Part shown: one piece after another, positions 1-64,000 of the stretch | How positions within the stretch are numbered: the stretch's first letter is position 1 | Layout of the letters: each line of letters begins with the position of its first letter | Sequence record: MZ234031.1 | Strand: one strand, 5' to 3' | Source: Escherichia phage vB_EcoM-CHD94UKE2 | DNA: 64,000 nucleotides | Position numbers and translations under genes: made by a program | The notes under the pieces: generated by a model | Databases searched by the model: none | The model's input: the letters and a program-made list of their open reading frames with translations, nothing else | Told to the model about the DNA's origin: nothing

Positions 1-348
1 CTCAAGAAAATTAATTTCTTTAACTTCATCATTGACCTTAAGCAAGCATTTAGATAACATATCGCTCACCGTTAAAAATTGTTCAAATTTTCCAGGAGGT
101 CTAAAATAAAATGTATTTCCTTGGTATTGAAATTCTAATCTTTGGCATACATAGACATCATTAATGTCATAAGTATAGCCATCTATTTCTTTACGAGATT
201 TAATCTTTCCATTAAATTCCAATAAATGAATAGAAACGAAATCAACTTCTGCCGGTGATAAATTCGGACAAATAGAATCAATAAGAAGTTTTAAATTTTC
301 ATCAGGACCTTTAACATCTTTTAAAATGTTATAATGTTTAAGACCCAT
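1..348 (-). CDS. 28: baseplate hub distal subunit gp28, N-terminal 116 codons (3' end beyond window edge)
   Basis: ATG at 346-348 (minus), frame open to position 1 (MGLKHYNILKDVKGPDENLKLL...); lies directly downstream of gp27 as in T4 order 51-27-28; not in ORF track because no stop in window. Confidence 0.6.
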   Translation of the reverse strand, partial: MGLKHYNILKDVKGPDENLKLLIDSICPNLSPAEVDFVSIHLLEFNGKIKSRKEIDGYTYDINDVYVCQRLEFQYQGNTFYFRPPGKFEQFLTVSDMLSKCLLKVNDEVKEINFLE

Positions 349-370
349 CTTAGGAATAGAAACTTCTTTA

Positions 371-1543
371 TTACTTATTGGAAGAACTACTTTCTTCAGT
401 GGTAGTATCAGATTTAAATTCATTTTTAACCTTAACTGGGTCTATTGTTTCCAGTTTCGTCGCATTAGTGAACATATATAGATGAGTTACTGAATTATTA
501 TTTGATAATTCATGGATAACTTCATCAACGTAAAATTCTGTTTTAAATTGGTTTTTACTATCATTAAAAATAATTTTAACACCAGGAGTCAAGTTAAAAT
601 TACCGACAGTAGAACATTTAGCATAGCCATCATATTGCGCCATAGTTTGAAGACGAATAGCTTCTTCATAGCCATTTCTATAAGTCATTTCAGAATAAGC
701 ACCTGACCTTGACACTACAATAGAGTTTTCACCCTTTCCTGTAGTAATCATTGGCAGTGAAGAATCTAAAAACGAATGAGCATAGATAGTAGCATTTTTC
801 ATTGGATCACGTTTATGCGGGTTTGATTTAGTCAACCAAACAAAATCATATGCTAATGGATATTTCAATTCTTGGACGAATTGACCTATTAAAGTTGGCT
901 CACCTACAATCATTGGATATGGTTCTTGATTTATCATCATATCATAGTCCATCATGTTAACTCCCATGATGTCTTGCCATACAAATACGAACTTATCGCT
1001 TCCTACCGCTAGAGCAACTTCTCTTACATAGGACAAATAATTTTCAAATGTACTAGTCCATGGAATATCAGGAACATAAGCATTTATAGCATTTATTGCT
1101 GGAGTTAATAATGTGCGGTCTTGATAAATGACACCAAGCATTTCTTTTATAGATTCACCTGCATCAGGGAAAAATGGTCTACCAAATTTAAGATTTTCTA
1201 TAGAATGAATAGTTCCCAATTCAATAGCAATGATGTTATCGCCTTTTGAATCTACTGACACGGAAAAATGTTTGCATCCATAAATTCGTGTTTTAACATT
1301 ATTAATATCGTTTGCATTAGCTACAGAAATTTGAATTATTTCATTTCCATCCATTTTTGTATGAATGTTTTTAGAATCATAAAATTGTAGCATTCCTTCA
1401 TTTCGACCATAAAGAGAGTCACGCATAGTTAATGTGGTAATAGTAGCAGCTAATTCAACAAATCTATTATTACTCCAAGCGTCATAACTCTCAAATAATT
1501 TAACGCTGAGATTTGGATATCCAGGACGTTGTAACATACTCAT
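371..1543 (-). CDS. 27: baseplate hub subunit gp27
   Basis: 390 aa, ATG start, [17 protein letters not shown]...; size and position match T4 gp27 (391 aa). Confidence 0.9.
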
Positions 1544-2292
1544 TGATGTTTATCCTTCTCAATCAGTTTTAATACGAATCCGCGTTCGGCAGGAATCATT
1601 TTCATTATTGAATTTAAGCTATAATTACTTTTTACAAGCGTGTGATTAATTTGATAAAAAGTAAATATCTCATCTGGATTAACTAATAGCTTAAACACAT
1701 CTACTATATCAGTGTATTTTTTAATGTACTTATCACAACACGACATGTGCAATGTTAAATTAATAGGATTCATTGCATCGAGAATTTTTTCTAATGTTTC
1801 TATCTCGATGGCGTCAACTAGTTCTATTTGACTGGACTCGCTAATTTCCTTCCAATCATACCATATTTCATCTACTTGAACAGAATGAATATTTTCAGTA
1901 ATCATCTTTGCTTTATTTTCATAAAACTCAGAAGGAAACTTTAATTTAATTTTAACATTAGCTACATCAAAAACAGGTTCCTTTAATTCTTTTTGATATA
2001 TTTCAAATGGAACTGTCTTTTCTTTTTTACATTTTGGACATACAAATGTGACCGGTACTTTAGTTTTACCTATTGAACCTACAAATACCTGCAAAAATAT
2101 AAATGGTTGCCAAGTCTTTGGATAGTCTCCAAAATAATCAGCAATTAAATCAGCAATTACTTCTTTTTGTTCTTGTGGTGACCGATGTTCTATATCGTTT
2201 CGAACTAACAAAAAATCTCGATAATCTTCTACCGTAAATGGTTTAAAACGATGAACACCATCTGGTAATTTACAACGAATAATGTTTGCCAT
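1540..2292 (-). CDS. 51: baseplate hub assembly catalyst gp51
   Basis: 250 aa, ATG start; overlaps gp27 start (ATGA-type junction); synteny 51-27. Confidence 0.85.
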
Positions 2293-2309
2293 AGATGCTC
2301 CTTTTATTC

Positions 2310-2321
2310 TATTTATAAATA
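2310..2321. promoter_or_regulatory. overlapping divergent late promoters (TATAAATA on both strands) for gene 51 (minus) and gene 26 (plus)
   Basis: TATTTATAAATA: minus-strand TATAAATA at 2310-2317, plus-strand at 2314-2321. Confidence 0.7.
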
Positions 2322-2342
2322 TGATAAATAAAGGAGCTAAAT

Positions 2343-2969
2343 ATGTATGAATACAAATTTGATGTGAGAGTTGGTTCTAAAATAATCAATTGTCGCGCAT
2401 TCACGCTTAAAGAATATCTAGAACTTATTACTGCCAAAAATAATGGTTCCGTAGAAGTAATTGTTAAAAAGCTAATCAAAGACTGCACAAATGCAAAAGA
2501 TTTAAACCGCCAAGAATCAGAACTACTGCTGATTCATTTATGGGCACATTCTCTCGGCGAAGTTAATCACGAAAACTCCTGGAAGTGCACCTGTGGAACT
2601 GAAATACCAACCCATATAAATCTATTACATACACAAATAGATGCATCAGAAGACCTCTGGTATACACTGGGTGACATTAAAATTAAATTCCGATACCCTA
2701 AAATTTTTGATGATAAAAATATAGCCCACATGATAGTATCATGCATAGAAACGATTCATGCTAACGGGGAAAGCATTCCAGTTGAAGACTTAAATGAAAA
2801 GGAACTAGAAGATTTATATTCTATCATCACAGAGTCAGATATTGTAGCTATAAAAGATATGCTTTTAAAACCTACCGTTTATTTGGCTGTTCCAATTAAG
2901 TGTCCAGAGTGTGGAAAAACCCATGCTCACGTAATAAGAGGCCTCAAAGAGTTCTTTGAGTTACTATAA
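2343..2969 (+). CDS. 26: baseplate hub subunit gp26
   Basis: 208 aa (T4 gp26 208 aa); divergent from gene 51 across bidirectional late promoter. Confidence 0.85.
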
Positions 2970-3367
2970 TGGCAAATATTAATAAGCTTTATTCTGATAT
3001 TGACCCGGAAATGAAAATGGATTGGAACAAAGATGTTTCCAGATCACTTGGATTAAGGTCAATTAAAAACAGTCTTTTGGGAATTATTACAACAAGAAAA
3101 GGTTCAAGACCGTTTGACCCTGAATTTGGATGTGATTTATCAGACCAGCTTTTTGAAAATATGACTCCTCTTACTGCTGACACAGTTGAGCGCAATATTG
3201 AAAGCGCAGTAAGAAACTATGAGCCACGTATTGATAAATTATCAGTTAATGTGATACCAGTTTATGATGATTATACTCTGATAGTAGAAATACGCTTTTC
3301 GGTCATCGATAACCCTGATGATATTGAGCAGATAAAACTGCAACTGGCTTCGAGTAATAGGGTATAA
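2969..3367 (+). CDS. 25: baseplate wedge subunit gp25
   Basis: 132 aa, [19 protein letters not shown]...; TAATG overlap with gene 26; matches T4 gp25 size. Confidence 0.9.
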   Translation: MANINKLYSDIDPEMKMDWNKDVSRSLGLRSIKNSLLGIITTRKGSRPFDPEFGCDLSDQLFENMTPLTADTVERNIESAVRNYEPRIDKLSVNVIPVYDDYTLIVEIRFSVIDNPDDIEQIKLQLASSNRV

Positions 3368-3393
3368 TGCTTCACGTATAAACGTGGTATAAT
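3366..3393 (+). promoter_or_regulatory. middle (MotA-dependent) promoter for uvsY
   Basis: MotA box AATGCTTCA (3366-3374) with TGGTATAAT -10 at 3388-3393. Confidence 0.65.
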
Positions 3394-3433
3394 GAATCTA
3401 AGTCCATCCAATAACAATTGAATAGAGAACAAT

Positions 3434-3847
3434 ATGAAATTAGAAGATCTTCAAGAAGAATTGAAGAAAGATGTGTTTATAGATTCGACTAAATTACAGT
3501 ATGAAGCAGCTAATAATGTGATGTTATATAGTAAATGGCTTAATAAGCATTCAAGTATTAAAAAGGAAATGCTTAGAATTGACGCACAGAAAAAAGTTGC
3601 TCTTAAAGCTAGATTAGACTACTACTCGGGACGAGGAGATGGTGATGAATTTAGTATGGATCGTTACGAGAAATCAGAAATGAAGACAGTTCTATCAGCT
3701 GATAAGGATGTTTTAAAGGTTGATACTTCATTACAATATTGGGGAATTTTATTAGATTTCTGTAGCGGAGCTCTTGATGCTATCAAATCACGCGGATTTG
3801 CTATTAAGCATATTCAAGACATGCGGGCATTTGAGGCTGGAAAATAA
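3434..3847 (+). CDS. uvsY: recombination mediator protein UvsY
   Basis: 137 aa, MKLEDLQEELKKDVFIDSTKLQYEAANNVMLYSKWLNKH...; near-identical to remembered T4 UvsY (137 aa). Confidence 0.95.
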   Translation: MKLEDLQEELKKDVFIDSTKLQYEAANNVMLYSKWLNKHSSIKKEMLRIDAQKKVALKARLDYYSGRGDGDEFSMDRYEKSEMKTVLSADKDVLKVDTSLQYWGILLDFCSGALDAIKSRGFAIKHIQDMRAFEAGK

Positions 3848-4071
3848 TGAGATATAGCATTGATGATGCTTTTAATTATGAAGAAGAATTTGAAACGGAA
3901 ATTCAATTCTTAATGAAAAAGCATAATCTTAAGCGTCAGGATATTCGTATCCTGGCCGACCACCCGTGTGGTGAAGATGTCCTTTATATTAAAGGAAAAT
4001 TTGCTGGATATCTTGATGAATATTTTTATTCTAAAGATATGGGCATTGATATGCATATGAGAGCTGTATAA
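3847..4071 (+). CDS. hypothetical protein (T4 uvsY.-1-like position)
   Basis: 74 aa ORF, ATG overlapping uvsY stop (TAATG). Confidence 0.6.
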   Translation: MRYSIDDAFNYEEEFETEIQFLMKKHNLKRQDIRILADHPCGEDVLYIKGKFAGYLDEYFYSKDMGIDMHMRAV

Positions 4072-4074
4072 ATA
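4067..4074 (+). promoter_or_regulatory. late promoter motif TATAAATA upstream of ORF 4100
   Basis: exact TATAAATA 26 nt upstream of ATG. Confidence 0.5.
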
Positions 4075-4099
4075 GATATATAATTCAGAGGAGACAATC

Positions 4100-4267
4100 A
4101 TGTCAGATAAGATTTGTGTTGTCTGTAAAACTCCAATCGATTCTGCATTGGTTGTTGAAACAGACAAAGGTCCTGTACATCCTGGGCCTTGCTATAATTA
4201 CATTAAAGAACTACCAGTTTCAGAAAGTTCGGAAGAACAATTAAATGAAACGCAACTTTTGCTATAG
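4100..4267 (+). CDS. small Cys-containing hypothetical protein (55 aa; uvsY.-2-like position)
   Basis: ATG 4100 preceded by GAGGAG RBS; MSDKICVVCKTPIDSALVVETDKGPVHPGPCYNY...; CxxC plus C motif; below ORF-track size cutoff. Confidence 0.5.
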   Translation: MSDKICVVCKTPIDSALVVETDKGPVHPGPCYNYIKELPVSESSEEQLNETQLLL

Positions 4268-4290
4268 TGTGACCTTTAGTCTATAGTTTT

Positions 4291-4319
4291 GGCCCTTCCT
4301 TTTTGGTTGGGCCTTTTTT
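4291..4319 (+). terminator. putative intrinsic terminator after ORF 4100 (convergent with uvsW.1)
   Basis: GGCCC...GGGCC stem followed by TTTTTT. Confidence 0.45.
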
Positions 4320-4322
4320 AAT

Positions 4323-4553
4323 TTAAAAGCTTTCTTCTACTTCATCGTCTGAATCTTCTAATTCAGCTCTTTTTCCTGCCAAAGCATCTCTGACTGAGAT
4401 GTCATCAGTATCTTTTAATTCAGTTTCTTTAACTCTTTTCTTATAATAAGCTTCAAGTTCTTCTAAACCTTCTAATGTTTGACAAGAGGCAATTTTACCC
4501 ATAAATTCATCAATAGAAGCTTCATAAAGAAATTGTTTAAATTCTAGTAACAT
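4323..4553 (-). CDS. uvsW.1: UvsW.1-like small protein
   Basis: ORF track starts at TTG (4565); first ATG in frame at 4551-4553 gives 76 aa (MLLEFKQFLYEA...). Confidence 0.7.
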   Translation of the reverse strand: MLLEFKQFLYEASIDEFMGKIASCQTLEGLEELEAYYKKRVKETELKDTDDISVRDALAGKRAELEDSDDEVEESF

Positions 4554-4578
4554 CTTTTTCTCCAAAGGGCCGAAGCCC

Positions 4579-6090
4579 TTATAAATTAACTGTTTTCATT
4601 ACGTAATTAAATTTTTCATCTGCGTAGCGCTGAATACGATCAATGCCGTGTTTTAAAAGATAGTTCAAGTGAACATATTTCTTTTTAGTATTAGCAGATT
4701 TTGGCTTGACACCACAGTCATCTATGAGGTCCCAGACTGTTGCGATTGTTTTAGAACCATGCTTACGTAATACACGACCGATTGTTTGTAATACAATGAT
4801 TTTTGATTTAACACCGTGCGCTAAAACAACGTGATGCAGATTTTTAACTGAAATACCAGTAGAAAATACACCATAACTAGCTACTATAATTATTCCTTTA
4901 CCATTTTCAGCTAAGGTTTTCATTATATTGCGGGTTTCGGTATCAACTTCCCCTGATACGTAATAAACTTTATCGTATTCATTTTTAATTAAATCGAAAA
5001 TAGCTTTACCATGTGATACATGTTTAAACATGACAAAAGCGTTTTCATCTTTTTGTGCAAGCTTAATAGCCAATTTAGCGATCCATTTATTTCTTTTACT
5101 AAGCCCCGTAATAATTTTTATTTCTTCTTGATAAGTTTTTCCCTTTAATTTAGTAGTGAACTCATCGGGATAGCGAAGAAAAATACTATTAATTTTTAGC
5201 TCAGTTACTTGTCCATCTTCCATTAACTTAGAAGTCGTTACTGGCTTAAATATTTCACCAAACATTCCAACATACTGCATGATATTGGCTTTGCCATCAC
5301 GTAATGAACCAGATAGACCAAATTTGAACATGCAGTTATTTAAACCTGATATGATAGATGAAATACTTTTTCCTGTAGCAAGATGGCATTCATCATTCAT
5401 CATCATTCCAAACTGTGAGAACCATTCTTTCGGTTGTTTTACTACAGTTTGCCATGTACCAACAACGACTGGTGCATCATTTTTATATTTATCATCTTTT
5501 GATGCTCCGCCACCAATTTTCTTTATCATTGCATGACTGAATAAACGATAGTCAACGAAGTCATCAGCCATCTGAGTTGTTAGAGCAGTTGTTGGAACAA
5601 TGATAAGAATTTTACCTTCATAATTTTCCAAATAATATCGCGCAAGCAAAGCTTGAATTAACGATTTACCAGCGGATGTTGGAAGATTAAGAATTCTACG
5701 ACGATTAACTAATCCTTCGAACACTGCATCTTTTTGATACCAATGCGGTTCAATTCTTTTATTTCCTGAATAGATTTCTAATTTAGAAAGCCATTCATCA
5801 AAATCTTTTCTTGATAATTCTTCTTTTTCGTTAATCTGTGGGTCAATCCAGGCTTTATAGCCAAAGTTATCGCAGAACTTTTTAATTTGCCCGACTAAAC
5901 CGAATGGAAGAAGGCGATTATAATCTAAAAGACGAATTCGTCCATCCCAGTGGCCATATTTGTACTTCGGATTAAAACGATACCCATCAGCTTCAAAGCT
6001 AAAGAAATCACGGAGTTCATGAAATGTACTTTCTTCGCAATCAATTCTCACGTGACTAAAATCATAAAAATGTACTTTAATGTCAGTCAT
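4579..6090 (-). CDS. uvsW: UvsW DNA helicase (SF2)
   Basis: 503 aa; Walker A LPTSAGKS and DECH box (MMMNDECHLATG); matches T4 UvsW length. Confidence 0.95.
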   Translation of the reverse strand: MTDIKVHFYDFSHVRIDCEESTFHELRDFFSFEADGYRFNPKYKYGHWDGRIRLLDYNRLLPFGLVGQIKKFCDNFGYKAWIDPQINEKEELSRKDFDEWLSKLEIYSGNKRIEPHWYQKDAVFEGLVNRRRILNLPTSAGKSLIQALLARYYLENYEGKILIIVPTTALTTQMADDFVDYRLFSHAMIKKIGGGASKDDKYKNDAPVVVGTWQTVVKQPKEWFSQFGMMMNDECHLATGKSISSIISGLNNCMFKFGLSGSLRDGKANIMQYVGMFGEIFKPVTTSKLMEDGQVTELKINSIFLRYPDEFTTKLKGKTYQEEIKIITGLSKRNKWIAKLAIKLAQKDENAFVMFKHVSHGKAIFDLIKNEYDKVYYVSGEVDTETRNIMKTLAENGKGIIIVASYGVFSTGISVKNLHHVVLAHGVKSKIIVLQTIGRVLRKHGSKTIATVWDLIDDCGVKPKSANTKKKYVHLNYLLKHGIDRIQRYADEKFNYVMKTVNL

Positions 6091-6119
6091 GTCTAAATAC
6101 CATGTAATAAATATATCTA

Positions 6120-6127
6120 TATTTATA
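6120..6127 (-). promoter_or_regulatory. late promoter for uvsW
   Basis: rc TATAAATA about 30 nt upstream of uvsW ATG. Confidence 0.6.
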
Positions 6128-6140
6128 CTGAGGAAATATT

Positions 6141-6821
6141 ATGATAGATAAAGATTATATTGCAGAGCTGAAGGCTCTTGATGATAATAAAGAAGCTAAA
6201 GCTAAATTAGCTGAATATGCTGAACAGTTTGGTATAAAGGTCAAAAAGAATAAATCTTTTGATAATATCGTTGTTGATATTGAAGAAGCCCTCCAGAAGC
6301 TCGCTAGTGAACCTATGCCAGAGACTGATGGGTTATCTATTAAAGACTTAATTGATGCTGCTGATGCTGCAGAGGGATTAAAATATGACGATGAAGAAGT
6401 CAATCCAGAAGCAGCACTTTTGATTGATTCTCCAGTTAAATCTGACATTAAAATTGAAGTAGTAGAAACGGATAAAATTCCTGAAAATACCGATGTTTTG
6501 ATTGAAGATACTCCTTTTGTTGAAGAAAAATTCGAACAGGCTGTAGCTGAGATTATTGAATCTGAAAAGCCGTCTGTATTTACTCTTCCGGAAAACTTTA
6601 GCCCGAATCTTCAGTTGATTGGAAAAAATCCAGGATTCTGTACTGTTCCTTGGTGGATTTATCAATGGATCGCTGAAACTCCGGATTGGAAATCTCACCC
6701 AACTAGTTTTGAACATGCGTCAGCACACCAAACTTTATTTAGCTTAATTTATTACATTAACCGTGACGGATCAGTTTTAATTCGTGAAACACGCAACTCT
6801 TCTTTCGTAACATTAAAATAA
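6141..6821 (+). CDS. inh: prohead protease inhibitor Inh-like
   Basis: 226 aa (T4 Inh 226 aa); position between hoc and uvsW. Confidence 0.75.
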   Translation: MIDKDYIAELKALDDNKEAKAKLAEYAEQFGIKVKKNKSFDNIVVDIEEALQKLASEPMPETDGLSIKDLIDAADAAEGLKYDDEEVNPEAALLIDSPVKSDIKIEVVETDKIPENTDVLIEDTPFVEEKFEQAVAEIIESEKPSVFTLPENFSPNLQLIGKNPGFCTVPWWIYQWIAETPDWKSHPTSFEHASAHQTLFSLIYYINRDGSVLIRETRNSSFVTLK

Positions 6822-6830
6822 GGATAACTT

Positions 6831-8249
6831 ATGGCTTTTACAGTTGATATAACTCCTAAAACACCTACTGGAGTTATAGATCAGACTCAGCAGTTTACTG
6901 CTACACCCAGTGGTGAAACTGGAGGCGGAACTATTACCTATGCTTGGACTGTAGATGATGCTCCACAAGATGGAGCTGAAGCAACTTTTAGTTATGTACT
7001 AAAAGGACCTGCCGGTCAAAAGACTATTAAAGTAGTTGCAACAAATACACTTTCTGAAGGAGGCCCGGAAACGGCTGAAGCGACAACAACTATCACAGTT
7101 CAAAATAAGACACAAACGACTACCTTAGCTGTAACTCCTAATAGCCCTGACGCTGGAGTAATCGGAACAGCTATTGAATTTACTGCCGCTTTAGCTTCGC
7201 AGCCATCGGGCGCAAACGCTACTTATCAATGGTATGTAGATGATTCTCCTGTGGGCGAAGCAACTAACGCTACGTTCAATTACACTCCTGCCGAAAGCGG
7301 GGTAAAAAGAATTAAGTGTGTGGCTCAAGTAACCGCGACAGATTATGATGCAAAAGAAGTTACTTCTAATGAAGTGTCATTGACTGTTAATAAAAAGACA
7401 CAGACAACTACTTTGGCAGTAACTCCCGATAGTCCTTCAGCTGGAGTAATTGGAACACCAGTTCAATTTACTGCTGCCTTAGCTTCTCAACCTGATGGAG
7501 CATCTGCTACGTATCAGTGGTATGTAGATGATTCACAAGTTGGTGGAGAAACTAACTCTACATTTAGCTATACTCCAACTACAAGTGGAGTAAAAAGAAT
7601 TAAATGCGTAGCCCAAGTAACTGCTGAAAATTACAATGAAAAGGAAGTTACTTCGAATGAAGTATCATTAACAGTTAATAAGAAGACAATGAATCCACAG
7701 GTTACATTGACTCCTCCTTCTATTAACGTTCAACAAGATGCTTCGGCTACATTTACTGCTAATGTCACTGATGCTCCAGAAGAAGCGCAAATTACTTATT
7801 CATGGAAGAAAGACTCTTCTCCTGTAGAAGGATCGACTAATGTGTATACAGTTGATACCTCATCTATTGGAAGTCAAACTATTGAAGTTACTGCAACTGT
7901 TACTGCTACTGACTATGATAGCAAAACTATTACAGCAGAAGGTCAAGTTCAGGTAACTGATAAAGTTGCTCCAGAACCAGAAGGTGAATTACCTTATGTT
8001 CATCCTCTTCCACATCGTACTTCAGCTTACATCTGGTGTGGTTGGTGGGTTATGGATGAAATCCAAAAAATGACCGAAGAAGGTAAAGATTGGAAAACTG
8101 ACGATCCAGATAGTAAGTACTACTTGCATCGTTACACTCTCCAGAAGATGATGAAAGACTATCCAGAAGTTGATGTTCAAGAATCACGTAATGGATACAT
8201 CATTCATAAAACTGCTTTAGAAACTGGTATCATCTATACCTATCCATAA
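6831..8249 (+). CDS. hoc: Hoc outer capsid decoration protein, expanded Ig-like repeat form
   Basis: 472 aa; two near-identical 96-aa Ig-like repeats (KTQTTTLAVTP...SLTVNKK) plus further Ig-like segments; T4 Hoc is 376 aa by recollection. Confidence 0.85.
   Translation: MAFTVDITPKTPTGVIDQTQQFTATPSGETGGGTITYAWTVDDAPQDGAEATFSYVLKGPAGQKTIKVVATNTLSEGGPETAEATTTITVQNKTQTTTLAVTPNSPDAGVIGTAIEFTAALASQPSGANATYQWYVDDSPVGEATNATFNYTPAESGVKRIKCVAQVTATDYDAKEVTSNEVSLTVNKKTQTTTLAVTPDSPSAGVIGTPVQFTAALASQPDGASATYQWYVDDSQVGGETNSTFSYTPTTSGVKRIKCVAQVTAENYNEKEVTSNEVSLTVNKKTMNPQVTLTPPSINVQQDASATFTANVTDAPEEAQITYSWKKDSSPVEGSTNVYTVDTSSIGSQTIEVTATVTATDYDSKTITAEGQVQVTDKVAPEPEGELPYVHPLPHRTSAYIWCGWWVMDEIQKMTEEGKDWKTDDPDSKYYLHRYTLQKMMKDYPEVDVQESRNGYIIHKTALETGIIYTYP
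7107..7682 (+). repeat. tandem duplication of a 288-nt Ig-like domain coding unit inside hoc (copies about 7107-7394 and 7395-7682)
   Basis: protein repeats KTQTTTLAVTP(N/D)SP...YQWYVDDS...GVKRIKCVAQVTA...KEVTSNEVSLTVNKK about 80 percent identical; DNA copies diverged mostly at synonymous positions. Confidence 0.8.
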
Positions 8250-8253
8250 TCAT

Positions 8254-8281
8254 AAGGGGCTTCGGCCCCTTTCTTCATTTT
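8254..8281 (+). terminator. intrinsic terminator after hoc
   Basis: AAGGGGC-TTCG-GCCCCTT hairpin (UUCG tetraloop) plus T-rich tract. Confidence 0.65.
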
Positions 8282-8338
8282 GAAAGCACACAAAACACAA
8301 TCAGAAAATGATGTATATAATGGCACCAACTCGATAAC

Positions 8339-8554
8339 ATGAGATTGATTATGAGAACTGAGGTTGTGGTGTTTACTCTTCATGAGTCTGGAAAGTCATT
8401 CATTGAAATTGCTCGTGAATTGAACTTACAGGCAAAAGAAGTGGCTGTATTATGGGCTCGAGCTATGACTGCTAAGAATAAATTTGAAACTCGAGAAAAA
8501 GTTGTCTATAGAAAAAGACATATCAATAAAAAGGTGAAAAATGGAACAGTATGA
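8339..8554 (+). CDS. hypothetical protein (T4 24.3-like position)
   Basis: 71 aa ORF, ATG start. Confidence 0.55.
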   Translation: MRLIMRTEVVVFTLHESGKSFIEIARELNLQAKEVAVLWARAMTAKNKFETREKVVYRKRHINKKVKNGTV

Positions 8555-8819
8555 TCTTTATGAAAATGAATCTTTTGCTAATCGATTACGCGAAAAAGCA
8601 CTTAAAAGCAAACAGTTTAAACTAGAGTGTTTTATTAAAGATTTTTCGGAACTTGCTAATAAAGCAGCTGAACAAGGTAAAACATATTTTAGTTATTATT
8701 GTACTGCTCGTGATAAATTGATTACTGAAGAAATTGGTGATTGGCTGAGAAAAGAAGGATTCATCTTTAAAGTTAATAGTGATCAGCGTGATGGTGATTG
8801 GTTAGAAATTACATTTTGA
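8541..8819 (+). CDS. hypothetical protein (T4 24.2-like position)
   Basis: 92 aa ORF overlapping previous ORF end. Confidence 0.6.
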   Translation: MEQYDLYENESFANRLREKALKSKQFKLECFIKDFSELANKAAEQGKTYFSYYCTARDKLITEEIGDWLRKEGFIFKVNSDQRDGDWLEITF

Positions 8820-8828
8820 GGATTAATT

Positions 8829-9833
8829 ATGTTTAAAAAGTATAGCAGTCTTGAAAATCATTACAACTCTAAATTTATTGAAAAACTTTATAGCTTAGGA
8901 TTGACTGGCGGCGAATGGGTAGCTCGTGAAAAGATTCACGGCACAAATTTCTCATTGATTATTGAGCGTGATAAAGTAACTTGCGCTAAACGTACTGGAC
9001 CGATTCTTCCTGCTGAAGATTTCTTTGGGTATGAAATTATTCTAAAGAATTACGCTGATTCCATTAAAGCAGTACAAGATATTATGGAAACTTCAGCTGT
9101 TGTGACTTATCAGGTATTTGGCGAATTTGCTGGTCCTGGTATTCAGAAAAATGTTGATTATGGTAATAAAGATTTTTACGTGTTTGATATTATTGTTACT
9201 ACCGAAAGTGGTGATGTAACTTATGTTGATGATTACATGATGGAATCGTTTTGTAATTCATTTGGGTTTAAAATCGCTCCACTTTTGGGTCGTGGTAAAT
9301 TTGAAGATCTTATTAAACTTCCAAATGATTTGGATTCTGTTGTTCCGTCTTATAATTTTACCGTAGATAATGCAGGTTTAATTGACGCTAACAAATGTGT
9401 TTGGAAAGCTGAAGCCAAAGGCGAAGTATTTACCGCTGAAGGATATGTATTGAAACCTTGTTATCCTTCTTGGCTTCATAATGGAAATCGTGTAGCCATC
9501 AAATGCAAGAATTCTAAATTTAGTGAAAAGAAAAAGTCTGATAAGCCTATTAAAGCTAAAGTTGAATTGTCAGAAGCTGATAATAAATTGGTTGGAATTT
9601 TAGCTTGTTATGTTACATTGAACCGAGTAAATAACGTTATTTCCAAAATTGGCGAAATTGGTCCAAAAGATTTTGGAAAGGTAATGGGGCTAACTGTTCA
9701 AGATATTTTGGAAGAAACTTCTCGTGAAGGTATTACTTTAACTCAAGCAGATAATCCTTCTTTGATTAAAAAGGAATTAGTTAAAATGGTACAAGATGTA
9801 CTTCGTCCGGCTTGGATTGAGTTGGTGAGCTAA
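8829..9833 (+). CDS. rnlB: RNA ligase 2 (Rnl2)
   Basis: 334 aa; nucleotidyltransferase lysine motif KIHGTN near N-terminus; matches T4 Rnl2 length. Confidence 0.9.
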
Positions 9834-9837
9834 ATAA

Positions 9838-9862
9838 AAAGGGACCTTTCGGTCCCTTTGTT
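9838..9862. terminator. bidirectional terminator between convergent rnlB and gene 24
   Basis: GGGACC-TTTC-GGTCCC hairpin flanked by A-tract upstream and T-tract downstream. Confidence 0.7.
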
Positions 9863-11146
9863 TTATTCATCAATGATAATTTTTGGTAATTTAACACCTA
9901 ATAAAACAGACAAATCTGAACGGCCCGCCATTTTATCCATGTCTCCACCATCAATTACTCTTGCTTCTTTTTCATCTTTTGCTACGGTGTAAGGATTTGC
10001 AGATAAAGCATATCTAACTAATAAACCGATAGACGGTTGCAAGCTTTCTGGATCAACAACAACTTTAAATGCACCTACATGTTCAGGGTCATCTAAGTCG
10101 AGACCTTCTGTATACGGAGCATAGAAAATTGATCCAACAATTTCTTTTTCACCGATATTTTCTACTACGCCAACGATTACATAATCTAATGGGCTGTTAG
10201 TATCGCAATAAAGCGGTAAACCATTAGCTAAGAACCCGTAGGCATTTTGTGAAAGATACTTATCATCTTCTGGTTTATGTTTTAACCAACCAGATGCAGC
10301 AAGAATCGCAGCGGCACGAGCTGAAGCAACACAGAACGTTGCCGTATAAGTTGATTCTTTTTGGATATGCGAAACCATTTCACATACCATTCGGTATAAT
10401 GAACGACCAGCTTCAGGTGCAGATGCATAACTCAAATCAATGAATCCAGTATCAGTAATTCCTGTAACTTTATAACGTTTTGATACTGTAATCAAAGACT
10501 GCAGAATATCTTTATTGATTTCATCTGCCATTTCAGTTGCAAGCAAATCTTCCAAGAAATTAGGAGCATCGAATCCATTTGCTTCTAAATCTTGTGCTAA
10601 TTCAACTGTGATACCAGTTTTAAGTTTACGAGATTTAACTGCGGTTTGCCATTTATTAATCTGGAATCTAGCATCCGCAATTTCACTATCAGAGCTTTCA
10701 AATTTGCTTGTTGACGCTGCGTCAGAAAATAGACGAACCTTTAAAAGAACAATTGCAATCTGAAGAGCTAATTCTAAATCGCTTTCTTCAATATCAGCAA
10801 ATGGTGTATCTTCTAATACTTTATAAACGATATTATTATATTTGAATAAATCGCCCTTATTGAGAGTTAATTTAGACTCTTCTGTTAATTCTGTGATTTG
10901 TTCTCGGTCTACATATCCAGCTTCGCCGGCGTAAGTAGCACCAGTTTTAAATGTAAATTCGTTATCCGGGTTAAGGTATTTGATACCATAAAAAGCAGCA
11001 ACAGGTTGATTAGTTCTTTGCGTTGCTACAATGTCAGAATATATTAATTTAGTGGTAGCGCGAGTCAAAGCAACGAGATTTGGGCGACCGATTGAGTTGC
11101 TATTCGTTGTGGTTGATTCGCGCAGAAGTTCGTTGATTTTAGCCAT
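9863..11146 (-). CDS. 24: head vertex protein gp24
   Basis: 427 aa, MAKINELLRES...; gp23-like fold paralog downstream of gene 23. Confidence 0.95.
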   Translation of the reverse strand: MAKINELLRESTTTNSNSIGRPNLVALTRATTKLIYSDIVATQRTNQPVAAFYGIKYLNPDNEFTFKTGATYAGEAGYVDREQITELTEESKLTLNKGDLFKYNNIVYKVLEDTPFADIEESDLELALQIAIVLLKVRLFSDAASTSKFESSDSEIADARFQINKWQTAVKSRKLKTGITVELAQDLEANGFDAPNFLEDLLATEMADEINKDILQSLITVSKRYKVTGITDTGFIDLSYASAPEAGRSLYRMVCEMVSHIQKESTYTATFCVASARAAAILAASGWLKHKPEDDKYLSQNAYGFLANGLPLYCDTNSPLDYVIVGVVENIGEKEIVGSIFYAPYTEGLDLDDPEHVGAFKVVVDPESLQPSIGLLVRYALSANPYTVAKDEKEARVIDGGDMDKMAGRSDLSVLLGVKLPKIIIDE

Positions 11147-11173
11147 TGCGCTTTCCTTTCAGTTTATATGATT

Positions 11174-11181
11174 TATTTATA
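11174..11181 (-). promoter_or_regulatory. late promoter for gene 24
   Basis: rc TATAAATA 28 nt upstream of gene 24 ATG. Confidence 0.7.
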
Positions 11182-11182
11182 C

Positions 11183-11216
11183 CATAAAAACAACTAAAGG
11201 GACCCGAAGGTCCCTT
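11183..11216 (-). terminator. intrinsic terminator after gene 23
   Basis: AAGGGACC-CGAA-GGTCCCTT hairpin followed (minus strand) by TTTTT. Confidence 0.7.
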
Positions 11217-11229
11217 AAATCGTCAAAGA

Positions 11230-12795
11230 TTAGATACCTTTAACATATACACGGCGGAAGTAAGCGTTTTTACCAAGGCTATTCAGAATAGAAGGCATAC
11301 CGCTCTGGATGCGAGAAGCCGGAGCCTGAGCAGCGGATTCTGCAAATGGGTTGATACCGATACCGTAACGAGTTTTGAATCCCATTACCGGTTGGAAGTT
11401 CTTCGGATCAGAACCACGCAGCGGAGTCAGAGCTACATATGGAGCATAGTAAATACCAGCATCCATTTCGTTCGGACCTTTATAACCTACGGTGAAATAA
11501 TCCTGTTTAGCATACTGGTCGATATATACACGGTATTTACCACCCAGAACACCAGCAAATACTGACTTGGTAGTATCAGTGTTAAAGCCAGTAGCCAGAC
11601 CTTGTGCAGCATAAGAAATGCCGGTATCAACTGAAGCCAGAACGTTAACTACGTTACGGGAAGCGATAATGAAGTTACCTTCGCCGCGACCAGTCTGACG
11701 AGCAATTTCAACTGCTTCTTTGTCAATCTGGAACAACAGAGCTTTAAAGGATTCACCTGCCCAGCGAGCACCACGAATATCGATTGGGTCCTGGAAGTCA
11801 AATACACCAGCTTTAGAACCCGGAGTCAGGGTCATACCAGATTTACCAACCTGAGCGGAGTAGTTAATCCAATCAACAACTTCGCGGTTGATTTCCAGCA
11901 TAATTTCGGTAGCCAGAATACCAGACAGTTCAGCATCAGCATCCATACCGTGAACAGCGCGAAGGTCTTGTGCTAATTCAATAGAGTAAGCAGCTTTCAG
12001 CTGACGAGATTTAGCTTCGATAACTTGTTTATCGATACGGAAGCCCATTTCATTCCATGGGTTATCGGTAGAACCGTTGAAACCTTCCTGAAGTTCAGCG
12101 ATAGAAGTAGCCATACCTTCAGCGATTTCTACCAGTACACCAGCTTCCATTTGTTTCTTAATTTCAGCATCTAATTTGTCTGCGTCAGATGCGCCTGAAT
12201 CAATTTGTTTAGCTGCTGTAGCTTGCAGATATACTGTACCAGTTTCCTGGAAGAAGTGAGTGTAAATAGTTCCGACTTCAAGAGTATCACTTGCTTTCAA
12301 AGCAGCGAATTTCTTAGCAGCACCCTGACCAGAGAACATTGCATCTGGACCATACATTGGGTGGAATGCTTCTTTAGCGCCGGAAGCGATTGGATCTTTA
12401 CCATATACTGCGCGCAGCGCGAATACCTGGCCAGTCGGGCTGTTCATTGGCTGAACACCACAAATATCGAAAGCAATCAGGTTAGGAATAGCACGACGTA
12501 CCATACCCATAACAGCTGGGCCAATCTGAGTTACTGCGCCAGAAGTCTGACCTGCGGCGATGTTGGTAGCATTGTAACCGTGGTCACCACCGATTTCAGC
12601 TTCTGTTAAGAAAGAACCGAATGCCTGAGCAATTTTTTCGTCTTTATATTCCGGAGCTGTCTGGAAATCTTTTTCCTGGTTTTCAAAGATTTTAGCGATA
12701 ATCGCTTGTTTGCTATTAGCAATTTCCGGTAAACCTTCACCTTCCAGTAATGGCTTCCATTTGTTCAAAAGTTCAGCTTTAGTTTTGATAGTCAT
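11230..12795 (-). CDS. 23: major capsid protein gp23
   Basis: 521 aa, MTIKTKAELLNKWKPLLEGEGLPEIANSKQAIIAKIFENQEKDFQTAPEYKDEKIAQAFGSFLTEAEIGG...; gp21 cleavage-site context; matches T4 gp23. Confidence 0.98.
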   Translation of the reverse strand: MTIKTKAELLNKWKPLLEGEGLPEIANSKQAIIAKIFENQEKDFQTAPEYKDEKIAQAFGSFLTEAEIGGDHGYNATNIAAGQTSGAVTQIGPAVMGMVRRAIPNLIAFDICGVQPMNSPTGQVFALRAVYGKDPIASGAKEAFHPMYGPDAMFSGQGAAKKFAALKASDTLEVGTIYTHFFQETGTVYLQATAAKQIDSGASDADKLDAEIKKQMEAGVLVEIAEGMATSIAELQEGFNGSTDNPWNEMGFRIDKQVIEAKSRQLKAAYSIELAQDLRAVHGMDADAELSGILATEIMLEINREVVDWINYSAQVGKSGMTLTPGSKAGVFDFQDPIDIRGARWAGESFKALLFQIDKEAVEIARQTGRGEGNFIIASRNVVNVLASVDTGISYAAQGLATGFNTDTTKSVFAGVLGGKYRVYIDQYAKQDYFTVGYKGPNEMDAGIYYAPYVALTPLRGSDPKNFQPVMGFKTRYGIGINPFAESAAQAPASRIQSGMPSILNSLGKNAYFRRVYVKGI

Positions 12796-12813
12796 TTGTG
12801 TTAACCTTTAAAA

Positions 12814-13623
12814 TTAGAAACGAGATGCGACTTTCGCATATACACTTACAATATCTTCTGCACCTTGTGCAGATTTATCTTCTACAGCTTCAGTGACGAA
12901 ATTCAGTCCGGCTGCTTCAGTATCAGGAGTATTTATACTCTCAGTAATAGTGCTTTCATCTTTATTAGATTTCTTCACCATTTCTACGATTGCACTCAAT
13001 TTACTTGAGAATGCATCTGAATAATCCATACCTTCGACCAGAGCAGAGACTTTTTCTTTTTGAGACTCAGTCAGATCTTTAGTACTTTCGCTCAATGCCA
13101 CTTCACGCTGCACATAATTGATATATGCGTCACGCTTATTGAGTTCTTCGAACAGACGAGCTGATTCTTCTTTATGTTCTTGCAGTTCTTCTTCCATTTC
13201 AGCTACAACATCAACTGATTCTTCTGGAACAACAACGTTGTGTTCAACGAAGAGCTCTTTCAATCCACCAAGCATGGATTCAAACAGTTCGGCTTTGATA
13301 CCTTTATCTACTGCTAATTTATTTTCAGTGAGCCATTCTTTTGCAAGATGGTCAAGGAATTTAGAAGCTTGCTCAGCGATTTTCTTCTCAGCTTTTTCTT
13401 CTGCTTCTTCTTTATTTTTTTCTACTTCTTCTTCTGCTTTTTCAGCAATTTTAGCGATATGAGATTCAGCTAATTTAACGGCGTGCTGCTTGACGGTAGC
13501 TTCGAATACAGTGCCGAAAGTTTCTTTTGCTTCCGGAGAAATATTAACTGATTCGAAAATACTATCAAGAGCAACGGAAGCATCAATTTTCTGCGCTTCG
13601 GCAATCAGTTGTTCTTTAAGCAT
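12814..13623 (-). CDS. 22: prohead core scaffold protein gp22
   Basis: 269 aa, highly charged coiled-coil; T4 gp22 269 aa. Confidence 0.95.
   Translation of the reverse strand: MLKEQLIAEAQKIDASVALDSIFESVNISPEAKETFGTVFEATVKQHAVKLAESHIAKIAEKAEEEVEKNKEEAEEKAEKKIAEQASKFLDHLAKEWLTENKLAVDKGIKAELFESMLGGLKELFVEHNVVVPEESVDVVAEMEEELQEHKEESARLFEELNKRDAYINYVQREVALSESTKDLTESQKEKVSALVEGMDYSDAFSSKLSAIVEMVKKSNKDESTITESINTPDTEAAGLNFVTEAVEDKSAQGAEDIVSVYAKVASRF
12930..12937 (-). promoter_or_regulatory. late promoter for gene 23 (inside 3' end of gene 22)
   Basis: rc TATAAATA within gene 22 coding sequence, about 135 nt upstream of gene 23 ATG. Confidence 0.5.
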
Positions 13624-13650
13624 TTTGTAGTCCTGTTGTTTAGATAATAA

Positions 13651-13658
13651 TATTTATA
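13651..13658 (-). promoter_or_regulatory. late promoter for gene 22
   Basis: rc TATAAATA 28 nt upstream of gene 22 ATG. Confidence 0.7.
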
Positions 13659-14292
13659 ACGCTTTTTTCATGGCCTCTGCGAGAGCCATATAGGCGTCAT
13701 CGGCACTTGTATCGGCTTCCGCCGTCTGTGATTCGGTAATTTCCTTAGGAGTTACCCATGCATCTGGAGCACTTGGACCCCATACTGCATCAACACCTAC
13801 AGTTAATTTGAATCCTTCGTTTACGATACGATAACCTTTATTTGTGTCAGTCAATGAACCTAATCCACGAGAAGAAACTCCTGGAATCCATCCGGCACGA
13901 ATATTAGCTGCTAATTTATCTCCAGGACCGTGGTCACCTTCAATAACACGAGCTCGTCCGTATACGTCATTTCCTTTCCACCACATATCTTCTATAATGA
14001 TAGCGGCTTGCATCGGGTCAACATTAGCGCGTGGAGGATGATTTAATTCTCCGAGAGCTTGTTTAGTTAAAACTTGCTCATTAATATAGTCTTTTACCGC
14101 TTTTTCTAATATACGTTTTGGATAAAGACGTTTATTTCTATTGACGACTTCCGCTTGCATGAATATTCCTTCGATGTATAAACCCGGTTTTAAACCTAAG
14201 TCTTTTCCATCATGAGATTCAAGCATTGGTACGCCATCAATAATTTCGCCAGGTTGACCCCAAGTTTCAATTAGTAATTGGGGTTCATTCAT
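13654..14292 (-). CDS. 21: prohead core protease gp21
   Basis: 212 aa; T4 gp21 212 aa; synteny. Confidence 0.95.
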   Translation of the reverse strand: MNEPQLLIETWGQPGEIIDGVPMLESHDGKDLGLKPGLYIEGIFMQAEVVNRNKRLYPKRILEKAVKDYINEQVLTKQALGELNHPPRANVDPMQAAIIIEDMWWKGNDVYGRARVIEGDHGPGDKLAANIRAGWIPGVSSRGLGSLTDTNKGYRIVNEGFKLTVGVDAVWGPSAPDAWVTPKEITESQTAEADTSADDAYMALAEAMKKAL

Positions 14293-14717
14293 TAGCTTAA
14301 TCCTAATGCTTTACGGCGTTTAAGAGCTTTTTTACGCTTACGCTGAGCACGAGATTGACCTGCTGGATTGGCAATCTTCGTTTTGGTAGCTTTACGAGCA
14401 ATTTGTCTACGTTTTGCTTTAGACAACCCGGTAGTTTGAAATGCATTACGTTCGCGGGTTTTGCGATCTTTAGTGCGAGTAATTTCACCACGGGCAGAAA
14501 CATGTTTAACGATAAATTCATTTAACGGCATATTTTCATTAATAGAAGCTAATGCAACCGCTAAATCAGTTTCATCATCAAGCATATTCTCGACAATTGT
14601 ATTTATATCGTCTTTATTTAAAGCAGAAGACAATTCGTCAAAGCGACCCTGTGCTTCAGGAATAAGTGCTTCGACATTCTCGAGAACTAATTCATGAGTT
14701 TCAGGGATCAGAAGCAT
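14292..14717 (-). CDS. 68: prohead core protein gp68
   Basis: 141 aa; basic C-terminus; overlaps gene 21 start. Confidence 0.85.
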
Positions 14718-14955
14718 TATTCATCATCCTCGTCTTCGTCAGAGTCTTTGTCTTTTTTGTCGTCTTTATCATCACTATCTTCGTCTTCGTCATCATCCTC
14801 GTCATCAGGTTCTTCACCTTCGATTAAGAAATTACGAGCGATAGCGATTTTTTCTTCTTTAATTAAATCAGTCGTTCTTGCAGCCATGGCTTCAGCAAAT
14901 AATTTACGAGCGGCTACGAGGTCGTTTGATTTAATAGCTTCAATTAAACCTTCCA

Positions 14956-14956
<1 letters not shown>
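14717..14956 (-). CDS. 67: prohead core protein gp67 (acidic internal peptide precursor)
   Basis: 79 aa with poly-D/E C-terminus; synteny. Confidence 0.85.
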
Positions 14957-16581
<1,625 letters not shown>

Positions 16582-16590
16582 TTAAGCAGG

Positions 16591-16608
16591 ATGGGGATTT
16601 CTCCCCAT
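16591..16608 (-). other. RNA hairpin between gene 20 and gene 19
   Basis: ATGGGGA-TTTC-TCCCCAT perfect 7-bp stem. Confidence 0.5.
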
Positions 16609-16613
16609 TCATT

Positions 16614-17105
16614 TTATTCCCAATAATCGAGAGCAAGAGTTACTTCAAAGGTTTGGATTTCATTGTTTGAATCCCAATCTAATTGAAGTTCACCCACGTT
16701 AGTAGGCCACAGACCTTTAATTTCAATTTCTTTTGTTACTGTTTTAGCATCACGAGCATATTGACGAACAATAGCGCTCTTTTTATACTCTGCAGGTTTT
16801 CCACCAGTAATTTCGTTTCCTTGACCAGCAGCAATGCTTTGCCAATCAACAAACTTCTGGCGAGCATCATGAGCTTCATCGTTCATTACTGTAACAGTCC
16901 AGTCATCGAATGTACGATCGCCTGCTACGTTAATTTTACGGTTCATAAATCCGACTGGAATTTTTTCTACAATACCAGCTGGTAAAGCAGTGGCTTTACA
17001 TTGGAATGTAAAATTTTGTCCAAGATAAGAAATTTCTACTTGGAATAAGTTAGGTCGAGCAAAATCACCAGATTCAAACGCTCGTGTTACATCATCTATA
17101 AACAT
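16614..17105 (-). CDS. 19: tail tube protein gp19
   Basis: 163 aa; T4 gp19 163 aa. Confidence 0.95.
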   Translation of the reverse strand: MFIDDVTRAFESGDFARPNLFQVEISYLGQNFTFQCKATALPAGIVEKIPVGFMNRKINVAGDRTFDDWTVTVMNDEAHDARQKFVDWQSIAAGQGNEITGGKPAEYKKSAIVRQYARDAKTVTKEIEIKGLWPTNVGELQLDWDSNNEIQTFEVTLALDYWE

Positions 17106-17119
17106 ATTAGCCTCTGTAG

Positions 17120-17127
17120 TATTTATA
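17120..17127 (-). promoter_or_regulatory. late promoter for gene 19 (proximal)
   Basis: rc TATAAATA 15 nt upstream of gene 19 ATG. Confidence 0.6.
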
Positions 17128-17178
17128 TCCCTATGTTTAACCTAGGGCATATAGAATTAAAGAATTAAGGATATAGTG

Positions 17179-17186
17179 TATTTATA
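17179..17186 (-). promoter_or_regulatory. second late promoter motif upstream of gene 19, adjacent to hairpin GGCCTG-CCGAAA-CAGGCC
   Basis: rc TATAAATA; hairpin at 17188-17205. Confidence 0.5.
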
Positions 17187-17221
17187 TGGCCTGCCGAAAC
17201 AGGCCTTTAGAATGCACCGTA

Positions 17222-19201
17222 TTAACCAGCAAGACCAGTTAACTCATCGAAATCTGCACCAGTAGCAGTTGCTACGAAGTTCAAGGTAATGTAGTTAATG
17301 CTTCTAGCCGGTTGAATGTAGAATGTTGCAACAAACTCATTTCTATCAATTACTGACGGAGTGTTATTTGTTGTATCGCAAACTACACGATATTCATAAA
17401 TTCCACCGAGAGCTTTAATTCCCTGTAAGTATTGGGCAGTTTCTGTGCGGAATGATGAACGAGTAAACGCGTTGTTTAATTCGAACAAACGATATTTTGA
17501 ACTACGTCCGATATTCGTTTTCAACATATTAAACAGACGACGAACGTTAATACGATCAAATGGAGAAGGAACAGAAGTAGCTGTTTTATCACCATACAAT
17601 ACGTAACCATCGCCACCTGTACCAGTTACTGGATTAATAGCTTCTTGGTATAAACGGTCGCGCTGAGCTTGGCGAGTTTCAATAGCAAGTTTAATAACGT
17701 TAAGAATCTGGCCACGATTATAACCAGCTGGAGACATCCAAGTCTGAGATACGTTATCAGTTCTTGCGCATAAACCAGCAATATCAGCTGCTAATGGAAC
17801 CCAACGATTCACATCATTATATTTGTCATACTGATATTTGTAGTTACCATCAATTGCTGCGTAGGTTGAACTGATATTAAAGTTATTATCAGTGTATGAA
17901 CCTGCTGCAGTTCTCCAGTTAACTAAATTATCTACTGCACGAGTTACAGGAATTCCAACTACAGTTTCACGCGGAGGTGAGCACAATACTAAGCAATCTT
18001 GACGAGCATCACCAATTGAAACAACATGTTTTTGGACAGTAGATGCTGTTTCAAGAGATTCACCGGCACAAGAACCCGCAATAAACAACTGAACGTCAAC
18101 AGATTCGCGGTCAGCAAAGAAGTCCCAAGCTTCCATCAAATCTCCTGCTGTTACTTCAGCATTTGATGATAATCCACCAGACAGAGTTAAAATTCCAGAG
18201 AAGCCTTCTGGCCAGTTTTGCGCAGTTGCGAAAATATATTCTGAACCACCTTTTGCGAAAAAGTCATCAATATAGATGTTACTATCGTAAATATCTTTTT
18301 CACCACGCTTAGTTGAAAGAACAACGCTTTGAACAATAGCATCATTTCGACGAACTATAATAGCGTACTGTGAGTCAGTCTGCGGCCCATATCCAAATAC
18401 TGCCTTGGCAGTAGATGCACGAGTACCACCACCTGGATAAATTGGCAGTAATGCAGAAGCGCCTTTCGCATAGTCAGCTTTAGATACGATTTCAATTTCA
18501 ATTTTATCGCCTAATTCGCCTGGATAGAGAGCTACTACTCCTGGAATTCCATATTTTTCAAGATTTGCCTGAAAATCAACTGCTGTCATAGCAGTTTCAG
18601 CGCTCTCGATTTCAGCTAATAAAATACCGGAATCAGTAATAATTTTTCCAAGAGTTATTACTGCAGCTAAACCGGAAGAAGATGAAGAAATTTCTGCAGT
18701 CCAGTTAGAACCTAATGTTGGGTATTCGCCAACTTCTTTAGCTTTAGCAATAATTTTTGCAGTAGGAATATTAATTTTCTTAATTTTTCCATCAGCATCT
18801 ACTTCGGTAATTTTACCTTCTGTTTCAACATCTTCTGAAACATATTTGACCGTGATTTTATCTCCAACCGCGTAGTTACTACCTGGGGTAGAAATTGTGT
18901 ATTCAATATTACCAGCAATCGGAGATGAGTTTTTAGCGGTATCTCTATCGACAGCGCGCACAACTCGCAAATCATTTCCATATTGTAAGAAATTCATTGC
19001 AGACATAAAATAGTCAGCAGTTTCAGCTGTAGGTTGACCAAAAGTATTAACTAAATCTACTTCGTTTGTAACCTGTTTAATCTGAAAAGCAGGACCCCAC
19101 TGGAATTTACCGGCCAAAGCTGCTGTACCAGTAGAGTTATTAACCACGGTGCTTTGAACCGTAGTTTCTTTGAGCTCAATGCCCGGAGATAATAAAGTCA
19201 T
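17222..19201 (-). CDS. 18: tail sheath protein gp18
   Basis: 659 aa; T4 gp18 659 aa. Confidence 0.97.
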   Translation of the reverse strand: MTLLSPGIELKETTVQSTVVNNSTGTAALAGKFQWGPAFQIKQVTNEVDLVNTFGQPTAETADYFMSAMNFLQYGNDLRVVRAVDRDTAKNSSPIAGNIEYTISTPGSNYAVGDKITVKYVSEDVETEGKITEVDADGKIKKINIPTAKIIAKAKEVGEYPTLGSNWTAEISSSSSGLAAVITLGKIITDSGILLAEIESAETAMTAVDFQANLEKYGIPGVVALYPGELGDKIEIEIVSKADYAKGASALLPIYPGGGTRASTAKAVFGYGPQTDSQYAIIVRRNDAIVQSVVLSTKRGEKDIYDSNIYIDDFFAKGGSEYIFATAQNWPEGFSGILTLSGGLSSNAEVTAGDLMEAWDFFADRESVDVQLFIAGSCAGESLETASTVQKHVVSIGDARQDCLVLCSPPRETVVGIPVTRAVDNLVNWRTAAGSYTDNNFNISSTYAAIDGNYKYQYDKYNDVNRWVPLAADIAGLCARTDNVSQTWMSPAGYNRGQILNVIKLAIETRQAQRDRLYQEAINPVTGTGGDGYVLYGDKTATSVPSPFDRINVRRLFNMLKTNIGRSSKYRLFELNNAFTRSSFRTETAQYLQGIKALGGIYEYRVVCDTTNNTPSVIDRNEFVATFYIQPARSINYITLNFVATATGADFDELTGLAG

Positions 19202-19229
19202 TTTTAATCCTCTTTAATATGCTTTAATA

Positions 19230-22370
<3,141 letters not shown>

Positions 22371-22411
22371 GATTTCTCCTAATCTGGGCTTTAATTAGTT
22401 TATAATATTTA

Positions 22412-24113
<1,702 letters not shown>

Positions 24114-24126
24114 TTAAAATCCTTTG

Positions 24127-24144
24127 GGGCCTTGCGGCCCCATG
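24127..24144 (-). terminator. hairpin between wac and gene 13 (weak terminator or processing site)
   Basis: TGGGGCC-TTGC-GGCCCCA. Confidence 0.45.
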
Positions 24145-25602
24145 TTATGCTGGTGATAAAAAGGTAGAAAGTAGTACCCATTCGCCGTCTTTACGAACGT
24201 AAGCTTGGCCATCTTTTGGAGCTTCAGGAATATAACCCGCTTCTTGTAGAGCTTGAACGCTGCTCTGTAAAGAGGATATATTGTCTTTAGCTGTATTTAC
24301 TTCATGCGTGACTGCCGCAATGTTAGTTTCATTCGTTTTTATAGAATTAGTTAATCCTCGTTCTTCAACAGTTGATCCGTCAGGATTATTTCCATTTATA
24401 AGTGAAGTAAGTTCAATAACTTGACCTTTAATTCCTGTTCTATTATTTCCTATTTCAACTTGTATATTTTGAACATTATTGTTTAAAACTGAAACTTCTC
24501 CTTCAAGCACTGAAACTTTATTTAATAGAGATCCAGAAGGAGACGGTTGTCCTCCGCTGGAGTCAGTTCCAACAATTTGATTTAACCACGAAACATTCGC
24601 TCTTAAACCAGACGAAGTGTTTTCACCAACAATTCCGTTTAAAGACTCAATAGAAGTTGTGTGATTTTTAATTTTTCCTTTAATACTAGAAGGAATATCA
24701 TCTGAACCTATAGAAGTTTCAATAGCCGTTAAGCGCTGTTTAACACCTTCACTCTGATTTAATTCATTATTAATAGATTCAATGCTACTTTTGTTATTAT
24801 TAATTTCTGTTATTATAGAAACATTTTCTGGGTATCCAATAGAAGATTTAATTTCTGCTATATCAGAATTTATTAAAGTTTGTTTATCATCTATAGTGTT
24901 TAATCTATTATAAATATTTGGTCCAAAATCTACTGGTTTATTACCAAGTTCATCGCGTAATTTACCAACTTCAACCGTCAATGATCCTACGTCAGATTCA
25001 GTAAATTTATTTTCTAATTCACTTAAACGAATGCCTTGTGAAGATAATAATGTACTATTTGTTATTATTCTATGTTTCATTCCTGTGCTAGCATTACCAA
25101 CAACAGGAAGACCGTTAATGTCTTGGCCAGAATATTGCCCTAGTTCTTGTTTAATCCACAATAAATCATTTCTAATTGTTCTATAAACAGAGTTTTCTTC
25201 ATCATTAAATGGACCTATATCAGCAATAATTTTGTCAACTGTATTATTAGTTCCAGTTAATATATCAGTGTGTTCATTAGTAAGTGTCTTTAAATTTGAT
25301 ATGTCATTTTTATTAACACTGATCTGCGATAGTGCTTCTATATCTCCTGATACATCTAAAACTCCTTGAATTGTTTTAATATCTTTCTGCGATGTTTCAA
25401 TGGCAGTTTTAAGAATTCCTATATTTTCGTCAAGAACCTCAACATTTTTAAACACGGAAACAATTGGTCTATTCATTGATCCATCGTTTCCATACTTAGT
25501 GCTAGCTCCTAGTATTTCTTCACCATTTTTAATCCATGAAATACGTTCCTGACCTTCATCAGGAACGCTATCAACAAAAGGTAAATCTTTTAATTCAATC
25601 AT
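24145..25602 (-). CDS. wac: fibritin (whisker antigen control, neck whiskers)
   Basis: 485 aa coiled-coil; C-terminal foldon [27 protein letters not shown] (T4 has PRDGQ). Confidence 0.95.
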
Positions 25603-25611
25603 TTGTAATCC

Positions 25612-27162
25612 TTAGTAATGAACTTTAATAATATAGTTTAATGATATATTCCATGGTCTAGTTTCATAACCAATTAATCCTTCACGATTAAGTGTACCAA
25701 GGGCATCTCTCGGTCCGCCTAATTCAAATCCATCATTAGTGAAGTATGAAGCATTATCCCAGTCGGCATATTTTCTAGTTCCAAGATATCCTTGATAAAC
25801 AGACGCGCCAAATGGGCCTTCACTTCTGTTATATTCCCCCCAACCACCGGCGTGTTTATGGTATGACATTTGTTGTGCTTGAACACCACCAACATGCATT
25901 CCGTCACATCCTACGCCAAGTCTATCCTTTCCATAACCATCTTGTCCTCGTTGATTTAAAATATGACCGCCTGTGCCAGCTCCTCTGACGAAAAGACCCC
26001 GCATATCAGGAACGCCAGGATTATTCCAATCGCCACCAAATCTTGTTCCAACTACGTTTCTATAATCAGGAAATTGGTCACCTGACACGGTTCCACCATG
26101 ACACATAATCCAACCTGGAGGTGCTGAATCACCCGCAAACATCATAATAGTTCCAACCGGAACTCGTTCGGACGCATATCTTTCAGTGGCAACAGGTTGA
26201 TCGCCATTTTTCCACATTCCACCGCGTGACCAAATTCCATTTGCTGTAAGATGGTCTAAATTTAAAGAACCATTAATAGTTTGTCCACCACGCGTATTAA
26301 TTACATCTGCGTTCCACGCTAATGCTCCAGAACTATCACCTTCAGGGGCAATACCGGCTTGCGTCGTTAATTTAACTACTCCACGCATAGAACCAGTAGC
26401 TCCTCGACCATTTAGTGTTTCACCTGTTACTGCAACATCTCCTAAATTACTGTTAATTTCCGATTGTGTTCCTAAACGTATAACACCCTTATATTCTTGT
26501 GTTGCAACAGAATTCATAAAGGTATACGGAGAAATTGCATATCCTTCGCGGAGAGTTCCTTGACGAGTTTGCGCAACAGTTGATAATTGAACCACACCTC
26601 TCACAGATTCTGATGCAGTATCTTCGGAAGGAGCTATTTGTGAAATTAATTTTATTGCGAGTTTTTGGGTTTTTAGCGGAGTCATCGCCGTAGTATCATC
26701 AACACCAGCCAAAGCCGCAGGCGTAGATGATATTTTAATAACCCCGTTTGATGACTCAGATGAATATCTATTTCGGAACACATCATCAGTATGGTATTTC
26801 AGTTTTTGCGGCGTTATTGATGAATTATTATCTGAGCCTTCTAATGTTTCTTCATTTGTTGAATAGCGCGTTAAACCATATTTAGTTTCAGTAGCATTTG
26901 GATACAATAATCTTGTTGCTAATGTAGCTGGTGTAACGATTTTAGAATTATTTGTTCCATCTAAAACCTCTTGCTCTGATGCAATCATTGCTATTCCTTT
27001 AACTTCCATAGTTGCATCAGGAATACCATTTACGCCGATATTACTTATTTTTGATAATGCAGACTGTACTGTCGTAACAGTGCCAGGAAAATTCGATCCA
27101 GTAGGATCGAATTTAACATATTTTGATTCATTTGATACGTGCTGATATGTATTGTTACTCAT
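25612..27162 (-). CDS. 12: short tail fiber protein gp12
   Basis: 516 aa; synteny between wac and gene 11. Confidence 0.9.
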
Positions 27163-27818
27163 GCTATTCTCTCAAAATAATAAAATACTGTAGGTTGTGT
27201 GTGACTATCTAGCGTAACAGTTTGCGCACCTAATAATTGCCAAGTTCCATACCCGGGTTTAGAAGGAGAAATTATTTCTTGTTTGAAAGTAATTCCTTTA
27301 TCAGAGTATTGTTCTAAGATATGTTCTTGGTTATCTAAATACTTAACTTGTATTTTATTCCCTATGGTAGGATGGTCTTCAAATGAATCAATTGCAATAA
27401 ATTTTACAACCATTTCCTGTAGAGCTGTTCTAACAGCACTAGTAAATTCAATTGAAGTCATTCCATTAGTAGCTTTAACTGGAATACCAAACATGTTAAC
27501 AATAACTGGGTCACCTGGTTTGGCTGAAGTATCAGTAACAGTTCCTTCAAATGACCAATAGTCGGTTTGTTGCACGCCAGTAGGAGATACGCCGCTTATA
27601 TTAATTAATACAGCTCCAACCTGTTGCTCTGCCATATTTCTAACATCATTGATAGCAGATTCTACATTTGAGTCATAAAAACCTTTTGCTATTTGTGAAA
27701 TTGTTACAGCGCCTACCGGCTGATTATTCATAACCGAAATATCATTTTTCTTAGTTCTAAAACCAAGAAAATCTGCTAAGCGGGAAATAACTCCCGCTTT
27801 ATTATTAAGTAAACTCAT
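27159..27818 (-). CDS. 11: baseplate wedge / short-tail-fiber attachment protein gp11
   Basis: ORF track begins at TTG (27836); in-frame ATG at 27816-27818 overlapping gene 10 stop gives 219 aa ([10 protein letters not shown]...). Confidence 0.88.
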
Positions 27819-29623
27819 TATGCAATCCTTATCCAACGGTATACAGTAATAGACGGTTGAATATTACTAATATTAGTAGGAGGAGTGTGTGAAGAGTTTG
27901 TTGTTGCGTAGTCTTCACGATATTTTGTATATATAGGACCAGTTTCGTCTGGGTCATATTGACATCCTCCAATAATAACTGATCCATTTTCGTCTTCAAT
28001 TAAAACTCTTTCATCAGTTTTAGTCGCAGGAAGATTTGCGTTTTCAAGCGTTACTGATGTTGTACCAACTGTTCCACCGGCAGTATGTGAAGGATTTCCG
28101 CTAGAATCTAAATCATTATTGTTTAAAGCAAAGTTTGGATCCGTAACATCATCATTCCATCCTACTAAAACTTGTCCTTTACCAAATAATTTCCATGAAC
28201 CAAATCCCATATAAGTCACCGGATTATTTGGGTTTATAGCATTTTCATAAATTGAACCAACAGGATAAATGCTGTCGAAAATAGATGATATTGAATTATA
28301 CGTTCTAGTATAAGAATCAACTTTTTCAACATTTGGCCAACCGATTTTATCAAAATCTGTTAAGGCTACATCCCCAGTAACTTCAGTAGATGATCCTTTA
28401 CTAACATAACGGTCATCAGTTAATTCAATAATGTCATCTTTTTCTAAAAGAGTTCCTAAATCATTATTAAACCATGTTATAACGATTATATCACCTGATT
28501 CAAATTTTCTATCAAATAAAAGACTGACAGGTTTTCCATCTTCATATTCTATAGAATAATCTGTGTTTGATTCTTTCCATTCGCCACCAAGAGATATACA
28601 TCCTTCTTGCGTATCTGAATTAGCGCCTTCGCACAAAAACAGAGGATACCCAGCTGTTCCAGCCTGTTGCTGTAAAATTCCATTAAAACGAACCTCAAGA
28701 GAATTAGGATTAATGGGTTCGCCAGGAATTAATCCAAAAGCTGAAAATGGAATTGATTTCATCGCCGATAAATCAGTAACATAAATGCTTCCTTCTAAAG
28801 AAGTCTTTGATGTTAGTTTTGAATCTAGCACTTTTATTTGGCGTCTTGTATATGAACTTCTCCATTGTGATACACCATCCATAAACGTTTCAATTTGAAC
28901 AGTGTCGCCAATATTACAAGGCTGTCTTAACCTAATATTAAATCCATCAAGAGGAATTAATTCTCCTTCATTTTCCCCCGGAGAGCCAAAGTCACTGTTT
29001 TCACTAAATACATCGCCGTAATATAATTCGTTACCGCGGTGTTTTACTCTGATGTTATTGACATTATAACTAGTTCCATGGAAAACATCTAAAAAGTCAG
29101 TTTGTCCTTGAACTTCTACTAAAAATTCTTTGCGAGCTACATTACTAATATCTGAACTAATAATTTTATCAATTTGTTTGTTTTTGACATATTCCCAACG
29201 TCCTGGAGCACAATAAACTAACTCTAAATCGCTAAATTGAACATTAATTTCAACTGATGACGATGATCCTTTAATAGTATCACCAGAAGCGGCTACTAGA
29301 GTAACTGGATTAACATTCCATGTTGCAAATACATCCCTAGCTTTAATTACTTTATTATAATCATTAACGGTTCCTTTAGGAAGTTGTAGAGTTACTCTTC
29401 CAGATGAAGTGTTAATAGCATATGATTTTCCCCATTCTGCTGTTAATGTTTGTCCTGATGAAGCATTATAAGTTTTCCAGGCACCGGCTGAATATGGAAC
29501 ATCTCCATCACCAAGCTCGTAATAAAGCTCATCAAAGTTTTCATTTATTTTTATACCACCTTTACGCAGGTAGTCACCGGTACCATCATCTACAACATTA
29601 CCGATATTAATATTTTGTTTCAT
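27818..29623 (-). CDS. 10: baseplate wedge protein gp10
   Basis: 601 aa; synteny. Confidence 0.9.
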
Positions 29624-30489
29624 TATTGAGCCACCCCGATTTTCTGCGTAGCGATAACTTTAACTGCTGCTCTCATACCGACAGTTGAAGAACTTATAGT
29701 CGCTGTTACATAATTTGTTTTAATACTAAATGCAATATTAGCGATTTCGTCTTCTTCAGTTTCATTCCCAACTCGCATGACAGCATATTCAGAAGAAATG
29801 ACTTCTGAATTAACAGCATCTACAAGAATATTTATTTCTGCCGTTTTAATTTTTCTTCCATCTACCGATTGGCACGTAACTAACAATTTAGCCATATTGT
29901 ATTCAGTGCGATGAAATAGTGGAATATCAACTGATCCGGATGTAGAAATATTCCATGTACCTTCAGCTGGTGATTCCTTTTGTCCAAACATACTTTCAAT
30001 AGAATAATTCCAAACCGATGTAGAATTATCAGATGAAATACAGCGTAAAGTTACTTTACTATATGGGCTAGTTACTACTAAATTACCTGAAACACCTTTA
30101 ATTGAATCAATAGCTTGAATTGTTAAAGGATTAGTAACTGATATTGATCCATTAGAGTTAATGAATTCAACACAATCGCCGAGTTCGCCTCTTTCAATAA
30201 TAACTTTAACACCTACAGTAGAGGTATCAATATCATGTCTAGTGCCAACTTTCACTGGAGTTGCGTACTCTGTAATAGAGTGTTTTTGATAATACCCAGT
30301 AGCATGGATAATTTGACCATCTGCTCCAGTGCCATTTGCTACTGCCATTTTACGCTGATCGCCAAACGCATTATAAATTGCGTTAAAATCACTATTAATT
30401 TTATTACCACCGTCGAATAAGATATCACCAGTAGAAGCGTTACCAATTTCGCCGGTATCAATCAATTTCTTTGGTTCTTGAATGAACAT
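29623..30489 (-). CDS. 9: baseplate wedge / long tail fiber socket protein gp9
   Basis: 288 aa; T4 gp9 288 aa. Confidence 0.9.
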   Translation of the reverse strand: MFIQEPKKLIDTGEIGNASTGDILFDGGNKINSDFNAIYNAFGDQRKMAVANGTGADGQIIHATGYYQKHSITEYATPVKVGTRHDIDTSTVGVKVIIERGELGDCVEFINSNGSISVTNPLTIQAIDSIKGVSGNLVVTSPYSKVTLRCISSDNSTSVWNYSIESMFGQKESPAEGTWNISTSGSVDIPLFHRTEYNMAKLLVTCQSVDGRKIKTAEINILVDAVNSEVISSEYAVMRVGNETEEDEIANIAFSIKTNYVTATISSSTVGMRAAVKVIATQKIGVAQ

Positions 30490-30513
30490 AGCGGTTTCCT
30501 TATGAGTTTATAG

Positions 30514-30521
30514 TATTTATA
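30514..30521 (-). promoter_or_regulatory. late promoter for gene 9
   Basis: rc TATAAATA 25 nt upstream of gene 9 ATG, abutting gene 8 terminator palindrome. Confidence 0.65.
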
Positions 30522-30527
30522 AAGAAA

Positions 30528-30549
30528 AAGGGAGCCCATGGGCTCCCTT
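30528..30549 (-). terminator. terminator-like 18-nt perfect palindrome after gene 8
   Basis: GGGAGCCCATGGGCTCCC followed on minus strand by T-rich tract. Confidence 0.55.
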
Positions 30550-30552
30550 AAT

Positions 30553-31557
30553 TTAAAATGTAAACAGAATATTGATTTCTTCTGTTTGATCCATTGCCAT
30601 AATAATAGGTGGCCTATTTTCCATATAAATCATTTCGCCCGAATGCCTCATTAAATCTTCTGGGTCATAATAATCCTTTTCAGCTTTAACGTTTGGGTCA
30701 TTTGGATGAGCTTTAGCTTCAAGAGGATTCGTGATTATTGATATTTGTCTAAATCCTTTATTTCCTGGCAATGCAGCATCAGGAAAATAAACTGAATCTA
30801 AATATGCTTTAAAACGGATAGTATTTGCCTTAACCCGGTAAATTAATCCAAAATCATCTTGTTGCCAAGTGAGATTATCTTCATATCCCCATCTAGTCGG
30901 GTCTTCTTTTAATTCCTCAGGCCAAGGAACCACAATATATTCATTCGTGCATCTATTTATAGATACATCGGGTGGAATCTCAAAAAGATATTCCCATACA
31001 TACCCGTCTCCAGGTTCGATTGTTCCTTCCGCGTCTCCTCGACCTTCAGGAGGAGTCATTGACCTAACAGAAGGAGTCCATTTTCCACCTAACTTAAGGC
31101 ATTCATCCTTATTAGTTAAAGACTCAATTGAACACATTCCGGTATCAGGAACATCTAAACAACGATATACTAACCAGCCTGCGCCTGATTCAGTAGCGTT
31201 GTAAGGAGCTGAGTTACACACTACAATATCGTTAATTCTAAATGTATACGGATCCGGATATCTAGTATCTCCCCAATCTCGACGAGGAATAACTGCATCA
31301 AGCATAGATGGAAGAACCTTCACGGTTCCCATCATATGAGTCCACATGTCAGTTACACCTAACACAGAATCGGTGGGATAAGGTGGGGCAAATCCCACCT
31401 CATTTTCGTTTGATGACCACGGTTCTGATCTTCCAAATGTAATAAAGATAGTGTTTTTATCCGGACCACTTCCAATTGAATTATAAAAATTCAACATTTT
31501 TTCTGTTCTAAATTTTGAAGTAACTATCGCACGATAGATAACACTTGAATCATTCAT
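30553..31557 (-). CDS. 8: baseplate wedge protein gp8
   Basis: 334 aa; T4 gp8 334 aa. Confidence 0.9.
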   Translation of the reverse strand: MNDSSVIYRAIVTSKFRTEKMLNFYNSIGSGPDKNTIFITFGRSEPWSSNENEVGFAPPYPTDSVLGVTDMWTHMMGTVKVLPSMLDAVIPRRDWGDTRYPDPYTFRINDIVVCNSAPYNATESGAGWLVYRCLDVPDTGMCSIESLTNKDECLKLGGKWTPSVRSMTPPEGRGDAEGTIEPGDGYVWEYLFEIPPDVSINRCTNEYIVVPWPEELKEDPTRWGYEDNLTWQQDDFGLIYRVKANTIRFKAYLDSVYFPDAALPGNKGFRQISIITNPLEAKAHPNDPNVKAEKDYYDPEDLMRHSGEMIYMENRPPIIMAMDQTEEINILFTF

Positions 31558-34500
31558 CTATTTTAACCTGTGTTGGATTTTCAGGGTCTCTTGGATTTCC
31601 TATATTATCTTTTAAACGTTTATTAACTAAATCCCTAAATTGCGCAAATGTTGTTCCAGATGCATCAAATAGAGGACTCATTAACTTGCGTCGTTCAGAA
31701 GGCAATCGACCTTGAAATATTGAATTATTATTTTCAGCATTATAGTCGTCAGGAAGAGGATATTCTACACCAGCCATTGGGCCAGGTTCATAAATTGCTT
31801 CGCCTGTTACTGAGTCATGCTCAATTTCACCGATTGGAGTTAATTTAGCTACTCGATCAGCATATTCAGTAGGCAATCCAGAATCCCATTTATAGTTTTT
31901 GTATTTATTAATTATAGTCTCTGTATGTTTAAGAGTTAAACCGACATTAATAAACATTGTTAAAAGAGTAATTGCTATAAATCCAAATCCTACTGGATGA
32001 ACAAAACGAATAACGTCAGATTTCCAGCGGGAAGAAGGTAAATTGGATTTAATTTTCATTACATAATATGATCTACTTCTATTAATATAGTCTATATTAT
32101 TTTGAAGCAAATCCTTTCCTTTAACCCCGCGAATAATTTCGCCTTCGAAACTAGGGAGTCTTTCTGCTTTAACTTCTTGACCAGCAATTAATCTTCCCAA
32201 AAGATTATGAATAGTTACGGTCCATTGCAATTTACCATTAGAATAACTTCTTTCTATATAAGTAACATTACATCTTCCTGTTGCCGTATAAATCGTTTGT
32301 CCTACTAAATCTTCAGTCAAAGAATCAGATTGAACGATTATGTCATATTCAGTACCGGCCCCAGATTCAATTTCAATTTCAACTTCTTCATTATAAAGAA
32401 CTTTAAAAAGAAACTTGTATGATGCTTCAATTCCTTTAGTAGAATAAAAATCATAGCTACGTGATTCAAAGAATCTCGCAACAGCATCACGTTTATCAGC
32501 ATTTAAATAAATGTTTCTTTTATATATCTCTGACCACAAATATTCCCACGCATGCTCTTCTCGTGGATATTGGTTACGAATTAAATTTCGTAAATTGTTA
32601 TACTGAGTTCCATATCCATCAGAAAGATACTGAATATATGCTTCGCAAAATGCCTCAAAATTCGAATCCTGCAACAAATAAGAATCAGGCATCATTGTGC
32701 CAATTAATGGTCTTAAATCAGGATCAGCTAATCCATGCTCTTCTTCTGGTGACCAAGGAGTCTCATGCTCTTGGTTTTGTAAAAATGCTTTTAAAAATAC
32801 TCCAGTCGGCTTCCAAATAATTTCTACTGTATCTCTCACACGATAGTTAAAATCATAGTAAGAAATTATTTCACCAGAAGATTTATAAAAAAGCATCCCA
32901 GACGCATATTTTTTAAATCCCGTGAATTTAACATTTGGCATTACTATCGTACAATCACCATCATCCCAGTATTCATGAACTAATCTATCTGGTGATGTTT
33001 CCGGAATATTTTCTATAACTTTAGTGTATTTTAAATCAGCATAAACTACTACAGCTCTATTAGAGTTGTTTATCCAACAGCGTGTGTTAGATTTTTTAGA
33101 CCAATTAAAGAACGGTTCTGCGTAGTATTTCATTGGTTGAGGAGTAAAAGTCTCCCAATCAGATTTTTCATCCGCTATAAATGCCATCATATGATAATGC
33201 TTATCAGCTAACCATTCACGGGGAAATTCATATTTAACAGCACCGATTAACTGATATTTCACCATAGTTTCAGGGTCATTAACAACATTATCACTTAAAA
33301 ATTTAAAATTACTCGAAGACAGAGAAACTAATTTACCGTCAGTTGACATGTTTGCGTATCCAGGTTGAATACGTCTTCTTTCTTCTTCGGTATTACCGAA
33401 AACTCTTTTCCATGTTTTTTCGTCATGATTTAAAACATATATTCCTTTATCAGCAGAATCAATTATTTTTGAAGTTCTCGGATTGGCATTTAATGTTTCA
33501 ACTTCACCAATAATAAGAGCAAAAACTTTATCACCGATAGAATCCATTTTATAGCATACTGCTTTAGGATTTCCAGTTATAGTCATTGTATCAGGTTCAA
33601 AAAGTCTTTCCGAGTATGTTGGTGATAACGGGTCAGAATCTATAGGTGCATTACTCGTTTTTATATATCTAACTTTATCTCTGGCAACAACATAGATATA
33701 ATCATCCGTACAAGTAATGGCTTCAGCTATACGATATACATTCGCTGGTAAAGTCGCATAAGTACCAAAGATTTCTACATCAAATCCTAAATGTAACTGG
33801 TCGCCAAGTTTAGCAAATGTTATATCCTGCGAACTGAATCTGACATCATCTGCTGACCATCTAACGTCAGTCGATTTACGGCCATAGAAAATCTTGTCGT
33901 ATCCTAGAACGTATGTTGTGTTCGCAGATTGGTAATATACTGTCTTAGATAAAGGATATCCTACACGGTCATTGAAGAGCTTCACAGCTTTCCAGGTTTG
34001 TCCTTTATCATTAGATACTTTAACCACGGGTTGATAACGCTCAAAAAGATATAGAATCCCTTCTGATTCCATCAAATAAACTCGGTTAATATCCTTACAT
34101 ACTTGCTGAATGGAACCTTGTATTTCATGATACTCATTTTCACCAATAATAAAATTACTGATTGATGAAACATCAACATATGATGGGCTGAATTGGAACG
34201 ATTCATTCATCAATGCAGCTATTATAGTGTCATTATTAAAATTGACATAATTAGAATTGTTAAGAGTAAATTTTTCCTGAATGAATTTATTGGCTAATTG
34301 CATTTCAATCATGTTTTGAAATGTGTAAGCATTTGTAGCAAAAGTTTCAAACTCTTCGGTATAAATCCAATCAGATTGCTCAAAATCTTGTGCAGCTGTA
34401 GCTACTCTGATAATGTATGATGTTAGTGGATCAGCATCATCAAAAAAGAAACTATTGTTTGCTGTATATCCTAAATTAATCCAACGATATTGATCACTCG

Positions 34501-34648
34501 GGAGATTTTCCCCCGAGTCTGTTTTTGTCTCAGCGATTTCTACAAAATAGTAGAAATTAGCACCAACGTCATCCCAGCGTACTTGCACCTGATTTGCGGA
34601 TAACTTGGAAATTCTGAGACTAGTGACTGAAGGTGCTTTTACTGTCAT
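31550..34648 (-). CDS. 7: baseplate wedge initiator gp7
   Basis: 1032 aa; T4 gp7 1032 aa. Confidence 0.95.
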   Translation of the reverse strand: MTVKAPSVTSLRISKLSANQVQVRWDDVGANFYYFVEIAETKTDSGENLPSDQYRWINLGYTANNSFFFDDADPLTSYIIRVATAAQDFEQSDWIYTEEFETFATNAYTFQNMIEMQLANKFIQEKFTLNNSNYVNFNNDTIIAALMNESFQFSPSYVDVSSISNFIIGENEYHEIQGSIQQVCKDINRVYLMESEGILYLFERYQPVVKVSNDKGQTWKAVKLFNDRVGYPLSKTVYYQSANTTYVLGYDKIFYGRKSTDVRWSADDVRFSSQDITFAKLGDQLHLGFDVEIFGTYATLPANVYRIAEAITCTDDYIYVVARDKVRYIKTSNAPIDSDPLSPTYSERLFEPDTMTITGNPKAVCYKMDSIGDKVFALIIGEVETLNANPRTSKIIDSADKGIYVLNHDEKTWKRVFGNTEEERRRIQPGYANMSTDGKLVSLSSSNFKFLSDNVVNDPETMVKYQLIGAVKYEFPREWLADKHYHMMAFIADEKSDWETFTPQPMKYYAEPFFNWSKKSNTRCWINNSNRAVVVYADLKYTKVIENIPETSPDRLVHEYWDDGDCTIVMPNVKFTGFKKYASGMLFYKSSGEIISYYDFNYRVRDTVEIIWKPTGVFLKAFLQNQEHETPWSPEEEHGLADPDLRPLIGTMMPDSYLLQDSNFEAFCEAYIQYLSDGYGTQYNNLRNLIRNQYPREEHAWEYLWSEIYKRNIYLNADKRDAVARFFESRSYDFYSTKGIEASYKFLFKVLYNEEVEIEIESGAGTEYDIIVQSDSLTEDLVGQTIYTATGRCNVTYIERSYSNGKLQWTVTIHNLLGRLIAGQEVKAERLPSFEGEIIRGVKGKDLLQNNIDYINRSRSYYVMKIKSNLPSSRWKSDVIRFVHPVGFGFIAITLLTMFINVGLTLKHTETIINKYKNYKWDSGLPTEYADRVAKLTPIGEIEHDSVTGEAIYEPGPMAGVEYPLPDDYNAENNNSIFQGRLPSERRKLMSPLFDASGTTFAQFRDLVNKRLKDNIGNPRDPENPTQVKIDE

Positions 34649-36627
34649 TGTGATATAGGCTCCAAATCGATAGTTAAGTATTGCGGACGTAAATCATTTT
34701 CAAATACAATCAGTGAACCATCACGGGTAAAGATAACATCATCGGTTGGGTCAGAATATAATTCAATAGTCTGAACCTCAAATTTTTCAGATGTTAAATT
34801 AATTTTAGCGATATTCCAATAAATCATGTCAGCCGGATAATTTATTTCACCGATAACATAGTATTTGTCGCGTCCATCAGAATTTGCTAATTTATTAAAA
34901 TCATTGCCTGTATATGGCTGAATGTTTTCATTTTCTGTAACATCGCCAGAAGCAAATGGACCAATAATAACTTTACCAATTCCTTTAGAATCTCGGTCTG
35001 TTGATACTATACGAACATCATATAATACATCTTCTTCTAAACCAGTATCAGGATTTACAACCTTTCGTCCAGAATTAAATGAAAACGTATTAGATTCCAT
35101 AGAACGATCTTTTATTTGATTATTGTATTTAATACCTGCTTCAGGCGTTTTATAGAAGTTTTGTACTTCACGAACAATTTGAATTGTCGCTGATGAGCCA
35201 ATGATAGAATGATCTGCATCATCTACATATGTCAACATCTTAGATTTAGCGAAAGATGAATTAAAAATTTCTACGTCTTCGGTATAATAACGATCAATTT
35301 TATCAATTATTTGACCTTCGAGCCACTGTTCGGATTCTTGCAGCTTATTTAAAGCATATGTGACTTTTAAATTAGTCTTAATAAAAAGATAATTAGGAGA
35401 AATAATTGATGGCGTAATAGGAGCTAAATTATAGTCTTTGAGATAATTTTTAATATCTTCGCGCTGTACAGTAGTTAAATACAGACCTGATTTAGGTTTA
35501 GCAGCAATAAATGCATAACCAGGTTTAGTAGAATCAGTGAAAGTCTGAACTGCTTGAATAATAGAACCAAATCTCTCTGAAACGAATGTATCATAGTCAG
35601 TCGCAGTTACGCAGCGTTGCTGGGTTTCGCGTTTAATAGTACCCAATTCGCGAATACGCTCAATATCTTCTGGATCACCGCCGCCATCTGCCCCAACAAA
35701 ATCTGGGTCACCGTTTGGATTTTCATTAATATTGATGACAGTTATATTTGTTAATGTATCTGCGTATGAAAATCCGACTGCTCCGTTCGCGTCAGCACCA
35801 TTAGTACTGATGTACTCAATAACAATCGTAGAGTTCTGGGTAGGTTTAAGACCTCCAATATAGTTAGCAGTTAGAGCTCCTTCAGAAGCATTAACGGAAA
35901 TTTCACCTTCGCCAAAATAGAATTCAGTGTTTCCATCAATAGTTTCACGCATGTAGTAAATTGTTGATGTAGAACCAGCATGAACCATTGACTTTCTTGT
36001 CCAGTTAATCCATTCCGCTCCATCAACGTATAATTTAACCTGGTTTCTATCAATATTTTTATCATAAATGATAATAGGTGTTAATTTATCATAAATGATT
36101 TCAGTTCTTACTATACGTCCCTGAGCCAATTTTAAACGCGGAAAATATTGGTTATTTTTATCACGAATAGCAATAACATCTTCGGTAGATACAAAGTTAT
36201 ATGGATTAACAGAAGTATCTTTTGCATATGCTAAAAAGCGAGTTCCGCGAGGAATTGTAATGTAATTCCTATTCAATGCGTCGGTGCATGTTAACATAAT
36301 TTCGGTCTGCGCAGCGGATTTTGAAGTAGGTAAATATCCGTTATCTTGTGCAGCTTGAACAACTGAACTTCGTAAGTTAGCAGTACGCATAAAGCTTTCA
36401 TACACAGCAGCATTACCAAACTGCTGAATGTACAATGTATTATAAGCCAAAAGGTCACACAGAACGTTTAATCTTGAGCCTTCAAAATCATAATCCAAAA
36501 ATTCATTTTGGCCATTAAGCCATTCAATGAGGTTTTGTTTTATTTCAGCAAACGTACCCCCGACGAATATCTCGGGAATAGCATTTGCTGTTCTTGTTAA
36601 TTGATAATTTACAGGGGTATTTGCCAT
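34645..36627 (-). CDS. 6: baseplate wedge protein gp6
   Basis: 660 aa; T4 gp6 660 aa. Confidence 0.95.
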   Translation of the reverse strand: MANTPVNYQLTRTANAIPEIFVGGTFAEIKQNLIEWLNGQNEFLDYDFEGSRLNVLCDLLAYNTLYIQQFGNAAVYESFMRTANLRSSVVQAAQDNGYLPTSKSAAQTEIMLTCTDALNRNYITIPRGTRFLAYAKDTSVNPYNFVSTEDVIAIRDKNNQYFPRLKLAQGRIVRTEIIYDKLTPIIIYDKNIDRNQVKLYVDGAEWINWTRKSMVHAGSTSTIYYMRETIDGNTEFYFGEGEISVNASEGALTANYIGGLKPTQNSTIVIEYISTNGADANGAVGFSYADTLTNITVININENPNGDPDFVGADGGGDPEDIERIRELGTIKRETQQRCVTATDYDTFVSERFGSIIQAVQTFTDSTKPGYAFIAAKPKSGLYLTTVQREDIKNYLKDYNLAPITPSIISPNYLFIKTNLKVTYALNKLQESEQWLEGQIIDKIDRYYTEDVEIFNSSFAKSKMLTYVDDADHSIIGSSATIQIVREVQNFYKTPEAGIKYNNQIKDRSMESNTFSFNSGRKVVNPDTGLEEDVLYDVRIVSTDRDSKGIGKVIIGPFASGDVTENENIQPYTGNDFNKLANSDGRDKYYVIGEINYPADMIYWNIAKINLTSEKFEVQTIELYSDPTDDVIFTRDGSLIVFENDLRPQYLTIDLEPISQ

Positions 36628-36635
36628 TTTAAATC

Positions 36636-36929
36636 CTATTTAATGAATACTTTAGATGATGCCTGAGCCACAGTATCACCGCATGATATTGGATCAGCCA
36701 TTTGAACAGCTTTCTTTCCAGTGACATATACCTTAGAAGTTCTGGGTTGTGTCACTCCGCCATGTGTTTCATATGGCTTTTTAATTTCTGTATGTTCTGT
36801 AATTGGATCACCTGCTACGAGAACAGCAATTCCTCCAGTGAATACTTTACTTTGTGTGGCATTCACAACTGTTGGAGGCCATGCTTCATGGCCAGCAGTA
36901 ACACACTTATCATAACTTAATCCTGACAT
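36636..36929 (-). CDS. 5.4: baseplate spike tip protein gp5.4 (PAAR-like)
   Basis: 97 aa, Gly/Val-rich; T4 gp5.4 97 aa. Confidence 0.85.
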
Positions 36930-37484
36930 CTATGACCTCTCATACACATAGCTTCTTAATTTATTAGCCCAACGACTCCAATTTCCAACTATAGTTTTTG
37001 TGTAATTTTTAACTAGAGTTTTTCTTACTGGAGCAGGAGGATCCGTCGGTTCAGTAGTATCAGAGGATGACCTAGAATTACTGCCAGAACCTCCAGATTC
37101 ACTTTGTTCTTGGTAGTCATATATTAATGTTACTTCGTAAGTGAATGTCTTCTGGAGGTTTTGAGGAGCTTTCCATAAATACAACTGAGTATCAGAATCA
37201 GTAGGAAGTTCTTCCCATGAAGCAGCAGTTTTAAATTCATCGCCTAAACGATATTTCAACGCGTCATTTCCAAATCCAAACACAGATTCATATGTTCCGT
37301 ATAAGCGATTTTCTTCTACTAAAACCCCAGGAGTTTCTTCGTAACTAGTTATATTTATAGATACTAACGTTTCACCTGTTTCTAATTGAGCGGTAAAGGT
37401 GACGTCGATAGAAGAACCTTCCATGGATTCTCCTAAATCAGCGCTCATTGGAAGTATATTAGCCAATGTCAATCCTCGATCCAT
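36930..37484 (-). CDS. 5.1: gp5.1-like hypothetical protein
   Basis: track start is TTG (37487); adjacent ATG at 37482-37484; about 184 aa; overlaps 3' end of gene 5. Confidence 0.7.
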
Positions 37485-39186
37485 CAATTGTGTATTGACC
37501 AGATGAAATAGAACTCATAGATGCCATTTTTTCTGTCCAATCACCACCAACGTCCCAATCAACTGTCCCAGCAACTTTCCAAGAAAGATTTCCATTTACT
37601 GTGTTAGTTTGATTTCCTTCAACTAAAGTGGTAGCATCTCCTTTAACTGTAATGTCAGCATTACCTTCAACTACAATAGTAACATTACCTTTAACTAGGA
37701 TAGTTCCATTGCCTTCAACTGTCTTAGTTTCATCGCCACGTACAAATATTGTATTGCTTCCATCTATTTGGTGAAGACGATTATCCATGTTGTAATAAAT
37801 TTCTGATCCACCGACGTTAGTCTTTTTATCACCGGCTACCAAAAAATTACCATCAGCGTTGGTTATATCATACAAATTATCGACAGTTTTTCTTGTTCTT
37901 CTTCCTGACGGTGATACTTCTTCATAAGTTCCAGTCGGATGAACTAATCTGTATCGTTCTTGCCCAGGAGTATCATCAAATTCCTGAATATGTCCGCTTT
38001 CAGTTTCCATTGTATGCACATAAGGATATTCACCTTTATATGAAGAAACTGGTTCTTTGAATAAAATTCTCGAGTCATTTGGAATAGGAGGGTCAGCCGG
38101 GTCAGAAGATTTAGCTACAGTAGCAGCCATTGCTGATAGAGACCTAGCTGGGGTTTTCACTTCAACACCATATGATTCCAAATTCCCCGTAAGAATAATC
38201 ATGGTAACACGGGATGCACGGCCTTTTGTTTGTTGATACCACAATGAATCACGACCGGCTTTATATGCTTTTTCCCAATCTCCGGCTAACATAGCAGTTA
38301 ACATTGTGTTAAATTTAGCTACACCGCCAACACCCATTTGAAATGCCATATTTTCTAACGCCATTTGACGAGAACGGTTGACAGCTTGCCAGACTGGTCC
38401 TACTTTAGAATGTGATTTAATGTCCCGTTGCATATCAGCCAAATCACGTTCAAATAAAGTCGTCGCCTCTTCCATCGTAATAGAACCTGGGTTTCCAGTA
38501 ATTTCACGACCAACTTGTTTTGATAAAACTTTATTAATTTGAGCCATATCACGAACTGGCTGCTTCATGATAAGATGACCAATACCAATTGTCGGATATC
38601 CTTCAGTATCCCAATAAACTTTTAGTCTTAATCCTTCATCACGGCGAAGCATGTCAGCCATTGACATATTTGGATTATCATCGGTTGGAATCTCTGATAG
38701 TGGTCTATCATCGGGATTTATTGCAGTGTCTAAGTTACTATCTTGGATAATGTTAGAAGACGAATCATATCCTACTTCTCCGCCTTGGTTTAATACATTA
38801 GTATCATTTCCTAAACGTCTAGGATATTGCCCAGTTGGGTCAGAAAATCCTTCAAGTCTATTCGGTTTTTCGCGAACTATTCCACCATACGTGCCAAGGA
38901 CAATTCCGTTAGTTTTCCATTTGTCTAAAAAATGACCATAAACTCTAGTTCCTTCTACCGGTCCAGTAACAGAACCTCCAATTCCAGACATTGCTGCAGA
39001 AGTTATAGGTTGAATAACTGACATCCATGGTAATTTTTCAGTTGGAATACCCATTACATCGCCTTGTGCTCTTTGAGGTGGATGCAGACCAACCACACGA
39101 ACACGAACACGACCTAATTTTAATGGGTCCATTCTATCTTCAACAACACCAACAAACCAATTAAGGTTATTACTTATCATTTCCAT
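37459..39186 (-). CDS. 5: baseplate central spike with tail lysozyme domain gp5
   Basis: 575 aa; T4-lysozyme-like motif (RLKVYWDTEGYPTIGIGHL) plus C-terminal beta-helix repeats (VxGxxxxxV). Confidence 0.97.
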   Translation of the reverse strand: MEMISNNLNWFVGVVEDRMDPLKLGRVRVRVVGLHPPQRAQGDVMGIPTEKLPWMSVIQPITSAAMSGIGGSVTGPVEGTRVYGHFLDKWKTNGIVLGTYGGIVREKPNRLEGFSDPTGQYPRRLGNDTNVLNQGGEVGYDSSSNIIQDSNLDTAINPDDRPLSEIPTDDNPNMSMADMLRRDEGLRLKVYWDTEGYPTIGIGHLIMKQPVRDMAQINKVLSKQVGREITGNPGSITMEEATTLFERDLADMQRDIKSHSKVGPVWQAVNRSRQMALENMAFQMGVGGVAKFNTMLTAMLAGDWEKAYKAGRDSLWYQQTKGRASRVTMIILTGNLESYGVEVKTPARSLSAMAATVAKSSDPADPPIPNDSRILFKEPVSSYKGEYPYVHTMETESGHIQEFDDTPGQERYRLVHPTGTYEEVSPSGRRTRKTVDNLYDITNADGNFLVAGDKKTNVGGSEIYYNMDNRLHQIDGSNTIFVRGDETKTVEGNGTILVKGNVTIVVEGNADITVKGDATTLVEGNQTNTVNGNLSWKVAGTVDWDVGGDWTEKMASMSSISSGQYTIDGSRIDIG

Positions 39187-39760
39187 AAGATTTCTCCATT
39201 ATACGTATAAGGTCGTTCATAAATGAATTAATGTCTGATTTTGCTATTATTTTTATTTGACGAAGTTTTTCATTTTCAAGAACAGCATCTTCATACGTAT
39301 TAACAGCAGCAAGTGCTCCTTCATATTGAGGATATTTTCTAGCTTTATCACCTTTATCATACCAAACATATGGATTATCATCGTATGATATTAAATTATA
39401 AAATTTTTCACCGTTCTCATTCACATGATATACTATTTGGTCTCCACCTACATTTTTGTATTTTTGTATAGATGCTTGATAAGCTGCTTCTTGTGAAGTA
39501 ATCCATCCATAATACGGGTCATAATTATCATTACACATCAATAAAACCCAATACAACTGTGGATTTCCATATATAGTATTTGCTAATTCTTCCGGGCGTG
39601 GTGAACCTTTGATATAATAAGTACGTAAGCGGTATCCCGCAAGAGCGCGTTTAAAATAGTCTTTATAGTTTCTAAAAATATCTGTCATAGGAATAGTCGG
39701 CGCGTTTTTATTCACCGTTTTGGCCGCATATTCAATCGGATCAAAAAATGTAAAGAGCAT
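39170..39760 (-). CDS. 53: baseplate wedge protein gp53
   Basis: 196 aa; first gene of the late baseplate operon; T4 gp53 196 aa. Confidence 0.9.
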   Translation of the reverse strand: MLFTFFDPIEYAAKTVNKNAPTIPMTDIFRNYKDYFKRALAGYRLRTYYIKGSPRPEELANTIYGNPQLYWVLLMCNDNYDPYYGWITSQEAAYQASIQKYKNVGGDQIVYHVNENGEKFYNLISYDDNPYVWYDKGDKARKYPQYEGALAAVNTYEDAVLENEKLRQIKIIAKSDINSFMNDLIRIMEKSYGNDK

Positions 39761-39773
39761 GGGCCCTCCTGTT

Positions 39774-39796
39774 TATAAATATATTATCTATTTATA
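39774..39796. promoter_or_regulatory. divergent late promoters for gene 4 (plus, 39774-39781) and gene 53 (minus, 39789-39796)
   Basis: TATAAATA on plus strand and TATTTATA (rc TATAAATA) 8 nt apart. Confidence 0.7.
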
Positions 39797-39807
39797 AGGA
39801 GAATCCA

Positions 39808-40260
39808 ATGGCATATTCTGGAAAATGGGTTCCTAAAAATATATCAAAGTATAGAGGTGACCCTAAAAAAATTACGTATAGATCAAATTGGGAAAAATTC
39901 TTTTTTGAATGGTTAGATAAAAATCCAGAAATTATTGCATGGGGTAGTGAAACAGCAGTAATTCCTTATTTTTGTAATGCAGAAGGGAAAAAACGTAGAT
40001 ACTTCATGGATATTTGGATGAAAGATTCTTCTGGACAAGAATTTTTTATTGAAATAAAACCTAAAAAAGAAACACAACCACCAGTTAAACCAGCACATCT
40101 AACAACTGCAGCGAAGAAAAGATTTATGAATGAAATTTATACATATTCCGTTAATACTGACAAATGGAAAGCAGCTCAAGCTTTAGCTGAAAAGCGTGGA
40201 ATAAAATTTAGAATTTTAACAGAAGATGGATTACGAGCTCTTGGCTTTAAGGGGGCATAA
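39808..40260 (+). CDS. 4: head completion protein gp4
   Basis: 150 aa; divergent from gene 53. Confidence 0.9.
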
Positions 40261-41084
40261 TGGCTATTTTTCAAATAATTAATGAAAGCACTCCCCAAGT
40301 TCCAAAGGTTAAGCAATCATTAAACGAAAAGAAATGGATTCAGATAGGTCTTGAATATAAAAAGGCCAAAGCAAAAGGAATGACCGGAAAGCAATTTGCT
40401 GAAGAAAGAGGAATCAAATACTCTACGTTTACTTCAGCAATGTCAAAATATGCTTCAGGAATTAAAACGGCTGAAAAGATTCAAAAGCTTGAATCAAAAC
40501 CAATGAATAAACTCAATAAGCAAGAAAGACAACTGCTTATGATAAATTCATTCAGACAAACATTGCGCGATAAAATTCGTAATGAAGGCGCAGCAATTAA
40601 TAATAAAACCAGAAAGTGGTTTGCTGAAACTATTAAGCAAGTAAAAGGACATAAAGTTGTTCGCCCGCAGCCGGGACGAATATATGCTTTTGCTTATGAT
40701 GCTAAACACAAGGAAACTCTTCCTTACTGGGATAAATTTCCTTTGATAATTTACCTTGGTTTAGGTAAGCATAATTTAATGTACGGATTGAACTTGCACT
40801 ATATTCCACCTAAAGCTCGTCAACAGTTTCTAGAAGAGCTTTTAAAGCAATATGCAAATACACCTACTATTACTAATAAAACGAAATTAAAAATTGATTG
40901 GAGTCAAGTGAAAGGATTTAGGGGTGCAGACCAAATGATTAAGGCATATATACCTGGTAATATTATGGGTAGCCTTGTTGAAATCGCCCCGAAAGACTGG
41001 GCGAACGTTGTGTTAATGCCACTTCAGCAGTTCGTTTCAAAAGGAAAACGTTTCTCTGCAAACAAAGTCTGGTCAAATATCTAA
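40260..41084 (+). CDS. 2: DNA end protector protein gp2
   Basis: 274 aa; TAATG overlap with gene 4. Confidence 0.9.
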
Positions 41085-41190
41085 TTCTATTATCTTCCAT
41101 TCTTTTCTGTTGTTTGTTCTAAATGGAATTGAATGGAAGGGACTTAGACCCATTATACCACCAACAGTTATAAAGCATTATGAGGAATAT

Positions 41191-41721
41191 ATGTCGCAAG
41201 CACTGCAACAAATTTTTAACCAAGCAAATACAACTAACTTTGTAGTATCAATACCACATAGTAATACTACATCTGCTTTTACTTTAAATGCTCAGTCAGT
41301 TCCTATTCCAGGAATTAGAATACCTGTTACTGATACCGTGACTGGGCCGTTTGGACTGGGCCGAGCACAACGTCCAGGTGCTACATTTGAGTACGATCCA
41401 CTCATCGTGAGATTTATAGTTGATGAAGAACTTAAGTCATGGATAGGAATGTATGAATGGATGCTAGGAACTAGCAACTATCTTACAGGTGAAAATACTG
41501 CCCAAAAAACAGGTCCTGAATACATTACGCTTTACATTTTAGATAATAGCAAAACTGAAATCGTGATGTCAATAAATTTTTATAAGCCTTGGGTTTCTGA
41601 CCTGTCTGAAGTAGAATTTAGCTACACAGAAGATTCAGACCCGGCTTTAGTATGTACAGCAACGATTCCTTATACGTATTTTCAAGTAGAAAAAGATGGA
41701 AAAATTATAGCGGAAGTTTAA
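41191..41721 (+). CDS. 3: tail completion / sheath terminator protein gp3
   Basis: ORF track begins at TTG (41110); ATG at 41191 preceded by GAGGAA gives 176 aa (MSQALQQIFNQ...), equal to T4 gp3. Confidence 0.85.
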   Translation: MSQALQQIFNQANTTNFVVSIPHSNTTSAFTLNAQSVPIPGIRIPVTDTVTGPFGLGRAQRPGATFEYDPLIVRFIVDEELKSWIGMYEWMLGTSNYLTGENTAQKTGPEYITLYILDNSKTEIVMSINFYKPWVSDLSEVEFSYTEDSDPALVCTATIPYTYFQVEKDGKIIAEV

Positions 41722-41745
41722 TGCTTCAGTTTCATGTGTTATAAT
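41720..41745 (+). promoter_or_regulatory. middle (MotA-dependent) promoter for gene 1
   Basis: MotA box AATGCTTCA (41720-41728), -10 TATAAT 41740-41745. Confidence 0.65.
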
Positions 41746-41770
41746 CTTAACTAAATTTGAGGAGAAACAT

Positions 41771-42498
41771 ATGAAACTAATCTTTTTAAGCGGTGTAAAG
41801 CGTAGTGGAAAAGATACTACTGCTGATTTTATCATGAGCAATTATTCTGCAGTTAAATACCAACTTGCTGGTCCTATTAAGGATGCATTGGCTTATGCAT
41901 GGGGAGTATTTGCAGCAAATACCGACTATCCTTGCTTAACTCGTAAAGAGTTTGAAGGAATTGACTATGATCGTGAGACTAATTTAAATCTAACTAAATT
42001 AGAAGTAATCACGATTATGGAACAAGCATTTTGCTATCTTAATGGTAAAAGCCCAATTAAAGGTGTGTTTGTTTTTGATGACGAAGGGCAAGAATCAGTT
42101 AATTCCGTAGCATTTAACAAGATTATTGACGTTATAAATAATATTGAAGATCAATGGTCAGTCCGTCGTCTGATGCAAGCCCTAGGTACGGATTTGATTG
42201 TTAATAACTTCGACCGCATGTACTGGGTAAAATTATTTGCTTTAGATTATCTTGATAAATTTAACTCAGGTTATGATTATTATTATATCGTTCCTGATAC
42301 CCGTCAAGATCATGAAATGGATGCGGCTAGGGCGATGGGTGCTACAGTAATTCATGTAGTTCGTCCTGGTCAAAAATCCAATGATACACATATTACAGAA
42401 GCTGGATTGCCAATTCGTGATGGCGATTTAGTAATTACAAACGATGGTTCTCTTGAAGAACTTTTTTCTAAAATTAAAAATACACTAAAGGTACTATA

Positions 42499-42499
<1 letters not shown>
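41771..42499 (+). CDS. 1: deoxynucleoside monophosphate kinase gp1
   Basis: 242 aa; P-loop LSGVKRSGKDT; middle promoter upstream. Confidence 0.95.
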
Positions 42500-43184
<685 letters not shown>

Positions 43185-43196
43185 TTTCACAAAGTT

Positions 43197-43236
43197 GTTT
43201 ACATACTGATGAGGTAGTGATACTATTACCTCATCA
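43197..43236 (+). promoter_or_regulatory. early promoter (GTTTAC, 17 nt, TACTAT) embedded in 10-bp-stem hairpin TGATGAGGTA/TACCTCATCA (PeSL-type)
   Basis: -35-like TTTACA 43198-43203, -10 TACTAT 43221-43226 lying in hairpin loop; upstream A/T-rich tract. Confidence 0.75.
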
Positions 43237-43257
43237 AAATTAATTAGGAAAATAAAA

Positions 43258-43515
43258 ATGAAAACTTTCAAAGAGTTTGCTACAAAAACTACTATCACTG
43301 AATCTTCCCACGGTATGGAAGTAAAGCTTGGAATGGCTTTAGCTGAAGCTGAGCGTCTTTTCTCTCGTATTAAAGAACTTGCTGCTGCGGTCGATCCTTC
43401 ATCTTTTAAAGGAGACCAAACTAAAGTTAAAGCACTTTTAGCATTATGCTCCGATGCAGGAGAAATTGCTAAAAATGGTTCTAAGATGAAGAAACGATTA
43501 GAAGATTTAAAATAA
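43258..43515 (+). CDS. internal-protein-like small protein with degenerate capsid-targeting leader
   Basis: 85 aa, MKTFKEFATKTTITE|SSH (ITE fits gp21 (I/L)xE cleavage motif); paralog of ORF 51409; preceded by early promoter stem-loop. Confidence 0.6.
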   Translation: MKTFKEFATKTTITESSHGMEVKLGMALAEAERLFSRIKELAAAVDPSSFKGDQTKVKALLALCSDAGEIAKNGSKMKKRLEDLK

Positions 43516-43527
43516 TTTCACAAAGTT

Positions 43528-43564
43528 GTTTACATAGGGTTTTAGTTGTGATACTATTACCCTA
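43528..43564 (+). promoter_or_regulatory. early promoter, PeSL-type (repeat of 43197 element including upstream AATAATTTCACAAAGTTGTTTACA)
   Basis: TTTACA 43529-43534, TACTAT 43552-43557, flanking inverted repeat ATAGGGT/ACCCTAT. Confidence 0.75.
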
Positions 43565-43586
43565 TCAAAACCAAATGGAAATCAAA

Positions 43587-43820
43587 ATGAAAACTTACCA
43601 AGAATTTATTGCTGAAACTGCTGATGTAAAAGTTGAGTTTATTTACACTGGCAAGAAAGATAAAATGGGTGAAATGCCTCATGGAGTTCTTCGTGATGCA
43701 TTAGATAATTTCGGTCAACTCGCCGCAGAAGATTACGGTGATAAAATTGTTGTTACTGGTCCTGCTGCAGTTATTGAAAAATGGGCAGCAGAAAATAAAT
43801 CAATTTTTCGTAAAAAATAA
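43587..43820 (+). CDS. internal protein with canonical capsid-targeting sequence (IP)
   Basis: ATG 43587 (track ORF starts at upstream GTG); MKTYQEFIAE|TADVK..., 77 aa; preceded by early promoter. Confidence 0.7.
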   Translation: MKTYQEFIAETADVKVEFIYTGKKDKMGEMPHGVLRDALDNFGQLAAEDYGDKIVVTGPAAVIEKWAAENKSIFRKK

Positions 43821-43860
43821 GTTTACTTTTAGATAGGGTAGTGATACTATTACCCTATCT
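43821..43860 (+). promoter_or_regulatory. early promoter, PeSL-type with perfect 10-bp inverted repeat AGATAGGGTA/TACCCTATCT around -10
   Basis: GTTTAC 43821-43826, TACTAT 43845-43850. Confidence 0.75.
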
Positions 43861-43878
43861 ACTACTGAGGAGAATAAA

Positions 43879-44064
43879 ATGAAACGTTGTGAATTAATTC
43901 GAAATGTTGCTATTGCAATTTCTGCTTCCGCTTTCAGTTTTTCAATGTTTGTTGGATTTATATGCGGATTATTGACTACGGCAGAAAATGTTTTTTCACT
44001 TGTAGTAGCATTTTTAATTGGTTTAATTGCTATTGTTATGGATAAAATTTCTAAAGGTGAATAA
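43879..44064 (+). CDS. small hydrophobic membrane protein
   Basis: 61 aa, two hydrophobic helices; GAGGAG RBS; own early promoter. Confidence 0.55.
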   Translation: MKRCELIRNVAIAISASAFSFSMFVGFICGLLTTAENVFSLVVAFLIGLIAIVMDKISKGE

Positions 44065-44462
44065 TGAACGTTGAATATTATGTATATGCGGATTACGAAA
44101 ATAATCCGTCTAAAGATGAAGATAATCGTTTAGGTGTAGATGCTTTCGATTCCCCTGCGGCGGCATGGCAATGGGTTGAAAGAACCGATATTCCTTACCG
44201 TTATATTGAAGTGGTTGACCACGCAGGAAACAAGTATCCTAAGGAAGCATATGTTGCTTCCGGGAAGGTAAATTTCCTTTTGTTTGCAGGTGATAATTAT
44301 TATCCCCGTGGTGGGTATACCGATTTAATTGCTAAAGCATTCTCTGAAGATGAACTCCGTGACATTATCAAAGAAAATGAAAACAAACCGATGGATTCTA
44401 ATCGCTTTGATTGGTGGCAAATCGTAAATGCTAATACTCACACTATTGTTGATGAAGGCTGA
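44064..44462 (+). CDS. hypothetical protein
   Basis: 132 aa; TAATG coupling with previous ORF. Confidence 0.6.
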   Translation: MNVEYYVYADYENNPSKDEDNRLGVDAFDSPAAAWQWVERTDIPYRYIEVVDHAGNKYPKEAYVASGKVNFLLFAGDNYYPRGGYTDLIAKAFSEDELRDIIKENENKPMDSNRFDWWQIVNANTHTIVDEG

Positions 44463-44464
44463 TA

Positions 44465-44752
44465 ATGATTCTTTATGCGAAAGTATCATCCATTGAAAAT
44501 GGATATAAATATGATCAAGACGCGGCTAAAGCTTTGATTGATGATTATGGCATTTTAACATGTTTTGAAGTTGAAAAGGTTTACATTGACCGTTCATCTT
44601 CTCAAGTTAAATTAGTGAAGGAAGAACGTAAATTTAATACAGTAAATTTTGATTTCTTTATTGAAACAGAAAAAGGTCCTCTTGAATATGATATTTTCAA
44701 GAATCCTTTGGGTCTTGAATGCATCGTAAATATGTATTATTATAAATGGTAA
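44465..44752 (+). CDS. hypothetical protein
   Basis: 95 aa ORF immediately upstream of tRNA cluster. Confidence 0.6.
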   Translation: MILYAKVSSIENGYKYDQDAAKALIDDYGILTCFEVEKVYIDRSSSQVKLVKEERKFNTVNFDFFIETEKGPLEYDIFKNPLGLECIVNMYYYKW

Positions 44753-44849
44753 ATATGCTTTAAGAATTATTTGTTATTATTAACTCATATCGCACTGATT
44801 AATACCCTCTATCATCAAGGGTTCTTGCTTAAGAGCCTTTGTTAATAAT

Positions 44850-44922
44850 TGGGAATTAGCCAAGTTGGTAAGGCACTGGATTTTGATTCCAGGATGCAAA
44901 GGTTCGAGTCCTTTATTCCCAG
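44850..44922 (+). tRNA. tRNA-Gln (anticodon UUG)
   Basis: cloverleaf read by hand: acceptor TGGGAAT/ATTCCCA, anticodon loop TTTTGAT, T-loop GGTTCGAGTCC. Confidence 0.85.
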
Positions 44923-44923
44923 C

Positions 44924-45010
44924 GCGAGAATGGCCAAATTGGTAAAGGCACAGCACTTAAAATGCTGCGGAATGATTTCCTTGTGGGTTCGAGTCCCACT
45001 TCTCGCACCA
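44924..45010 (+). tRNA. tRNA-Leu (anticodon UAA), type II with long variable arm, CCA encoded
   Basis: acceptor GCGAGAA/TTCTCGC, anticodon stem CAGCA/TGCTG loop CTTAAAA. Confidence 0.85.
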
Positions 45011-45015
45011 AATTT

Positions 45016-45089
<74 letters not shown>

Positions 45090-45099
45090 ATTTAATTTA

Positions 45100-45173
45100 C
45101 TCCGTGTAGCTCAGTTTGGTAGAGCGTCTGCTTTGGGAGCAGAATGTCGTAGGTTCAAATCCTGCCACGGAGA
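45100..45173 (+). tRNA. tRNA-Pro (anticodon UGG)
   Basis: acceptor CTCCGTG/CACGGAG, anticodon stem TCTGC/GCAGA loop TTTGGGA. Confidence 0.8.
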
Positions 45174-45175
45174 CT

Positions 45176-45265
45176 GGAGGCGTGGCAGAGTGGTTTAATG
45201 CACCGGTCTTGAAAACCGGCAGTCGCTCCGGCGACTCATAGGTTCAAATCCTATCGCCGCCGCCA
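45176..45265 (+). tRNA. tRNA-Ser (anticodon UGA), type II
   Basis: anticodon stem CCGGT... loop CTTGAAA, variable-arm hairpin GTCGC/GCGAC, T-loop GGTTCAAATCC, CCA encoded; acceptor position 3:70 reads A:G. Confidence 0.8.
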
Positions 45266-45270
45266 GTTTT

Positions 45271-45346
45271 GCTGATTTAGCTCAGTAGGTAGAGCAACTC
45301 ACTTGTAATGAGAAGGTCGGCGGTTCGATTCCGTCAATCAGCACCA
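45271..45346 (+). tRNA. tRNA-Thr (anticodon UGU)
   Basis: acceptor GCTGATT/AATCAGC, anticodon loop CTTGTAA, CCA encoded. Confidence 0.8.
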
Positions 45347-45347
45347 A

Positions 45348-45422
45348 GGCCCTGTAGCTGGAAGGTTCAAGCAAGCGACTCATAATCGCCAGATGGTGGT
45401 TCAATTCCACCCAGGGCCACCA
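45348..45422 (+). tRNA. tRNA-Ile (anticodon CAU, presumably lysidine-modified to read AUA as in T4)
   Basis: acceptor GGCCCTG/CAGGGCC, anticodon loop CTCATAA, CCA encoded. Confidence 0.75.
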
Positions 45423-45431
45423 AATTAATTT

Positions 45432-45518
45432 GGGGAGTTATCCCGTAGAGGTAGCGGTGTGGACTGTAAATCCATTGTCATTGCGACTCGGGTGGTTCGA
45501 CTCCACCATTCCCCACCA
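45432..45518 (+). tRNA. tRNA-Tyr-like (anticodon GUA), type II; D-arm atypical
   Basis: acceptor GGGGAGT/ATTCCCC (one G-U), anticodon stem GTGGA/TCCAT loop CTGTAAA, long variable arm, T-arm GGTGG-TTCGACT-CCACC, CCA encoded. Confidence 0.6.
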
Positions 45519-45522
45519 ATTT

Positions 45523-45597
45523 GGATGTGTAGCTCAATGGCAGAGCGATCGCCTGTTAAGCGATTGGTTATAGGTTCGAATCCTATCACGTCCGCCA
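45523..45597 (+). tRNA. tRNA-Asn (anticodon GUU)
   Basis: acceptor GGATGTG/CACGTCC, D-stem GCTC/GAGC, anticodon stem ATCGC/GCGAT loop CTGTTAA, CCA encoded. Confidence 0.8.
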
Positions 45598-45601
45598 AAT
45601 T

Positions 45602-45617
45602 TGTGACAACTGTCACA
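45602..45617. repeat. perfect palindrome TGTGACA-AC-TGTCACA in spacer between tRNA-Asn and tRNA-His
   Basis: read directly; 7-bp inverted repeat with 2-nt spacer. Confidence 0.7.
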
Positions 45618-45711
45618 TTAATATCTACTTGACGCGATTATAGGGGTTGAACTGATCACTCTTCTCTTAATTTCGTGTGAAGACATCTTGATTGTTGGAG
45701 TAGGTATTAAT

Positions 45712-45787
45712 GTGGCCGTAGTTCAGTTGGTAGAACTCGAGATTGTGATTCTCGTAGTCATGGGTTCGACTCCCATCGGTCACCCCA
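45712..45787 (+). tRNA. tRNA-His (anticodon GUG)
   Basis: acceptor GTGGCCG/CGGTCAC, D-stem GTTC/GAAC, anticodon stem CGAGA/TCTCG loop TTGTGAT, discriminator C, CCA encoded. Confidence 0.8.
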
Positions 45788-45791
45788 ATTA

Positions 45792-45867
45792 CGGGGCATA
45801 GCTCAGAAGGAAGAGCAAGGACCTTCTAAGTCCTAGGTCGTAGGTTCGATCCCTACTGCCTCGACCA
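45792..45867 (+). tRNA. tRNA-Arg (anticodon UCU)
   Basis: acceptor CGGGGCA/TGCCTCG, anticodon stem AGGAC/GTCCT loop CTTCTAA, CCA encoded. Confidence 0.85.
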
Positions 45868-45885
45868 ATTATAAGTGAGGAAAAT

Positions 45886-46236
45886 ATGAAAGGTAATGTT
45901 TATTTAGTAGTTCATGATTTAACATTCTATTTTAATCATAATGATACTGTTATTTCTGAACGTGTAATTAATTTGCTTTATCAGCATGCAGATTATGTTT
46001 ATGTCGAAAACGAATATGGTCATTGGCAATTTCTCAAAAATCGTTCATTTGGTTTAGATGGTTACGAATATTTTGATCGTAAAGACCTTTTAGATACAAT
46101 TCCGTTATCTACACAATATCAAAATCATAAGTCTTTACATAAATGCCGGCTAATTCGAAATGCTGAATCCGCGTATGAAGCAATTGATTTGTGGCGTAAA
46201 CGCCGTGAACAGGTTGATGCTTTAAAAGAATACTAA
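45886..46236 (+). CDS. hypothetical protein
   Basis: 116 aa; ATG 45886 with GTGAGGAAAA RBS directly after tRNA-Arg. Confidence 0.65.
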   Translation: MKGNVYLVVHDLTFYFNHNDTVISERVINLLYQHADYVYVENEYGHWQFLKNRSFGLDGYEYFDRKDLLDTIPLSTQYQNHKSLHKCRLIRNAESAYEAIDLWRKRREQVDALKEY

Positions 46237-46571
46237 GAAACCGGGTCGCTACCGGTAAGTCGTCGGACTGATGTTCCCTGGAGTATAGTTTCTCCCACAG
46301 TTTTACTGTGTTCTGATTCTTTACTATCACAGCAGAAACGGCGCACAGAATTATCGATTCGAGGAAATATCTTTGCCGTAAGCCGAGTAGCGTTTTTGAC
46401 GGAACGTTCGGATATGGTCGAGATATGGCCTTTTAAAAATATTAAGTAGCGTCAACTGCTTAATAACCGGGTTCGAATCCCGGCGTTTCGTACAAACACT
46501 TGCCTTAGCAGGTGGAACCCCGACAAGGTTGCCGCAAGGCTTAGCCCCGACCGAAAGGTTGGGGCTTTTTA
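46237..46571 (+). ncRNA. candidate structured non-coding RNA region with tRNA-like T-arm motif, ending in strong intrinsic terminator
   Basis: about 330 nt without plausible ORF; GC-richer than surroundings; CCGGGTTCGAATCCCGG T-arm-like element; terminator hairpin 46543-46566 plus T5. Confidence 0.3.
46543..46571 (+). terminator. strong intrinsic terminator ending the non-coding region
   Basis: AGCCCCGACC-GAAA-GGTTGGGGCT (10-bp stem, GNRA loop) plus TTTTT. Confidence 0.75.
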
Positions 46572-46660
46572 GTTTGAATCACATAGAGAATGCTGTTACG
46601 GATAATAACAAAGTAATAAATAATTAATAACCAACCGATAAATTATTTCAAGGATTTTAA

Positions 46661-47224
46661 ATGAAAACCTATGCCGAGTTTTTAACCGAAGCAGCAAAAT
46701 TACCATCTGAAGCAGATCTTACTAAAGTATTCTTCCACTTGGACCCAAAAGACCGCGGCGATTTTCTTAAGTGGAAAGCTAAAGCTATTGAAATGTATAA
46801 CATTGATAATAGTTCTTTTACGATGAGTCAAGAAAATAAATTCAATAAAGCATTTTTCAAAATTTCTAAGAAACTGGCATCTGGCGCTCAGGTTCCTAAA
46901 TCTGCCTTAGCTACTCCTGAACGTGCACCTGTCAAAATTTCTAAGAATATGTTCGACACTAAAAAATACGTTAATGCTTTGAATAAAGCTCTTGATGCAT
47001 TGGATGATGCAAAGAAGGCAGCCCGTGATCTTCAAGATGTGTACACCGATTTTGATCGTAAAACTAAAGGTTCTATTTCAAATAGCGAACGCAATAGTGT
47101 AAGTGTTTATTCTGATAGTCTTGATGTTCTTGGCGATGCGTATACTGAAATTAAAAATCGTATTAACACCGCATCTAAGCTAAAAGCTGCCGCAGAAGCT
47201 ATAATAACTAAACTAGATAAATAA
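46661..47224 (+). CDS. internal-protein-like protein with capsid-targeting leader (187 aa)
   Basis: MKTYAEFLTE|AAKLPSEADL...; LTE fits gp21 cleavage motif; terminator follows. Confidence 0.7.
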   Translation: MKTYAEFLTEAAKLPSEADLTKVFFHLDPKDRGDFLKWKAKAIEMYNIDNSSFTMSQENKFNKAFFKISKKLASGAQVPKSALATPERAPVKISKNMFDTKKYVNALNKALDALDDAKKAARDLQDVYTDFDRKTKGSISNSERNSVSVYSDSLDVLGDAYTEIKNRINTASKLKAAAEAIITKLDK

Positions 47225-47232
47225 TTTTAAAT

Positions 47233-47256
47233 CCCTATCTAAATGATAGGGTTTTT
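47233..47256 (+). terminator. intrinsic terminator after ORF 46661
   Basis: CCCTATC-TAAAT-GATAGGG plus TTTTT. Confidence 0.7.
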
Positions 47257-47391
47257 AGTATCTAGGCCTTTCTGGACCTCTCTAGGCATCATTTAGTTTC
47301 TACCCTTTATAATATATATTATCCTATCCTTTAATTGCCCCTCCCTGCCCTAGAATTCCCTAAAACTTTTCAAAAATTTTTTCACAAAACT

Positions 47392-47421
47392 GTTTACATC
47401 CCTGTTCTTCCATGGTACTAT
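47392..47421 (+). promoter_or_regulatory. early promoter
   Basis: A/T UP-like tract CAAAAATTTTTTCACAAAAC, GTTTAC, 17-nt spacer, TACTAT. Confidence 0.7.
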
Positions 47422-47464
47422 ATCAATATCAACTACTGATACAGAAAACAACTTGGAGAATAAA

Positions 47465-47728
47465 ATGGATAATTACGGCGAACTGTTTAACTTCTTTATG
47501 AAATGCGTTTCAGAAGATTTCGGTCGTACAGTGAATGATATTAAAGTTATCGGTCCTGACCATCCGATGTTTGAAACTTACGCAGTAATGGGTAATGAAG
47601 ACGGTCAGTGGTATACTGTAAAGGTTGTGATTAACATGTTCACTGCTGAAGGTTATGTTAAACTGTCTTCTAAAGTTTACCATGATAACGACGAAATCGC
47701 AGAAGAATATTTCAATAATATGAAATAA
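47465..47728 (+). CDS. hypothetical protein
   Basis: track ORF starts at TTG 47453; ATG 47465 preceded by GGAGAATAAA; 87 aa; early promoter upstream. Confidence 0.6.
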   Translation: MDNYGELFNFFMKCVSEDFGRTVNDIKVIGPDHPMFETYAVMGNEDGQWYTVKVVINMFTAEGYVKLSSKVYHDNDEIAEEYFNNMK

Positions 47729-47796
47729 GTGTGTACAAACACCAAGGACGGTGTTATTATAGATTTATCAAAACAAATACAGAAACGGAGAAATAA

Positions 47797-47973
47797 ATGA
47801 CTACTTTAACTATTTGGTTTGACGAAAATGAAGAAACATACTGTGTGAACATTGATGAAAGTCCAATGCCTGACTTTGAATCTTCAGATAAGAAGTCGGT
47901 TATATCTTGGGCTGAAGGTTATAAAGCAGCAAAAGGCGATGTTAAAATAGTTTATAAACTCTTTGAAATATAA
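47797..47973 (+). CDS. small hypothetical protein (58 aa)
   Basis: ATG preceded by ACGGAGAAATAA RBS; MTTLTIWFDENEETYCVNIDE... Confidence 0.4.
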   Translation: MTTLTIWFDENEETYCVNIDESPMPDFESSDKKSVISWAEGYKAAKGDVKIVYKLFEI

Positions 47974-48016
47974 TATTCTCACGGATTTTAAATCTTAATC
48001 AACCTAAGGAAATACT

Positions 48017-48610
48017 ATGAACACACTGAAGAAAATTGTTGAGTTTATTCGCACTAAACTTGGTTCTGCTATGGCTAAGAATCTATCTGTTGAAGAACAG
48101 TATACTGCTGCAGCAGCAAAACTGCTTGATAAAATTAAAGACCTAAAAACTGCTTCTGTTAAATCTATTAATGAAGAAAAACGTATTCGTGAACTTGTTA
48201 TCGAAAAGAATCGACAAGCCGAATCAAAAGAGCGTGAAATTCGTAAACTTCTTTCCGAAGGTCAAGATGTAACAATGCATGCTAAACTCGGTTTACTATA
48301 TCGTCGAACAGCTGAGCAGTTGACTACTAAAGCTGATGGTTATGCTGAAATGCGAATTGAAATCGCCAAGAAAGTAGTTGAGTTAGATGATGCTCGCCAA
48401 GAACTTGCAGTTAAATTGGAATATATCCGTGAAACTCGTGCAGCAAATGCCCTTGGAATTAGTACTGCCGATGATGTAGTTGAAATTGCAGCACTGACTA
48501 AGGTTGATATTGAAGATACTCTTGCTCGAGTTGAAACCTTTAATGGCAATATTTCTGGGGTTGAAACCACCTCTGCTGATGTTCAGGAATACATTAATTC
48601 TCTGAAATAA
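48017..48610 (+). CDS. coiled-coil protein, possibly PspA/IM30-like (speculative)
   Basis: 197 aa, heptad-rich, Ala/Glu/Lys/Arg-rich helices; hairpin terminator-like element downstream. Confidence 0.6.
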
Positions 48611-48615
48611 TGATA

Positions 48616-48631
48616 AGGGGCTTCGGCCCCT
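48616..48631 (+). other. stable hairpin after ORF 48017 (UUCG tetraloop)
   Basis: AGGGGC-TTCG-GCCCCT; weak T-tract, so possibly RNA stability element rather than terminator. Confidence 0.5.
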
Positions 48632-48651
48632 ATTACTTGGAGTAAATAGGA

Positions 48652-49260
48652 ATGAGAATGCAAAATGATTTCAATTCAATGGTTGAAGAGTTCCAAAGAC
48701 AGGTTGATGTTCCAGACCAATTACTGAATGCTCTTAAACGTATGGCAGAAGGACGTAATTACTATTGGGGGTCTTCATATGAAACTGACGAAAGTCTTTC
48801 TGGAAGATTTTATAGAGGTAAAAAGTCTTTAATACGCCCTGGAATACTCATTAAAAGTATTGAATCAATTCATTCATTGACGTGTGATTTTGATGTTGAA
48901 TTTACTGATTTCATTTCTCCTGAATGGACAGTTTGTTATTTAAACGACGATTATGATTATCTTGGCGTTTATAGTTTAAGTGACGCATGGTTTAAACGTA
49001 ATTTACAAAAGTCAAATTTATTTTATATTGATACTACGGTAAAATTTCAGGGAAAGAAATATTTCTTTACTCTTATAGTTGACTCTGAAACAAAATATGA
49101 AAATAAGCGTATTCTTAGTAAAAAGAATATCTTGACTATTATTGATGATCTTTTTGATAAATTCGTGGAAAATCCCAGTTTTGAAAGCGATTTATTACTA
49201 GAAAAATTTGTTAAGGAATGTAGAGAATATGTCAAAGCCATCACTATACCTTCCAAGTAA
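48652..49260 (+). CDS. hypothetical protein
   Basis: 202 aa; C-terminal FVKECREY region encoded over the ribosome-binding region of the next gene. Confidence 0.6.
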   Translation: MRMQNDFNSMVEEFQRQVDVPDQLLNALKRMAEGRNYYWGSSYETDESLSGRFYRGKKSLIRPGILIKSIESIHSLTCDFDVEFTDFISPEWTVCYLNDDYDYLGVYSLSDAWFKRNLQKSNLFYIDTTVKFQGKKYFFTLIVDSETKYENKRILSKKNILTIIDDLFDKFVENPSFESDLLLEKFVKECREYVKAITIPSK

Positions 49261-49621
49261 ACCTTTGAAATATGAACTAAAGCGCCAGATAATTTCTACC
49301 GATGCATTAATGGGTCCTGTGGTAGCTGTATCATTTGTAATTCTACTGATTGCTGGAATGGTTATAGACGTTATGACAGATATTGAATCTGGCGTAATAT
49401 TTGGAGCAACGTTAATTCTTCCATTAGTAGTTCCATTTTTATTGGTACCTGTAAATTGGGTAGGATACTGGTATCAAGGAAGGCATTATCGTAAACGCGT
49501 ACGTGAATGGAAAGCTCAGTGTAAAAAGATTAAAAAGGAACACCAGCTTAAACTAGATATGTATGAATTTAACGAAATTATGAAATTTGTTAAGGAATCA
49601 CGATGCAAAAGCCAAAACTAA
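49229..49621 (+). CDS. two-TM membrane protein, paralog family member A
   Basis: track start TTG 49208; ATG 49229 after AAGGAA; two hydrophobic helices; C-terminal FVKESRCK. Confidence 0.6.
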   Translation: MSKPSLYLPSKPLKYELKRQIISTDALMGPVVAVSFVILLIAGMVIDVMTDIESGVIFGATLILPLVVPFLLVPVNWVGYWYQGRHYRKRVREWKAQCKKIKKEHQLKLDMYEFNEIMKFVKESRCKSQN

Positions 49622-49965
49622 ATAAAGTCAAATATTCGTTTCTTGAGGCACTATTAATTCTTGCCGTATCAGTATTTGCAGCTCTTGCGGGTAGTCTTAT
49701 TGGACTAATGATTGACTGTTTTATTTTAAACGTCGATAGTTCAGCAATTATAACAGAGGTTTGGAGCGAACTTCGTTATACTATAGCGATTTCATTATTT
49801 TCATTCTTTGGTACTATACTATATTTTCATTATGATAATTTTAAAATAAATTGGCAAAGAAAAAAGGATTATAAAATACAATTAAAAGAATATAACAACT
49901 ACATGTCTTATATTGAAAATGAATCAATGAAAGAGTTTGTGAGTGATTGTAGGAAAATCAGATGA
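49603..49965 (+). CDS. two-TM membrane protein, paralog family member B
   Basis: 120 aa; N-terminus MQKPKL similar to member A MSKPSL; C-terminal FVSDCRKI. Confidence 0.6.
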   Translation: MQKPKLNKVKYSFLEALLILAVSVFAALAGSLIGLMIDCFILNVDSSAIITEVWSELRYTIAISLFSFFGTILYFHYDNFKINWQRKKDYKIQLKEYNNYMSYIENESMKEFVSDCRKIR

Positions 49966-50450
49966 TTTTAAAAACTCGCTGGTATGATTTAGATGATGGG
50001 GATGATGGCATTCCAGTTGATAGAGTTGACTGGAATGGCTGTTCCGAAGATATGAAAAATTTGCTGATTAGGGAGTTTAGAATGGGATATCAACCAGTTA
50101 AGCCATCTACTGCAACAGATGATAAATTCGTGTGTATTCATAATGGTCGCGCTAAATTAACGAACGCTGATTGGTTCACAGATAAAATTATGATTCTGTG
50201 GTATATTATTAGTCTTCCTGTGACATCATTCGTATTTTACTTTTTTATAAAAAATCCAATGGACAGAATAGGAGATTGGATTCTTTTAACCATACTTGTT
50301 AATATTTTTACAGCAGCAATACTATCAGGAATATGGTGCGTGTTCATTGAAATGCCATGGCGGTTACGCAGGCAGCAAAAGATTTTTGATGAAAAGAAAT
50401 ATACTCAAAATTTAAATAACTTTATTACTGAATGCAGGAAATTAAAATGA
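49962..50450 (+). CDS. two-TM membrane protein, paralog family member C
   Basis: 162 aa; hydrophobic helices; C-terminal FITECRKL; ATGA coupling at both ends. Confidence 0.6.
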   Translation: MILKTRWYDLDDGDDGIPVDRVDWNGCSEDMKNLLIREFRMGYQPVKPSTATDDKFVCIHNGRAKLTNADWFTDKIMILWYIISLPVTSFVFYFFIKNPMDRIGDWILLTILVNIFTAAILSGIWCVFIEMPWRLRRQQKIFDEKKYTQNLNNFITECRKLK

Positions 50451-50887
50451 AAACATTATCAGCTGGTATTATCTTTATGACAGAAGATAAAGATTTATTT
50501 ATGGGTCGAGTTACTGGTTCTCGTAAGCCTGGAATGATGGCACATCGCTGGGATATTCCAAAGGGCCGCGTAGAAAATTCTGATTTAAGCGCACTAGATG
50601 CAGCACGAAGAGAATGTTTAGAAGAGACTGGTTTTAGCAATTATAATCCAGACCTTCTAGAAGACCTATGTGTATTTAAATATTCTAGTAATAAAGACCT
50701 ACAGTTATTTTATTATACGATTCCAGTAGAGCATGAGATGTTTAGAAATTGCCATTGCGAGTCTTATTTTGAAAATAAAGATGGCGTTATGATTCCAGAG
50801 ATGGATGCTTTTGCTCTTATTCCTCGTACTCAGTGGCAATATGTGATGGGTCCTTCACTTTACCGAATAATGAACAACCTCTTTTAA
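50447..50887 (+). CDS. nudE: Nudix hydrolase NudE
   Basis: Nudix box GRVENSDLSALDAARRECLEETGF; ATG 50447 in ATGA junction (alternative ATG 50432); immediately upstream of e as in T4 (e.1). Confidence 0.8.
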   Translation: MKTLSAGIIFMTEDKDLFMGRVTGSRKPGMMAHRWDIPKGRVENSDLSALDAARRECLEETGFSNYNPDLLEDLCVFKYSSNKDLQLFYYTIPVEHEMFRNCHCESYFENKDGVMIPEMDAFALIPRTQWQYVMGPSLYRIMNNLF

Positions 50888-51690
<803 letters not shown>

Positions 51691-51691
51691 T

Positions 51692-51721
51692 GTTTACTTC
51701 CTCCAAGTACTTTGATACTAT
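51692..51721 (+). promoter_or_regulatory. early promoter upstream of denV
   Basis: GTTTAC 51692-51697, TACTAT 51716-51721, 17-nt spacing. Confidence 0.7.
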
Positions 51722-51748
51722 ACATTCATCAACTACTTGGAGGAAATT

Positions 51749-52162
51749 ATGACTCGTATCAATTTAACACTTGTTTCTGAACTGACCGACCAACATCTTA
51801 TGGCTGAGTATCGTGAATTACCACGCGTATTTGGTGCAGTCCGTAAACATGTTCAAAACGGTAAACGTGTAAAGGATTTTAAAATCTCTCCAACATTTAT
51901 CTTAGGCACAGGTCACGTAACATTCTTTTATGACAAACTCGAATTTTTACGTTTACGTCAAATCGAGCTAATCGCTGAATGCTTGAAACGTGGTTTCAAA
52001 ATCAAGGACACGACTGTCCAGGATATTTCCGACATCCCTGTCGAATTTCGTAATAATTATGTCCCGTCCGAAGCGTCCATTGCGATAAGTCAAGCTCGCT
52101 TAGATGAAAAAATTGCTCAACGCCCTACTTGGTACAAATACTATGGTAAATCAATTTACTAA
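51749..52162 (+). CDS. denV: endonuclease V (pyrimidine dimer DNA glycosylase)
   Basis: track ORF starts at TTG 51737; ATG 51749 after GGAGGAAA; [29 protein letters not shown]... matches T4 EndoV. Confidence 0.95.
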
Positions 52163-52168
52163 GGAAAA

Positions 52169-52429
52169 ATGAAAATGTATCAAGAATTTATCGCTGAAGC
52201 AGATGCCAAAGGCCCCAAATTTAAAGTTAAAGCTTTCGTTGGTGATGCCGAAGATTTTGGCTCATTAAAACGTAATGGGTATTTTTTCTTAGGTGGTGAT
52301 GGTAAAGAAATCAACACCTATGCAAAACGTAGTGAAATTGCTTATGTTGCTGCAAGTCCTAAAGTAGATGTTGACGATATTGGATACGATTTTAACAACT
52401 TCGGAATTATTTCTGGCGGTGAAGCTTAA
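52169..52429 (+). CDS. internal protein with capsid-targeting sequence (ipII-like size)
   Basis: MKMYQEFIAE|ADAKGPKF..., 86 aa. Confidence 0.75.
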   Translation: MKMYQEFIAEADAKGPKFKVKAFVGDAEDFGSLKRNGYFFLGGDGKEINTYAKRSEIAYVAASPKVDVDDIGYDFNNFGIISGGEA

Positions 52430-52432
52430 ACG

Positions 52433-52462
52433 GTTTACGCTTAAGTATTAATATGGTATAAT
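52433..52462 (+). promoter_or_regulatory. early promoter upstream of ipIII-like gene
   Basis: GTTTAC 52433-52438, TGGTATAAT -10 at 52457-52462. Confidence 0.65.
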
Positions 52463-52492
52463 TACTCTATCAAAACAAACAAGGAAACAAAA

Positions 52493-53071
52493 ATGAAAAC
52501 ATATAAAGAATTTATTGCTGAAGCTTCTGTAGTAAAGGCCAAAGGCATTAATAAGGACGAGTGGAACTATCGTGGTGGAAACGGCTTTGACCCTAAAACA
52601 GCCCCTATTGAACGATACTTAGCTACAAAAGCTTCCGATTTTAAAGCTTTCGCTTGGGAAGGACTTCGCTGGCGTACCGATTTAAATATTGAAGTTGACG
52701 GACTTAAATTTGCTCATATTGAAGATGTTGTTGCTAGTAACTTAGACGCAGCTTTTGTTAAAGCCGACAGTGATCTTCGTCGCTGGAATTTAAAACTGTT
52801 CTCTAAACAAAAAGGCCCGAAGTTTGTGCCTAAAGCCGGTAAATGGGTCATTGATAATAAATTAGCTAAGGCTGTCAACTACGCTGGTCTTGAATTCGCC
52901 AAGCACAAATCATCATGGAAAGGTCTTGATGCAATGGCTTTCCGTAAAGAATTTGCCGATGTTATGGCTAAAGGCGGCTTTAAGGCAGAAATAGATACCT
53001 CTAAAGGTACGTTTAAGGACGCTAATGTTCAGTACGCTTACGCCGTTGCTAATGCAGCCCGTGGTAATTAA
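52493..53071 (+). CDS. internal protein with capsid-targeting sequence (ipIII-like size)
   Basis: MKTYKEFIAE|ASVVKAKG..., 192 aa (T4 IPIII about 194 aa); own early promoter. Confidence 0.8.
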   Translation: MKTYKEFIAEASVVKAKGINKDEWNYRGGNGFDPKTAPIERYLATKASDFKAFAWEGLRWRTDLNIEVDGLKFAHIEDVVASNLDAAFVKADSDLRRWNLKLFSKQKGPKFVPKAGKWVIDNKLAKAVNYAGLEFAKHKSSWKGLDAMAFRKEFADVMAKGGFKAEIDTSKGTFKDANVQYAYAVANAARGN

Positions 53072-53248
53072 TAAGGCCGATACTTAGGCCTATTTACATT
53101 CAAATAACATGGGAACAACCTGGACCTCATGATTCTATGAGGGATTCCCGCCAACCTGTAATAAGGTCGAGCCCAAGTGCGGTAATGGGTAAATACAGAA
53201 ATGGACAATTCACGCGCCATGGAATGGCCCAAATTTAGAGAGAATAAA

Positions 53249-53791
53249 ATGAGAACATTTTTAACTGGTCCTTATCTATCCCTGATGAATGCTTTTACAC
53301 ACCATTCTGATGCTAGAGTAGAAGAAATTTGTAATAGTGGATTTTATGTACCTGATTCGCCACATTTATTTAAAGAATACTGCACACTTCGATTAGATGG
53401 TGGACGTCAATTCGGTAAATCAACTGCAGTAACTAATTTTGCCGCTAATTGGTTGTATGACGGTGGAACAGTTATTGTTCTTTCTAATACTTCAGCTTAC
53501 GCTAAAATTTCTGCGGGCCACATTAAAAAAGAATTTTCACGCTATTCTAATGATGATATTCGATTCCGTTTATTTACTGATTCTGTCCGTAGTTTTGTTG
53601 GTAATAGAGGTAGCAAGTTCAGAGGTTTATCGCTTTCGCGGATTTTGTATATAATCGATGAGCCTGTTAAATCTCCTGATATGGATAAAATTTACGATAT
53701 TCATATTGAAACTGTGCAATACTGCTGCAATAGTAAATGTTGCATTGGTGGTATTACTCGTCCACAGTTTTTCGTAATTGGAATGCAATGA
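53249..53791 (+). CDS. P-loop NTPase-like hypothetical protein
   Basis: Walker A GGRQFGKST and Walker B-like ILYIIDEP; ATG 53249 after AGAGAGAATAAA (alternative ATG 53201 used by ORF track). Confidence 0.55.
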   Translation: MRTFLTGPYLSLMNAFTHHSDARVEEICNSGFYVPDSPHLFKEYCTLRLDGGRQFGKSTAVTNFAANWLYDGGTVIVLSNTSAYAKISAGHIKKEFSRYSNDDIRFRLFTDSVRSFVGNRGSKFRGLSLSRILYIIDEPVKSPDMDKIYDIHIETVQYCCNSKCCIGGITRPQFFVIGMQ

Positions 53792-54117
53792 TGACAGATA
53801 CGCAACTTTTCGAATATCTTTATTTTTCGCCAAAAACTATTAAAAATAAATTGGTGAATCATTTTGAAATTTTGGCAAATAACAACGTCTTGAGCGAATT
53901 TTATCCTAAGCAATACAAATTACAAAAAGGCGTATTCAAAGGATGCAGAGTTTTGTGTACTGCTCCTAATGCAAGATTAATGAATAAAATTCCATATTTT
54001 ACCATGGAATTTATTGATGGACCTTTTAAAGGACTAATCACCCAAAGTTTAATGGCATATGATTCTGAGCCATTTTTAATTAAAGAACAATCTTGGATAA
54101 ATTTATTTTCTAATTGA
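53788..54117 (+). CDS. hypothetical protein
   Basis: ATGA junction with previous ORF; alternative in-frame ATG 53737. Confidence 0.5.
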   Translation: MMTDTQLFEYLYFSPKTIKNKLVNHFEILANNNVLSEFYPKQYKLQKGVFKGCRVLCTAPNARLMNKIPYFTMEFIDGPFKGLITQSLMAYDSEPFLIKEQSWINLFSN

Positions 54118-54123
54118 GGTTAT

Positions 54124-54486
54124 ATGAAAGCATATCAAATTCTTGAAGGCACGCATAAAGGTACTATTTATTTTGAAGATGGTATTCAAGCACGAATTAT
54201 TGTCTCTAAAACTTTTAAAGAGGACTCTTTTGTAGACCCAGAAATTTTCTATGGTTTGCATGCCCGTGAAATTGAAATTGAACCACAGCCTACGGTTAAA
54301 ATTGAAGGTGGTCAACACCTGAACGTTAACGTTCTGCGTCGCGAAACTCTGGAAGATGCAGTTAAGCATCCGGAAAAATATCCGCAGCTGACCATCCGTG
54401 TATCCGGTTATGCAGTTCGCTTTAACTCTCTGACTCCGGAACAGCAGCGCGACGTTATCGCTCGTACCTTTACTGAGAGTCTGTAA
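54124..54486 (+). CDS. autonomous glycyl radical cofactor GrcA/YfiD-like protein
   Basis: C-terminal glycyl-radical signature ...[29 protein letters not shown]; 3' half has host-like codon usage. Confidence 0.85.
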
Positions 54487-54707
54487 TGGCAAAGATAATT
54501 ATTGAAGGTTCTGAAGATGTGCTAAATGCTTTCGCCGAGTGGTTTAGTAATTCAGGCGAACAGCAATTTAATGAAGCGTGGAACATGGGTGATATTAATG
54601 GAATTTATCCTACGACAGAAATTTCTGTTCAGGGATATGGCATTCATGAACCTATTCGTTTAGTTGAATATGATTTGGGTACTGGTGAGGAAGTAAAATA
54701 TGATTGA
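54486..54707 (+). CDS. hypothetical protein
   Basis: 73 aa; TAATG coupling. Confidence 0.55.
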   Translation: MAKIIIEGSEDVLNAFAEWFSNSGEQQFNEAWNMGDINGIYPTTEISVQGYGIHEPIRLVEYDLGTGEEVKYD

Positions 54708-54966
54708 AGATATTAAGGGTTATAAGCCACATACTGAAGAGAAAATCGATAAAGTGAATGCTATCAAAGATGCTGAAGTTCGTTTAGGACTTATCTTTGA
54801 CGCTTTATATGATGAATTCTGGGAAGCACTAGATAATTGTGAAGATTGTGAATTCGCGAAGAATTATGCTGAAAGCCTCGATCAGTTAACTATTGCTAAA
54901 ACGAAACTCAAAGAAGCCAGTATGTGGGCTTGTCGTGCTGTGTTCCAACCAGAGGAAAAATATTAA
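54700..54966 (+). CDS. hypothetical protein
   Basis: 88 aa; overlapping start. Confidence 0.55.
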
Positions 54967-55244
54967 TGGCCCAATTAAGCGCAGGGTTTGGTTATGAGTA
55001 TTATACTGCCCCTCGTCGTGTATCTGTTGCTCCTAAGAAAATTCAAAGTCTTGATGATTTCCAGGAAGTAATTCGTAACGCTTTCCAGGACTATGCGCGT
55101 TATCTTAAAGAAGATTCACAGGACTGTCTCGAAGAAGATGAAATTGCTTACTATACGCAGCGTCTTGAACAGCTTAAAAACCTACATGAGGTCCGTGCAG
55201 AAGTTTCAAAGTCTATGAATAAATTGATTAGATTTAAAGAATAA
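54966..55244 (+). CDS. hypothetical protein
   Basis: track starts at GTG 54924; ATG 54966 in TAATG junction; 92 aa. Confidence 0.55.
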
Positions 55245-55246
55245 CT

Positions 55247-55276
55247 GTTTACTTTTCCTCTTGACTGTGGTATAAT
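55247..55276 (+). promoter_or_regulatory. early promoter upstream of regB
   Basis: GTTTAC 55247-55252, TGGTATAAT (-10 55271-55276). Confidence 0.7.
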
Positions 55277-55303
55277 TTTTCTATCAGTTAAGAGGAGAAT
55301 AAC

Positions 55304-55765
55304 ATGACTATCAACACAGAAGTTTTTATCCGTCGAAATAAGCTCCGTCGTCACTTTGAGTCGGAGTTTCGTCAAATTAACAATGAGATTCGTGAGGCAT
55401 CAAAAGCAGCAGGGGTCTCATCGTTTCATCTAAAATATTCTCAACATCTTCTTGATCGTGCAATTCAACGGGAGATTGATGAGACATATGTTTTTGAATT
55501 ATTCCATAAAATAAAAGACCATGTTTTAGAAGTTAATGAATTCCTAAGTATGCCTCCGCGTCCTGACATTAATGAGGATTTTATTGATGGGGTTGAATAT
55601 CGTCCTGGGCGTTTAGAAATCACCGATGGAAATCTTTGGCTTGGATTTACAGTTTGTAAACCTAACGAGAAGTTCAAAGACCCGTCACTTCAGTGCAGGA
55701 TGGCAATTATCAACAGTCGTCGTTTACCGGGAAAGGCTTCTAAAGCAGTAATTAAAACTCAATGA
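55304..55765 (+). CDS. regB: RegB site-specific endoribonuclease
   Basis: 153 aa, MTINTEVFIRRNKLRRHFESEFRQINNEIREASKAAG...; matches remembered T4 RegB; early promoter upstream. Confidence 0.85.
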   Translation: MTINTEVFIRRNKLRRHFESEFRQINNEIREASKAAGVSSFHLKYSQHLLDRAIQREIDETYVFELFHKIKDHVLEVNEFLSMPPRPDINEDFIDGVEYRPGRLEITDGNLWLGFTVCKPNEKFKDPSLQCRMAIINSRRLPGKASKAVIKTQ

Positions 55766-55772
55766 GGTAAGC

Positions 55773-56318
55773 ATGAGAAAAGCACTACTCGCTGGTCTAT
55801 TGGCCATTTCAATGATGGCACATAGCTCCGAGCATACTTTCAGTAATGTCCAACTCGATAACATGCGTTACGCGTATCAATTCGGGGAACAATTTTCTAA
55901 GGATGGAAAATATAAAACACATAAAAATATCCACAAGAGCGGATTAGGTCATATAATGGCTGCTATTTTATGGCAAGAAAGCTCTGCCGGAGTTAATTTA
56001 AAATCTAAACCAAAGCATCATGCCTATGGAATGTTCCAAAATTATTTGCCGACAATGCGAGCAAGAGTTAAGGAACTTGGTTATAATATGACCGATGCTG
56101 AAATAAAAAGAATGTTGAATAAACGGTCCAATTCAGCTTCCTGGGCGTACATTGAACTTTCTTATTGGTTAAATATACATAAGGGTGATATAAGAAAGGC
56201 AATATCCTCTTATAATTCGGGATGGAATGTTAAAGCAGGTTCTAAATATGCTTCTGAAGTCCTAGAAAAGGCTAACTACCTTAAAAATAATAAACTACTG
56301 GAAATAGTAAATGACTAA
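55773..56318 (+). CDS. secreted lytic transglycosylase-like protein
   Basis: N-terminal signal peptide MRKALLAGLLAISMMAHS; SLT-like motifs ILWQESS, AYGMFQ, SYNSG. Confidence 0.7.
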   Translation: MRKALLAGLLAISMMAHSSEHTFSNVQLDNMRYAYQFGEQFSKDGKYKTHKNIHKSGLGHIMAAILWQESSAGVNLKSKPKHHAYGMFQNYLPTMRARVKELGYNMTDAEIKRMLNKRSNSASWAYIELSYWLNIHKGDIRKAISSYNSGWNVKAGSKYASEVLEKANYLKNNKLLEIVND

Positions 56319-56652
56319 AATTTTGGTTTTATGTATAGGATTAATTTCATTTTCTGCGTTAGCAAATACATCATATACTGAAATTAGAGAGTATGTAAAC
56401 CGTACTGCCGCGGATTATTGCGGGAAAAATAAAGCATGCCAAGCTGAATTTGCGCAGAAATTAATATATGCATATAAAGACGGAGAAAGAGATAAATCAA
56501 GCAGATACAAAAATGATACTTTATTAAAACGATATGCTAAAAAGTGGAATACCTTAGAATGTTCAGTTGCGGAGGAGAAAGATAAAGCCGCTTGTCATTC
56601 AATGGTTGACCGTTTGGTAGATTCTTATAATCGAGGATTGAGTACTAGATGA
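56311..56652 (+). CDS. secreted hypothetical protein
   Basis: 113 aa; signal peptide MTKILVLCIGLISFSALA; four Cys. Confidence 0.6.
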   Translation: MTKILVLCIGLISFSALANTSYTEIREYVNRTAADYCGKNKACQAEFAQKLIYAYKDGERDKSSRYKNDTLLKRYAKKWNTLECSVAEEKDKAACHSMVDRLVDSYNRGLSTR

Positions 56653-57128
56653 TTGTAAAATATATCAAGGGCGATATTGTCGCCCTATTTCTTCAAGGTA
56701 ATATTATTGCGCATGGGTGCAACTGCTTTCATACTATGGGTTCAGGTGTAGCAGGTCAATTAGCAAGGGCCTATCCTAAAATTTTAGAAATAGATAAAAC
56801 CACTACTGAGTACGGTTCTCGTGATAAATTAGGTGATATGTCTATTGTTTTTAAACATAATCCTACAGGATTTGGTATATGCTATAACCTGTATACACAA
56901 TACGAACCAGGTCCTAATCTTGATTATGGTGCTTTAGTAAACTGCATGATAGAATTAAATCTACAGGCAGAAACCCTTTTGTTTAAACCAGTAATTTACA
57001 TTCCACGCATAGGTTGTGGTATTGCTGGCGGTGATTGGGATAAGGTTTCTAAATTAATCGACATGTTTACTCCTGATATTGATTTAATAGTGGTGGATTA
57101 TGAAAGCACATTACCCGCATCCGTTTGA
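56649..57128 (+). CDS. macro-domain-like protein (putative ADP-ribose binding/processing)
   Basis: 159 aa; macro-like motifs KGDI, GNIIAHGCNCFHTMGSGVAGQ, IPRIGCGIAGGDW. Confidence 0.65.
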   Translation: MIVKYIKGDIVALFLQGNIIAHGCNCFHTMGSGVAGQLARAYPKILEIDKTTTEYGSRDKLGDMSIVFKHNPTGFGICYNLYTQYEPGPNLDYGALVNCMIELNLQAETLLFKPVIYIPRIGCGIAGGDWDKVSKLIDMFTPDIDLIVVDYESTLPASV

Positions 57129-57312
57129 TCCTAAAAACAAAGTGGAAATTATTCGTCAATGGGAACGCATTTGCCGTACTAAATGCCCAATTAATAGTCC
57201 ACATGATGTAGATAAAGACTATATTGGAACATTCGTTGAATATACCTTTATTGATAAGAAAGGTCGTAAACAGCATGTAGAAGAATATTGCTTAAAGGTT
57301 ACATGGTTATGA
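57100..57312 (+). CDS. hypothetical protein
   Basis: 70 aa; ATG start overlapping previous ORF. Confidence 0.5.
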   Translation: MKAHYPHPFDPKNKVEIIRQWERICRTKCPINSPHDVDKDYIGTFVEYTFIDKKGRKQHVEEYCLKVTWL

Positions 57313-57515
57313 GCCAAATTAGCATTCTTAAAAATGCACATTGTGAAAAGTGTAAACGGCCAGTTGTTTTTGCTTTATGCAATGATGAAATGGCTTGTGA
57401 TTTCGATTATTGGTGCTATTGCTCTAATAAAGGATGCATTAATCATAAAGGTGAAGGATTTTATTCAGGATTTTATCCTTATCCCGATTTTGTTAAAGAA
57501 GGTAAACCAAAATGA
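57309..57515 (+). CDS. Cys-rich small protein (putative zinc-binding)
   Basis: track start TTG 57288; ATG 57309 in ATGA junction; 68 aa with CEKC...C...C...CYC...C. Confidence 0.5.
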   Translation: MSQISILKNAHCEKCKRPVVFALCNDEMACDFDYWCYCSNKGCINHKGEGFYSGFYPYPDFVKEGKPK

Positions 57516-57685
57516 ATAGTTCTGAGTTACAATATGAAGTGTTACGTGAGCTTGATAATTTAATTGAACTCGCTGTTAATAAAGGTTTTGCCATCGGAAT
57601 TGGTCAAAAAGATACTGATCATTTAACTATGGAAATATTTAAGCAAAAGCGAATTATTTTAAAACTTCTGGAAATTAATATATGA
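57512..57685 (+). CDS. small hypothetical protein (57 aa)
   Basis: ATGA junctions on both sides; below ORF-track cutoff. Confidence 0.4.
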   Translation: MNSSELQYEVLRELDNLIELAVNKGFAIGIGQKDTDHLTMEIFKQKRIILKLLEINI

Positions 57686-57867
57686 GTCTGAGTAAAGAAC
57701 AAAAAGATAAATTGTTTGAGCTTATCCATGAACTTCTAGATGAGCATACAGAAGCAAACACCTTTTATGATGAATACGGCCCGCTATCTCCCGAACACCA
57801 GGAAGAATTTGCTGATCGGTTTGATAAGAAAGAAAACGAATTAATAGCTTATGTGAATACGCTTTAA
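57682..57867 (+). CDS. small helical protein (small-paralog family)
   Basis: 61 aa, MSLSKEQKDKLFELIHELL... Confidence 0.55.
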   Translation: MSLSKEQKDKLFELIHELLDEHTEANTFYDEYGPLSPEHQEEFADRFDKKENELIAYVNTL

Positions 57868-57876
57868 GAAGGTGAT

Positions 57877-58458
57877 ATGGCGAGTTTAATTTTTACTTAT
57901 GCAGCAATGAATGCTGGAAAATCTGCTTCTCTTTTGACTGCTGCGCATAATTATAAAGAACGTGGAATGAGTGTATTAGTTCTTAAGCCTGCTATTGATA
58001 CTCGCGATTCTGTCTGTGAAGTCGTTTCTCGCATTGGAATTAAGCAGGAAGCGAATATTATTACGGATGATATGGATATTTTTGAGTTCTATAAATGGGC
58101 TGAAGCACAAAAAGATATTCATTGTGTATTTGTAGATGAAGCTCAGTTTTTAAAAACTGAACAGGTGCATCAATTAAGCCGAATTGTCGATACATATAAT
58201 GTTCCTGTTATGGCTTATGGATTAAGGACTGATTTCGCTGGAAAATTATTTGAAGGTTCTAAAGAACTTTTGGCGATTGCAGATAAACTTATTGAACTAA
58301 AAGCAGTTTGTCATTGTGGTAAAAAAGCTATTATGACAGCTCGATTAATGGAAGATGGAACACCAGTTAAAGAAGGTAATCAAATCTGTATTGGTGATGA
58401 AATTTATGTTTCTTTGTGTAGAAAACATTGGAATGAATTAACTAAAAAGCTCGGTTAG
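57877..58458 (+). CDS. tk: thymidine kinase
   Basis: 193 aa; P-loop AAMNAGKSAS; C-terminal CHCGKK...CRKH zinc ribbon; matches T4 Tk. Confidence 0.97.
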   Translation: MASLIFTYAAMNAGKSASLLTAAHNYKERGMSVLVLKPAIDTRDSVCEVVSRIGIKQEANIITDDMDIFEFYKWAEAQKDIHCVFVDEAQFLKTEQVHQLSRIVDTYNVPVMAYGLRTDFAGKLFEGSKELLAIADKLIELKAVCHCGKKAIMTARLMEDGTPVKEGNQICIGDEIYVSLCRKHWNELTKKLG

Positions 58459-58467
58459 TGCAAAAGT

Positions 58468-58475
58468 TATAAATA
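58468..58475 (+). promoter_or_regulatory. late-promoter-like TATAAATA upstream of ORF 58501
   Basis: exact motif 26 nt upstream of ATG. Confidence 0.4.
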
Positions 58476-58500
58476 GGTTTATCTAACTAAAGGGGTATAT

Positions 58501-58713
58501 ATGCTACAATTAACTGAAAAGCAACTTCGCAATCTTACTGTTCTTCAATTAGATGAAATTCGTAGGGAAGTTGGAAATATCATTTCAGCTTTGCGTCGAG
58601 AAGTATCACTCAACCAATCTCCGGCAGACTATACTAGATTGCGAAATTTTGAAAAATACCTTGATAAAGTTAAGGCCGTGCATCGGCATAAAGTAAATAC
58701 AGGACAAAAATGA
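58501..58713 (+). CDS. hypothetical protein
   Basis: 70 aa; late-promoter-like TATAAATA upstream. Confidence 0.55.
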
Positions 58714-58725
58714 TAGGAGGCCTTT

Positions 58726-59019
58726 ATGGCCTTAAAAGCAACGGCACTATTTGCCATGCTAGGATTAGCGTTTGCTTTATCTCCACCGATTGAAGCGAAT
58801 GTCGATCCTCATTTTGATAAATTTATGGAATCTGGTATTAGACACGTTTATATGCTTTTTGAAAATAAAAGCGTAGAATCATCTGAACAGTTCTATAGTT
58901 TTATGCGAACGACCTATAAAAATGACCCGTGCTCTTCCGATTTTGAATGTATAGAACGAGGCGCGGAGATGGCACAATCATACGCTAGAATTATGAACAT
59001 TAAATTGGAGACTGAATGA
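58726..59019 (+). CDS. secreted hypothetical protein
   Basis: 97 aa; signal-peptide-like N-terminus MALKATALFAMLGLAFALSPPIEA; TAGGAGG RBS. Confidence 0.6.
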   Translation: MALKATALFAMLGLAFALSPPIEANVDPHFDKFMESGIRHVYMLFENKSVESSEQFYSFMRTTYKNDPCSSDFECIERGAEMAQSYARIMNIKLETE

Positions 59020-59402
59020 AATTCAGCGACTTTTCACAAAGTGGAAAACCTTCAAAGGCAGATGAATACTTAGGTTTACTAATGGCTGCACAAGCTTATT
59101 TTCATTCTGCGCATTTTGAAACTAAAAGTTATGCTAGACATAAAGCATACGATTTTATTTTCTCTGAGTTACCAGATTTGATTGATAAATTTGGTGAGCA
59201 ATATTTGGGGTATTCTGGTAGAAAATACACACCTTCAATTCCAGATGCCAGTAAACTTCCTACCGACACAATTAAAATGATTGATCGCATACTAGACCAA
59301 TCTAACAGCATTTATAAAGAAATGCCTCCAGCCATTCAAAGCACGATAGATGATATTACTGGAATGTTTTACCAGAGTAAGTATCTTCTTTCCCTCGAAT
59401 AA
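59016..59402 (+). CDS. hypothetical protein
   Basis: 128 aa; followed by intrinsic terminator. Confidence 0.6.
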
Positions 59403-59406
59403 CATT

Positions 59407-59430
59407 AGTCTCCTTCGGGAGACTTTTTTC
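59407..59430 (+). terminator. intrinsic terminator after ORF 59016
   Basis: AGTCTCC-TTCG-GGAGACT plus TTTTTT. Confidence 0.75.
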
Positions 59431-59439
59431 ATTTTACCG

Positions 59440-59469
59440 GTTTACTTTCCGTTTGAGTTGTGGTACTAT
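59440..59469 (+). promoter_or_regulatory. early promoter (with short stem AGTTGT/ACAACT around -10)
   Basis: GTTTAC 59440-59445, TACTAT 59464-59469. Confidence 0.7.
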
Positions 59470-59497
59470 ACAACTATCAGATAAAGAGGAGAACATC

Positions 59498-59686
59498 ATG
59501 AAAATTGAAGCACTCAATCAAGAAGGAAATATCTACGTCATCATTAATGGTGATTTTTTCGTCGACATGGATGAAGTTACTAGTGAAGAACTTGTAGAAC
59601 TTCTTAAGAAACGTTATAATATGTGTGATGAAGTTGCAACTCACATGGCGTGTGCAATATTCTCTCTTTCATATGTGGTAGAATAA
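59498..59686 (+). CDS. small hypothetical protein
   Basis: track start TTG 59453; ATG 59498 after AAAGAGGAGAAC; 62 aa. Confidence 0.55.
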
Positions 59687-59889
59687 TGATTAGTATCGAA
59701 CAAGCGGATAAAATTAAGGAATTGGTATCTTTAATTCGTAAAGCAGATGAGGAACTTAGTGACTTTGCTTGGTTTTCGTCAGGCATTGCAAATAAAAGTA
59801 TTGAAGAACTTGAAGATAAAGTTAATAATGCTGTAGAAGCGTTAGATATGTTTCTTGATGAAATTATCGATCATAATACGAGAGTTTAA
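59686..59889 (+). CDS. small helical protein (small-paralog family)
   Basis: ATG 59686 in TAATG junction; [19 protein letters not shown]... Confidence 0.55.
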   Translation: MISIEQADKIKELVSLIRKADEELSDFAWFSSGIANKSIEELEDKVNNAVEALDMFLDEIIDHNTRV

Positions 59890-59891
59890 GT

Positions 59892-60086
59892 ATGCTAACA
59901 CGCGAACAGTTTGAAAAAATCATTAAATTAGCACGTGATATTGAAATAGATTCATATCAATTAGCAGTTGAGCATTGTGAAGGATATTCATACGATGGTA
60001 TAGAAGCAGCTAAAAAGGATTTGGATAAATCTAAAGCTAAGTTAGTTCAATATCTTGAAATGATTAGGTGGAATAATGAAAACTGA
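59892..60086 (+). CDS. small helical protein (small-paralog family)
   Basis: 64 aa, MLTREQFEKIIKLARDIE... Confidence 0.55.
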   Translation: MLTREQFEKIIKLARDIEIDSYQLAVEHCEGYSYDGIEAAKKDLDKSKAKLVQYLEMIRWNNEN

Positions 60087-60249
60087 AAAGCAGATGTTTT
60101 TAATGAAGCTAATTGAAGAATATGCTAATGCAGTTTCTGACTATGAATGTTCTTCTCGTGAAAGAGGTACAGCTTTCGCTAAAGAAGAATTGAAAATCAT
60201 GGTTGATGCTCATACAAAGCTTCAGAATTTTATTGAAAACGTCATTTAA
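60076..60249 (+). CDS. small helical protein (small-paralog family), 57 aa
   Basis: ATG 60076 overlapping previous ORF end; MKTEKQMFLMKLIEEYANAV...; below ORF-track cutoff. Confidence 0.4.
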   Translation: MKTEKQMFLMKLIEEYANAVSDYECSSRERGTAFAKEELKIMVDAHTKLQNFIENVI

Positions 60250-60251
60250 TG

Positions 60252-60281
60252 GTTTACAAGTTGGCAAGGTTATGATATAGT
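60252..60281 (+). promoter_or_regulatory. putative early promoter
   Basis: GTTTAC 60252-60257, 17-nt spacer, TATAGT 60276-60281. Confidence 0.45.
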
Positions 60282-60309
60282 AATCTTGTCAACTGCCAAG
60301 GAGAAGAGA

Positions 60310-60414
60310 ATGAAAGTTTTGTTTGTTGTGTATGTGATGATTCAATATAATTACCCAATGTTTACTTATAATCTGGTGAACAACATTATTGATATTATTC
60401 AAAGGAGTATGTAA
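60310..60414 (+). CDS. 34-aa hydrophobic upstream ORF, translationally coupled to next gene
   Basis: ATG after AAGGAGAAGAGA; MKVLFVVYVMIQYNYPMFTYNLVNNIIDIIQRSM; stop overlaps next ATG (TAATG). Confidence 0.3.
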   Translation: MKVLFVVYVMIQYNYPMFTYNLVNNIIDIIQRSM

Positions 60415-60599
60415 TGACAAGTGAGCAGGCTTTTAAATTAAAAGAATTAATTGAAACATATAGCAAAGCTGTTCATACAGCAACAGTTATTGATGAATCA
60501 GCTTTCTCCGGACATGCTAACAAGATTAAATACAAAACTCTTATGGAAGAAGCTAAAGTAAATCTTGATTCTTATATTGAAACTTTAATTGGTGAATAA
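60414..60599 (+). CDS. small helical protein (small-paralog family)
   Basis: 61 aa, MTSEQAFKLKELIETYSKAV... Confidence 0.55.
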   Translation: MTSEQAFKLKELIETYSKAVHTATVIDESAFSGHANKIKYKTLMEEAKVNLDSYIETLIGE

Positions 60600-60600
60600 C

Positions 60601-60867
60601 ATGGGCTTTCCTAAATTAGAAGTAGGTGATTTAGTTTTAACAAAATTATGGAATGGTGTTCAATCAGTAGAAATCTGCCAATATCGTGGAGCAACAGGTA
60701 ATTTGATGTACACGATTTATAATCCAGAAATTTTGTTAGAGTGTCATTTGGAACGCTTTATAAAAGACACCGATAGTATGCCTTATAGTGTATCAATTGT
60801 ACGTAAATCTGATACAAAGGAATATTCTAAAATTTTAGAACAAATTCGTGCCAATAAAAAGGATTAA
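60601..60867 (+). CDS. hypothetical protein
   Basis: track start TTG 60589; ATG 60601; 88 aa. Confidence 0.55.
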   Translation: MGFPKLEVGDLVLTKLWNGVQSVEICQYRGATGNLMYTIYNPEILLECHLERFIKDTDSMPYSVSIVRKSDTKEYSKILEQIRANKKD

Positions 60868-60868
60868 T

Positions 60869-61402
60869 ATGAAACGATTAGTATTAGAAGTTAGTCCGCT
60901 TTTTGGTGAATTGGCTATAGAAAAAGTAAATAACATGTATCGTTTGACGCAAGAAGACGATATGCTATATTTTACGCCTAGTGAAATCATTCATTTAACC
61001 CAAATTGAATATCCTTATACTGATAAAATAGTAAGCATCAATGATGAGCACAAAATTCATTTTTATTCTTCATGCCCAGGATTTAATATTAAAAGTGAGT
61101 CAATGTGTTTATCAGTTATCCATTGGGATAGTTTTATAGATAAGATTAAATATTTTTATTATTCTAATGAAAGAAAACATAGTTTAAAATGGCTCAAAAA
61201 TTGCAATGCTATTATTACTAACGCTTGCAATCAGAATGATGAAACTCTTTTAAATGTATCAAAATGTTATGAAGAGGGAGATGTCTTAACTATTCGCCAA
61301 ATTGACGATTTTCGATCACATATTGTCACATTTACCAAAGACGAAGCTATTGCGTTAAAGACTTATCTTGATTCTGTCATTCCAACTATGATTTCAAAGT
61401 GA
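60869..61402 (+). CDS. hypothetical protein, paralog pair member 1
   Basis: ATG 60869 (track starts upstream at 60848); C-terminus FTKDEAIALKTYLDSVIPTM shared with next ORF. Confidence 0.6.
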   Translation: MKRLVLEVSPLFGELAIEKVNNMYRLTQEDDMLYFTPSEIIHLTQIEYPYTDKIVSINDEHKIHFYSSCPGFNIKSESMCLSVIHWDSFIDKIKYFYYSNERKHSLKWLKNCNAIITNACNQNDETLLNVSKCYEEGDVLTIRQIDDFRSHIVTFTKDEAIALKTYLDSVIPTMISK

Positions 61403-61408
61403 GGAAAT

Positions 61409-61930
61409 ATGTTTATTTCAAGTGGAAGCGGTTTAATTCGTGTTGAATTTAAAAATGACATCTTTCTTAGTCAAGGAGATGATATTATTAAAATGAGTTA
61501 TGACGAAATCAAGAAAATTTGTCATGCTCTTGAAAGTCATGGAAAGGAAAATGCTACTATCGATATAGGTGATTTATGGGTGACACTTTATGAAGTATCC
61601 GAAGGATTTAACATTGAAGATGAAAACAACATTTTAGCTATTGATAAAAGAAGTGATTTGTTTGATGTATTAAAAGTTTATGAACAGTCAAATGGTGGAA
61701 GAAAAGCTGTATTAGTTTATCAAAAACCACATTCATGTGGAACTGCTTCAATCATTTCAAATATTGAAGATGAAACTGATACTTATATGTGTGTTTTAAA
61801 AGCTGGTGGTGACCGTCATCCGGATTTTATTTCTATTCGTCAAAATAATGGAGAAATTTCATTATCAAAATCAGAAGCTGAAGCTATGATTAAGTATTTA
61901 ACAACTGTTACACCTTCAATGAAAGGATAA
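61409..61930 (+). CDS. hypothetical protein, paralog pair member 2
   Basis: 173 aa; C-terminus LSKSEAEAMIKYLTTVTPSM. Confidence 0.6.
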   Translation: MFISSGSGLIRVEFKNDIFLSQGDDIIKMSYDEIKKICHALESHGKENATIDIGDLWVTLYEVSEGFNIEDENNILAIDKRSDLFDVLKVYEQSNGGRKAVLVYQKPHSCGTASIISNIEDETDTYMCVLKAGGDRHPDFISIRQNNGEISLSKSEAEAMIKYLTTVTPSMKG

Positions 61931-61932
61931 TT

Positions 61933-62394
61933 ATGATTATTAATGAAAACTCTTGGCATTATAAATTATTCAAAATGTTTAACGACGAATGGAAACGACC
62001 TAAGACACTTTGTGCATATTTTTGGTCTATTGTTATCCCTACATTTTTCGTTTCTTTTTTCGGATGTACTATACTCGCAGGTCTAACTATTATCTGTGCA
62101 GAAATCATACAGAAATGGCTTATTTTTGGTAGTTTATGGACTCTTATTCCATCAGCATTTATACTTGCCATTTTGCTTGTTTTACTTATTATCGGTTCAT
62201 TTGTTATTCCTGCACAACTACATGAAAAATATAAAGATTATAAATGGAAAAAGGATTATGCTTTACATGTAGAAAATATTGATAGGGCGTATAAAGGTTT
62301 ACCTCCTATTCAACCCAAGAAATCTATTATCGTCGAATTTTTAAAAGCGCGTAAAGCTAAAGTATGTCCTGTTATTGAATATAAGGCTGAATGA
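61933..62394 (+). CDS. multi-pass membrane protein
   Basis: 153 aa; at least three hydrophobic helices. Confidence 0.6.
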   Translation: MIINENSWHYKLFKMFNDEWKRPKTLCAYFWSIVIPTFFVSFFGCTILAGLTIICAEIIQKWLIFGSLWTLIPSAFILAILLVLLIIGSFVIPAQLHEKYKDYKWKKDYALHVENIDRAYKGLPPIQPKKSIIVEFLKARKAKVCPVIEYKAE

Positions 62395-63404
62395 TGAAAA
62401 CAGTAATGAAAAGCTATTTTGGTAGTCATCTTTATGGAACTTCTACTCCAGAATCTGATGTAGATTTTAAAGAAATCTTTGTTCCTCCTGCTCGCGATAT
62501 TCTTATCGGAAATGTTAAAGAGCATATGAGTAAAAACACTAACAACACATCATCTAAAAACACTAAAGATGATATTGACCATGAACTATACAGTCTTAAA
62601 TATTTCTTTAAATTAGCAGCAGATGGTGAAACTGTAGCGTTAGATATGCTTCACACTCCACCTGAGTTAGTGGTTAAATCTGATTTGCCTGATGTGTGGA
62701 AGTTTATTCAAGACAACCGTTCTCGTTTTTATACGACTAACATGAAATCCTATTTAGGATATGTCCGTAAGCAAGCTTCTAAATACGGCGTTAAGGGTTC
62801 TCGTTTGGCTGCATTACGTGATGTATTGAAAGTAGTTAATCAAATCCCTGAGCAGTGGGTTGATTACCAAGAAGATGGTTCTATTAAGCAGCGTCGTACT
62901 AAAGTTGAAGATATTAAGCATCGTCTTCCAGAAAACGAATTCTGTGAATGGGTGTTCCATAATCATGAGAAAACAGGCCCACAGACGTTCTACACAGTGT
63001 TGGGTCGTAAATATCAGACAACGCTTTCTCTTATTGAGCTTAAGCAGTCACTGAACAAATTAGATGCTGAATATGGTGAACGCGCTCGTAAGGCCGAAGC
63101 CAATGAAGGTATTGACTGGAAAGCTCTGAGTCATGCTTGCCGTGGTGGACTCCAACTATTGGAAATTTACAAAACTGGTGACTTGGTTTATCCACTCCAA
63201 GATGCTCCATTTATTCTCGACGTGAAGTTGGGTAAACATCCATTTAAAACGGTTCAAGAGTTTTTGGAAGATGTGGTCGATCAAGTAGAAGCAGCATCTA
63301 CTGAAGCTTCTAAGAACGGTATGCAGCAAAAAGTAGACATGAGTTTCTGGGATGACTTCCTTGAGAAGGTCTATCTTGAAAACCATCGAAGTTATTATAA
63401 ATGA
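62391..63404 (+). CDS. hypothetical protein with Pol-beta-type nucleotidyltransferase-like N-terminal motif
   Basis: 337 aa; N-terminal GSHLYGTSTPESDVDF resembles hG[GS]x9-13Dh[DE] NTase signature; terminator downstream. Confidence 0.6.
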   Translation: MMKTVMKSYFGSHLYGTSTPESDVDFKEIFVPPARDILIGNVKEHMSKNTNNTSSKNTKDDIDHELYSLKYFFKLAADGETVALDMLHTPPELVVKSDLPDVWKFIQDNRSRFYTTNMKSYLGYVRKQASKYGVKGSRLAALRDVLKVVNQIPEQWVDYQEDGSIKQRRTKVEDIKHRLPENEFCEWVFHNHEKTGPQTFYTVLGRKYQTTLSLIELKQSLNKLDAEYGERARKAEANEGIDWKALSHACRGGLQLLEIYKTGDLVYPLQDAPFILDVKLGKHPFKTVQEFLEDVVDQVEAASTEASKNGMQQKVDMSFWDDFLEKVYLENHRSYYK

Positions 63405-63405
63405 T

Positions 63406-63430
63406 AGGGAGCCTTCGGGCTCCCTTTTTT
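63406..63430 (+). terminator. intrinsic terminator after ORF 62391
   Basis: AGGGAGCC-TTCG-GGCTCCCT plus TTTTTT. Confidence 0.75.
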
Positions 63431-63455
63431 ATTTTAAAAATTTTTTCACAAAACT

Positions 63456-63485
63456 GTTTACAAGCATAAAGCTTTATGGTACTAT
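63456..63485 (+). promoter_or_regulatory. early promoter
   Basis: UP-like AAAAATTTTTTCACAAAACT, GTTTAC 63456-63461, TACTAT 63480-63485. Confidence 0.7.
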
Positions 63486-63521
63486 ACAACTATCAAAACA
63501 AACACTTAAACGGAAAACAAA

Positions 63522-63671
63522 ATGAAAATTACACCAATTGAAGTAAAAAAGTTGATTGATACAGAAGAAATTTCAGAGTGTTTTGAAAGTTTCTTAGAAG
63601 ACGCAACTGAAGATAACGCGGTTTATCTCGCCCAGAAAATTATCGAAACTTATTTGGAGAAGAATCAATGA
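63522..63671 (+). CDS. small hypothetical protein (49 aa)
   Basis: ATG after early promoter; ATGA coupling to next ORF; below ORF-track cutoff. Confidence 0.4.
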   Translation: MKITPIEVKKLIDTEEISECFESFLEDATEDNAVYLAQKIIETYLEKNQ

Positions 63672-63931
63672 CAGTTTACGTAGATGTTTTAATGAATCAT
63701 GGATGGAAACTTCGCGGTCATCCAACTAAAAATTGTCATATGTTCACTGATGGAGATATTGAAGAGCTTCATGAAATGGCAGAAGCAATAGGAATGAAAC
63801 GTTCTTGGTTTCAAGATAAACGCATTAAACATTATGACTTACACGCTCGCCGACGCCAAAAAGCTGTAGAACTTGGAGCTGTAGAAGTATCTCGCCGTGA
63901 AGCAGTAAAAATTTGGCGAACGTTAAAATAA
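63668..63931 (+). CDS. hypothetical protein
   Basis: 87 aa, MTVYVDVLMNHGWKLRGHPTKNCHMFTDGDIEELHEMAEAIGMKRSWFQD... Confidence 0.6.
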   Translation: MTVYVDVLMNHGWKLRGHPTKNCHMFTDGDIEELHEMAEAIGMKRSWFQDKRIKHYDLHARRRQKAVELGAVEVSRREAVKIWRTLK

Positions 63932-63934
63932 ATT

Positions 63935-63964
63935 GTTTACAGAAGGGTAGTAGTGTGATACTAT
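63935..63964 (+). promoter_or_regulatory. early promoter, PeSL-type (GGGTAG...TACCCTATC)
   Basis: GTTTAC 63935-63940, TACTAT 63959-63964. Confidence 0.7.
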
Positions 63965-64000
63965 TACCCTATCAAAACAAATGTGAGATTGGAGAATAAA

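Follow-up and report, generated by a model that had tools for sequence, protein, structure and literature searches.

Promoter–hairpin units as likely homology patches for internal protein gene exchange at the IP1 locus of a T6-type Tequatrovirus

In the 64,000-nt stretch of Escherichia phage vB_EcoM-CHD94UKE2 DNA analyzed here (accession number MZ234031.1; this whole stretch is called the window), three near-identical promoters, each overlapping a hairpin, stood ahead of three small open reading frames (ORFs) downstream of 57B, which raised the question of whether such units only express these genes or also help to exchange them between phages. The window phage was a Tequatrovirus, and the interval was identified with high confidence as the 'IP1' locus of a T-even phage in its T6 configuration (acb1/57B, ip5, ip6, and trna.4). 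The stretch 42500-45000 was matched by 881 phage records, nearly all T4-like; it was 100% identical in Escherichia phages vB_EcoM-G3F7, vB_EcoM-G3F10, WilhelmHis, and UTI-E2 and nearly 100% identical in Proteus phage Isf-Pm2. T6 displayed the same gene order as the window, with annotated Ip5 and Ip6 and 98% identity over 43100-44063, while T4 had the same frame but carried ipI alone between 57B and trna.4. The window was one more copy of the T6-type arrangement, a textbook case. The genes of the region were as follows:

41771-42499, + strand: gene 1
42499-42729, + strand: 57A
42726-43184, + strand: 57B (acb1), conserved left flank of the variable locus, ending D-D-L-K-stop, in the same position as T4 57B
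43258-43515, + strand: ip5-like internal protein gene, 85 aa, leader MKTFKEFATK...ITE
43587-43820, + strand: ip6-like internal protein gene, 77 aa, leader MKTYQEFIAE
43879-44064, + strand: trna.4 homolog, 61 aa, conserved right flank (phrog_1692; T4 trna.4)
44064-44462, + strand: trna.3, overlapping trna.4 by 1 nt
44465-44752, + strand: trna.2, 2 nt after trna.3
44850-45867, + strand: eleven tRNA genes, beginning about 1 kb downstream of unit 3 (see below)

The left flank 57B belonged to Acb1 (Pfam PF23474, E 2.7e-60), an anti-CBASS nuclease family, and the internal protein (IP) cassettes thus adjoined another counter-defence gene. The right flank, a homolog of T4 Trna.4, was present in 45 of the 50 loci screened (T4 and T6 included), and three of the five loci without a recognized trna.4 had a divergent ORF for a membrane protein of about the same size. 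The 61-aa Trna.4 product was hydrophobic over most of its length, peaking near residues 37-57 (15-residue hydropathy windows), which agreed with its preliminary description as a membrane protein.

Between the flanks, the ip5-like product matched phrog_3499 (internal head protein, E 1.2e-49) and the ip6-like product matched phrog_8111 (internal virion protein, E 1.2e-52), and both began with 11-aa capsid-targeting leaders of the MKTYQEFIAE type (MKTFKEFATKT in Ip5 and MKTYQEFIAET in Ip6), so that the two cargo genes had been rightly taken for CTS proteins. Together they filled the slot of T4 ipI and T6 Ip5/Ip6: (i) ip5 was annotated as Ip5 in RB9 and T6 and was absent from ZN18, RB18, and T4, and (ii) ip6 was annotated as Ip6 in RB18 and T6 and was absent from ESh17 and T4. 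For ip6, an ATG further upstream (43575) was chosen in some annotations. The Pfam search gave no match for the three cargo ORFs (85, 77, and 61 aa), and the PDB sequence search gave no match for Ip6 and only chance-level matches for Ip5. The likeness of Ip5 to Ip6 was limited to the 11-aa leader, so these two were not tandem duplicates; the likeness of Ip6 to T4 IpI was likewise limited to the leader. Ip5 and Ip6 are very likely packaged in the head via the leader peptide and injected with the DNA, and by analogy they probably inhibit host restriction as Ip1-Ip3 do. Each of Ip1, Ip2, and Ip3 inhibits a single GmrSD-type restriction enzyme, and reviews and recent papers present the IP loci as encoding diverse injected anti-restriction proteins with the leader alone in common.

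Three early promoters of the T4 type, composed of GTTTAC, a TGn-containing spacer of 17 bp, and TACTAT, were located at 43197, 43528, and 43821, exactly where they had been placed before. Their units were composed as follows:

43197-43236, + strand: unit 1, with -35 GTTTAC at 43197-43202, TG at 43218-43219, and -10 TACTAT at 43221-43226
43207-43216/43227-43236, + strand: hairpin arms of unit 1, perfect, 10 bp, predicted start near A43233
43528-43571, + strand: unit 2, with -35 at 43528-43533 and -10 TACTAT at 43552-43557
43534-43540/43559-43565, + strand: hairpin arms of unit 2, 7 bp plus an inner 4 bp, predicted start near A43564
43821-43861, + strand: unit 3, directly after the ip6 stop, with -35 at 43821-43826 and -10 at 43845-43850
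43830-43840/43851-43861, + strand: hairpin arms of unit 3, perfect, 11 bp, predicted start near A43857

The 30-nt pattern GTTTAC-N14-GTGATACTAT was matched without mismatches at these three sites and elsewhere in the window only at 63935; with up to three mismatches allowed, it had 11 matches in the window versus 0.78 expected, and no shuffle reached 11. All three units matched the UP/-35/TGn/-10 description of T4 early promoters, fitted TTTACW-N17-TAYWAT (TTTACA, TTTACA, and TTTACT in units 1, 2, and 3, respectively, each with 17 nt before TACTAT), and had 9 of 12 matches to TTGACA-N17-TATAAT in the sigma-70 consensus scan. Each was preceded by an A/T-rich tract containing the upstream stop codon and carried at its 3' end a Shine-Dalgarno sequence and start codon, about 25 nt downstream of the promoter. 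Over 49 nt, unit 1 did not differ from the region ahead of T4 ipI. As judged from their sequence, the three sites would be strong sigma-70 (T4 early-type) promoters.

The preliminary description treated these units as three cassettes, each driving one small ORF. A sequence scan detected no promoter–hairpin unit or terminator between trna.4–trna.3–trna.2 and the tRNA genes; because trna.4 was conserved and contiguous with trna.3 and trna.2 without an intervening unit, unit 3 was no one-gene cassette and was instead the head of the conserved trna.4–trna.3–trna.2 transcription unit plus the right-hand border of the variable slot. The description needed correction for unit 3 and held for the rest.

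In each unit, the spacer was complementary to the first ~10 transcribed bases, which placed the -10 element in a hairpin loop as previously noted; the perfect arms of units 1 and 3 enclosed 10 nt that consisted exactly of TGn plus TACTAT. The arms were TGATGAGGTA, ATAGGGT, and TAGATAGGGTA in units 1, 2, and 3, respectively, giving A/T-rich stems with perfect arms of 10, 7, and 11 bp; the earlier figure of 7-10 bp was close and is extended here to 7-11 bp. For units 1, 2, and 3, respectively, the predicted folding energies were -17.4 kcal/mol (z-score -5.4), -15.6 kcal/mol (z-score -4.0), and -18.5 kcal/mol (z-score -4.7), and none of 200 shuffles was as stable. The Rfam search with the hairpins returned no family.

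The hairpin appeared to be under selection. When the 14-nt spacer alone was shuffled, with the -35, TGn, -10, and downstream bases held constant, 36 of 44 distinct units folded better than at least 95% of shuffles, and the exceptions were mostly hybrid units (see below). A perfect complementary run of at least 7 nt between the spacer and its own first 10 downstream nt occurred in 21 of 49 units versus 4.2% of non-cognate pairings, and runs of 9-10 nt occurred in 13 of 49 units versus 0 of 1764 non-cognate pairings. In other genera, the hairpin over the -10 element was kept with different arms (GGGCTAT/ATAGCCC, GGGTTAT/ATAACCC, GATGGGATAA/TTATCCCATC, and GGTAGGACTA/TAGTCCTA, for example). A fixed-register covariation analysis of 43 distinct units, in which 64.7% of cells were paired, gave a score of 0.118 that was reached by 56 of 500 shuffles; the score was not significant because the stem register differed between unit types, which set the stem 3 nt apart, with slides of -3 and +3 pairing almost equally well. 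Since the arms varied with complementarity kept, a nucleic-acid structure was favored and a protein operator disfavored, and a palindromic operator for a dimeric protein was rejected. Scanning viral contigs for TTTAC-N15-TGATACTATTA gave 120 loci, mostly chance matches in unrelated contigs, with about 20 from T4-like genomes; further stem variants were found among them, together with some promoters that had the same core without a hairpin.

What such hairpins do was considered first for transcription. That they are terminators or attenuators insulating each cassette from upstream transcription is rather unlikely: the hairpins are stable and seemingly selected, the full hairpin would form in read-through RNA alone, and terminator-like activity was measured for the PeSL211/210 stem-loop (Arbiol 2010, PMC2839356), but the stems of units 1, 2, and 3 were followed by AAAATT, AAAACC, and CTACTG, respectively, with no T-run, and the terminator scan of 42400-45000 returned 0 sites, so that a terminator role of the RB49/phi1 type is doubtful here. 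The A/T-rich stems were also unlike the G/C-rich RB49 stems, and an intrinsic (Rho-independent) terminator has a G/C-rich hairpin followed by a T-run, a form that none of the three units took. Moreover, head proteins are needed late, and the nearest late-promoter motif upstream lay at 42133 inside gene 1, so supply from that motif would need read-through.

A translational role was weighed next. Hairpins at the T4 lysozyme gene e, soc, and I-TevI hide the ribosome-binding site in read-through RNA, and an internal promoter gives a translatable RNA. The three units resembled them in having the promoter inside the hairpin and in that read-through RNA alone would fold; whereas the e/soc/I-TevI hairpins sequester the ribosome-binding site, the 3' arm in all three IP-locus units ended 4-8 nt ahead of the Shine-Dalgarno sequence, leaving the ribosome site unsequestered. 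Units with a promoter inside the hairpin, so that read-through RNA alone could fold as at e, soc, and I-TevI, were also present in the window at 51692 and 55247.

The likeness of the first two units extended into the genes before them, as a direct repeat of 82 nt with 82% identity:

43169-43250, + strand: direct repeat copy 1, comprising the 57B 3' end, A/T-rich upstream tract, unit 1, and leader
43500-43581, + strand: direct repeat copy 2, comprising the ip5 3' end (E-D-L-K-stop), upstream tract, unit 2, and leader

Its core was 33 identical nt (43173-43205 and 43504-43536) running from GAT TTA AAA TAA through to the -35 element, which accounts for the roughly 35 nt including D-L-K-stop that had been reported as common to the first two copies. 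A recent duplication of the 57B end was considered as the source of the shared D-L-K-stop and was rejected because the Ip5 family ended in EDLK-stop even in L149 (a locus whose genus is distant and whose downstream promoter differs) and because the 57B C-terminus (D/E)DLK was kept across nearly all loci compared; it might possibly derive from an old capture event.

The locus comparison was applied to 13 GenBank phages and 36 IMG/VR contigs found through 57B, with T6 added later (14 GenBank loci with T6 included, out of about 880 matching records). The 45 loci with both 57B and trna.4 harbored 0-5 leader-bearing ORFs in between, drawn from 12 mature-sequence families. The 17 Tequatrovirus loci displayed 11 different arrangements, including ipI alone, Ip5+IpI, Ip6 alone, IpI+Ip6, Ip5 alone, and three-gene arrays. 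Alignment to other T-even genomes, which had been suggested as a way of seeing whether cassette content varies, thus gave varying content rather than the same genes in the same order in all relatives.

These arrays also bear on whether the repeats are the residue of tandem duplication and divergence of one ancestral IP gene with its promoter, nothing being mobile. Such an origin would suit the likeness of promoter, leader RNA, and first 11 codons between neighbors, as well as the Ip5 paralog (48% identical) at the second IP locus, which in the window lay behind gene e, abutting the previous ORF with no promoter. It is nevertheless extremely improbable, given that (i) no similarity extended past the 11-aa leader for Ip5/Ip6 or Ip6/T4 IpI, (ii) twelve unrelated families filled the slot in many orders, (iii) near-identical phages differed by exactly one cassette, and (iv) hybrid units existed (see below).

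In non-Tequatrovirus genera, 31 of 79 junctions lacked a promoter, the IP gene directly adjoining the ORF before it and often overlapping it through ATGA, and those arrays varied in content too; the promoter units are therefore not the sole recombination linkers, and leader codons and flanks must also act as such.

Two natural single-cassette deletions were used to map crossovers, with the following results: (i) ZN18 equaled the window minus ip5 and was identical to it on both sides, having the 57B-side sequence as far as the 33-nt identity and, from there on, the sequence that follows ip5, so that the crossover fell inside this identity, and (ii) ESh17 corresponded to the window without ip6, the crossover lying within GTGATACTATTACCCTATC, the -10 core stretch common to units 2 and 3. 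The crossover intervals were 33 nt and 19 nt, respectively; they lay in different parts of the unit (upstream of the hairpin versus the -10 core plus 3' arm), and each was the longest identity stretch available locally. Since the crossovers used different unit parts, each in the longest local identity, ordinary homologous recombination fits both better than a site-specific cut. The earlier reading of the units as mobile regulatory cassettes gained from these results: flanks were constant, content was variable, the crossovers of single-cassette differences fell inside promoter units, and the same locus was described in the literature (see below).

Hybrid units were identified in T2, RB9, Pu-Krd-SF6, F13076, L151, and L160, the last two being loci of the comparison. 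Their 5' arm was that of the upstream gene's usual partner, and their 3' arm plus leader was that of the downstream gene's; their stems were weakened to between -1.9 and -10.1 kcal/mol versus about -15 to -18 kcal/mol in cognate units. From these arm partners and weakened stems, the unit is divided at the -10 core, with the 5' half going with the left gene and the 3' half with the right gene. Hybrids with a broken stem persisted in viable phages, and the hairpin is thus dispensable, at least in the short term.

With the crossovers and hybrids at hand, the alternative that the conserved flanks (57B and trna.4) and leader codons are the main linkers, the units being merely ordinary early promoters, can be judged as possible but on the doubtful side. 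Around their start codons, the two IP genes were 77% identical over the first 44 nt, and the many promoterless IP genes of other genera stood in arrays that still differed; against this, both mapped single-cassette crossovers were in the promoter unit and not in the leader codons, and the hybrid units switched between 5' arm and 3' arm.

Site- or structure-specific exchange of an integron-like kind, with the hairpin or cruciform recognized or cut (by T4 endonuclease VII, for example), would be consistent with the partner switch inside the loop or -10 core in most hybrid units, and the idea was raised in Arbiol 2010 (PMC2839356), where PeSL cassettes were likened to integrons. It is judged quite unlikely, since the two mapped crossovers lay in different unit parts that were both the longest identity available and since the variable arm sequences make a sequence-specific protein unlikely. 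Like integron cassettes with their attC sites, the IP cassettes were small single-gene promoter-linked units with imperfect palindromes, arrayed in tandem at one locus; unlike the one fixed crossover position of attC, the crossovers here lay in different unit parts, and, in a further difference from integron cassettes, each window unit carried its own promoter. We know of no integrase for T-even IP cassettes.

Taken together, the promoter–hairpin units are in all likelihood identity patches for IP gene exchange by homologous recombination. The units plus leader-peptide codons would provide patches of 20-80 bp of near identity in direct orientation, and the phage's very active homologous recombination would use them to delete, insert, or swap single IP genes, within one genome or between co-infecting phages, in such a way that the expression signals would never be disturbed by cassette exchange. 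The transcript from a unit's own promoter would lack the 5' arm and could not form the hairpin, so the whole hairpin would exist only in read-through RNA from upstream or in single-stranded DNA. Of this explanation, the sequence features, predicted hairpin stability, spacer complementarity, varying gene content, and crossover intervals are observed, while promoter activity, the part played by the hairpin, the pathway of recombination, and the Ip5 and Ip6 functions are inferred.

A further proposal goes beyond homology patches: the spacer may co-evolve with the first ~10 transcribed bases, so that each unit would consist of two parts, a 5' arm that accompanies the upstream gene and a 3' arm that accompanies the downstream one, with folding confined to 'cognate' junctions, and the folded form may attract breaks or strand invasion (through endonuclease VII, for example). 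This is put forward as a speculation with only a slight chance of being right.

The phenomenon itself is already known: according to the papers that cite it, it was described by Repoila et al. in 1994, and it was then named PeSL in Arbiol 2010 and Comeau 2014. As these citing papers relate, repeated early-promoter blocks (~70 bp) flank IP genes at two T-even IP loci (Repoila, Tetart, Bouet and Krisch, EMBO J 1994); the locus (downstream of 57B), gene class, Ip5/Ip6 nomenclature, and proposal of recombinational shuffling are the same as for the window, and nothing of substance there sets the two apart, the window phage being a later isolate with the T6-type arrangement.

The relation to the RB49/phi1 PeSLs is one of analogy: the T-even IP-locus elements were considered analogs, not homologs, of these, with T4 early promoters and weaker A/T-rich stem-loops (Arbiol 2010, PMC2839356). 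The two systems had in common a promoter combined with a stem-loop and set between variable small ORFs, a stem that overlaps the -10 element (one of five subclasses of RB49/phi1 PeSLs), and a proposed function as linkers of homology through which cassettes are gained and lost (PMC2839356). They differed in that (i) the RB49/phi1 PeSLs have near-perfect TTGACA/TATAAT (N17), while the window units had GTTTAC/TACTAT, and (ii) the RB49/phi1 stems are G/C-rich (polyG ... polyC), while the window arms were A/T-rich. For the RB49/phi1 PeSLs, promoter and terminator activities were shown and mini-circles detected (Arbiol 2010, PMC2839356); for the three sites of the window, no transcription start-site, 3'-end, or mini-circle data were found in the literature searched.

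Elements of the T4/PST pair were later also named PeSL and given the consensus TTTACW-N17-TAYWAT, again with reference to the 1994 IP-locus work (Comeau, Arbiol and Krisch 2014, PMC4122927). The T4/PST PeSLs shared with the window units this consensus, the adjacent or overlapping stem-loop, a 3' end carrying a Shine-Dalgarno sequence plus start codon, and a hyperplastic position beside genes differing between close relatives; the PST set has stem-loops just upstream of the promoter (PMC4122927, Fig. 3 legend), whereas the window stems spanned the spacer and start region.

Compared to these reports, the added value of the present analysis is modest: two natural deletions were mapped, hybrid junctions were catalogued, and cognate versus non-cognate spacer complementarity was determined. 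If a folded DNA cruciform or single-strand hairpin did attract breaks or strand invasion, the IP locus would amount to a gene-cassette system that is targeted by structure and needs no integrase, going beyond homology patches alone, and hybrid junctions would stay 'cold' for as long as no compensatory changes had rebuilt the stem. By analogy with Ip1-Ip3, Ip5 and Ip6 would be reasonable candidates for anti-restriction screens. The locus shows T4-like phages swapping small injected anti-defence proteins with their expression signals undisturbed, and such swapping of IP genes is relevant to host range and to cocktails for phage therapy, a point made in 1994, 2010, and 2014.

57B, the gene upstream of the variable internal-protein slot (57B to trna.4, holding an ip5-like and an ip6-like gene), occupied 42726-43184 and matched Pfam Acb1, an anti-CBASS nuclease (E 2.7e-60), and the slot thus directly adjoined another counter-defence gene. 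Several database records labelled 57B 'hypothetical' or 'RNA ligase'. The codons D-L-K-stop, shared by the ends of 57B and ip5, recurred in relatives: (i) among all 57B ends compared, (D/E)-D-L-K-stop closed the gene in nearly all Tevenvirinae loci; and (ii) E-D-L-K-stop ended the Ip5 family also in L149 (3742-3984), a related locus from a distant genus with a different downstream promoter. The shared codons were therefore old, and their origin as the scar of a recent duplication was contradicted by both sets of ends.

The Ip6 gene of the G3F7 record (a T4-like phage) started at 43575, giving MEIKMKTYQEF; the ATG at 43587, with GGAA 8 nt upstream, placed the leader (the capsid-targeting peptide of internal proteins) at the Ip6 N-terminus, and the RB18 and T6 records began the gene at the equivalent ATG.

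Features of the window outside the slot
42133-42140, late-promoter motif TATAAATA within gene 1
44504-44511, late-promoter motif TATAAATA within trna.2
44850-45867, tRNA cluster of eleven genes (Gln, Leu, Gly, Pro, Ser, Thr, Met, Tyr, Asn, His, Arg)
50924-53071, second internal-protein locus, in the order e (lysozyme), Ip5 paralog, promoter-hairpin, denV, 86-aa ORF, IpIII-like ORF
51409-51690, leader-bearing ORF, Ip5 paralog (48% identical), overlapping the end of e and lacking a promoter
51692-51745, early-promoter/hairpin unit between the Ip5 paralog and denV, predicted fold -24.2 kcal/mol
52169-52429, leader-bearing ORF of 86 aa
52493-53071, IpIII-like ORF of 192 aa
55247-55300, early-promoter/hairpin unit, predicted fold -21.6 kcal/mol
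63935-64000, exact promoter-pattern match with hairpin, its gene lying past the window end

The second internal-protein locus differed in gene order from that of T4, which we take to be e, ipIII, ipII, denV. The tRNA cluster also differed: T4 had eight tRNA genes with the homing-endonuclease gene segB inside the cluster, while the window had eleven and no segB within 44850-45867, and some relatives carried an HNH or seg gene adjoining tRNA-Gln or tRNA-Leu.

In the units at 51692 and 55247 the following gene's Shine-Dalgarno sequence fell inside the 3' arm, and the ribosome site would be masked in read-through RNA and free in RNA from the unit's own promoter; the three units at 43197, 43528, and 43821 were not arranged in this way. 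The 3' half of the unit at 63935 (TACCCTATCAAAACAAATG) was the same as the Ip6-type leader in relatives.

The products of the internal-protein genes are needed while the head is being assembled, yet no late-promoter motif TATAAATA was present directly upstream of these genes. GGAG, the cleavage motif of the T4 endoribonuclease RegB, was found in the Shine-Dalgarno region of trna.4 (43863-43879), while the two internal-protein genes carried AGGAAA and TGGAAA in its place, and by virtue of these motifs they may avoid early mRNA inactivation.

Follow-up and report, generated by a model that had tools for sequence, protein, structure and literature searches.

The variable internal protein (IP) genes of T4-like phages reside at two loci, one between 57B and trna.4 and the other next to e/denV. 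The classical inhibitor of McrBC is a different kind of protein, Arn, which is an early, cytoplasmic, non-injected and acidic DNA mimic. In T4 the slot after 57B is occupied by ipI, whose product is packaged at about 360 copies (PMC4437046); T4 Ip1, Ip2 and Ip3 all inhibit GmrSD type IV restriction enzymes, a different one in each case (Silas et al. 2025, PMC12373910). Internal proteins enter the cell together with the phage DNA and are therefore able to inactivate restriction enzymes ahead of any phage gene expression. Residues 1-10 of IPIII suffice to load proteins such as GFP and nucleases into T4 heads; targeting is affected by positions 4 and 7 of IPIII and processing by its positions 8 and 10, and cleavage by the prohead protease gp21 takes place after L/I-x-E (PMC9026906). 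T4 IPI itself starts MKTFKEFTSTTTPVSTITE, then A, and the solved chain of the mature form IPI* (PDB 2JUB) begins just past that Glu. By 2007 the number of known IP variants exceeded 30 (Arbiol 2010, PMC2839356), and a passage of the same paper credits the promoter and stem-loop (PeSL)-like elements of the T-even IP locus to Repoila 1994.

The window analysed here, 64,000 nucleotides of Escherichia phage vB_EcoM-CHD94UKE2 (MZ234031.1), is a segment of a Tequatrovirus (T4-like) genome. An initial annotation had pointed to two ORFs starting at 43258 and 43587 directly after 57B; both were found at exactly these coordinates on the + strand, lying between 57B and the trna.4 homologue, i.e. in one of the two variable IP loci. 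That annotation had also named IPI as the T4 anti-restriction protein of this position, in agreement with the shared slot and with the GmrSD inhibition reported for IPI (PMC12373910). The feature is thus real, its interpretation is correct and it is already known. The interval is very probably a hyperplastic "ipI locus" in which ip5 and ip6 replace T4 ipI, with shuffled cassettes encoding packaged and injected proteins of which Ip6 counters McrBC. Features that bear on this reading are as follows, those without further evidence being given from the gene order of the window.

12814-13623: gp22 scaffold gene, adjoining gene 21 (T4_CASP, E 5e-90)
13654-14292, - strand: gene 21, prohead protease, the expected leader-removing enzyme (Pfam Peptidase_S77, E 1.4e-111)
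40260-41084, + strand: gene 2
directly after gene 2, + strand: gene 3
41771-42499, + strand: gene 1, dNMP kinase
42499-42729, + strand: 57A
42726-43184, + strand: 57B, encoding the anti-CBASS phosphodiesterase Acb1 and forming the conserved left-hand border of the ipI locus (Pfam PF23474 Acb1, E 2.7e-60; same relative position as T4 57B)
43197-43236, + strand: cassette 1, upstream of ip5; -35 TTTACA 43198-43203, -10 TACTAT 43221-43226; perfect 10-bp inverted repeat 43207-43216/43227-43236; hairpin -17.4 kcal/mol, z -5.4
43258-43515, + strand: ORF-A = ip5, 85-aa internal protein precursor
43528-43571, + strand: cassette 2, upstream of ip6; -35 43529-43534, -10 43552-43557; imperfect inverted repeat; hairpin -15.6 kcal/mol, z -4.0
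43587-43820, + strand: ORF-B = ip6, 77-aa internal protein precursor (phrog_8111; ip6/ipVI annotations; identity to bas37_0260)
43821-43861, + strand: cassette 3, driving the trna.4 homologue; -35 43822-43827, -10 43845-43850; perfect 11-bp inverted repeat 43830-43840/43851-43861; hairpin -18.5 kcal/mol, z -4.7
43879-44064, + strand: trna.4 homologue and conserved right-hand border of the ipI locus, encoding a hydrophobic protein of 61 aa, MKRCELIR... (matches T4 trna.4 in position and size; phrog_1692)
44064-44462, + strand: 132-aa ORF
44465-44752, + strand: 95-aa ORF
44850-45867, + strand: eleven tRNA genes

The order 57B, ip slot, trna.4, trna.3, trna.2 and tRNAs follows that of T4 gene by gene, the sole difference being that the slot holds ORF-A and ORF-B in the window and a single ipI in T4. 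An Rfam search of the region returned the downstream tRNAs and nothing else, and minus-strand ORFs of 40-41 aa within the interval were set aside as short.

The initial annotation recognised neither sequence, but both proteins are widespread and have carried names since 1994. ORF-A is 100% identical to Ip5 of RB15, which in the 1994 record also lies directly after 57B, and 98.8% identical to the T2 protein; ORF-B is annotated as ip6/ipVI in VR7, VR25, fFiEco06, PST and GiZh, with 78-100% identity. The profile search that had been proposed as a check gave full-length matches for both, ORF-A to phrog_3499 "internal head protein" (1-85/85, E 1.2e-49) and ORF-B to phrog_8111 "internal virion protein" (1-77/77, E 1.2e-52). 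The Ip5 family occurs in 496 phage records, including T2, RB32, RB51 and RB70, and Ip6 in 245, while the 751-bp arrangement as a whole is covered at 80% or more in 160 phage records. Both window proteins are 100% identical to those of phage Bas37, which is KarlGJung (MZ501089) according to its GenBank record and the annotation table of the HIDEN-SEQ preprint (bioRxiv 10.1101/2025.11.20.689424, Nov 2025): bas37_0261 is Ip5 (85/85) and bas37_0260 is Ip6 (77/77). There, as in the window, the two genes lie between 57B (bas37_0262) and trna.4, and the preprint remarks that Bas37 "encodes two different genes" at the ipI locus. The DNA of the region is 99.3% identical to KarlGJung and 100% identical to G3F7, WilhelmHis and UTI-E2. 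Other phages fill the slot differently: RB15 has ip5-ip9-ip7-ip8, and T2 has ip5 followed by a 102-aa second leader-bearing ORF (phrog_2667) that is likely Ip7. The literature therefore already contains the genes and their cassettes, the model of shuffling and the target of Ip6; on the evidence of Repoila 1994 as cited by Arbiol 2010, genes, leaders and cassettes have been described for three decades.

The start of ORF-B requires comment. The mechanical ORF list begins it at a GTG at 43548, giving 90 aa. This start was rejected in favor of the ATG at 43587 because the GTG precedes the -10 box of the promoter that belongs to this gene and because most listed homologues are 77 aa long from the ATG (four of seven in one listing, and likewise those of VR7 and VR25).

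Both proteins begin with the leader of T4 internal proteins, as had been claimed for them. The pattern MKT(Y/F)xEF, in which residues 4 and 7 are aromatic, appears as MKTFKEF in Ip5 and as MKTYQEF in Ip6. In a six-frame translation of the window the broader motif MK[TSM][YF]xEF occurs six times, always at the start of an ORF, and it was found in none of 400 shuffled windows (0/200 mononucleotide, 0/200 codon-block). The leader of Ip5 (43258-43302) is MKTFKEFATKTTITE, then SSHG, and that of Ip6 (43587-43616) is MKTYQEFIAE, then TADV; the latter decapeptide is identical to the capsid targeting sequence of T4 IPII and IPIII. Each leader closes, as had also been noted, on an (L/I)-x-E site, ITE15 in Ip5 and IAE10 in Ip6. 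The family alignments show no exception to E15 or to E10, E15 being kept even in an Ip5 paralogue of 48% identity. Cleavage at these sites would leave a mature Ip5 of 70 aa (43303-43512; 7.5 kDa, pI 9.2, with 13 K+R among its 70 residues) and a mature Ip6 of 67 aa (43617-43817; 7.4 kDa, pI 6.5). Two further (L/I)xE motifs within mature Ip5, LAE30 and IKE40, could also be cut. The cognate protease and scaffold are encoded in the window: gp21, gp22 and gp67 are all present, the gp68 and gp67 genes also adjoining gene 21 (GP67 match in Pfam, E 2e-42).

A leader of this kind is also found on a 187-aa ORF at 46661-47224, which is labelled "hypothetical" in the 24 annotated records listed, out of 164 that carry it. 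It could perhaps be an unrecognised internal protein outside both of the classical IP loci.

Packaging, processing and injection of Ip5 and Ip6 may be envisaged by analogy to T4 IPI and IPIII. The leader would bind the gp22 scaffolding core so that the precursor is built into the prohead; gp21 would then cut after ITE15 and IAE10 to yield proteins of ~7.5 kDa; and these mature proteins would remain in the head and enter the cell along with the DNA. A search of the literature for virion proteomics, N-terminal sequencing or injection assays of Ip5 or Ip6 found none.

The claim that each gene sits in an early-promoter cassette of its own was borne out by three copies of a common design, at 43197-43235, 43528-43566 and 43821-43859, consisting of GTTTAC, a 17-nt spacer, TACTAT and an inverted repeat of 10-11 bp around the -10 box; i.e. 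a T4-type early promoter overlapped by a stem-loop appears at the 5' end of each ip gene. The copies are 77-100% identical to each other, a promoter scan called two of the three (TTTACA-17-TACTAT with an upstream TG), and all three are "predicted early promoter" in the annotation of Yersinia phage fPS-65. The stems are stable relative to their length (-15.6 to -18.5 kcal/mol, z -4.0 to -5.4). No intrinsic terminator is predicted in 42400-45000 and no U-run follows the cassette stems, and hence the hairpins are not classical terminators. The core GTGATACTATTACC has four exact copies in the window against an expectation of 0.32, a figure that allows two or fewer mismatches.

Comparison with other phages shows these cassettes to be mosaic. 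The T4 57B-ipI intergenic sequence equals cassette 1 of the window and remains identical into the first leader codons; the T4 ipI-trna.4 cassette combines the 5' half of window cassette 2 with the 3' half of cassette 3; and cassette 2 of T2 combines the 5' half of window cassette 2 with the 3' half of window cassette 1. The junctions in T4, T2 and the window are located in the shared core and are compatible with crossovers there. The near-identical cassettes would serve as recombination points at which ip genes are exchanged among phages, a process proposed in the literature and consistent with the mosaics observed. Content of the locus varies widely: 36 IMG/VR loci anchored on 57B have from zero to four leader-bearing ORFs before the trna.4 homologue, which lies to the right of such ORFs in most surveyed loci. 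When the leader-bearing proteins of these loci are pooled with the IPs of T4 and the window, and the leaders are removed, they fall into 22 families.

The promoter arrangement bears on whether packaging takes place at all, since Ip5 and Ip6 might act solely as early products made after infection, with the leader a relic of cassette shuffling that has no function in packaging or injection. A strong early promoter precedes each gene, and neither has a late promoter to itself: a + strand search for TATAAATA found none directly upstream of ip5 or ip6, the nearest being at 42133 within gene 1, so that late expression for prohead loading would need read-through. The leader itself speaks against a relic. 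That of Ip6 is residue for residue the capsid targeting sequence that is sufficient for the loading of foreign proteins (PMC9026906), and conservation of leader and Glu site across 22 otherwise unrelated families at the locus argues for selection on the leader. Moreover T4 IPI, at the same site and behind the same early-promoter cassette, is a packaged protein. We consider solely early action very improbable, and the reading of Ip5 and Ip6 as injected proteins is preferred.

Structure prediction and remote homology add little concerning function. AlphaFold2 models (pLDDT 82 for both) have low confidence in the leaders and are confident in the mature domains; Ip5 is modelled as a helical bundle, and Ip6 as a ferredoxin-like beta-alpha-beta-beta-alpha-beta fold. 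In the structure search suggested by the initial annotation, Ip6 found VR7 Ip6 as its first-ranking match in BFVD, together with a structural relative in Citrobacter phage Merlin. The predicted folds of both proteins are generic and give no functional clue. Pfam gave no match above threshold to Ip5 or Ip6, and NCBIfam and PADLOC nothing significant; a PDB sequence search gave no match for Ip6 at E<=10 and for Ip5 only noise at E>0.7. A search of 5.8 billion proteins returned close orthologues alone (5 for Ip5, 11 for Ip6), and when 1.84 billion representatives were scanned exhaustively by HMMER with mature Ip6 as the query, the matches were its own family (two members) and one 491-aa protein. 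The latter was judged spurious, since its five matched stretches belong to a tandem repeat whose likeness to Ip6, "DKDKSGE..HPSGV", is a matter of chance. Ip6 belongs to the largest of the 22 families, which in more distant T4-like phages includes proteins of 68-78 aa encoded immediately downstream of 57B. Apart from the leader, this wider family has only four invariant positions, G58, P59, I63 and W66 (Ip6 numbering), and N70 and an acidic residue at 64 are almost invariant; an additional loop, KDKMGEMP, is invariant among the Tequatrovirus Ip6 proteins.

Both proteins had been put forward as candidate anti-defence effectors, and for Ip6 this has been supported by experiment: the genetics of the identical Bas37 protein make it a McrBC counter-defence protein. 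In HIDEN-SEQ, insertions in bas37_0260 gave 8.4 reads on K-12 BW25113 versus about 300 on UPEC strains (log2FC +5.0, padj 0), disruption of the gene carried no fitness cost in a K-12 host without mcrA, mcrBC and mrr, and its clean deletion made Bas37 specifically McrBC-sensitive. Within the cell mature Ip6 would accordingly be expected to neutralise McrBC, a modification-dependent type IV restriction enzyme. It may do so by direct protein binding to McrB or McrC, as its near neutral pI of 6.5 makes such binding more likely than DNA mimicry of the Arn/Ocr kind.

The same data set bears in two ways on action solely as early products. Insertions in the upstream ip5 and 57B genes are not polar on, and do not mimic, the ip6 phenotype; Ip6 thus gives no sign of requiring a long late transcript, and its early expression might be enough. 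T4 Arn is an established case of an early product that counteracts McrBC without being injected. However, Bas37 also encodes Arn, and on BW25113 insertions in that gene are undepleted (632.8 reads against the 8.4 for Ip6). That Ip6 is needed while Arn is dispensable fits protection at the time of DNA entry, before phage genes are expressed, though this leaves injection unproven. Ip6 is best regarded as a probable injected McrBC inhibitor.

For Ip5 an anti-defence role is a hypothesis. Part of the evidence is negative: 'ip4-10' genes from T4-like phages gave no reproducible inhibition of GmrSD variants (PMC12373910), and T2, which carries Ip5, is nevertheless restricted by the GmrSD enzymes of ECOR21 and ECOR17 (PMC12373910) and of CT596 (PMC4437046, Table 3). 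It follows that Ip5 does not block these three. A lead, not a result, comes from the CFT073 and CFE299 sheets of the HIDEN-SEQ supplementary table: insertions in ip5 (bas37_0261) fall from 263 to 61 reads on the UPEC strain CFT073 (log2FC -2.09, padj<1e-5) and are undepleted on CFE299 (log2FC -0.01). The main text of the preprint is silent on this depletion. Insertions in 57B/Acb1 are also depleted on CFT073 in that table (log2FC -1.56, padj 0.003), and so a local or polar effect may lie behind that of ip5. CFT073 carries a GmrSD homologue, c5421 (PMC4437046).

These observations can be set against the view that Ip5, and perhaps Ip6 as well, serves chiefly to fill the head or to associate with DNA as a basic core protein, for prohead assembly or DNA condensation, with no specific host target. 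Mature Ip5 is basic like the classical basic internal proteins, and IPIII mutants have head assembly defects (PMC9026906); to this may be added that the GmrSD screens gave no Ip5 target and that its predicted fold is a generic helical bundle. Yet neither gene is needed at all on the reference host, insertions having hit 18/18 and 15/15 of their TA sites (HIDEN-SEQ), and depletion of ip5 insertions on CFT073 and not on CFE299, in the two sheets compared, indicates an effect of the host rather than of assembly. Ip6 for its part is not basic and has a specific McrBC phenotype. In addition the number and content of the genes vary from locus to locus, and some loci have none, which fits accessory counter-defence genes. 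A mainly structural role is very improbable. Ip5 would most likely be a second injected inhibitor, aimed at a host defence other than that countered by Ip6. More specifically, it is possible, although doubtful, that its target is a defence of CFT073 that is absent from K-12 and CFE299, e.g. the GmrSD-family c5421 or an undescribed system. If so, this would be the first function for a very widespread T-even internal protein, one found in T2 among its many carriers.

The ipI locus is a swappable slot that contributes to determining which hosts T4-like phages can infect, and many such phages are in therapeutic use. The presence of Ip5 and Ip6 rather than IPI leads to predictions for the source phage: McrBC resistance is expected, and sensitivity to GmrSD of the CT596 type is possible.

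Among known systems, Arn of T4 resembles Ip6 in having McrBC as its target but is set apart by its features, Arn having no capsid targeting leader whereas Ip6 has a leader, a pI of 6.5 and no sequence match in the PDB. T4 IPI is closer. Neither Ip5 nor Ip6 showed similarity to IPI* (2JUB) in sequence or fold, but the slot is the same, the upstream cassette is identical up to the leader start, the Ip5 leader (MKTFKEF...ITE) is of the longer IPI type, and the mature sizes are similar at about 7.5-8 kDa; the role that IPI* as a GmrSD inhibitor would share with the window proteins is anti-type-IV restriction. As to the cassettes, the PeSL elements (Arbiol 2010, PMC2839356; Comeau 2014, PMC4122927) likewise combine an early promoter with a stem-loop flanking small accessory ORFs, a repeated motif present here in three copies, and PeSL copies are near-identical substrates for recombination; the cassettes of T4, T2 and the window are mosaic in a way compatible with crossovers. 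PeSLs differ in having a sigma-70 consensus, whereas the elements of the T-even IP locus have T4 early promoters and stems that are AT-richer and without poly-G/poly-C (PMC2839356); in the window, moreover, the stem encloses the -10 box and is not followed by a U-run. The roughly 70-bp promoter/inverted-repeat elements that flank the window genes are those of Repoila 1994, as cited in PMC2839356.

Six ORFs bearing the capsid-targeting leader, an N-terminal sequence that closes in an (L/I)xE motif where the prohead protease gp21 is expected to cut, are encoded by the window, and no homologue of IPI or IPII is found in it. In addition to Ip5 (85 residues, 43258-43515) and Ip6 (77 residues, 43587-43820), which lie between 57B and the trna.4 homologue, these are:

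Leader-bearing genes of the window other than ip5 and ip6 (the slash marks the expected cut)
46661-47224, + strand: 187-aa leader-bearing ORF, beginning MKTYAEFLTE/AAKL
51409-51690, + strand: second Ip5-family gene, 93 aa (phrog_3499, E 3e-46)
52169-52429, + strand: 86-aa leader-bearing protein (phrog_2667, "internal head protein")
52493-53071, + strand: leader-bearing IPIII orthologue, 95% identical to T4 IPIII

The 187-residue ORF carries a canonical capsid-targeting leader with the cleavage motif LTE and is sited past the tRNA cluster, outside both classical internal protein loci. It matches a family of "unknown function" (phrog_2280) and is present in 164 phage records; among 25 listed, all 24 that are annotated, Bas37 (KarlGJung) included, label it "hypothetical protein" or "Phage protein". 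This ORF may encode an internal protein that has so far gone unrecognised.

At the second classical locus, by e and denV, the 93-residue product is 48% identical to Ip5, and cleavage of its leader could fall at either of two candidate sites, LSE10 and LNE15. The gene overlaps the lysozyme gene e at the stop codon of e and lacks its own promoter cassette; upstream of e, late-promoter boxes (TATAAATA) occur at two positions, 50890 and 50903. An Ip5-family member likewise adjoins e in RB69-like phages. The denV side of the locus is flanked by the IPIII orthologue and the gene for the 86-residue protein, which is acidic (pI 4.8).

Within mature Ip5 there are another two (L/I)xE motifs, LAE/A at residues 28-30 and IKE/L at residues 38-40, both lying in the long first helix of the predicted structure and both retained by the 48%-identical paralogue. 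If gp21 reaches these motifs, packaged Ip5 would consist of fragments rather than a 70-residue protein. In Bas37, insertions in ip5 (bas37_0261; log2FC -2.09, padj<1e-5) and in 57B/acb1 (bas37_0262; log2FC -1.56, padj 0.003) are reduced on UPEC CFT073, and neither gene is depleted on CFE299 (log2FC -0.01 for ip5 and +0.13 for 57B/acb1) (HIDEN-SEQ preprint, bioRxiv 10.1101/2025.11.20.689424, Extended Data Table 7). The CFT073 depletion, undiscussed in the main text of that preprint, could be caused by a host-specific role of Ip5, by a nucleotide-signalling defence that is countered by Acb1, or by a local polar effect.

Arn is the classical McrBC inhibitor. Bas37 encodes Arn (bas37_0090, a gene outside the window), and on McrBC-positive BW25113 its arn insertion mutants are undepleted (632.8 reads) but its ip6 mutants are depleted (8.4 reads) (HIDEN-SEQ preprint); Arn therefore does not substitute for Ip6 in this phage. 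Among more distant T4-like phages, Ip6-family members of 68-78 residues occur in eight IMG/VR loci (L005, L010, L015, L016, L021, L023, L028 and L030, at about 3456-3700), their ORFs beginning at or overlapping the 57B stop codon. What they have in common is limited to the leader and a conserved GP...I(E/D)xW...N segment; the KDKMGEMP loop, invariant in Tequatrovirus Ip6 but missing from these distant members, is a candidate specificity determinant.

The early-promoter/stem-loop cassettes of T4 (L002, 10011-10467), T2 (L003, 2915-3709) and the window (43197-43861) are mosaics of one another, with apparent crossover points in a 14-nt core, GTGATACTATTACC. T4 ipI and the window ip5 have in common an identical stretch of DNA that extends from the cassette into the leader's first codons. 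A fourth exact core copy stands at the window edge:

63936-63975, + strand: cassette-core copy, GTTTAC, spacer, GTGATACTATTACCCTATC, with its own inverted repeat

Since this copy is distant from both internal protein loci, the motif is a general T4-type early-promoter form and not restricted to internal protein genes.

The tRNA cluster of the window was also compared with that of T4:

44850-45867, + strand: eleven tRNA genes (Gln, Leu, Gly, Pro, Ser, Thr, Met, Tyr, Asn, His, Arg)

The T4 stretch used for comparison contains eight tRNA genes, a segB homing endonuclease gene as an insertion, and two small RNAs, rnaC and rnaD. No segB-like ORF was seen inside the window cluster.

Follow-up and report, generated by a model that had tools for sequence, protein, structure and literature searches.

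A candidate third internal-protein locus in T4-like phages: a conserved gene with a predicted capsid-targeting leader between rnaC and e.8

Between 2022 and 2025 the injected internal proteins of T-even phages, once regarded as curiosities, came to be recognised as a class of highly specific anti-restriction factors. IPI, IPII and IPIII each inhibit a distinct GmrSD type IV restriction enzyme (PMC12373910), with IPIII acting on the GmrSD of ECOR17 (PMC12373910; eLife/bioRxiv IPIII work), and Bas37_0260 is an inhibitor of McrBC (2025 preprint). For IPIII, the host-specific plating defect of a deletion mutant was rescued when the host itself made a CTS-less form of the protein. The internal proteins with established roles, four in number, are all specific inhibitors of modification-dependent restriction systems. 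The first 10 residues of IPIII, its capsid-targeting sequence (CTS), are enough to bring about incorporation into the core of the prohead. Residues 4 and 7 are the main targeting determinants, a rule derived from amber-suppression analysis, and residues 8 and 10 govern processing, in which gp21 cuts after the Glu of L/I-x-E (PMC9026906). The CTS can also direct unrelated proteins, GFP and nucleases among them, into the capsid (PMC9026906). Two ip loci have been recognised, 57B-trna.4 and e-denV-vs.8 (PMC12373910), and this location is a habit of internal proteins, with no mechanistic requirement behind it.

Here we describe ORF 46661, a gene that lies between rnaC and e.8, outside both recognised ip loci, in a 64,000-nucleotide stretch of Escherichia phage vB_EcoM-CHD94UKE2 (MZ234031.1; hereafter the window). 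The region from 46200 to 47450 is 100% identical to Escherichia phage vB_EcoM-G3F7 (Tequatrovirus) and matches 766 phage records, nearly all of them T4-like phages of enterobacteria. A first-pass annotation had suggested an additional injected protein at a third locus here; the ORF does stand apart from the other ip-type ORFs of the window, which are found at the ipI locus (43258 and 43587) and around denV (51409, 52169 and 52493). Sequence comparison supports assigning ORF 46661, and the whole conserved family to which it belongs (phrog_2280), to an established class, the T-even internal proteins with a CTS, as members that had gone unannotated. With this family the ip loci would number three, the new one being widely occupied, and it supplies orphan candidates in hundreds of therapeutic-type T4-like phages, in all of which they are annotated "hypothetical protein".

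The coding sequence and its leader

ORF 46661 is a true gene and evolves under purifying selection. It starts with ATG behind a ribosome-binding site (Table 1), and comparison with a 98%-identical copy in phage KarlGJung gives 19 nucleotide differences and a dN/dS of 0.065, a low ratio that marks it as a real coding sequence under selection. The protein matches phrog_2280, a family listed as being of "unknown function", with an E value of 1.4e-53 over residues 1-181 and profile positions 1-178 of 178.

Table 1. Features of the rnaC/e.8 locus in the window and frameshifted copies in other genomes (a slash marks the putative gp21 cut)
Feature	Position	Strand	Basis or detail
rnaD/rnaC-like stable RNA region, left border	46236-46570	+	90.6% identical to T4 71168-70830
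Intrinsic terminator of the tRNA/rnaC unit	46543-46576	+	terminator scan (46543-46566): 10-bp stem, 7 GC pairs, T-run
Cassette with no T4 counterpart, 678 bp	46571-47248	+	leader region, ORF, own terminator
Late-promoter-like element AATAAATA, ATAAATA core	46615-46622	+	45 nt 5' of ATG
Ribosome-binding site AAGGA	46650-46654	+	6 nt 5' of ATG, read from sequence
CDS, phrog_2280 member	46661-47224	+	187 aa; PHROG match, 164 records, dN/dS
Predicted capsid-targeting sequence, codons 1-10, MKTYAEFLTE	46661-46690	+	putative gp21 site L-T-E/A
Predicted mature protein, 177 aa	46691-47221	+	helical N-domain, linker, three-helix C-domain
Intrinsic terminator of the cassette	47233-47256	+	terminator scan (47233-47251); after stop codon
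Early sigma-70-type promoter of e.8, TTTACA-17-TACTAT	47393-47421	+	right border; region 95% identical to T4
Frameshifted copy, RB69ORF149c+148c	L010 1501-2063		
Frameshifted copy, G29_00139+00138	L015 201-763		
Frameshifted copy, two OE5505 ORFs	L014 201-763		

Compared with the T4 CTS, MKTYQEFIAE, the leader MKTYAEFLTE retains Y4, F7, L8 (where L or I is allowed) and E10. The targeting positions, Tyr4 and Phe7, are identical to those of T4 IPIII, and L8-T9-E10/A11 is the sole [LI]-x-E motif in the protein. In a six-frame translation of the 64-kb window, a regular expression for the leader motif found exactly five matches (43587, 46661, 51409, 52169 and 52493), every one of them on the + strand and at the start of an ip-type ORF, against a chance expectation of ~0.01 by a back-of-envelope estimate. 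The leader of ORF 46661 is therefore not a chance match.

The first-pass description of the remainder as a Lys/Ala-rich body of 177 residues is borne out. The predicted mature part has a mass of 19.7 kDa, a pI of 9.46 and contents of 14.7% Lys and 13.0% Ala; a Pro/Ala/Lys linker at approximately residues 74-100 leads into a C-domain (residues 101-186) with three helices. An AlphaFold2 (AF2) model has a mean pLDDT of 80.5, with residues 1-12 below 50, which predicts a disordered leader on an unremarkable all-helical bundle. A model that AF2 built from the single sequence was poor (pLDDT 63), and a BFVD fold search with it yielded only family members and a single weak match, from a Yersinia phage. 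Sequence searches of Pfam, NCBIfam and the PDB found no meaningful relatives and no recognisable catalytic domain.

The T4 ipIII position is taken by ORF 52493 (93% nucleotide identity to T4 ipIII), as had been noted. Pairwise alignment of the two proteins covers residues 1-12 only, in agreement with the earlier statement that they are not recognisably similar, and homology to IPIII was rejected on this ground. What ORF 46661 shares with IPIII (window orthologue 52493-53071) is a ten-residue CTS that ends in [IL]-x-E and is followed by Ala, a comparable size (187 versus 192 aa, with mature proteins of 177 versus 182 aa and pI values of 9.46 versus 9.65) and a place in a variable region, probably as an accessory gene. 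IPIII differs in its locus, in its early-type promoter, where ORF 46661 has a late-type core and terminator insulation, and in having an established target, the GmrSD of ECOR17 (PMC12373910). IPI and IPII, which undergo CTS-directed packaging, gp21 processing and injection and inhibit GmrSD variants, resemble ORF 46661 in the CTS and the putative gp21 motif, but they are much smaller and have unrelated sequences and loci; moreover, IPI has a solved alpha/beta fold, whereas the ORF 46661 protein is predicted to be all-helical. Outside the leader, no homology was found to IPI, IPII, IPIII or Bas37_0260.

Bas37_0260 offers a further parallel: in a T4 relative, a small protein that is otherwise novel carries a CTS leader and acts as a specific inhibitor of type IV restriction, so unannotated ORFs of this kind can have such a function. 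It differs in lying at the ipI locus, in its length of 77 aa and unrelated body, in having a function shown by deletion and in bearing transposon insertions at 15 of 15 sites in the reference library. The window itself carries an ORF 100% identical to Bas37_0260 (43587-43820, +; 77 aa, MKTYQEFIAE), for which the matching records seen say hypothetical. Two further window ORFs, 43258-43515 (+) and 51409-51690 (+), encode paralogous small ip-type proteins with phrog_3499-like bodies; the former has a variant leader, MKTFKEFATK...TITE, that lacks Glu10 and has its first L/I-x-E at residues 13-15. The ip/denV locus (51400-53100) is rearranged, with the order e, 93-aa ip, denV, 86-aa ip, ipIII and vs.8 in the window and e, ipIII, ipII and denV in T4.

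Packaged and injected effectors of a different kind are T4 Alt and, as a candidate, an ART-PolyVal protein on the metagenomic contig L004; these are enzymes (ADP-ribosyltransferases), whereas ORF 46661 has no recognisable catalytic domain. The contig ORF (2092-2526, +) lies directly 3' of P0013, a remote relative of ORF 46661 described below. Its leader, MITFKQFLNE, is of the same lineage-specific type as that of P0013 (MITFNEFLNE) and is fused to the ART-PolyVal domain (PF18760, E 1.9e-11), making it a candidate CTS-packaged enzyme.

Distribution and variation of the family

By tblastn at a threshold of at least 85% identity, the 187-aa gene is present in 164 of the 767 matching phage records and missing from the other ~600; all 164 copies are annotated "hypothetical" (for example, RB14ncORF136c and Shfl2p135). 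When 5.8 billion proteins were searched with a word index, nothing but near-identical sequences came back, and an exhaustive phmmer search of 1.8 billion representatives added a single remote relative, P0013 (204 aa, 31% identity). With P0013 as a bridge, tblastn and profile searches extended the family to Karamvirus, Marfavirus, Mosigvirus, phage EcS1 and others; BLASTP also confirmed remote members, and phrog_2280 is matched as well by the 157-aa RB32ORF133c type, JS09_035, KMB19 and P0013. Members are built alike: the N-domain is conserved, the Pro/Ala/Lys linker varies in length, and the C-domain is one of two alternative types.

The position of these genes is conserved. Members in Tequatrovirus, Mosigvirus, Karamvirus and Marfavirus occupy the same interval from the tRNAs or rnaC to e.8, past tRNA-Arg and flanked by terminators: in RB69, JS09, ST0, KMB19, Marfa and contig L004 the member follows tRNAs or an rnaC-like terminator, and e.8 or an e.8-sized gene, annotated as e.8 in RB69, lies downstream where present. 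A recent one-off insertion was rejected as an explanation because homologues are syntenic in other genera. This refines the first-pass view: the gene is no oddity of one phage.

To survey the state of the locus we sampled 40 evenly spaced Tequatrovirus records in which both flanks were retained. Three of the 40 held the 187-aa gene alone, 10 held the 187-aa and 157-aa genes together, 22 held only an insert of ~555 bp, which matches the 157-aa cassette in size (as RB32 confirmed), and five (T4, T2, RB55, RB7 and one more) were empty. At least one cassette was accordingly present at the rnaC/e.8 site in ~88% of the sampled genomes, with T4 and T2 among the exceptions.

The 157-aa RB32ORF133c-type protein (bas37_0244 in Bas37) is the other cassette found at this site and itself matches phrog_2280 (E 6.8e-60). 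Like ORF 46661 it has a CTS-like leader (MKSYAQFLNE/AVLNE/A), the element TATAAATA upstream and flanking terminators, and its linker and C-domain are remotely homologous to those of ORF 46661 (hhalign probability 93%, E 2.9e-7). It differs in that BLASTP matches the leader alone, in its far wider spread (512 records) and in being non-essential in a transposon screen (HIDEN-SEQ), with insertions at 29 of 34 sites.

Every full-length family member retains the leader M-x-x-[YF]-x-[EDQ]-[FI]-[IL]-x-E, as exemplified by MKTYAEFLTE, MKSYAQFLNE, MYTFNEFLAE, MLNFKEFIAE, MLKFKDILTE and MITFNEFLNE, with Y or F at position 4 and F or I at position 7. In a 36-sequence alignment of phrog_2280, E10 is nearly invariant and overall identity to the query is 16-28%; body identity drops to 18-28%, or 20-30% for the remote homologues of other genera. 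Many members have a second I/V-x-E/AG site a few residues past the leader. A relaxed motif picked out nothing else in JS09 and KMB19 except other short ORFs in the neighbouring ip loci, which in JS09 are annotated as internal proteins or Ip10-like.

Some copies are broken. Single-base frameshifts interrupt the 187-aa gene in RB69, G29 and OE5505, at a different position in each; either true pseudogenes or sequencing errors in homopolymers would explain them. In CT01 (L005 901-1389) a 25-codon in-frame deletion, apparently between two KISK-coding repeats, has removed linker sequence, and the linker therefore looks dispensable. The sole Jiaodavirus homologue examined, that of VMC01, is truncated to 58 aa. 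A literature search for virion proteomics, N-terminal sequencing or injection data on phrog_2280 members found none; among papers on carrier phages, the fPS-65 paper contains no mass spectrometry, and a search on rnaC, e.8 and internal proteins gave only unrelated papers. For the Jiaodavirus phages VMC03/04, mass spectrometry of purified virions found abundant internal proteins from the e locus only and hypothetical proteins all at low counts.

Borders and promoter of the locus

The window runs from 57B through ip genes, trna.4-.2, the tRNA cluster, rnaD/rnaC and e.8 through e.2 to nudE, e, the ip genes with denV, and vs.8, and its + strand corresponds to the direction of early transcription in T4. 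The gene had been placed between a non-coding region and a terminator, and both borders can now be named. On the left is an rnaD/rnaC-like region whose T4 counterpart encodes the stable species 1 and 2 RNAs, and in which an Rfam scan found no family at gathering score; on the right, the terminator detected by our scan is also annotated as such in the OE5505 and G29 records. A BLASTN comparison of the window with T4 put the cassette flanks at T4 positions 70830 and 70838 with nothing between them aligning, and T4 has 284 bp of intergenic DNA between rnaC and e.8.

Several features suggest that ORF 46661 constitutes its own small transcription unit. The terminator of the tRNA/rnaC unit would insulate it from upstream early transcription, and an early sigma-70 promoter of its own was rejected, the sole candidate (46578-46606) matching at 9 of 12 positions; promoter-like matches near the ORF were not above those in shuffled sequence. 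The late-promoter-like element of the window, AATAAATA, departs from the late-promoter consensus, TATAAATA. Its ATAAATA core was rejected as stand-alone evidence, since the window shows no enrichment of this heptamer (35 observed versus 37 expected), and it becomes meaningful only through conservation across lineages: the core lies 32-45 nt 5' of the ATG in six of six family lineages examined, at a background chance of ~0.013 per 60-nt zone. The upstream element is TATAAATA in the RB32-type, JS09 and KMB19 genes, CATAAATA in Marfa and GATAAATA in contig L004. The ip genes 43258, 43587 and 52493 lie behind early-type promoters; ORF 46661 is apparently late-only.

The junctions of the 187-aa cassette share just ~8 bp (TTTTTAGT). 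On either side of the 157-aa cassette stands a copy of the rnaC terminator, a duplication seen in KarlGJung (L002 600-1200) and RB32 (L003 600-1260) and noted in the RB32 record as a 34-bp imperfect direct repeat. These terminator repeats suggest that cassettes may be gained and lost through recombination at terminator sequences. Upstream, the window (44850-45867 and 45886-46236) has eleven tRNA genes versus eight in T4; the T4 segB homing endonuclease is replaced by the extra tRNAs and a 116-aa ORF (phrog_3355) at the position of RB69ORF150c.

A packaged internal protein and the competing readings

We favour, at a probability of roughly 65%, the reading that ORF 46661 encodes the precursor of a T-even-type internal protein that is packaged in the head and injected. 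A third ip locus encoding a gp21-processed, injected and probably anti-defence protein is the likeliest account of the features read from the sequence. A conserved coding sequence, in what appears to be its own small unit bounded by two terminators and headed by a late-promoter-like ATAAATA core, would be expressed late. Its N-terminus keeps the residues used by IPIII for incorporation into the prohead core (4 and 7) and for gp21 processing (8 and 10), and the 10-residue leader would bind the scaffolding core and be cut by gp21 after Glu10 (LTE/A), leaving AAKLPSEADLTK as the predicted N-terminus. The basic, Lys/Ala-rich helical product of 19.7 kDa would then remain with the packaged DNA and enter the cell alongside it. 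As the CTS packages even unrelated proteins, we infer that a native late-expressed carrier is packaged and trimmed, which by this analogy is very likely for the ORF 46661 protein. Inside the host, again by analogy with the known internal proteins, it may neutralise a nuclease or other first-line defence. Inhibition of type IV restriction is a candidate role proposed purely by that analogy; the conserved N-domain and interchangeable C-domains fit an adaptor-plus-specificity-module design. Points that speak against the internal-protein reading are the Jiaodavirus virion data, the non-consensus promoter element of the window, the contrast with the early-type promoters of ip genes 43258, 43587 and 52493, and the "Essential" call on the Bas37 orthologue discussed below.

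An anti-defence role is thus the one we favour by comparison with known internal proteins, and its main rival is a physical association with DNA, in which the protein would be packaged but would serve to neutralise DNA charge or to aid packaging or ejection, a role already discussed for the T4 internal proteins in bulk. We consider this unlikely. In its favour, the protein is basic (pI 9.46, 14.7% Lys), solid-state NMR has placed internal-protein lysines in contact with DNA phosphates (PMC3012670), the predicted fold is just an unremarkable helical bundle, and synteny and conservation across genera exceed what would be expected of a strain-specific inhibitor. Against it, the gene is missing from T4, T2 and most Tequatrovirus and frameshifted in three deposited genomes, the C-domain swaps among family members look more like arms-race modularity, and all four internal proteins of established function are defence inhibitors. 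The least probable of the readings considered takes the leader to be an inherited relic, or a translation-initiation region spread by recombination, on a late cytoplasmic protein that is never packaged. The first 30 nt of ip genes do share DNA similarity able to mediate recombination, and short BLASTN matches in the leader region connect ip loci, but the leader is retained at the protein level in homologues that are unalignable as DNA (MLNFKEFIAE, MLKFKDILTE, MYTFNEFLAE and MITFNEFLNE), its conservation coincides with functional positions 4, 7, 8 and 10, and ten CTS residues suffice to package unrelated proteins (PMC9026906).

The patchy distribution (164 of 767 records) and the frameshifted copies point to an accessory character, yet its 98%-identical orthologue in Bas37, bas37_0243, was called "Essential" by HIDEN-SEQ, with insertions at 1 of 48 TA sites (10.1101/2025.11.20.689424). 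Its neighbours 0240-0242, 0244 and 0245 were saturated, T4 ipI, ipII and ipIII received no such call, and the preprint contains no discussion of bas37_0243 and reports an input library for T4 alone (10.1101/2025.11.20.689424). On this evidence the gene might be truly or nearly essential to its carriers, by countering a factor of K-12 or of the phage's own genome or by acting in head assembly, a proposition we find improbable. Both hoc and inh are late head genes, and hoc, inh, segE and uvsW are all late-region genes. The same screen scored these four essential in T4 and Bas37 though they are dispensable, discrepancies listed by the authors themselves (10.1101/2025.11.20.689424), and we rejected the call at face value because bas37_0243 shares their class.

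We infer that units without early transcription fail to express the transposon-borne anti-CRISPR in time. The hoc/inh pattern, taken with the apparent late-only profile of the cassette, therefore points to a position effect, and the call on bas37_0243 is probably an artefact, one that is itself consistent with late-only expression. One observation does not fit: bas37_0244 has the first copy of the rnaC terminator in front of it, yet it was well hit (29 of 34 sites). Essentiality is further opposed by the ~600 related phages that have no copy of the gene and by the frameshifts in RB69, G29 and OE5505 and the linker deletion in CT01, whose carriers survive without an intact copy; the frameshifts, being independent, would indicate that carriers tolerate the loss, with sequencing error as a possible qualification. 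A bolder proposal, in our judgement a long shot of the same order as essentiality, is that no other internal-protein family of the Tevenvirinae is as broadly conserved as phrog_2280, with its fixed third ip locus after the tRNA/rnaC cluster, conserved N-domain, exchangeable C-domains and late-only expression, and that the "Essential" call in Bas37 is real on K-12. The family would then have escaped recognition because T4 and T2 lost it, and a packaged, injected protein would be indispensable to a T-even phage on E. coli K-12.

If the call is instead an artefact, it is probably a systematic one in a new phage Tn-seq method, by which late-only units are scored essential. Other "essential" calls on accessory genes in the HIDEN-SEQ data may share this position effect.

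Follow-up and report, generated by a model that had tools for sequence, protein, structure and literature searches.

The stretch of DNA analysed here, which we call the window, comprises 64,000 nucleotides of Escherichia phage vB_EcoM-CHD94UKE2 (MZ234031.1). A trio of its open reading frames had been described in a first-pass annotation as paralogous two-TM membrane proteins. The phage is a T4-type coliphage (Tequatrovirus), and the three frames are its versions of e.4, e.3 and e.2, early genes that are already known; they sit inside a tightly coupled e.5-e.4-e.3-e.2-nudE block of which nudE is the final gene (Table 1). Identity to MZ234035 is 100%, and across e.5-nudE the DNA is 92.5% identical to that of T4. 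A GC-rich hairpin marks its upstream edge; the hairpin is palindromic, and the scan called its strand as minus.

Table 1. Features of the coupled block and its junctions, with positions counted from the first letter of the window.
Feature	Position	Strand	Description
GC-rich UUCG hairpin AGGGGCTTCGGCCCCT	48616..48631	+	e.6/e.5 intergenic gap
e.5	48652..49260	+	202 aa, soluble; PHROG 2607, E = 3.6e-108; synteny with T4 e.5
Exact 16-mer AAATTTGTTAAGGAAT, copy 1	49204..49219	+	encodes K-F-V-K-E of e.5; AAGGA is an SD-like element upstream of the e.4 start
e.4	49229..49621	+	130 aa; PHROG 2604, E = 3.3e-70 over 1-130/130; T4 synteny
Exact 16-mer AAATTTGTTAAGGAAT, copy 2	49583..49598	+	encodes K-F-V-K-E of e.4; AAGGA 6 nt upstream of the e.3 ATG
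e.3	49603..49965	+	120 aa; PHROG 2330, E = 7.5e-56; T4 synteny
e.2	49962..50450	+	162 aa; PHROG 2203, E = 1.3e-79
nudE (Nudix hydrolase)	50447..50887	+	Pfam NUDIX, E = 4.8e-13; T4 annotation

By sequence and synteny e.4, e.3, e.2 and e.5 are orthologs of the T4 genes (UniProt P39222, P32274, P32273 and P39223, respectively), and their PHROG matches run the full length. The placement of e.4 between e.5 and e.3, and of e.3 between e.4 and e.2, is that of T4; e.4 has 99 homologs and e.3 has 45. Precomputed annotation puts PF26873 on e.4 homologs and PF26896 on e.2 homologs, and the T4 annotation of e.2, e.3 and e.4 already reads 'predicted membrane protein'. The e.2 gene is intact here, whereas a frameshift leaves the T4 reference copy at 102 aa. 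In T4 the RNAs of e.2-e.5 are classed as early, all four proteins have been detected, and the e.4 protein is found early (PMC9697503 supplement). Literature searches returned no function for e.2-e.5.

The claim that each member of the trio has two hydrophobic helices agrees with the 19-residue Kyte-Doolittle peaks, which are 2.73 and 2.50 in e.4, 1.99 and 2.31 in e.2, and 2.52 and a weaker 1.44 in e.3. No hydrophobic segment or peak is present in e.5. The e.4 protein has a basic N-terminus (5 K/R), TM1 at about 31-49, an acidic 5-aa loop, TM2 at about 55-73 and a basic 54-aa tail that ends FVKESRCKSQN before the stop. In e.3, TM1 (about 17-35) is separated by an acidic 19-aa loop from the weaker TM2 (about 57-75), and the tail is again basic. 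The e.2 protein begins with a conserved, predicted cytoplasmic N-domain (1-75) that carries the family signature W..LDDGD.G..V..VDW..C ... GYQP, followed by TM1 at about 78-96, TM2 at about 111-129 and a basic tail. Lysine and arginine are enriched at the N-termini and tails of the two-TM proteins and the loops are acidic, so by the positive-inside rule only we predict all three to be N-in/C-in hairpins. The TM segments and the loop vary most between homologs, and the parts predicted to be cytoplasmic are the most conserved.

The genes from e.5 to nudE overlap or abut, with no intergenic DNA between them. The 3' end of e.5 overlaps the e.4 start by 32 nt, and the e.3 and e.2 stops overlap the starts of e.2 and nudE (ATGA); the two ATGA junctions reported earlier, GGAAAATCAGATGA and GGAAATTAAAATGA, are both in the sequence. 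The reported 16-mer repeat is also real, with two exact copies, but the positions claimed for it, 49205 and 49582, are each one base off. Two more features, the stretch ATGnnAAAGCCAnnACTA and an M-x-K-P-x-L N-terminus, are common to the e.5/e.4 and e.4/e.3 junctions. Since the two 16-mers encode the same pentapeptide, KFVKE, under an AT-rich codon bias, we believe their identity is weak evidence for recent duplication. Promoter-like matches are at background (24 against 20.2 +/- 5.0), and there is no terminator within 48652-50887.

The similar C-terminal peptide noticed in the trio stands far above chance in six-frame shuffles. The e.4 protein ends KFVKESRCKSQN, e.3 ends EFVSDCRKIR (its tail is MKEFVSDCRKIR, with the motif F codon at 49936), and e.2 ends NFITECRKLK, or in longer form NNFITECRKLK, with its motif F codon at 50421. 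The pattern F[IV].[ED]CR has 3 matches in the six frames of the 64-kb window against 0.08 expected (at most 1 in any of 100 shuffles), and F[IV]K[ED].R has 2 against 0.15. Every match to either pattern is an in-frame C-terminus, and all of them fall inside 1.25 kb. A further 50 kb of this genome gave zero matches to the motif, for 114 of 168 kb scanned in all. The motif is not limited to the two-TM trio as had been supposed. The soluble e.5 carries it as LLEKFVKECREYV, 11 residues ahead of its stop, and the first 16-mer copy lies within e.5, so the motif marks four adjacent genes and not three. We conclude that e.5, e.4, e.3 and e.2 end in a common, conserved, short C-terminal peptide that is predicted to be helical. 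A link between e.2-e.5 by a C-terminal motif is absent from the T4 annotation and from the papers we searched. An IMG/VR scan for the FIKECRK coding pattern gave 44 loci, only 2 of which are Mosig-like e.3 genes; the others are chance matches or belong to an unrelated family of 174-aa proteins that have the motif in mid-protein, and the scan was uninformative. A likeness between E-F-[IV]-x-E and the capsid-targeting sequence MKTYxEFIAE of neighbouring internal proteins was considered, but the stretch is too short to give it support.

What is selected at these gene ends? In the e.5, e.3 and e.2 families F-Φ-x-x-C-R is the most conserved element across Tevenvirinae genera, and it is kept in orthologs at 15-50% identity from Mosig-, Gapriver-, Jiaoda-, Kanagawa-, Marfa-, Biquarta- and Pseudotevenvirus. 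Across 10 genera only M1, F186 and C190 of e.5 are invariant, with R191 nearly so. The invariant columns of e.2 are F154, I155, C158 and R159; they are common to homologs at 27-37% identity, and every distant full-length e.2 homolog ends FI(K/E/T)xCR. The e.4 orthologs have S, I, V or M at the Cys position, so the e.4 copy may be degenerate or differently used. It could be argued that the peptide is merely a by-product of nucleotide constraint on the initiation or coupling of the next gene and has no function in the protein. The constrained element might be an SD preceded by a U-rich enhancer, or else the operator of a translational repressor, for instance RegA. Several facts fit this idea. 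In most junctions the best SD of the next ORF is AAGGA in the x-x codons (K-E as AAG GAR), stop codons overlap or adjoin the start that follows (ATGA), and there is an upstream U-rich TTTRTT. The T4 RegA SELEX consensus, AAAAUUGUUAUGUAA, loosely resembles AAAUUUGUUAAGGAAU. However, the motif uses every one of the six Arg codons and both codons of Cys and of Phe. The SD does not include the invariant F, Φ, C and R, and where the SD is elsewhere it is the x-x positions that drift (DQ, KH, DY, HS). In the e.3 and e.2 studied here the SD is in the C-R-K codons instead of K-E and the peptide is unchanged. The motif is also kept without a coupled downstream gene: in RB43 e.5 it lies 25 codons before the stop, and in 44RR e.5 it contains no SD and lies about 30 nt ahead of the start that follows. 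There is no Rfam match either. Since F, Φ, C and R persist whichever synonymous codon is used, and in 44RR and RB43 even where no gene is coupled downstream, the motif is not merely encoded by a ribosome-binding site. The earlier statement that the peptide is encoded across the next gene's ribosome-binding site is right in that the two overlap, with the middle K-E as the SD in most junctions. Nucleotide constraint as the sole explanation is largely refuted, and we consider it extremely unlikely; F-Φ-x-x-C-R is selected at the amino-acid level.

A more serious alternative is that one ancestral two-TM gene was serially duplicated together with its initiation region to give e.4, e.3 and e.2, as the first-pass annotation proposed. 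Divergence of the copies would then have been so rapid that nothing but the junction-constrained C-terminus, and the N-terminus, can still be recognised. The common architecture (an N-in hairpin, a basic tail and a terminal motif) within one operon favours this, as do the shared 16-mer, second stretch and N-terminal start of the first two junctions. Jiaodavirus KP179 has a trio of its own, in which an unannotated frame, ORF98, is e.4-like beyond the motif (7/500 shuffles). The e.4 and e.3 proteins are reciprocal best non-family HMM matches among 218 ORFs and align in hhalign at 88-89% (E = 3.4e-6 local, 2.6e-7 global), with P = 1e-3 local and 5e-5 global after 12 aa are masked. Yet the only BLASTP match among pairs of the trio is between the last 14 aa of e.3 and e.2 (E = 0.013), and the unmasked profile-profile matches span the tail end only: e.3-e.2 (Prob 94%, E = 1.7e-7), e.4-e.3 (88%, 3.4e-6), e.5-e.2 (79%, 1.6e-5) and e.5-e.3 (P = 2.6e-4). 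We then masked the last 12 residues. Column shuffles of the masked tails gave 13/100 for e.4-e.3, but a null of that kind does not treat TM segments fairly, and topology-preserving (segment) shuffles were used in its place. With segment shuffles 60/500 and 121/500 reach the observed e.4-e.3 score, which is not significant, and nothing is significant for e.2 against either e.4 or e.3. Masked hhalign of e.2 against e.3 or e.4 gives P = 0.02-0.7, and reversed controls score equally well; the diverse e.2 profile is likewise not significant when masked. In addition, the e.2 family has its own conserved N-domain of 75 aa and has had an independent history, e.5 has the motif without the TM body, and the trio falls in separate PHROGs even though PHROGs were built by remote-homology clustering. 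Paralogy is thus not confirmed: with the junction residues masked, similarity is lost for e.2 against both partners and is borderline to negative for e.4-e.3, so that essentially no significant pairwise similarity is left. If the TM bodies did share an ancestor, the motif could be an inherited remnant and not a docking site maintained independently, but e.5 argues otherwise. We consider serial duplication unlikely, though it deserves to be taken seriously. A repeated junction motif and a common TM architecture are insufficient to establish paralogy.

The array is nevertheless variable in the way that had been anticipated, with 0 to 4 two-TM members per genus across T4-like phages. In UFV05/06 an in-frame e.4::e.2 chimera stands in place of the three genes, with its breakpoint in TM1 across a 7-nt microhomology. 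In P0204 the e.2 tail is joined to another body. In Mosig- and Gaprivervirus e.3 is parted from e.2, nudE and e by other genes that span about 4 kb, and the gene after e.3 differs among genera while the junction is retained. T4 is known to amplify and delete loci via short flanking homologies (Srikant et al. 2022, PMC9391042). The e.5-e.2 array is accessory and plastic: short-homology recombination adds genes to it, removes them, fuses them and shifts their frames. One could go further and suppose that the conserved gene ends are mainly in-frame recombination linkers, which let co-infecting T4-like phages swap, duplicate or delete ORF bodies without breaking translational coupling, as a coding analogue of PeSL cassettes. 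There is a precedent in T4-type hyperplastic regions, where PeSLs mediate shuffling (Arbiol et al. 2010, PMC2839356). The changing number of members, the gene 3' of e.3 that varies behind a constant junction, the P0204 fusion and the short-homology recombination of T4 would all fit, and even non-orthologous junctions can be nearly identical (T4 e.5/e.4 TTTGTTAAGGAATGTAGAGAATATG against Mosig e.3/next TTTATTAAGGAATGTAGAAAATG). In PeSL cassettes, as in the e array, a short conserved sequence recurs where the genes of a variable accessory region meet (PMC2839356; Comeau et al. 2014, PMC4122927), and in both the copy-number changes, deletions and fusions fit short-homology recombination. A PeSL, however, is an intergenic sigma-70 promoter plus a stem-loop terminator, which the e-array junctions lack; the element here is coding and is conserved as peptide. 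The sole mapped breakpoint, that of the UFV chimera, is in TM1 and outside the motif, the motif persists off junctions in distant e.5 homologs, and synonymous codon variation usually leaves the identical junction DNA too short for homologous recombination. A linker function as the main reason for the conserved ends is very unlikely in our opinion.

The position of the trio near the endolysin gene also suggests that the two-TM proteins might be holin, antiholin or pinholin-like factors that time lysis together with endolysin e. They resemble class II holins such as S21 of phage 21 in being small, with two TMDs, a predicted N-in/C-in topology and a highly charged, basic cytoplasmic C-terminus, and only nudE lies between them and e. 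T4 lysis, though, is already accounted for by t, rI and rIII. The trio differs from class II holins in having no holin family match in Pfam or PHROGs (E <= 0.1-1) and in its conserved terminal F-Φ-x-x-C-R helix, which is found on a soluble protein too; it also lacks the holin dual-start motif. The genes are dispensable or frameshifted in T4, where e.2 is broken, and the single chimera replaces all three genes in viable phages. The roughly 4 kb that part e.3 from e in Mosig- and Gaprivervirus weaken the argument from position, and the e.2-e.4 RNAs and the e.4 protein are early and not late (PMC9697503 supplement). We give a lysis role almost no credence. More generally, none of the HMM libraries searched supports the exclusion, lysis-timing or anti-defence roles once suggested, and PADLOC, NCBIfam and PDB returned no match to defence or anti-defence families. 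PDB sequence searches with e.5, e.2 and e.6 gave no usable match. A PspA-like role for the coiled-coil e.6 was considered and dropped, as neither Pfam nor PDB supports it.

We lean, with caution, towards a reading in which a shared docking helix is displayed on the membrane-anchored tails and on e.5, within a coupled accessory array. What is demonstrated in it is the identity of the genes and their architecture, the conservation of the motif and its dual coding, and the plasticity and expression of the array. The e.4, e.3 and e.2 proteins would be inner-membrane hairpins, comparable in architecture to T4 Imm, another small two-TM phage membrane protein. Their variable TM hairpins would serve mainly as anchors, leaving the N-terminus, the basic tail and the motif exposed to the cytoplasm, and e.5 would display the same helix on a soluble body. 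All four would end in an amphipathic helix of about 11-15 residues, Φ-x-x-F-[IV]-x-x-C-R(-K), with F, Φ, C and R on one face. Its hydrophobic moment is 0.53-0.64 in e.5, e.3 and e.2 and lower in e.4 (0.38). AF2 puts the motif in a helix at low confidence (e.2 pLDDT 51 from a 17-sequence MSA, e.5 pLDDT 43 from a single sequence); as these models are poor, the helix is based on low-confidence secondary-structure prediction and periodicity. Its face would most likely be a docking or assembly surface for a common cytoplasmic partner, which could be another of the four proteins or a factor of host or phage. Translation would be coupled through to nudE, and the middle positions are usually K-E because AAG-GAR doubles as the SD of the next ORF. 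Topology, the helix, partner docking and any phenotype are the parts that we infer.

The clamp-binding C-termini of T4 gp43, gp33 and gp55 are a familiar example of short linear docking motifs. As with the e-motif, a short terminal peptide on dissimilar proteins is the most conserved part of each family; the sequences are unrelated and the likeness is one of logic only. We can put forward a bolder proposal, which we regard as doubtful and quite unlikely at present. F-[IV]-x-x-C-R(-K) might be an undescribed Tevenvirinae linear motif that brings 4-5 otherwise unrelated early proteins per genome (e.5 and the other members) to a common partner at the cytoplasmic face of the inner membrane, and its use as SD might lock the peptide to translational coupling and turn the gene ends into modules that recombination can exchange. 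The further members would be, for example, KP179 ORF98 and ORF108, and ESh15 ORF101.

The e.2-e.5 genes are four of the many early genes of T4 that lack an assigned function. Their ends let the overlapping constraints of a compact phage operon be told apart, since a single heptapeptide has four positions held by protein function and two held by the SD of the downstream gene. If the four neighbours do share one terminal helix, conserved at the peptide level from coliphages to Aeromonas phages, it would be an easier way in than the study of four unrelated hypothetical proteins and would give an experimental handle on a common partner.

The window stretch 48600-50900 is 100% identical to Escherichia phage vB_EcoM-G3F7 (MZ234035) and 92.5% identical to T4 by megablast, and the three two-TM ORFs in it genuinely belong to the T4 e.4, e.3 and e.2 families. 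Local sequence searches against Pfam-A, NCBIfam, PADLOC and PDB returned no match. The genes and their membrane character were already known, since the T4 counterparts are annotated as 'conserved hypothetical, predicted membrane protein', the RNAs of T4 e.2-e.5 are classed as early, and all four proteins have been detected by mass spectrometry (PMC9697503 supplement). Automated GenBank labels for these small genes, as met in our homolog searches, are unreliable: e.3/e.4 homologs are called 'sulfurtransferase', 'DNA primase' or 'head outer capsid protein', e.6 is a 'host specificity protein', and a run of unrelated MZ234035 genes are all 'thioredoxin'.

Features of the e.5-e region and of second-array loci in other phage genomes (L-numbers)
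Feature	Position	Strand	Basis
e.5 (202 aa)	48652-49260	+	T4 annotation; PHROG 2607 matched full-length
e.4	49229-49621	+	T4 annotation; PHROG 2604 matched full-length
e.3	49603-49965	+	T4 annotation; PHROG 2330 matched full-length
e.2	49962-50450	+	T4 annotation; PHROG 2203 matched full-length
nudE	50447-50887	+	T4 annotation
e	50924-51412		T4 annotation
16-mer AAATTTGTTAAGGAAT, first copy	49204-49219		exact repeat
16-mer, second copy	49583-49598		exact repeat
Hairpin AGGGGCTTCGGCCCCT	48616-48631		GC-rich, UUCG loop
ORFs 3' of e with similar starts	51409-51690, 52169-52429, 52493-53071		N-termini
ORF between them	51737-52162		T4 denV position
Second array, L002	3231-3818
Second array, L004	3191-4207
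Second array, L007	5210-6045
Second array, L008	5067-5871
Second array, L009	4802-5328

The first copy of the 16-mer lies inside e.5, which is soluble and outside the two-TM trio, so the motif marks four consecutive genes. Their C-termini read KFVKECRE (e.5), KFVKESRC (e.4), EFVSDCRK (e.3) and NFITECRK (e.2); the motif is written F-Φ-x-x-C-R, with Φ as I or V. Six-frame translation of the whole window gives 3 occurrences of F[IV].[ED]CR against 0.08 expected, all three being these in-frame C-termini, and an additional 50 kb of this phage's genome holds none. The repeated junction motif seen in the first-pass annotation is real and non-random, and both ATGA junctions are present as claimed, but its scope is four genes, one of them soluble, and not the two-TM trio. 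No intergenic DNA separates the ORFs of the e.5-nudE block, each of which overlaps or abuts the next. For nudE there are two candidate starts. The upstream ATG (50432) used by the T4 annotation gives MQEIKMKTL... and 151 aa and sits inside the C-R-K codons of e.2; the ATG at 50447 makes an ATGA stop/start overlap, with AGGAAA 7 nt upstream. The hairpin lies in the 41-nt e.6/e.5 gap 5' of e.5 and has no T-run on the + strand; the same position is likewise GC-rich in other genera (GGGGCT, GGGGCC, GGGGGC). Upstream of e the window carries TATAAATA sequences, which from established T4 knowledge we take to be late-promoter-like.

Wherever orthologs of the four genes exist in the loci compared (T4, Mosigvirus, Gaprivervirus, Jiaodavirus, Kanagawavirus, Marfavirus, Karamvirus, Biquartavirus 44RR and Pseudotevenvirus RB43), the motif is present. 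A ten-genus alignment of e.5 (15-50% identity) leaves only M1, F186 and C190 invariant, with R191 nearly so. An exhaustive HMMER search yielded e.2 homologs that are full-length and 27-37% identical; their invariant positions are a set of N-domain columns plus F154, I155, C158 and R159, with no conservation of the TM region and tail. All six Arg, both Cys and both Phe codons occur in the motif over 23 genes. At most junctions AAGGA in the two middle codons (K-E) is the best Shine-Dalgarno (SD) match for the next ORF; in e.3 and e.2 of the window the SD falls in the C-R-K codons, not K-E. Where the SD is elsewhere or no coupled gene follows, as for e.5 in Gapriver, Kanagawa, Marfa, 44RR and RB43, the middle pair drifts (DQ, KH, DY, HS) and F, Φ, C and R are retained. 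Hence F-Φ-x-x-C-R is maintained at the amino-acid level, and the downstream ribosome-binding site shapes only x-x. We infer that the 16-mer identity is mostly explained by the shared pentapeptide KFVKE, given the AT-rich codon preference.

The first-pass annotation also read e.4, e.3 and e.2 as paralogs made by serial duplication of gene plus initiation region. Pairwise BLASTP of the trio finds a sole match, the last 14 residues of e.3 and e.2 (E = 0.013). Profile-profile comparison, with families enlarged by distant orthologs, gives matches restricted to the tail end: e.4-e.3 (Prob 88%, E = 3.4e-6, 40 tail columns), e.3-e.2 (Prob 94%, E = 1.7e-7, 36 columns), e.5-e.2 (Prob 79%, E = 1.6e-5, 15 columns) and e.5-e.3 (P = 2.6e-4, 10 columns). 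With the last 12 residues masked, e.2 has no similarity to e.3 or e.4, its P values being no better than reversed-sequence controls. We found no evidence that e.2, whose conserved 75-aa N-domain is its own, shares descent with the other two, and for this gene the duplication claim falls by the refutation test set in the first-pass annotation itself, loss of significant pairwise similarity on masking the junction-encoded residues. e.4 and e.3 are reciprocal best non-family matches among 218 local ORFs, and masked they still give hhalign P = 1e-3 (local) and 5e-5 (global); but the observed score is equalled in 13/100 runs when columns of the masked tails are shuffled, and by 60/500 and 121/500 shuffles of the window pair that preserve the N-term/TM1/loop/TM2/tail order. 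A level of about p = 0.02 is reached by just two cross-family pairs, KP179 ORF98 with e.4 (7/500) and Gapriver e.4 with e.3 (11/500). Since the masked similarity fails these stricter nulls, the demonstrable common module is the last 11-15 residues, and a common origin for e.4 and e.3 is conceivable but unproven.

Two hydrophobic helices had been assigned to each of the three ORFs. Hydropathy bears this out for e.4 (KD19 2.73 and 2.50) and e.2 (1.99 and 2.31); in e.3 the second segment is weaker (2.52 and 1.44), and e.5 has no hydrophobic segment. Lys and Arg concentrate at the N-termini and in the tails, and the loops between the TM segments are acidic, a charge distribution that fits an N-in/C-in hairpin. 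Across homologs the TM segments and loop are most variable; the N-terminus, tail and motif, all predicted cytoplasmic, are most conserved. The motif residues are spaced i, i+1, i+4, i+5 with an extra hydrophobic residue at -3, and the helical hydrophobic moment comes to 0.53-0.64 for e.5, e.3 and e.2 and to 0.38 for e.4. AF2 models make the motif a helix at unusably low confidence.

The number of motif-bearing two-TM genes 3' of e.5, a comparison the first-pass annotation had proposed, is variable across T4-like genera: 4 in Mosigvirus (e.4, e.3, ORF101, e.2), 3 in Tequatrovirus, Gaprivervirus and Jiaodavirus KP179, 1 in UFV05/06, Kanagawavirus and Marfavirus, and 0 in Karamvirus, 44RR and RB43. 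UFV05/06 carry an in-frame e.4::e.2 chimera in place of the trio; the join falls where TM1 begins in both parents and spans the heptamer TCCTGTG (7-nt microhomology). The protein of Escherichia phage vB_EcoM-UFV06 (P0099; L012 4710-5030, 106 aa), from a complete phage genome with nudE directly 3', comprises e.4 residues 1-31 and e.2 from TSFVFYFF onward. Reference T4 e.2 (L001 3863-4350, compared with the window gene) has lost one nucleotide from an A-run (A6 to A5), a -1 frameshift, and carries a compensating +1 shift 78 nt further on, so that its product is cut short at 102 aa; its C-terminal coding part (..NNFITECRKLK) is still present upstream of nudE, and a 22-member cluster of 102-aa proteins (P0194) shows this to be a genuine variant of a sublineage. 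Klebsiella phage KP179 (NC_055768) has a two-TM ORF of 98 aa that is missing from its annotation (L003 2851-3147); it ends AWIRSCRK* and overlaps its neighbours by ATGA on both sides. These neighbours are the e.4 homolog and a two-TM ORF of 108 aa ending SWIKEMK*, which gives Jiaodavirus a tandem trio of its own. Shigella phage ESh15 (Mosigvirus) encodes a 101-aa two-TM protein ending NFIKECRGK* (L014 832-1137) apart from e.4/e.3, with a 228-aa gene and the e.2 homolog downstream of it. Two metagenome-contig proteins, P0204 (83 aa, an unrelated N-terminal body plus the last 22 e.2 residues, LFDEKKYTQNLNNFITECRKLK) and P0098 (97 aa, e.4 residues 1-31 plus HTH_11-containing sequence), may mark the two boundaries of foreign DNA inserted in place of e.4-e.2, or reflect an assembly chimera. 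Short flanking homologies drive amplification and deletion in T4 accessory regions (PMC9391042), and the plasticity of this locus matches that behaviour. It also recalls shuffling by PeSLs, intergenic promoter plus stem-loop terminator units (PMC2839356), but the junctions here are not PeSLs.

Other recurrent peptides occur nearby or in relatives. A second tandem array, absent from the window, lies 3' of e.3 or e.4 in Mosig-, Gapriver-, Kanagawa-, Marfa- and Karamvirus. It consists of 2-4 small soluble paralogs, all ending W[VIL]SSSxxC* or xxSSC* and usually followed by TAAGGAA and the next start, and is a second case of a conserved C-terminal peptide at gene junctions. Some e.2 homologs (P0195, P0196, L013 2123-2710) have N-terminal extensions (MLYEVAGDGPG, MALYEPGCMG) that look like the first residues of e.5 homologs (KP179 MLYECAGDIP, Kosakonia MSFYEGCGPD) and like the LY.P start of e.4 (MSKPSLYLPSKP, MSNLYLPSEP); judged by these resemblances, a recurrent N-terminal peptide may accompany the C-terminal one. 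The three ORFs 3' of e have starts including MKTYKEFIAE, the capsid-targeting sequence of T4 internal proteins. They surround an ORF at the denV position, in an order different from that of T4 (e-ipIII-ipII-denV), and their E-F-[IL]-x-E core is loosely like the E/K-F-[IV]-K-E of the motif.

With class II holins e.4, e.3 and e.2 share architecture only; as holins they fail on expression time (early) and on sequence family (no holin match in Pfam or PHROGs). We believe that variable TM hairpins would anchor conserved cytoplasmic tails, and that these tails, and soluble e.5 alike, would present one common docking helix, which we infer binds a common partner. The block would be translated by coupling, with the middle codons of the helix reused as the SD of the next gene. 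A conserved C-terminal helix in four adjacent early-gene families across Tevenvirinae was not found described in the literature and annotation searched. It is a predicted helix conserved as a peptide and dual-coded with the Shine-Dalgarno sequence of the next gene.

What the first reader, a model, noticed from the sequence alone, without database searches (positions are those of the whole stretch)
52169..53071. ipII-like and ipIII-like genes located downstream of denV, a rearranged order relative to T4
In T4 as I recall it the order is e, ipIII, ipII, denV. Here it is e, a 93-aa IP, denV, an 86-aa IP (MKMYQEFIAE), then a 192-aa IP (MKTYKEFIAE) with its own early promoter. This indicates recombination within the IP locus and brings the total to six CTS-bearing ORFs in the window.
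Basis: partly seen in the sequence, partly recalled or inferred. Interest (0 to 1): 0.55.

Follow-up and report, generated by a model that had tools for sequence, protein, structure and literature searches.

The report
Common internal-protein gene order, not T4's
This T4-like phage carries its injected "internal protein" genes and the UV-repair gene denV in a different order from T4, but the layout is a common, already sequenced variant of a known recombination hotspot, so it is ordinary.

Summary
The window is 100% identical here to Escherichia phage vB_EcoM-G3F7. Its order is nudE, e, IP93, denV, IP86, ipIII, vs.8. The T4 reference has nudE, e, ipIII, ipII, denV, vs.8.

Two details need correcting.
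- The 192-aa ORF is a true IPIII orthologue, 94.8% identical in protein.
- The 86-aa ORF resembles IPII only in the 10-11 residue capsid targeting sequence (CTS). It belongs to another internal-protein family, RB69 ORF125c. T4-type ipII is absent.

This is not a private rearrangement.
- The e/IP93/denV junction occurs in 238 phage records.
- The denV/IP86 junction occurs in 159 records.
- The whole 3.2 kb is collinear in about 75 records.
- T4's own order occurs in only 36 records.

A segment of about 1.2 kb (about 51311-52522) is 95-100% identical to RB69-group (Mosigvirus) phages, while the flanking genes are 67-84% identical. One crossover lies inside gene e. The other lies at the leader/CTS of ipIII.

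The same promoter, leader and CTS precede different internal-protein bodies in different phages. T2 and T6 differ again.

Polymorphism of these loci has been known since 1994, so this is already known and of low interest.

The parts
50924..51412 (+). Gene e (T4 lysozyme). It is chimeric: T4/Tequatrovirus-type up to 51310 and RB69/Mosigvirus-type from 51316 to its stop. Its C-terminus (..TWKAYI*) differs from T4's (..TWDAYKNL*).
   Evidence: Pfam Phage_lysozyme. 94.4% aa identity to T4 e. Informative-site track: T-type at nearly all of about 70 sites, then R-type at 21 consecutive sites. End sequences.
51311..52522 (+). RB69-type mosaic segment of about 1.2 kb. It holds the 3' end of e, IP93, the denV promoter-hairpin, denV, IP86, an early promoter, and the leader and CTS of the next internal-protein gene.
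   Evidence: Per-segment nucleotide identity to RB69, PhAPEC2 and LF82-3 is 95-100% across IP93, denV, IP86 and the intergenic regions. Flanks are much lower: nudE 67-79%, e 82%, vs.8 84%. Homology to RB69 and LF82-3 ends at 52522-52524.
51409..51690 (+). IP93: a 93-aa internal head protein of the Ip5 family. Its CTS is [10 protein letters not shown]. Its ATG overlaps the stop codon of e (ATGA).
   Evidence: phrog_3499 'internal head protein', E=3e-46. 98.8% aa identity to RB69 ORF127c over the body, residues 13-93. 48.6% identity to the window's 85-aa ORF at 43258. About 48% identity to T2/PP01 ip5. No similarity to T4 IPII or IPIII beyond residue 16. AF2 model is a three-helix protein, pLDDT 79.6, with no informative fold match.
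51693..51745 (+). Composite element upstream of denV. The early-type promoter is TTTACT (51693-51698), 17 nt, TACTAT (51716-51721). It lies inside a 12-bp perfect hairpin (arms 51698-51709 and 51734-51745) whose 3' arm holds the denV Shine-Dalgarno GGAGG (51739-51743).
   Evidence: Fold -20.7 kcal/mol, z = -4.5, 0 of 200 shuffles as stable. An RNA starting after the -10 box does not form it (-2.1 kcal/mol). Inverted repeat I1. T4 has the same design with different but still complementary arms, TCTCCTGTAG/CTACAGGAGA. The promoter fits the PST/T4 PeSL consensus TTTACW-N17-TAYWAT (PMC4122927).
51749..52162 (+). denV (endonuclease V, pyrimidine-dimer glycosylase), RB69-type allele.
   Evidence: Pfam Pyr_excise, E=3.4e-14. 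91% aa but only 79.5% nt identity to T4 denV. 98.6% nt identity to RB69 denV.
52169..52429 (+). IP86: an 86-aa internal head protein of the RB69 ORF125c family. Its CTS is MKMYQEFIAE. It is not an IPII homologue.
   Evidence: phrog_2667 'internal head protein', E=1.2e-19, and phrog_35655. 92% aa identity to RB69 ORF125c. Present in 217 phage records, including VR7 (70%) and Salmonella phages STP4-a, CGG4-1 and Melville (62-67%). Matches T4 IPII only over residues 1-11. No Pfam, NCBIfam or PDB match. AF2 single-sequence model unusable, pLDDT 38.6.
52434..52524 (+). Portable 5' module: early promoter (TTTACG 52434-52439, 17 nt, TATAAT 52457-52462), leader, Shine-Dalgarno and the CTS-coding 30 nt of ipIII.
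   Evidence: Promoter scan, 10 of 12 matches plus TG. The 60-nt promoter/leader is identical in UFV13, PhAPEC2, RB69 and LF82-3. There it precedes ipIII, a 90/104-aa internal protein, or ipII. Segment identity is 100%. It forms a 71-nt direct repeat at 75% identity with 52130-52200, the leader and CTS of IP86 (D1).
52493..53071 (+). ipIII orthologue (192 aa). Its CTS is MKTYKEFIAE.
   Evidence: 94.8% aa identity over the full length of T4 IPIII. 92-94% nt identity to T4 from -12 to +17 past the stop. phrog_5341, E=1.8e-117.
53074..53091 (+). Hairpin after ipIII (AGGCC, 8 nt, GGCCT), terminator-like. It marks the second cassette slot, which is empty here (53089-53110). T4 holds ipII-denV at this point and Shfl2 holds Ip4.
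   Evidence: Terminator scan. Fold -9.4 kcal/mol, z = -3.1. Homology to T4 jumps from T4rc 2684 to 3563, and to Shfl2 from 3256 to 3840. Many database hits begin at 53091-53109.
53111..53791 (+). Conserved vs.8 upstream segment (53111-53248) and the vs.8 core ORF (MRTFLTG..., 53249-53791). This is the right-hand conserved flank of the hotspot.
   Evidence: 93% nt identity to T4, starting immediately after T4's denV stop. phrog_1488. An in-frame stop at 53236-53238 interrupts the N-terminal extension annotated in T4.
43258..43515 (+). Ip5-like 85-aa ORF in the other internal-protein locus (downstream of 57B). It is a paralogue of IP93 with a degenerate CTS (MKTFKEFATK).
   Evidence: phrog_3499, E=1.2e-49. 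48.6% identity to IP93. T2 has ip5 at the same place after 57B.
43587..43820 (+). 77-aa internal protein with a canonical CTS (MKTYQEFIAE), in the 57B-tRNA internal-protein locus.
   Evidence: phrog_8111 'internal virion protein', E=1.2e-52.
46661..47224 (+). 187-aa ORF downstream of the tRNA cluster with a CTS (MKTYAEFLTE).
   Evidence: phrog_2280, unknown function.
13654..14292 (-). gp21 prohead protease, which removes the CTS. The gp22 scaffold gene lies next to it at 12814-13623.
   Evidence: Pfam Peptidase_S77, E=1.5e-111, and T4_CASP, E=5.2e-90.

Best explanation
The region is one common allele of the e-to-vs.8 internal-protein hotspot of T-even phages.

Gene content. It encodes three small proteins: IP93, IP86 and IPIII. 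Each begins with the 10-residue capsid targeting sequence (CTS). By analogy with T4, the CTS brings each protein into the scaffolding core of the prohead. The gp21 protease then removes the CTS after Glu10, and the mature protein is injected with the DNA. IPIII is expected to inhibit a particular GmrSD-type Type IV restriction enzyme, as T4 Ip3 does. IP86 and IP93 most likely inhibit other, still unassigned variants of host defence.

How the order arose. The order differs from T4 because the hotspot is built from exchangeable cassettes. Here an RB69-type block lies between e and ipIII. The block comprises the 3' end of e, IP93, a promoter-hairpin, denV, IP86, and a promoter with leader and CTS. 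The slot after ipIII is empty, whereas T4 carries ipII-denV there.

Mechanism of exchange. The exchange was by homologous recombination. One crossover is inside gene e. The other is in the roughly 45-95 nt promoter/leader/CTS sequence that all these internal-protein genes share.

Shown here: gene content, order, identities, breakpoints and distribution among sequenced phages.

Inferred: packaging, cleavage, injection, the anti-restriction roles of IP86 and IP93, and the direction and mechanism of the exchange.
For: - Identity and order: the region is 100% identical to phage G3F7. Gene order is, and T4's order.
- Orthology: IPIII is 94.8% identical in protein. IP86 and IP93 match T4 internal proteins only in the CTS. 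All three match PHROG internal head/virion protein families.
- Machinery: gp21 protease and gp22 scaffold are in the same window. Y4, F7, [IL]8 and E10 are present in all three CTSs. These match the determinants described in PMC9026906.
- Mosaicism: the cassette is 95-100% identical to Mosigvirus phages against 67-84% for the flanks. denV is only 79.5% identical to T4's.
- Breakpoints: a clean switch occurs between 51310 and 51316 inside e. The right junction is at the CTS end, 52522-52524.
- Shared adapter: the identical promoter, leader and CTS are fused to ipIII, ipII or a third internal-protein body in different phages. A 71-nt leader+CTS direct repeat flanks IP86.
- Alternative contents of the same slots are seen in T4, Shfl2, RB69, LF82-3, UFV13, PhAPEC2, T2 and T6.
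- Prevalence: 238, 159, 84 and 75 records share the junctions or the whole layout, against 36 for T4's.
- Literature:
  - Internal proteins are diverse, with only the CTS conserved (PMC3012670).
  - Ip1, Ip2 and Ip3 each block one GmrSD variant, and the two Ip loci are called a hotspot (PMC12373910).
  - IPIII is needed to infect ECOR17 (PMC9391042).
  - Promoter/stem-loop cassettes mediate shuffling in T4-type phages, and PST and T4 differ in five internal proteins (PMC2839356 and PMC4122927).
Against: - There is no direct evidence here that IP86 or IP93 are in the virion or are injected.
- Their functions are unknown. [quoted passage not shown] The GmrSD-inhibitor role for IP86 and IP93 is therefore a guess by analogy.
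- IP86 is truncated or frameshifted in PhAPEC2 and UFV13, so it is dispensable at least in some lineages.
- The direction of transfer between Tequatrovirus and Mosigvirus is not resolved.
- The promoter before ipIII has no obvious adjacent stem-loop, so it is not a textbook PeSL.
- High cassette identity could partly reflect selection. This would not explain 100% identical intergenic DNA or the sharp breakpoint.
Confidence: 0.85

Rival explanations
1. One reading: a lineage-specific rearrangement in which ipII and ipIII were transposed from upstream to downstream of denV in this phage.
For: The order relative to T4 really is e, IP, denV, IP, ipIII instead of e, ipIII, ipII, denV.
Against: - The 86-aa gene is not ipII.
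- denV here is a different allele, 79.5% identical to T4 in nucleotides but 98.6% to RB69. denV and its neighbours were swapped in as a block; ipIII was not moved.
- In Shfl2, ipIII is adjacent to e as in T4, with no denV at all.
- The layout is shared by dozens to hundreds of isolates, and its core is also in RB69.
Confidence: 0.04
2. Vertical inheritance. The e-IP93-denV-IP86 layout is ancestral to Tequatrovirus and Mosigvirus, T4's layout is derived, and the high cassette identity reflects purifying selection rather than recent exchange.
For: The layout occurs in both genera. IP86 homologues at 62-70% identity occur in VR7 and in Salmonella phages STP4-a, CGG4-1 and Melville. T4's layout is rare.
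Against: - Selection on proteins does not give 98.6% nucleotide identity in denV and 100% in intergenic DNA when adjacent genes are 67-84% identical.
- The switch from T4-type to RB69-type within a few bases inside e, 21 of 21 sites after 51316, is the signature of a crossover.
Confidence: 0.1
3. Assembly or laboratory artefact, for example a chimeric contig from a mixed T-even lysate.
For: T-even phages recombine readily in mixed infections, and mixed lysates can give chimeric assemblies.
Against: The same junctions are found at 95-99% but not 100% identity in many independently isolated and sequenced phages from different countries and hosts.
Confidence: 0.01

Closest known systems
Phage T4 ipIII-ipII-denV region (NC_000866, 64.9-66.4 kb)
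   Same: - The flanks are the same (nudE, e and vs.8, vs.7, vs.6) at 92-98% nt identity.
- ipIII is the same gene (94.8% aa).
- denV has the same function (91% aa).
- The CTS and the promoter-in-hairpin design before denV are the same.
   Different: - The order differs.
- There is no ipII.
- Two extra internal-protein genes are present (IP93, IP86).
- The denV allele is 20% diverged in DNA.
- ipIII has a different promoter and leader.
- The C-terminus of e is altered.
Phage RB69 e-ORF127c-denV-ORF125c-ORF124c-ORF123c-vs.8 (NC_004928)
   Same: The block from the 3' end of e through IP93, denV, IP86, the promoter, the leader and the CTS is 95-100% identical in DNA and in the same order.
   Different: - After the shared CTS, RB69 carries two other internal-protein-like genes (90 and 109 aa) instead of ipIII.
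- Its flanking genes are only 67-84% identical.
- The reference RB69 ORF127c has an indel-shifted CTS.
Polymorphic internal-protein loci of T-even phages (Repoila et al. 1994, EMBO J 13:4181; Ip4-Ip13 nomenclature)
   Same: The paper describes two loci in which the number, order and identity of CTS-bearing genes vary between phages. That description of its content is from my memory. The paper is not in the held library. It is cited for exactly this in PMC3012670 and PMC12373910. The names ip4, ip5 and ip7 are used in the T2 and Shfl2 records.
   Different: Nothing in kind. The window is simply one more allele. IP93 is an Ip5 paralogue sitting in the e locus rather than the 57B locus.
PeSL (promoter-early / stem-loop) mobile regulatory cassettes of T4-type phages (Arbiol 2010, PMC2839356; Comeau 2014, PMC4122927)
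   Same: - Early promoters matching TTTACW-N17-TAYWAT flank the variable genes in a hyperplastic region.
- A stem-loop is associated with the denV promoter.
- Repeated intergenic sequences bracket cassettes such as Ip4 in Shfl2.
   Different: - At least one junction lies in coding DNA (the CTS) and another inside gene e, rather than in a PeSL.
- The denV hairpin encloses the promoter instead of preceding it.
- No mini-circle evidence is available here.
T4 Ip1/Ip2/Ip3 as injected, subtype-specific inhibitors of GmrSD Type IV restriction enzymes (Silas et al. 2025, PMC12373910)
   Same: The window's IPIII is 95% identical to T4 Ip3. IP86 and IP93 share the CTS and the locus.
   Different: IP86 and IP93 have no sequence similarity to Ip1-3 beyond the CTS, and no target is known for them.

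Membership tests
T4-type internal proteins (CTS-bearing, gp21-processed, injected) | N-terminal 10-residue CTS. Residues 4 and 7 are needed for targeting. Residue 8 (L/I) and Glu10 are needed for gp21 cleavage (PMC9026906). | tested here: met
   IP93 is [12 protein letters not shown]86 is MKMYQEFIAE and IPIII is MKTYKEFIAE. All have Y4, F7, I/L8 and E10. The 85-aa ORF at 43258 (MKTFKEFATK) fails at positions 8 and 10 but has I-T-E at residues 13-15.
T4-type internal proteins (CTS-bearing, gp21-processed, injected) | The genome encodes the gp21 prohead protease and the gp22 scaffolding core that receive and process CTS proteins. | tested here: met
   Peptidase_S77, E=1.5e-111 (13654-14292, minus strand). 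T4_CASP, E=5.2e-90 (12814-13623, minus strand).
T4-type internal proteins (CTS-bearing, gp21-processed, injected) | The gene lies in one of the two polymorphic internal-protein loci (57B to tRNA, or e to vs.8). | tested here: met
T4-type internal proteins (CTS-bearing, gp21-processed, injected) | The mature protein is physically present in the virion and is injected with the DNA. | not testable with these tools
   This needs virion proteomics or injection assays. No paper mentioning RB69 ORF125c or ORF127c was found.
IPIII (T4 gene ipIII) | Full-length sequence similarity to T4 IPIII. | tested here: met
   94.8% identity over 192 of 193 residues, E=2e-139. phrog_5341, E=1.8e-117.
IPII (T4 gene ipII) | Sequence similarity to T4 IPII beyond the shared CTS. 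| tested here: not met
   The 86-aa ORF aligns to IPII only over residues 1-11. The 93-aa ORF likewise. With the CTS removed, no link appears to the IPII cluster (T4, LF82-3). T4 ipII DNA is absent from the window.
DenV / endonuclease V (Pfam Pyr_excise PF03013) | Match to the family profile above the curated cut-off, and similarity to T4 DenV. | tested here: met
   53.4 bits against a cut-off of 23. 91% aa identity to T4 DenV.
PeSL mobile regulatory cassettes | Early promoter matching the T4/PST consensus TTTACW-N17-TAYWAT, located in a hyperplastic region next to variable ORFs. | tested here: met
   TTTACT-N17-TACTAT before denV. TTTACG-N17-TATAAT before ipIII; this -35 hexamer ends in G, one base off the consensus W. 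Consensus from PMC4122927.
PeSL mobile regulatory cassettes | A stem-loop (terminator-like) joined to the promoter. | tested here: inconclusive
   The denV promoter is enclosed by a strong hairpin, not preceded by one. No convincing stem-loop adjoins the ipIII promoter. A hairpin follows ipIII (53074-53091), but no promoter follows it.
PeSL mobile regulatory cassettes | Recombination between flanking copies, giving excised mini-circles. | not testable with these tools
   This requires inverse PCR on infected cells, as in PMC2839356.

The most novel reading that the evidence does not exclude
The 1.2-kb block from the 3' end of e through IP93, denV and IP86 to the promoter, leader and CTS is a unit that was exchanged recently between two genera, Mosigvirus and Tequatrovirus. 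The roughly 95-nt promoter-leader-CTS acts as a universal recombination adapter that lets any injected payload (ipIII, ipII or others) be plugged in behind it. IP86 and IP93 would then be inhibitors of still unassigned host defences, for example further GmrSD variants. The data here show the identity discontinuity, the two crossovers and the shared adapter. They do not show the direction of transfer, the mechanism or the payload functions. The general idea is already in the literature on internal-protein loci and PeSLs.
Probability: 0.5. Interest if true: 0.3.

Novelty: already known. Interest (0 to 1): 0.12.

Why it matters
For genome annotation it matters only a little.
- The 86-aa and 93-aa ORFs should be labelled as internal head proteins of the RB69 ORF125c and Ip5/ORF127c families, not as ipII.
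- The phage should be recorded as lacking Ip2 while carrying Ip3.

Internal proteins are injected inhibitors of specific Type IV restriction enzymes (PMC12373910). The set a therapeutic or environmental T-even phage carries therefore predicts part of its host range.

The region is also a clean textbook example of cassette exchange through short conserved leader/CTS sequences. It does not reveal a new kind of element or open a new question.

Tried and rejected
- Pfam, NCBIfam and PDB sequence searches for IP86, IP93 and IPIII found nothing.
- The AlphaFold single-sequence model of IP86 had pLDDT 38.6 and was unusable, so it was not searched.
- The IP93 model (with its window paralogue) had pLDDT 79.6 and is a three-helix protein. 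Foldseek against the PDB gave only E>1 matches to generic helical proteins, so it was uninformative.
- Rfam found only the 10 tRNAs at the gathering threshold and nothing credible in 51300-53400 at E<=1.
- I considered that the conserved, GC-richer 53100-53250 segment upstream of vs.8 might be a structured RNA. Its fold is no better than shuffles (z = 0.11), so I dropped the idea.
- A weak blastp link between IP86 and the 85-aa Ip5-like ORF (24 aa, E about 0.004 in a tiny database) was judged to be chance.
- Repoila et al. 1994 could not be read because it is not held. No paper mentions RB69 ORF125c or ORF127c. Petrov 2010 does not discuss internal proteins.
- The large protein-database searches (search for homologous proteins, the search of protein representatives) were not used. 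The phage nucleotide collection already answered the question of order and distribution.
Full report
**What is there**

The window is a Tequatrovirus genome segment. Region 50400-53600 is 100% identical to Escherichia phage vB_EcoM-G3F7 and G3F10, and 94-98% identical and collinear with dozens of other isolates. G3F7 belongs to species Tequatrovirus gee4498.

On the + strand the ORFs are:
- nudE, 50432-50887
- e, 50924-51412
- a 93-aa ORF, 51409-51690 (IP93)
- denV, 51749-52162
- an 86-aa ORF, 52169-52429 (IP86)
- a 192-aa ORF, 52493-53071
- vs.8, vs.7 and vs.6

The T4 reference has, in the same transcriptional direction, nudE, e, ipIII, ipII, denV, vs.8, vs.7, vs.6.

**Identity of the genes**

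- The 192-aa protein is IPIII. It is 94.8% identical to T4 IPIII over its full length and matches phrog_5341.
- The 86-aa and 93-aa proteins match T4 IPII and IPIII only in the first 11-16 residues, which is the capsid targeting sequence (CTS).
- With the CTS removed, IP86 clusters with RB69 ORF125c (92% identity).
- With the CTS removed, IP93 clusters with RB69 ORF127c (98.8%). It also matches an 85-aa ORF of the window at 43258-43515 at 48.6% identity. Both are in phrog_3499, the family of T2 ip5.
- T4-type ipII is absent from the window. 'ipII-like' is therefore wrong except for the CTS.
- All three CTSs keep Y4, F7, I/L8 and E10, the residues reported to matter for targeting and gp21 cleavage.
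- gp21 and gp22 are encoded in the same window.
- The strict CTS motif occurs five times, always at ORF starts, against none in 100 shuffles.

**How the order arose**

blastn against T4 gives five kinds of segment:

| Window segment | Match in T4 | Identity |
|---|---|---|
| 50000-51407 | nudE and e | 93% |
| 51408-51712 | no T4 counterpart | - |
| 51713-52158 | denV | 78.6% |
| 52481-53088 | ipIII, from -12 to +17 around the gene | 92% |
| 53111 onward | sequence immediately after T4's denV stop | 93% |

The per-segment comparison shows that IP93, the IP93-denV spacer, denV, IP86 and the IP86-ipIII spacer are 95-100% identical to RB69, PhAPEC2 and LF82-3, all Mosigvirus. In the same comparisons nudE is 67-79%, e is 82% and vs.8 is 84% identical.

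I then looked at sites inside e where T4 and Shfl2 agree with each other and differ from RB69 and LF82-3. The window is T4-type at essentially all such sites up to 51310. It is RB69-type at all 21 sites from 51316 to the stop codon. That is a crossover inside e, and it also explains the altered C-terminus of lysozyme.

On the right, homology to RB69 and LF82-3 stops at 52522-52524. This is exactly the last base of the CTS-coding sequence of ipIII. Many database hits to 52100-52560 stop at the same point.

The 60-nt promoter/leader before that CTS is identical in five phages. It is followed by ipIII in the window and PhAPEC2, by T4-like ipII in LF82-3, and by a third internal protein in RB69 and UFV13. 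Within the window, the leader and CTS of IP86 and of ipIII form a 71-nt direct repeat at 75% identity.

A second slot lies just after the ipIII hairpin (53074-53091). It holds ipII-denV in T4 and Ip4 in Shfl2, and nothing here.

ipIII therefore has not moved. An RB69-type block has replaced the e-ipIII junction, and the T4 ipII-denV block is absent.

**How common it is**

| Feature | Phage records with at least 80% coverage |
|---|---|
| e/IP93/denV junction | 238 |
| denV/IP86/promoter-CTS junction | 159 |
| ipIII/vs.8 direct junction | 84 |
| whole 3.2 kb | 75 |
| T4-type e-ipIII-ipII-denV | 36 |

The classical trio already differ from each other. T2 has e-ip4-vs.8, with no ipIII and no denV. 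The T6 record goes from e straight to regB.

The locus is a known hotspot. Reviews state that T-even internal proteins are highly diverse with only the CTS conserved, citing Repoila et al. 1994. That paper itself could not be read. Silas et al. 2025 speak of two Ip loci forming a genomic hotspot, with at least ten Ips reported. Comeau et al. 2014 note five internal-protein differences between PST and T4 and attribute shuffling in hyperplastic regions to promoter/stem-loop cassettes (mechanism).

**How it most likely works**

By analogy with T4, the CTS docks each protein into the scaffolding core, gp21 cleaves after Glu10, and the mature proteins leave with the DNA.

T4 Ip3 inhibits the two-gene GmrSD system of ECOR17, and T4 needs ipIII to infect that strain. 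The 95%-identical IPIII here should do the same. The phage lacks Ip2, so it is predicted to be sensitive to the BrxU/GmrSD(ECOR21) type unless another internal protein covers it.

The targets of IP86 and IP93 are unknown. No family, solved structure or informative fold match was found.

Expression can be read from the sequence as follows:
- IP93 has no promoter of its own. Its ATG overlaps the stop codon of e, so it is probably made from the e transcripts. Late promoters TATAAATA lie at 50890 and 50903.
- denV and ipIII each have an early-type promoter.

**Verdict**

It is wrong about which genes are involved and about what moved. The arrangement is a frequent, already deposited allele of a long-known polymorphic locus.

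Novelty: already known. Interest: low.

Noticed in passing
window 51693-51751: The denV early-type promoter (TTTACT-N17-TACTAT) lies inside a perfect 12-bp hairpin whose 3' arm contains the denV Shine-Dalgarno sequence. Read-through RNA would bury the ribosome-binding site (-20.7 kcal/mol, z = -4.5). RNA started at this promoter would not (-2.1 kcal/mol). T4 has the same design with different, still complementary arms, which are compensatory changes. This resembles the known control of T4 gene e; that comparison is from memory.
   Followed up: partly
window 53137-53248: T4's 219-aa vs.8 annotation includes an N-terminal extension (MRDSRQPV...). In the window and in Shfl2 this extension is closed by an in-frame stop (53236-53238). 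RB69, Shfl2 and PhAPEC2 annotate shorter vs.8 proteins. The real start is probably MRTFLTG at 53249, and G3F7 annotates yet another start at 53219. The upstream 140 nt is conserved and GC-richer but shows no significant RNA fold and no Rfam match.
   Followed up: partly
L003 (UFV13) 2570-2828; L004/L011 (PhAPEC2) IP86 homologue: The IP86 gene is split by a frameshift in UFV13 (two short CDSs). In PhAPEC2 it carries an internal in-frame deletion, leaving 38 aa (MKMYQEFIIEADAKGPK|VDVDDIGY...). The gene appears to be decaying in some lineages.
   Followed up: partly
L008 (RB69) ORF127c, locus rc 1298: In the RB69 reference sequence the IP93 homologue starts MKTYMNFYQNLSLNEATD instead of [18 protein letters not shown]. 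This is a short frame shift across the CTS, from either sequencing errors or a genuinely disabled CTS.
   Followed up: no
window 43258-43515: This Ip5-like 85-aa ORF lies just after 57B and is a paralogue of IP93. Its CTS is degenerate (MKTFKEFATK, no Glu10), but an I-T-E motif at residues 13-15 could serve as an alternative gp21 site.
   Followed up: partly
window 44850-45864: There is a cluster of ten tRNA genes between the two internal-protein loci. The T2 record lists nine in the corresponding region. T4 has eight, from memory.
   Followed up: no
window 50887-50926: A hairpin overlaps the ribosome-binding site of gene e and is preceded by two late-promoter TATAAATA boxes at 50890 and 50903 (-16.2 kcal/mol, z = -4.2). 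This is the classical arrangement described for T4 lysozyme, from memory.
   Followed up: no
L013 (T6, MH550421.1) 1018-1512; L012 (T2, MH751506.1) 3261-4992: The T6 record goes from e directly to regB, so ipIII through vs.3 are all missing. The T2 record has only ip4 between e and a fragmented vs.8, with no ipIII or denV. The three classical T-evens therefore all differ at this locus.
   Followed up: partly
window 54124-54486: vs.6 encodes a GrcA-like autonomous glycyl-radical cofactor (Pfam Gly_radical, E=2.8e-18). It is conserved at 93-98% nt identity even to Mosigvirus.
   Followed up: no
MZ560701.1 (phage TU01) 105396-107439: This phage has the e/IP93/denV junction, but an 'endonuclease' gene abuts vs.8 instead of ipIII. 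It looks like yet another allele of the same slot.
   Followed up: no
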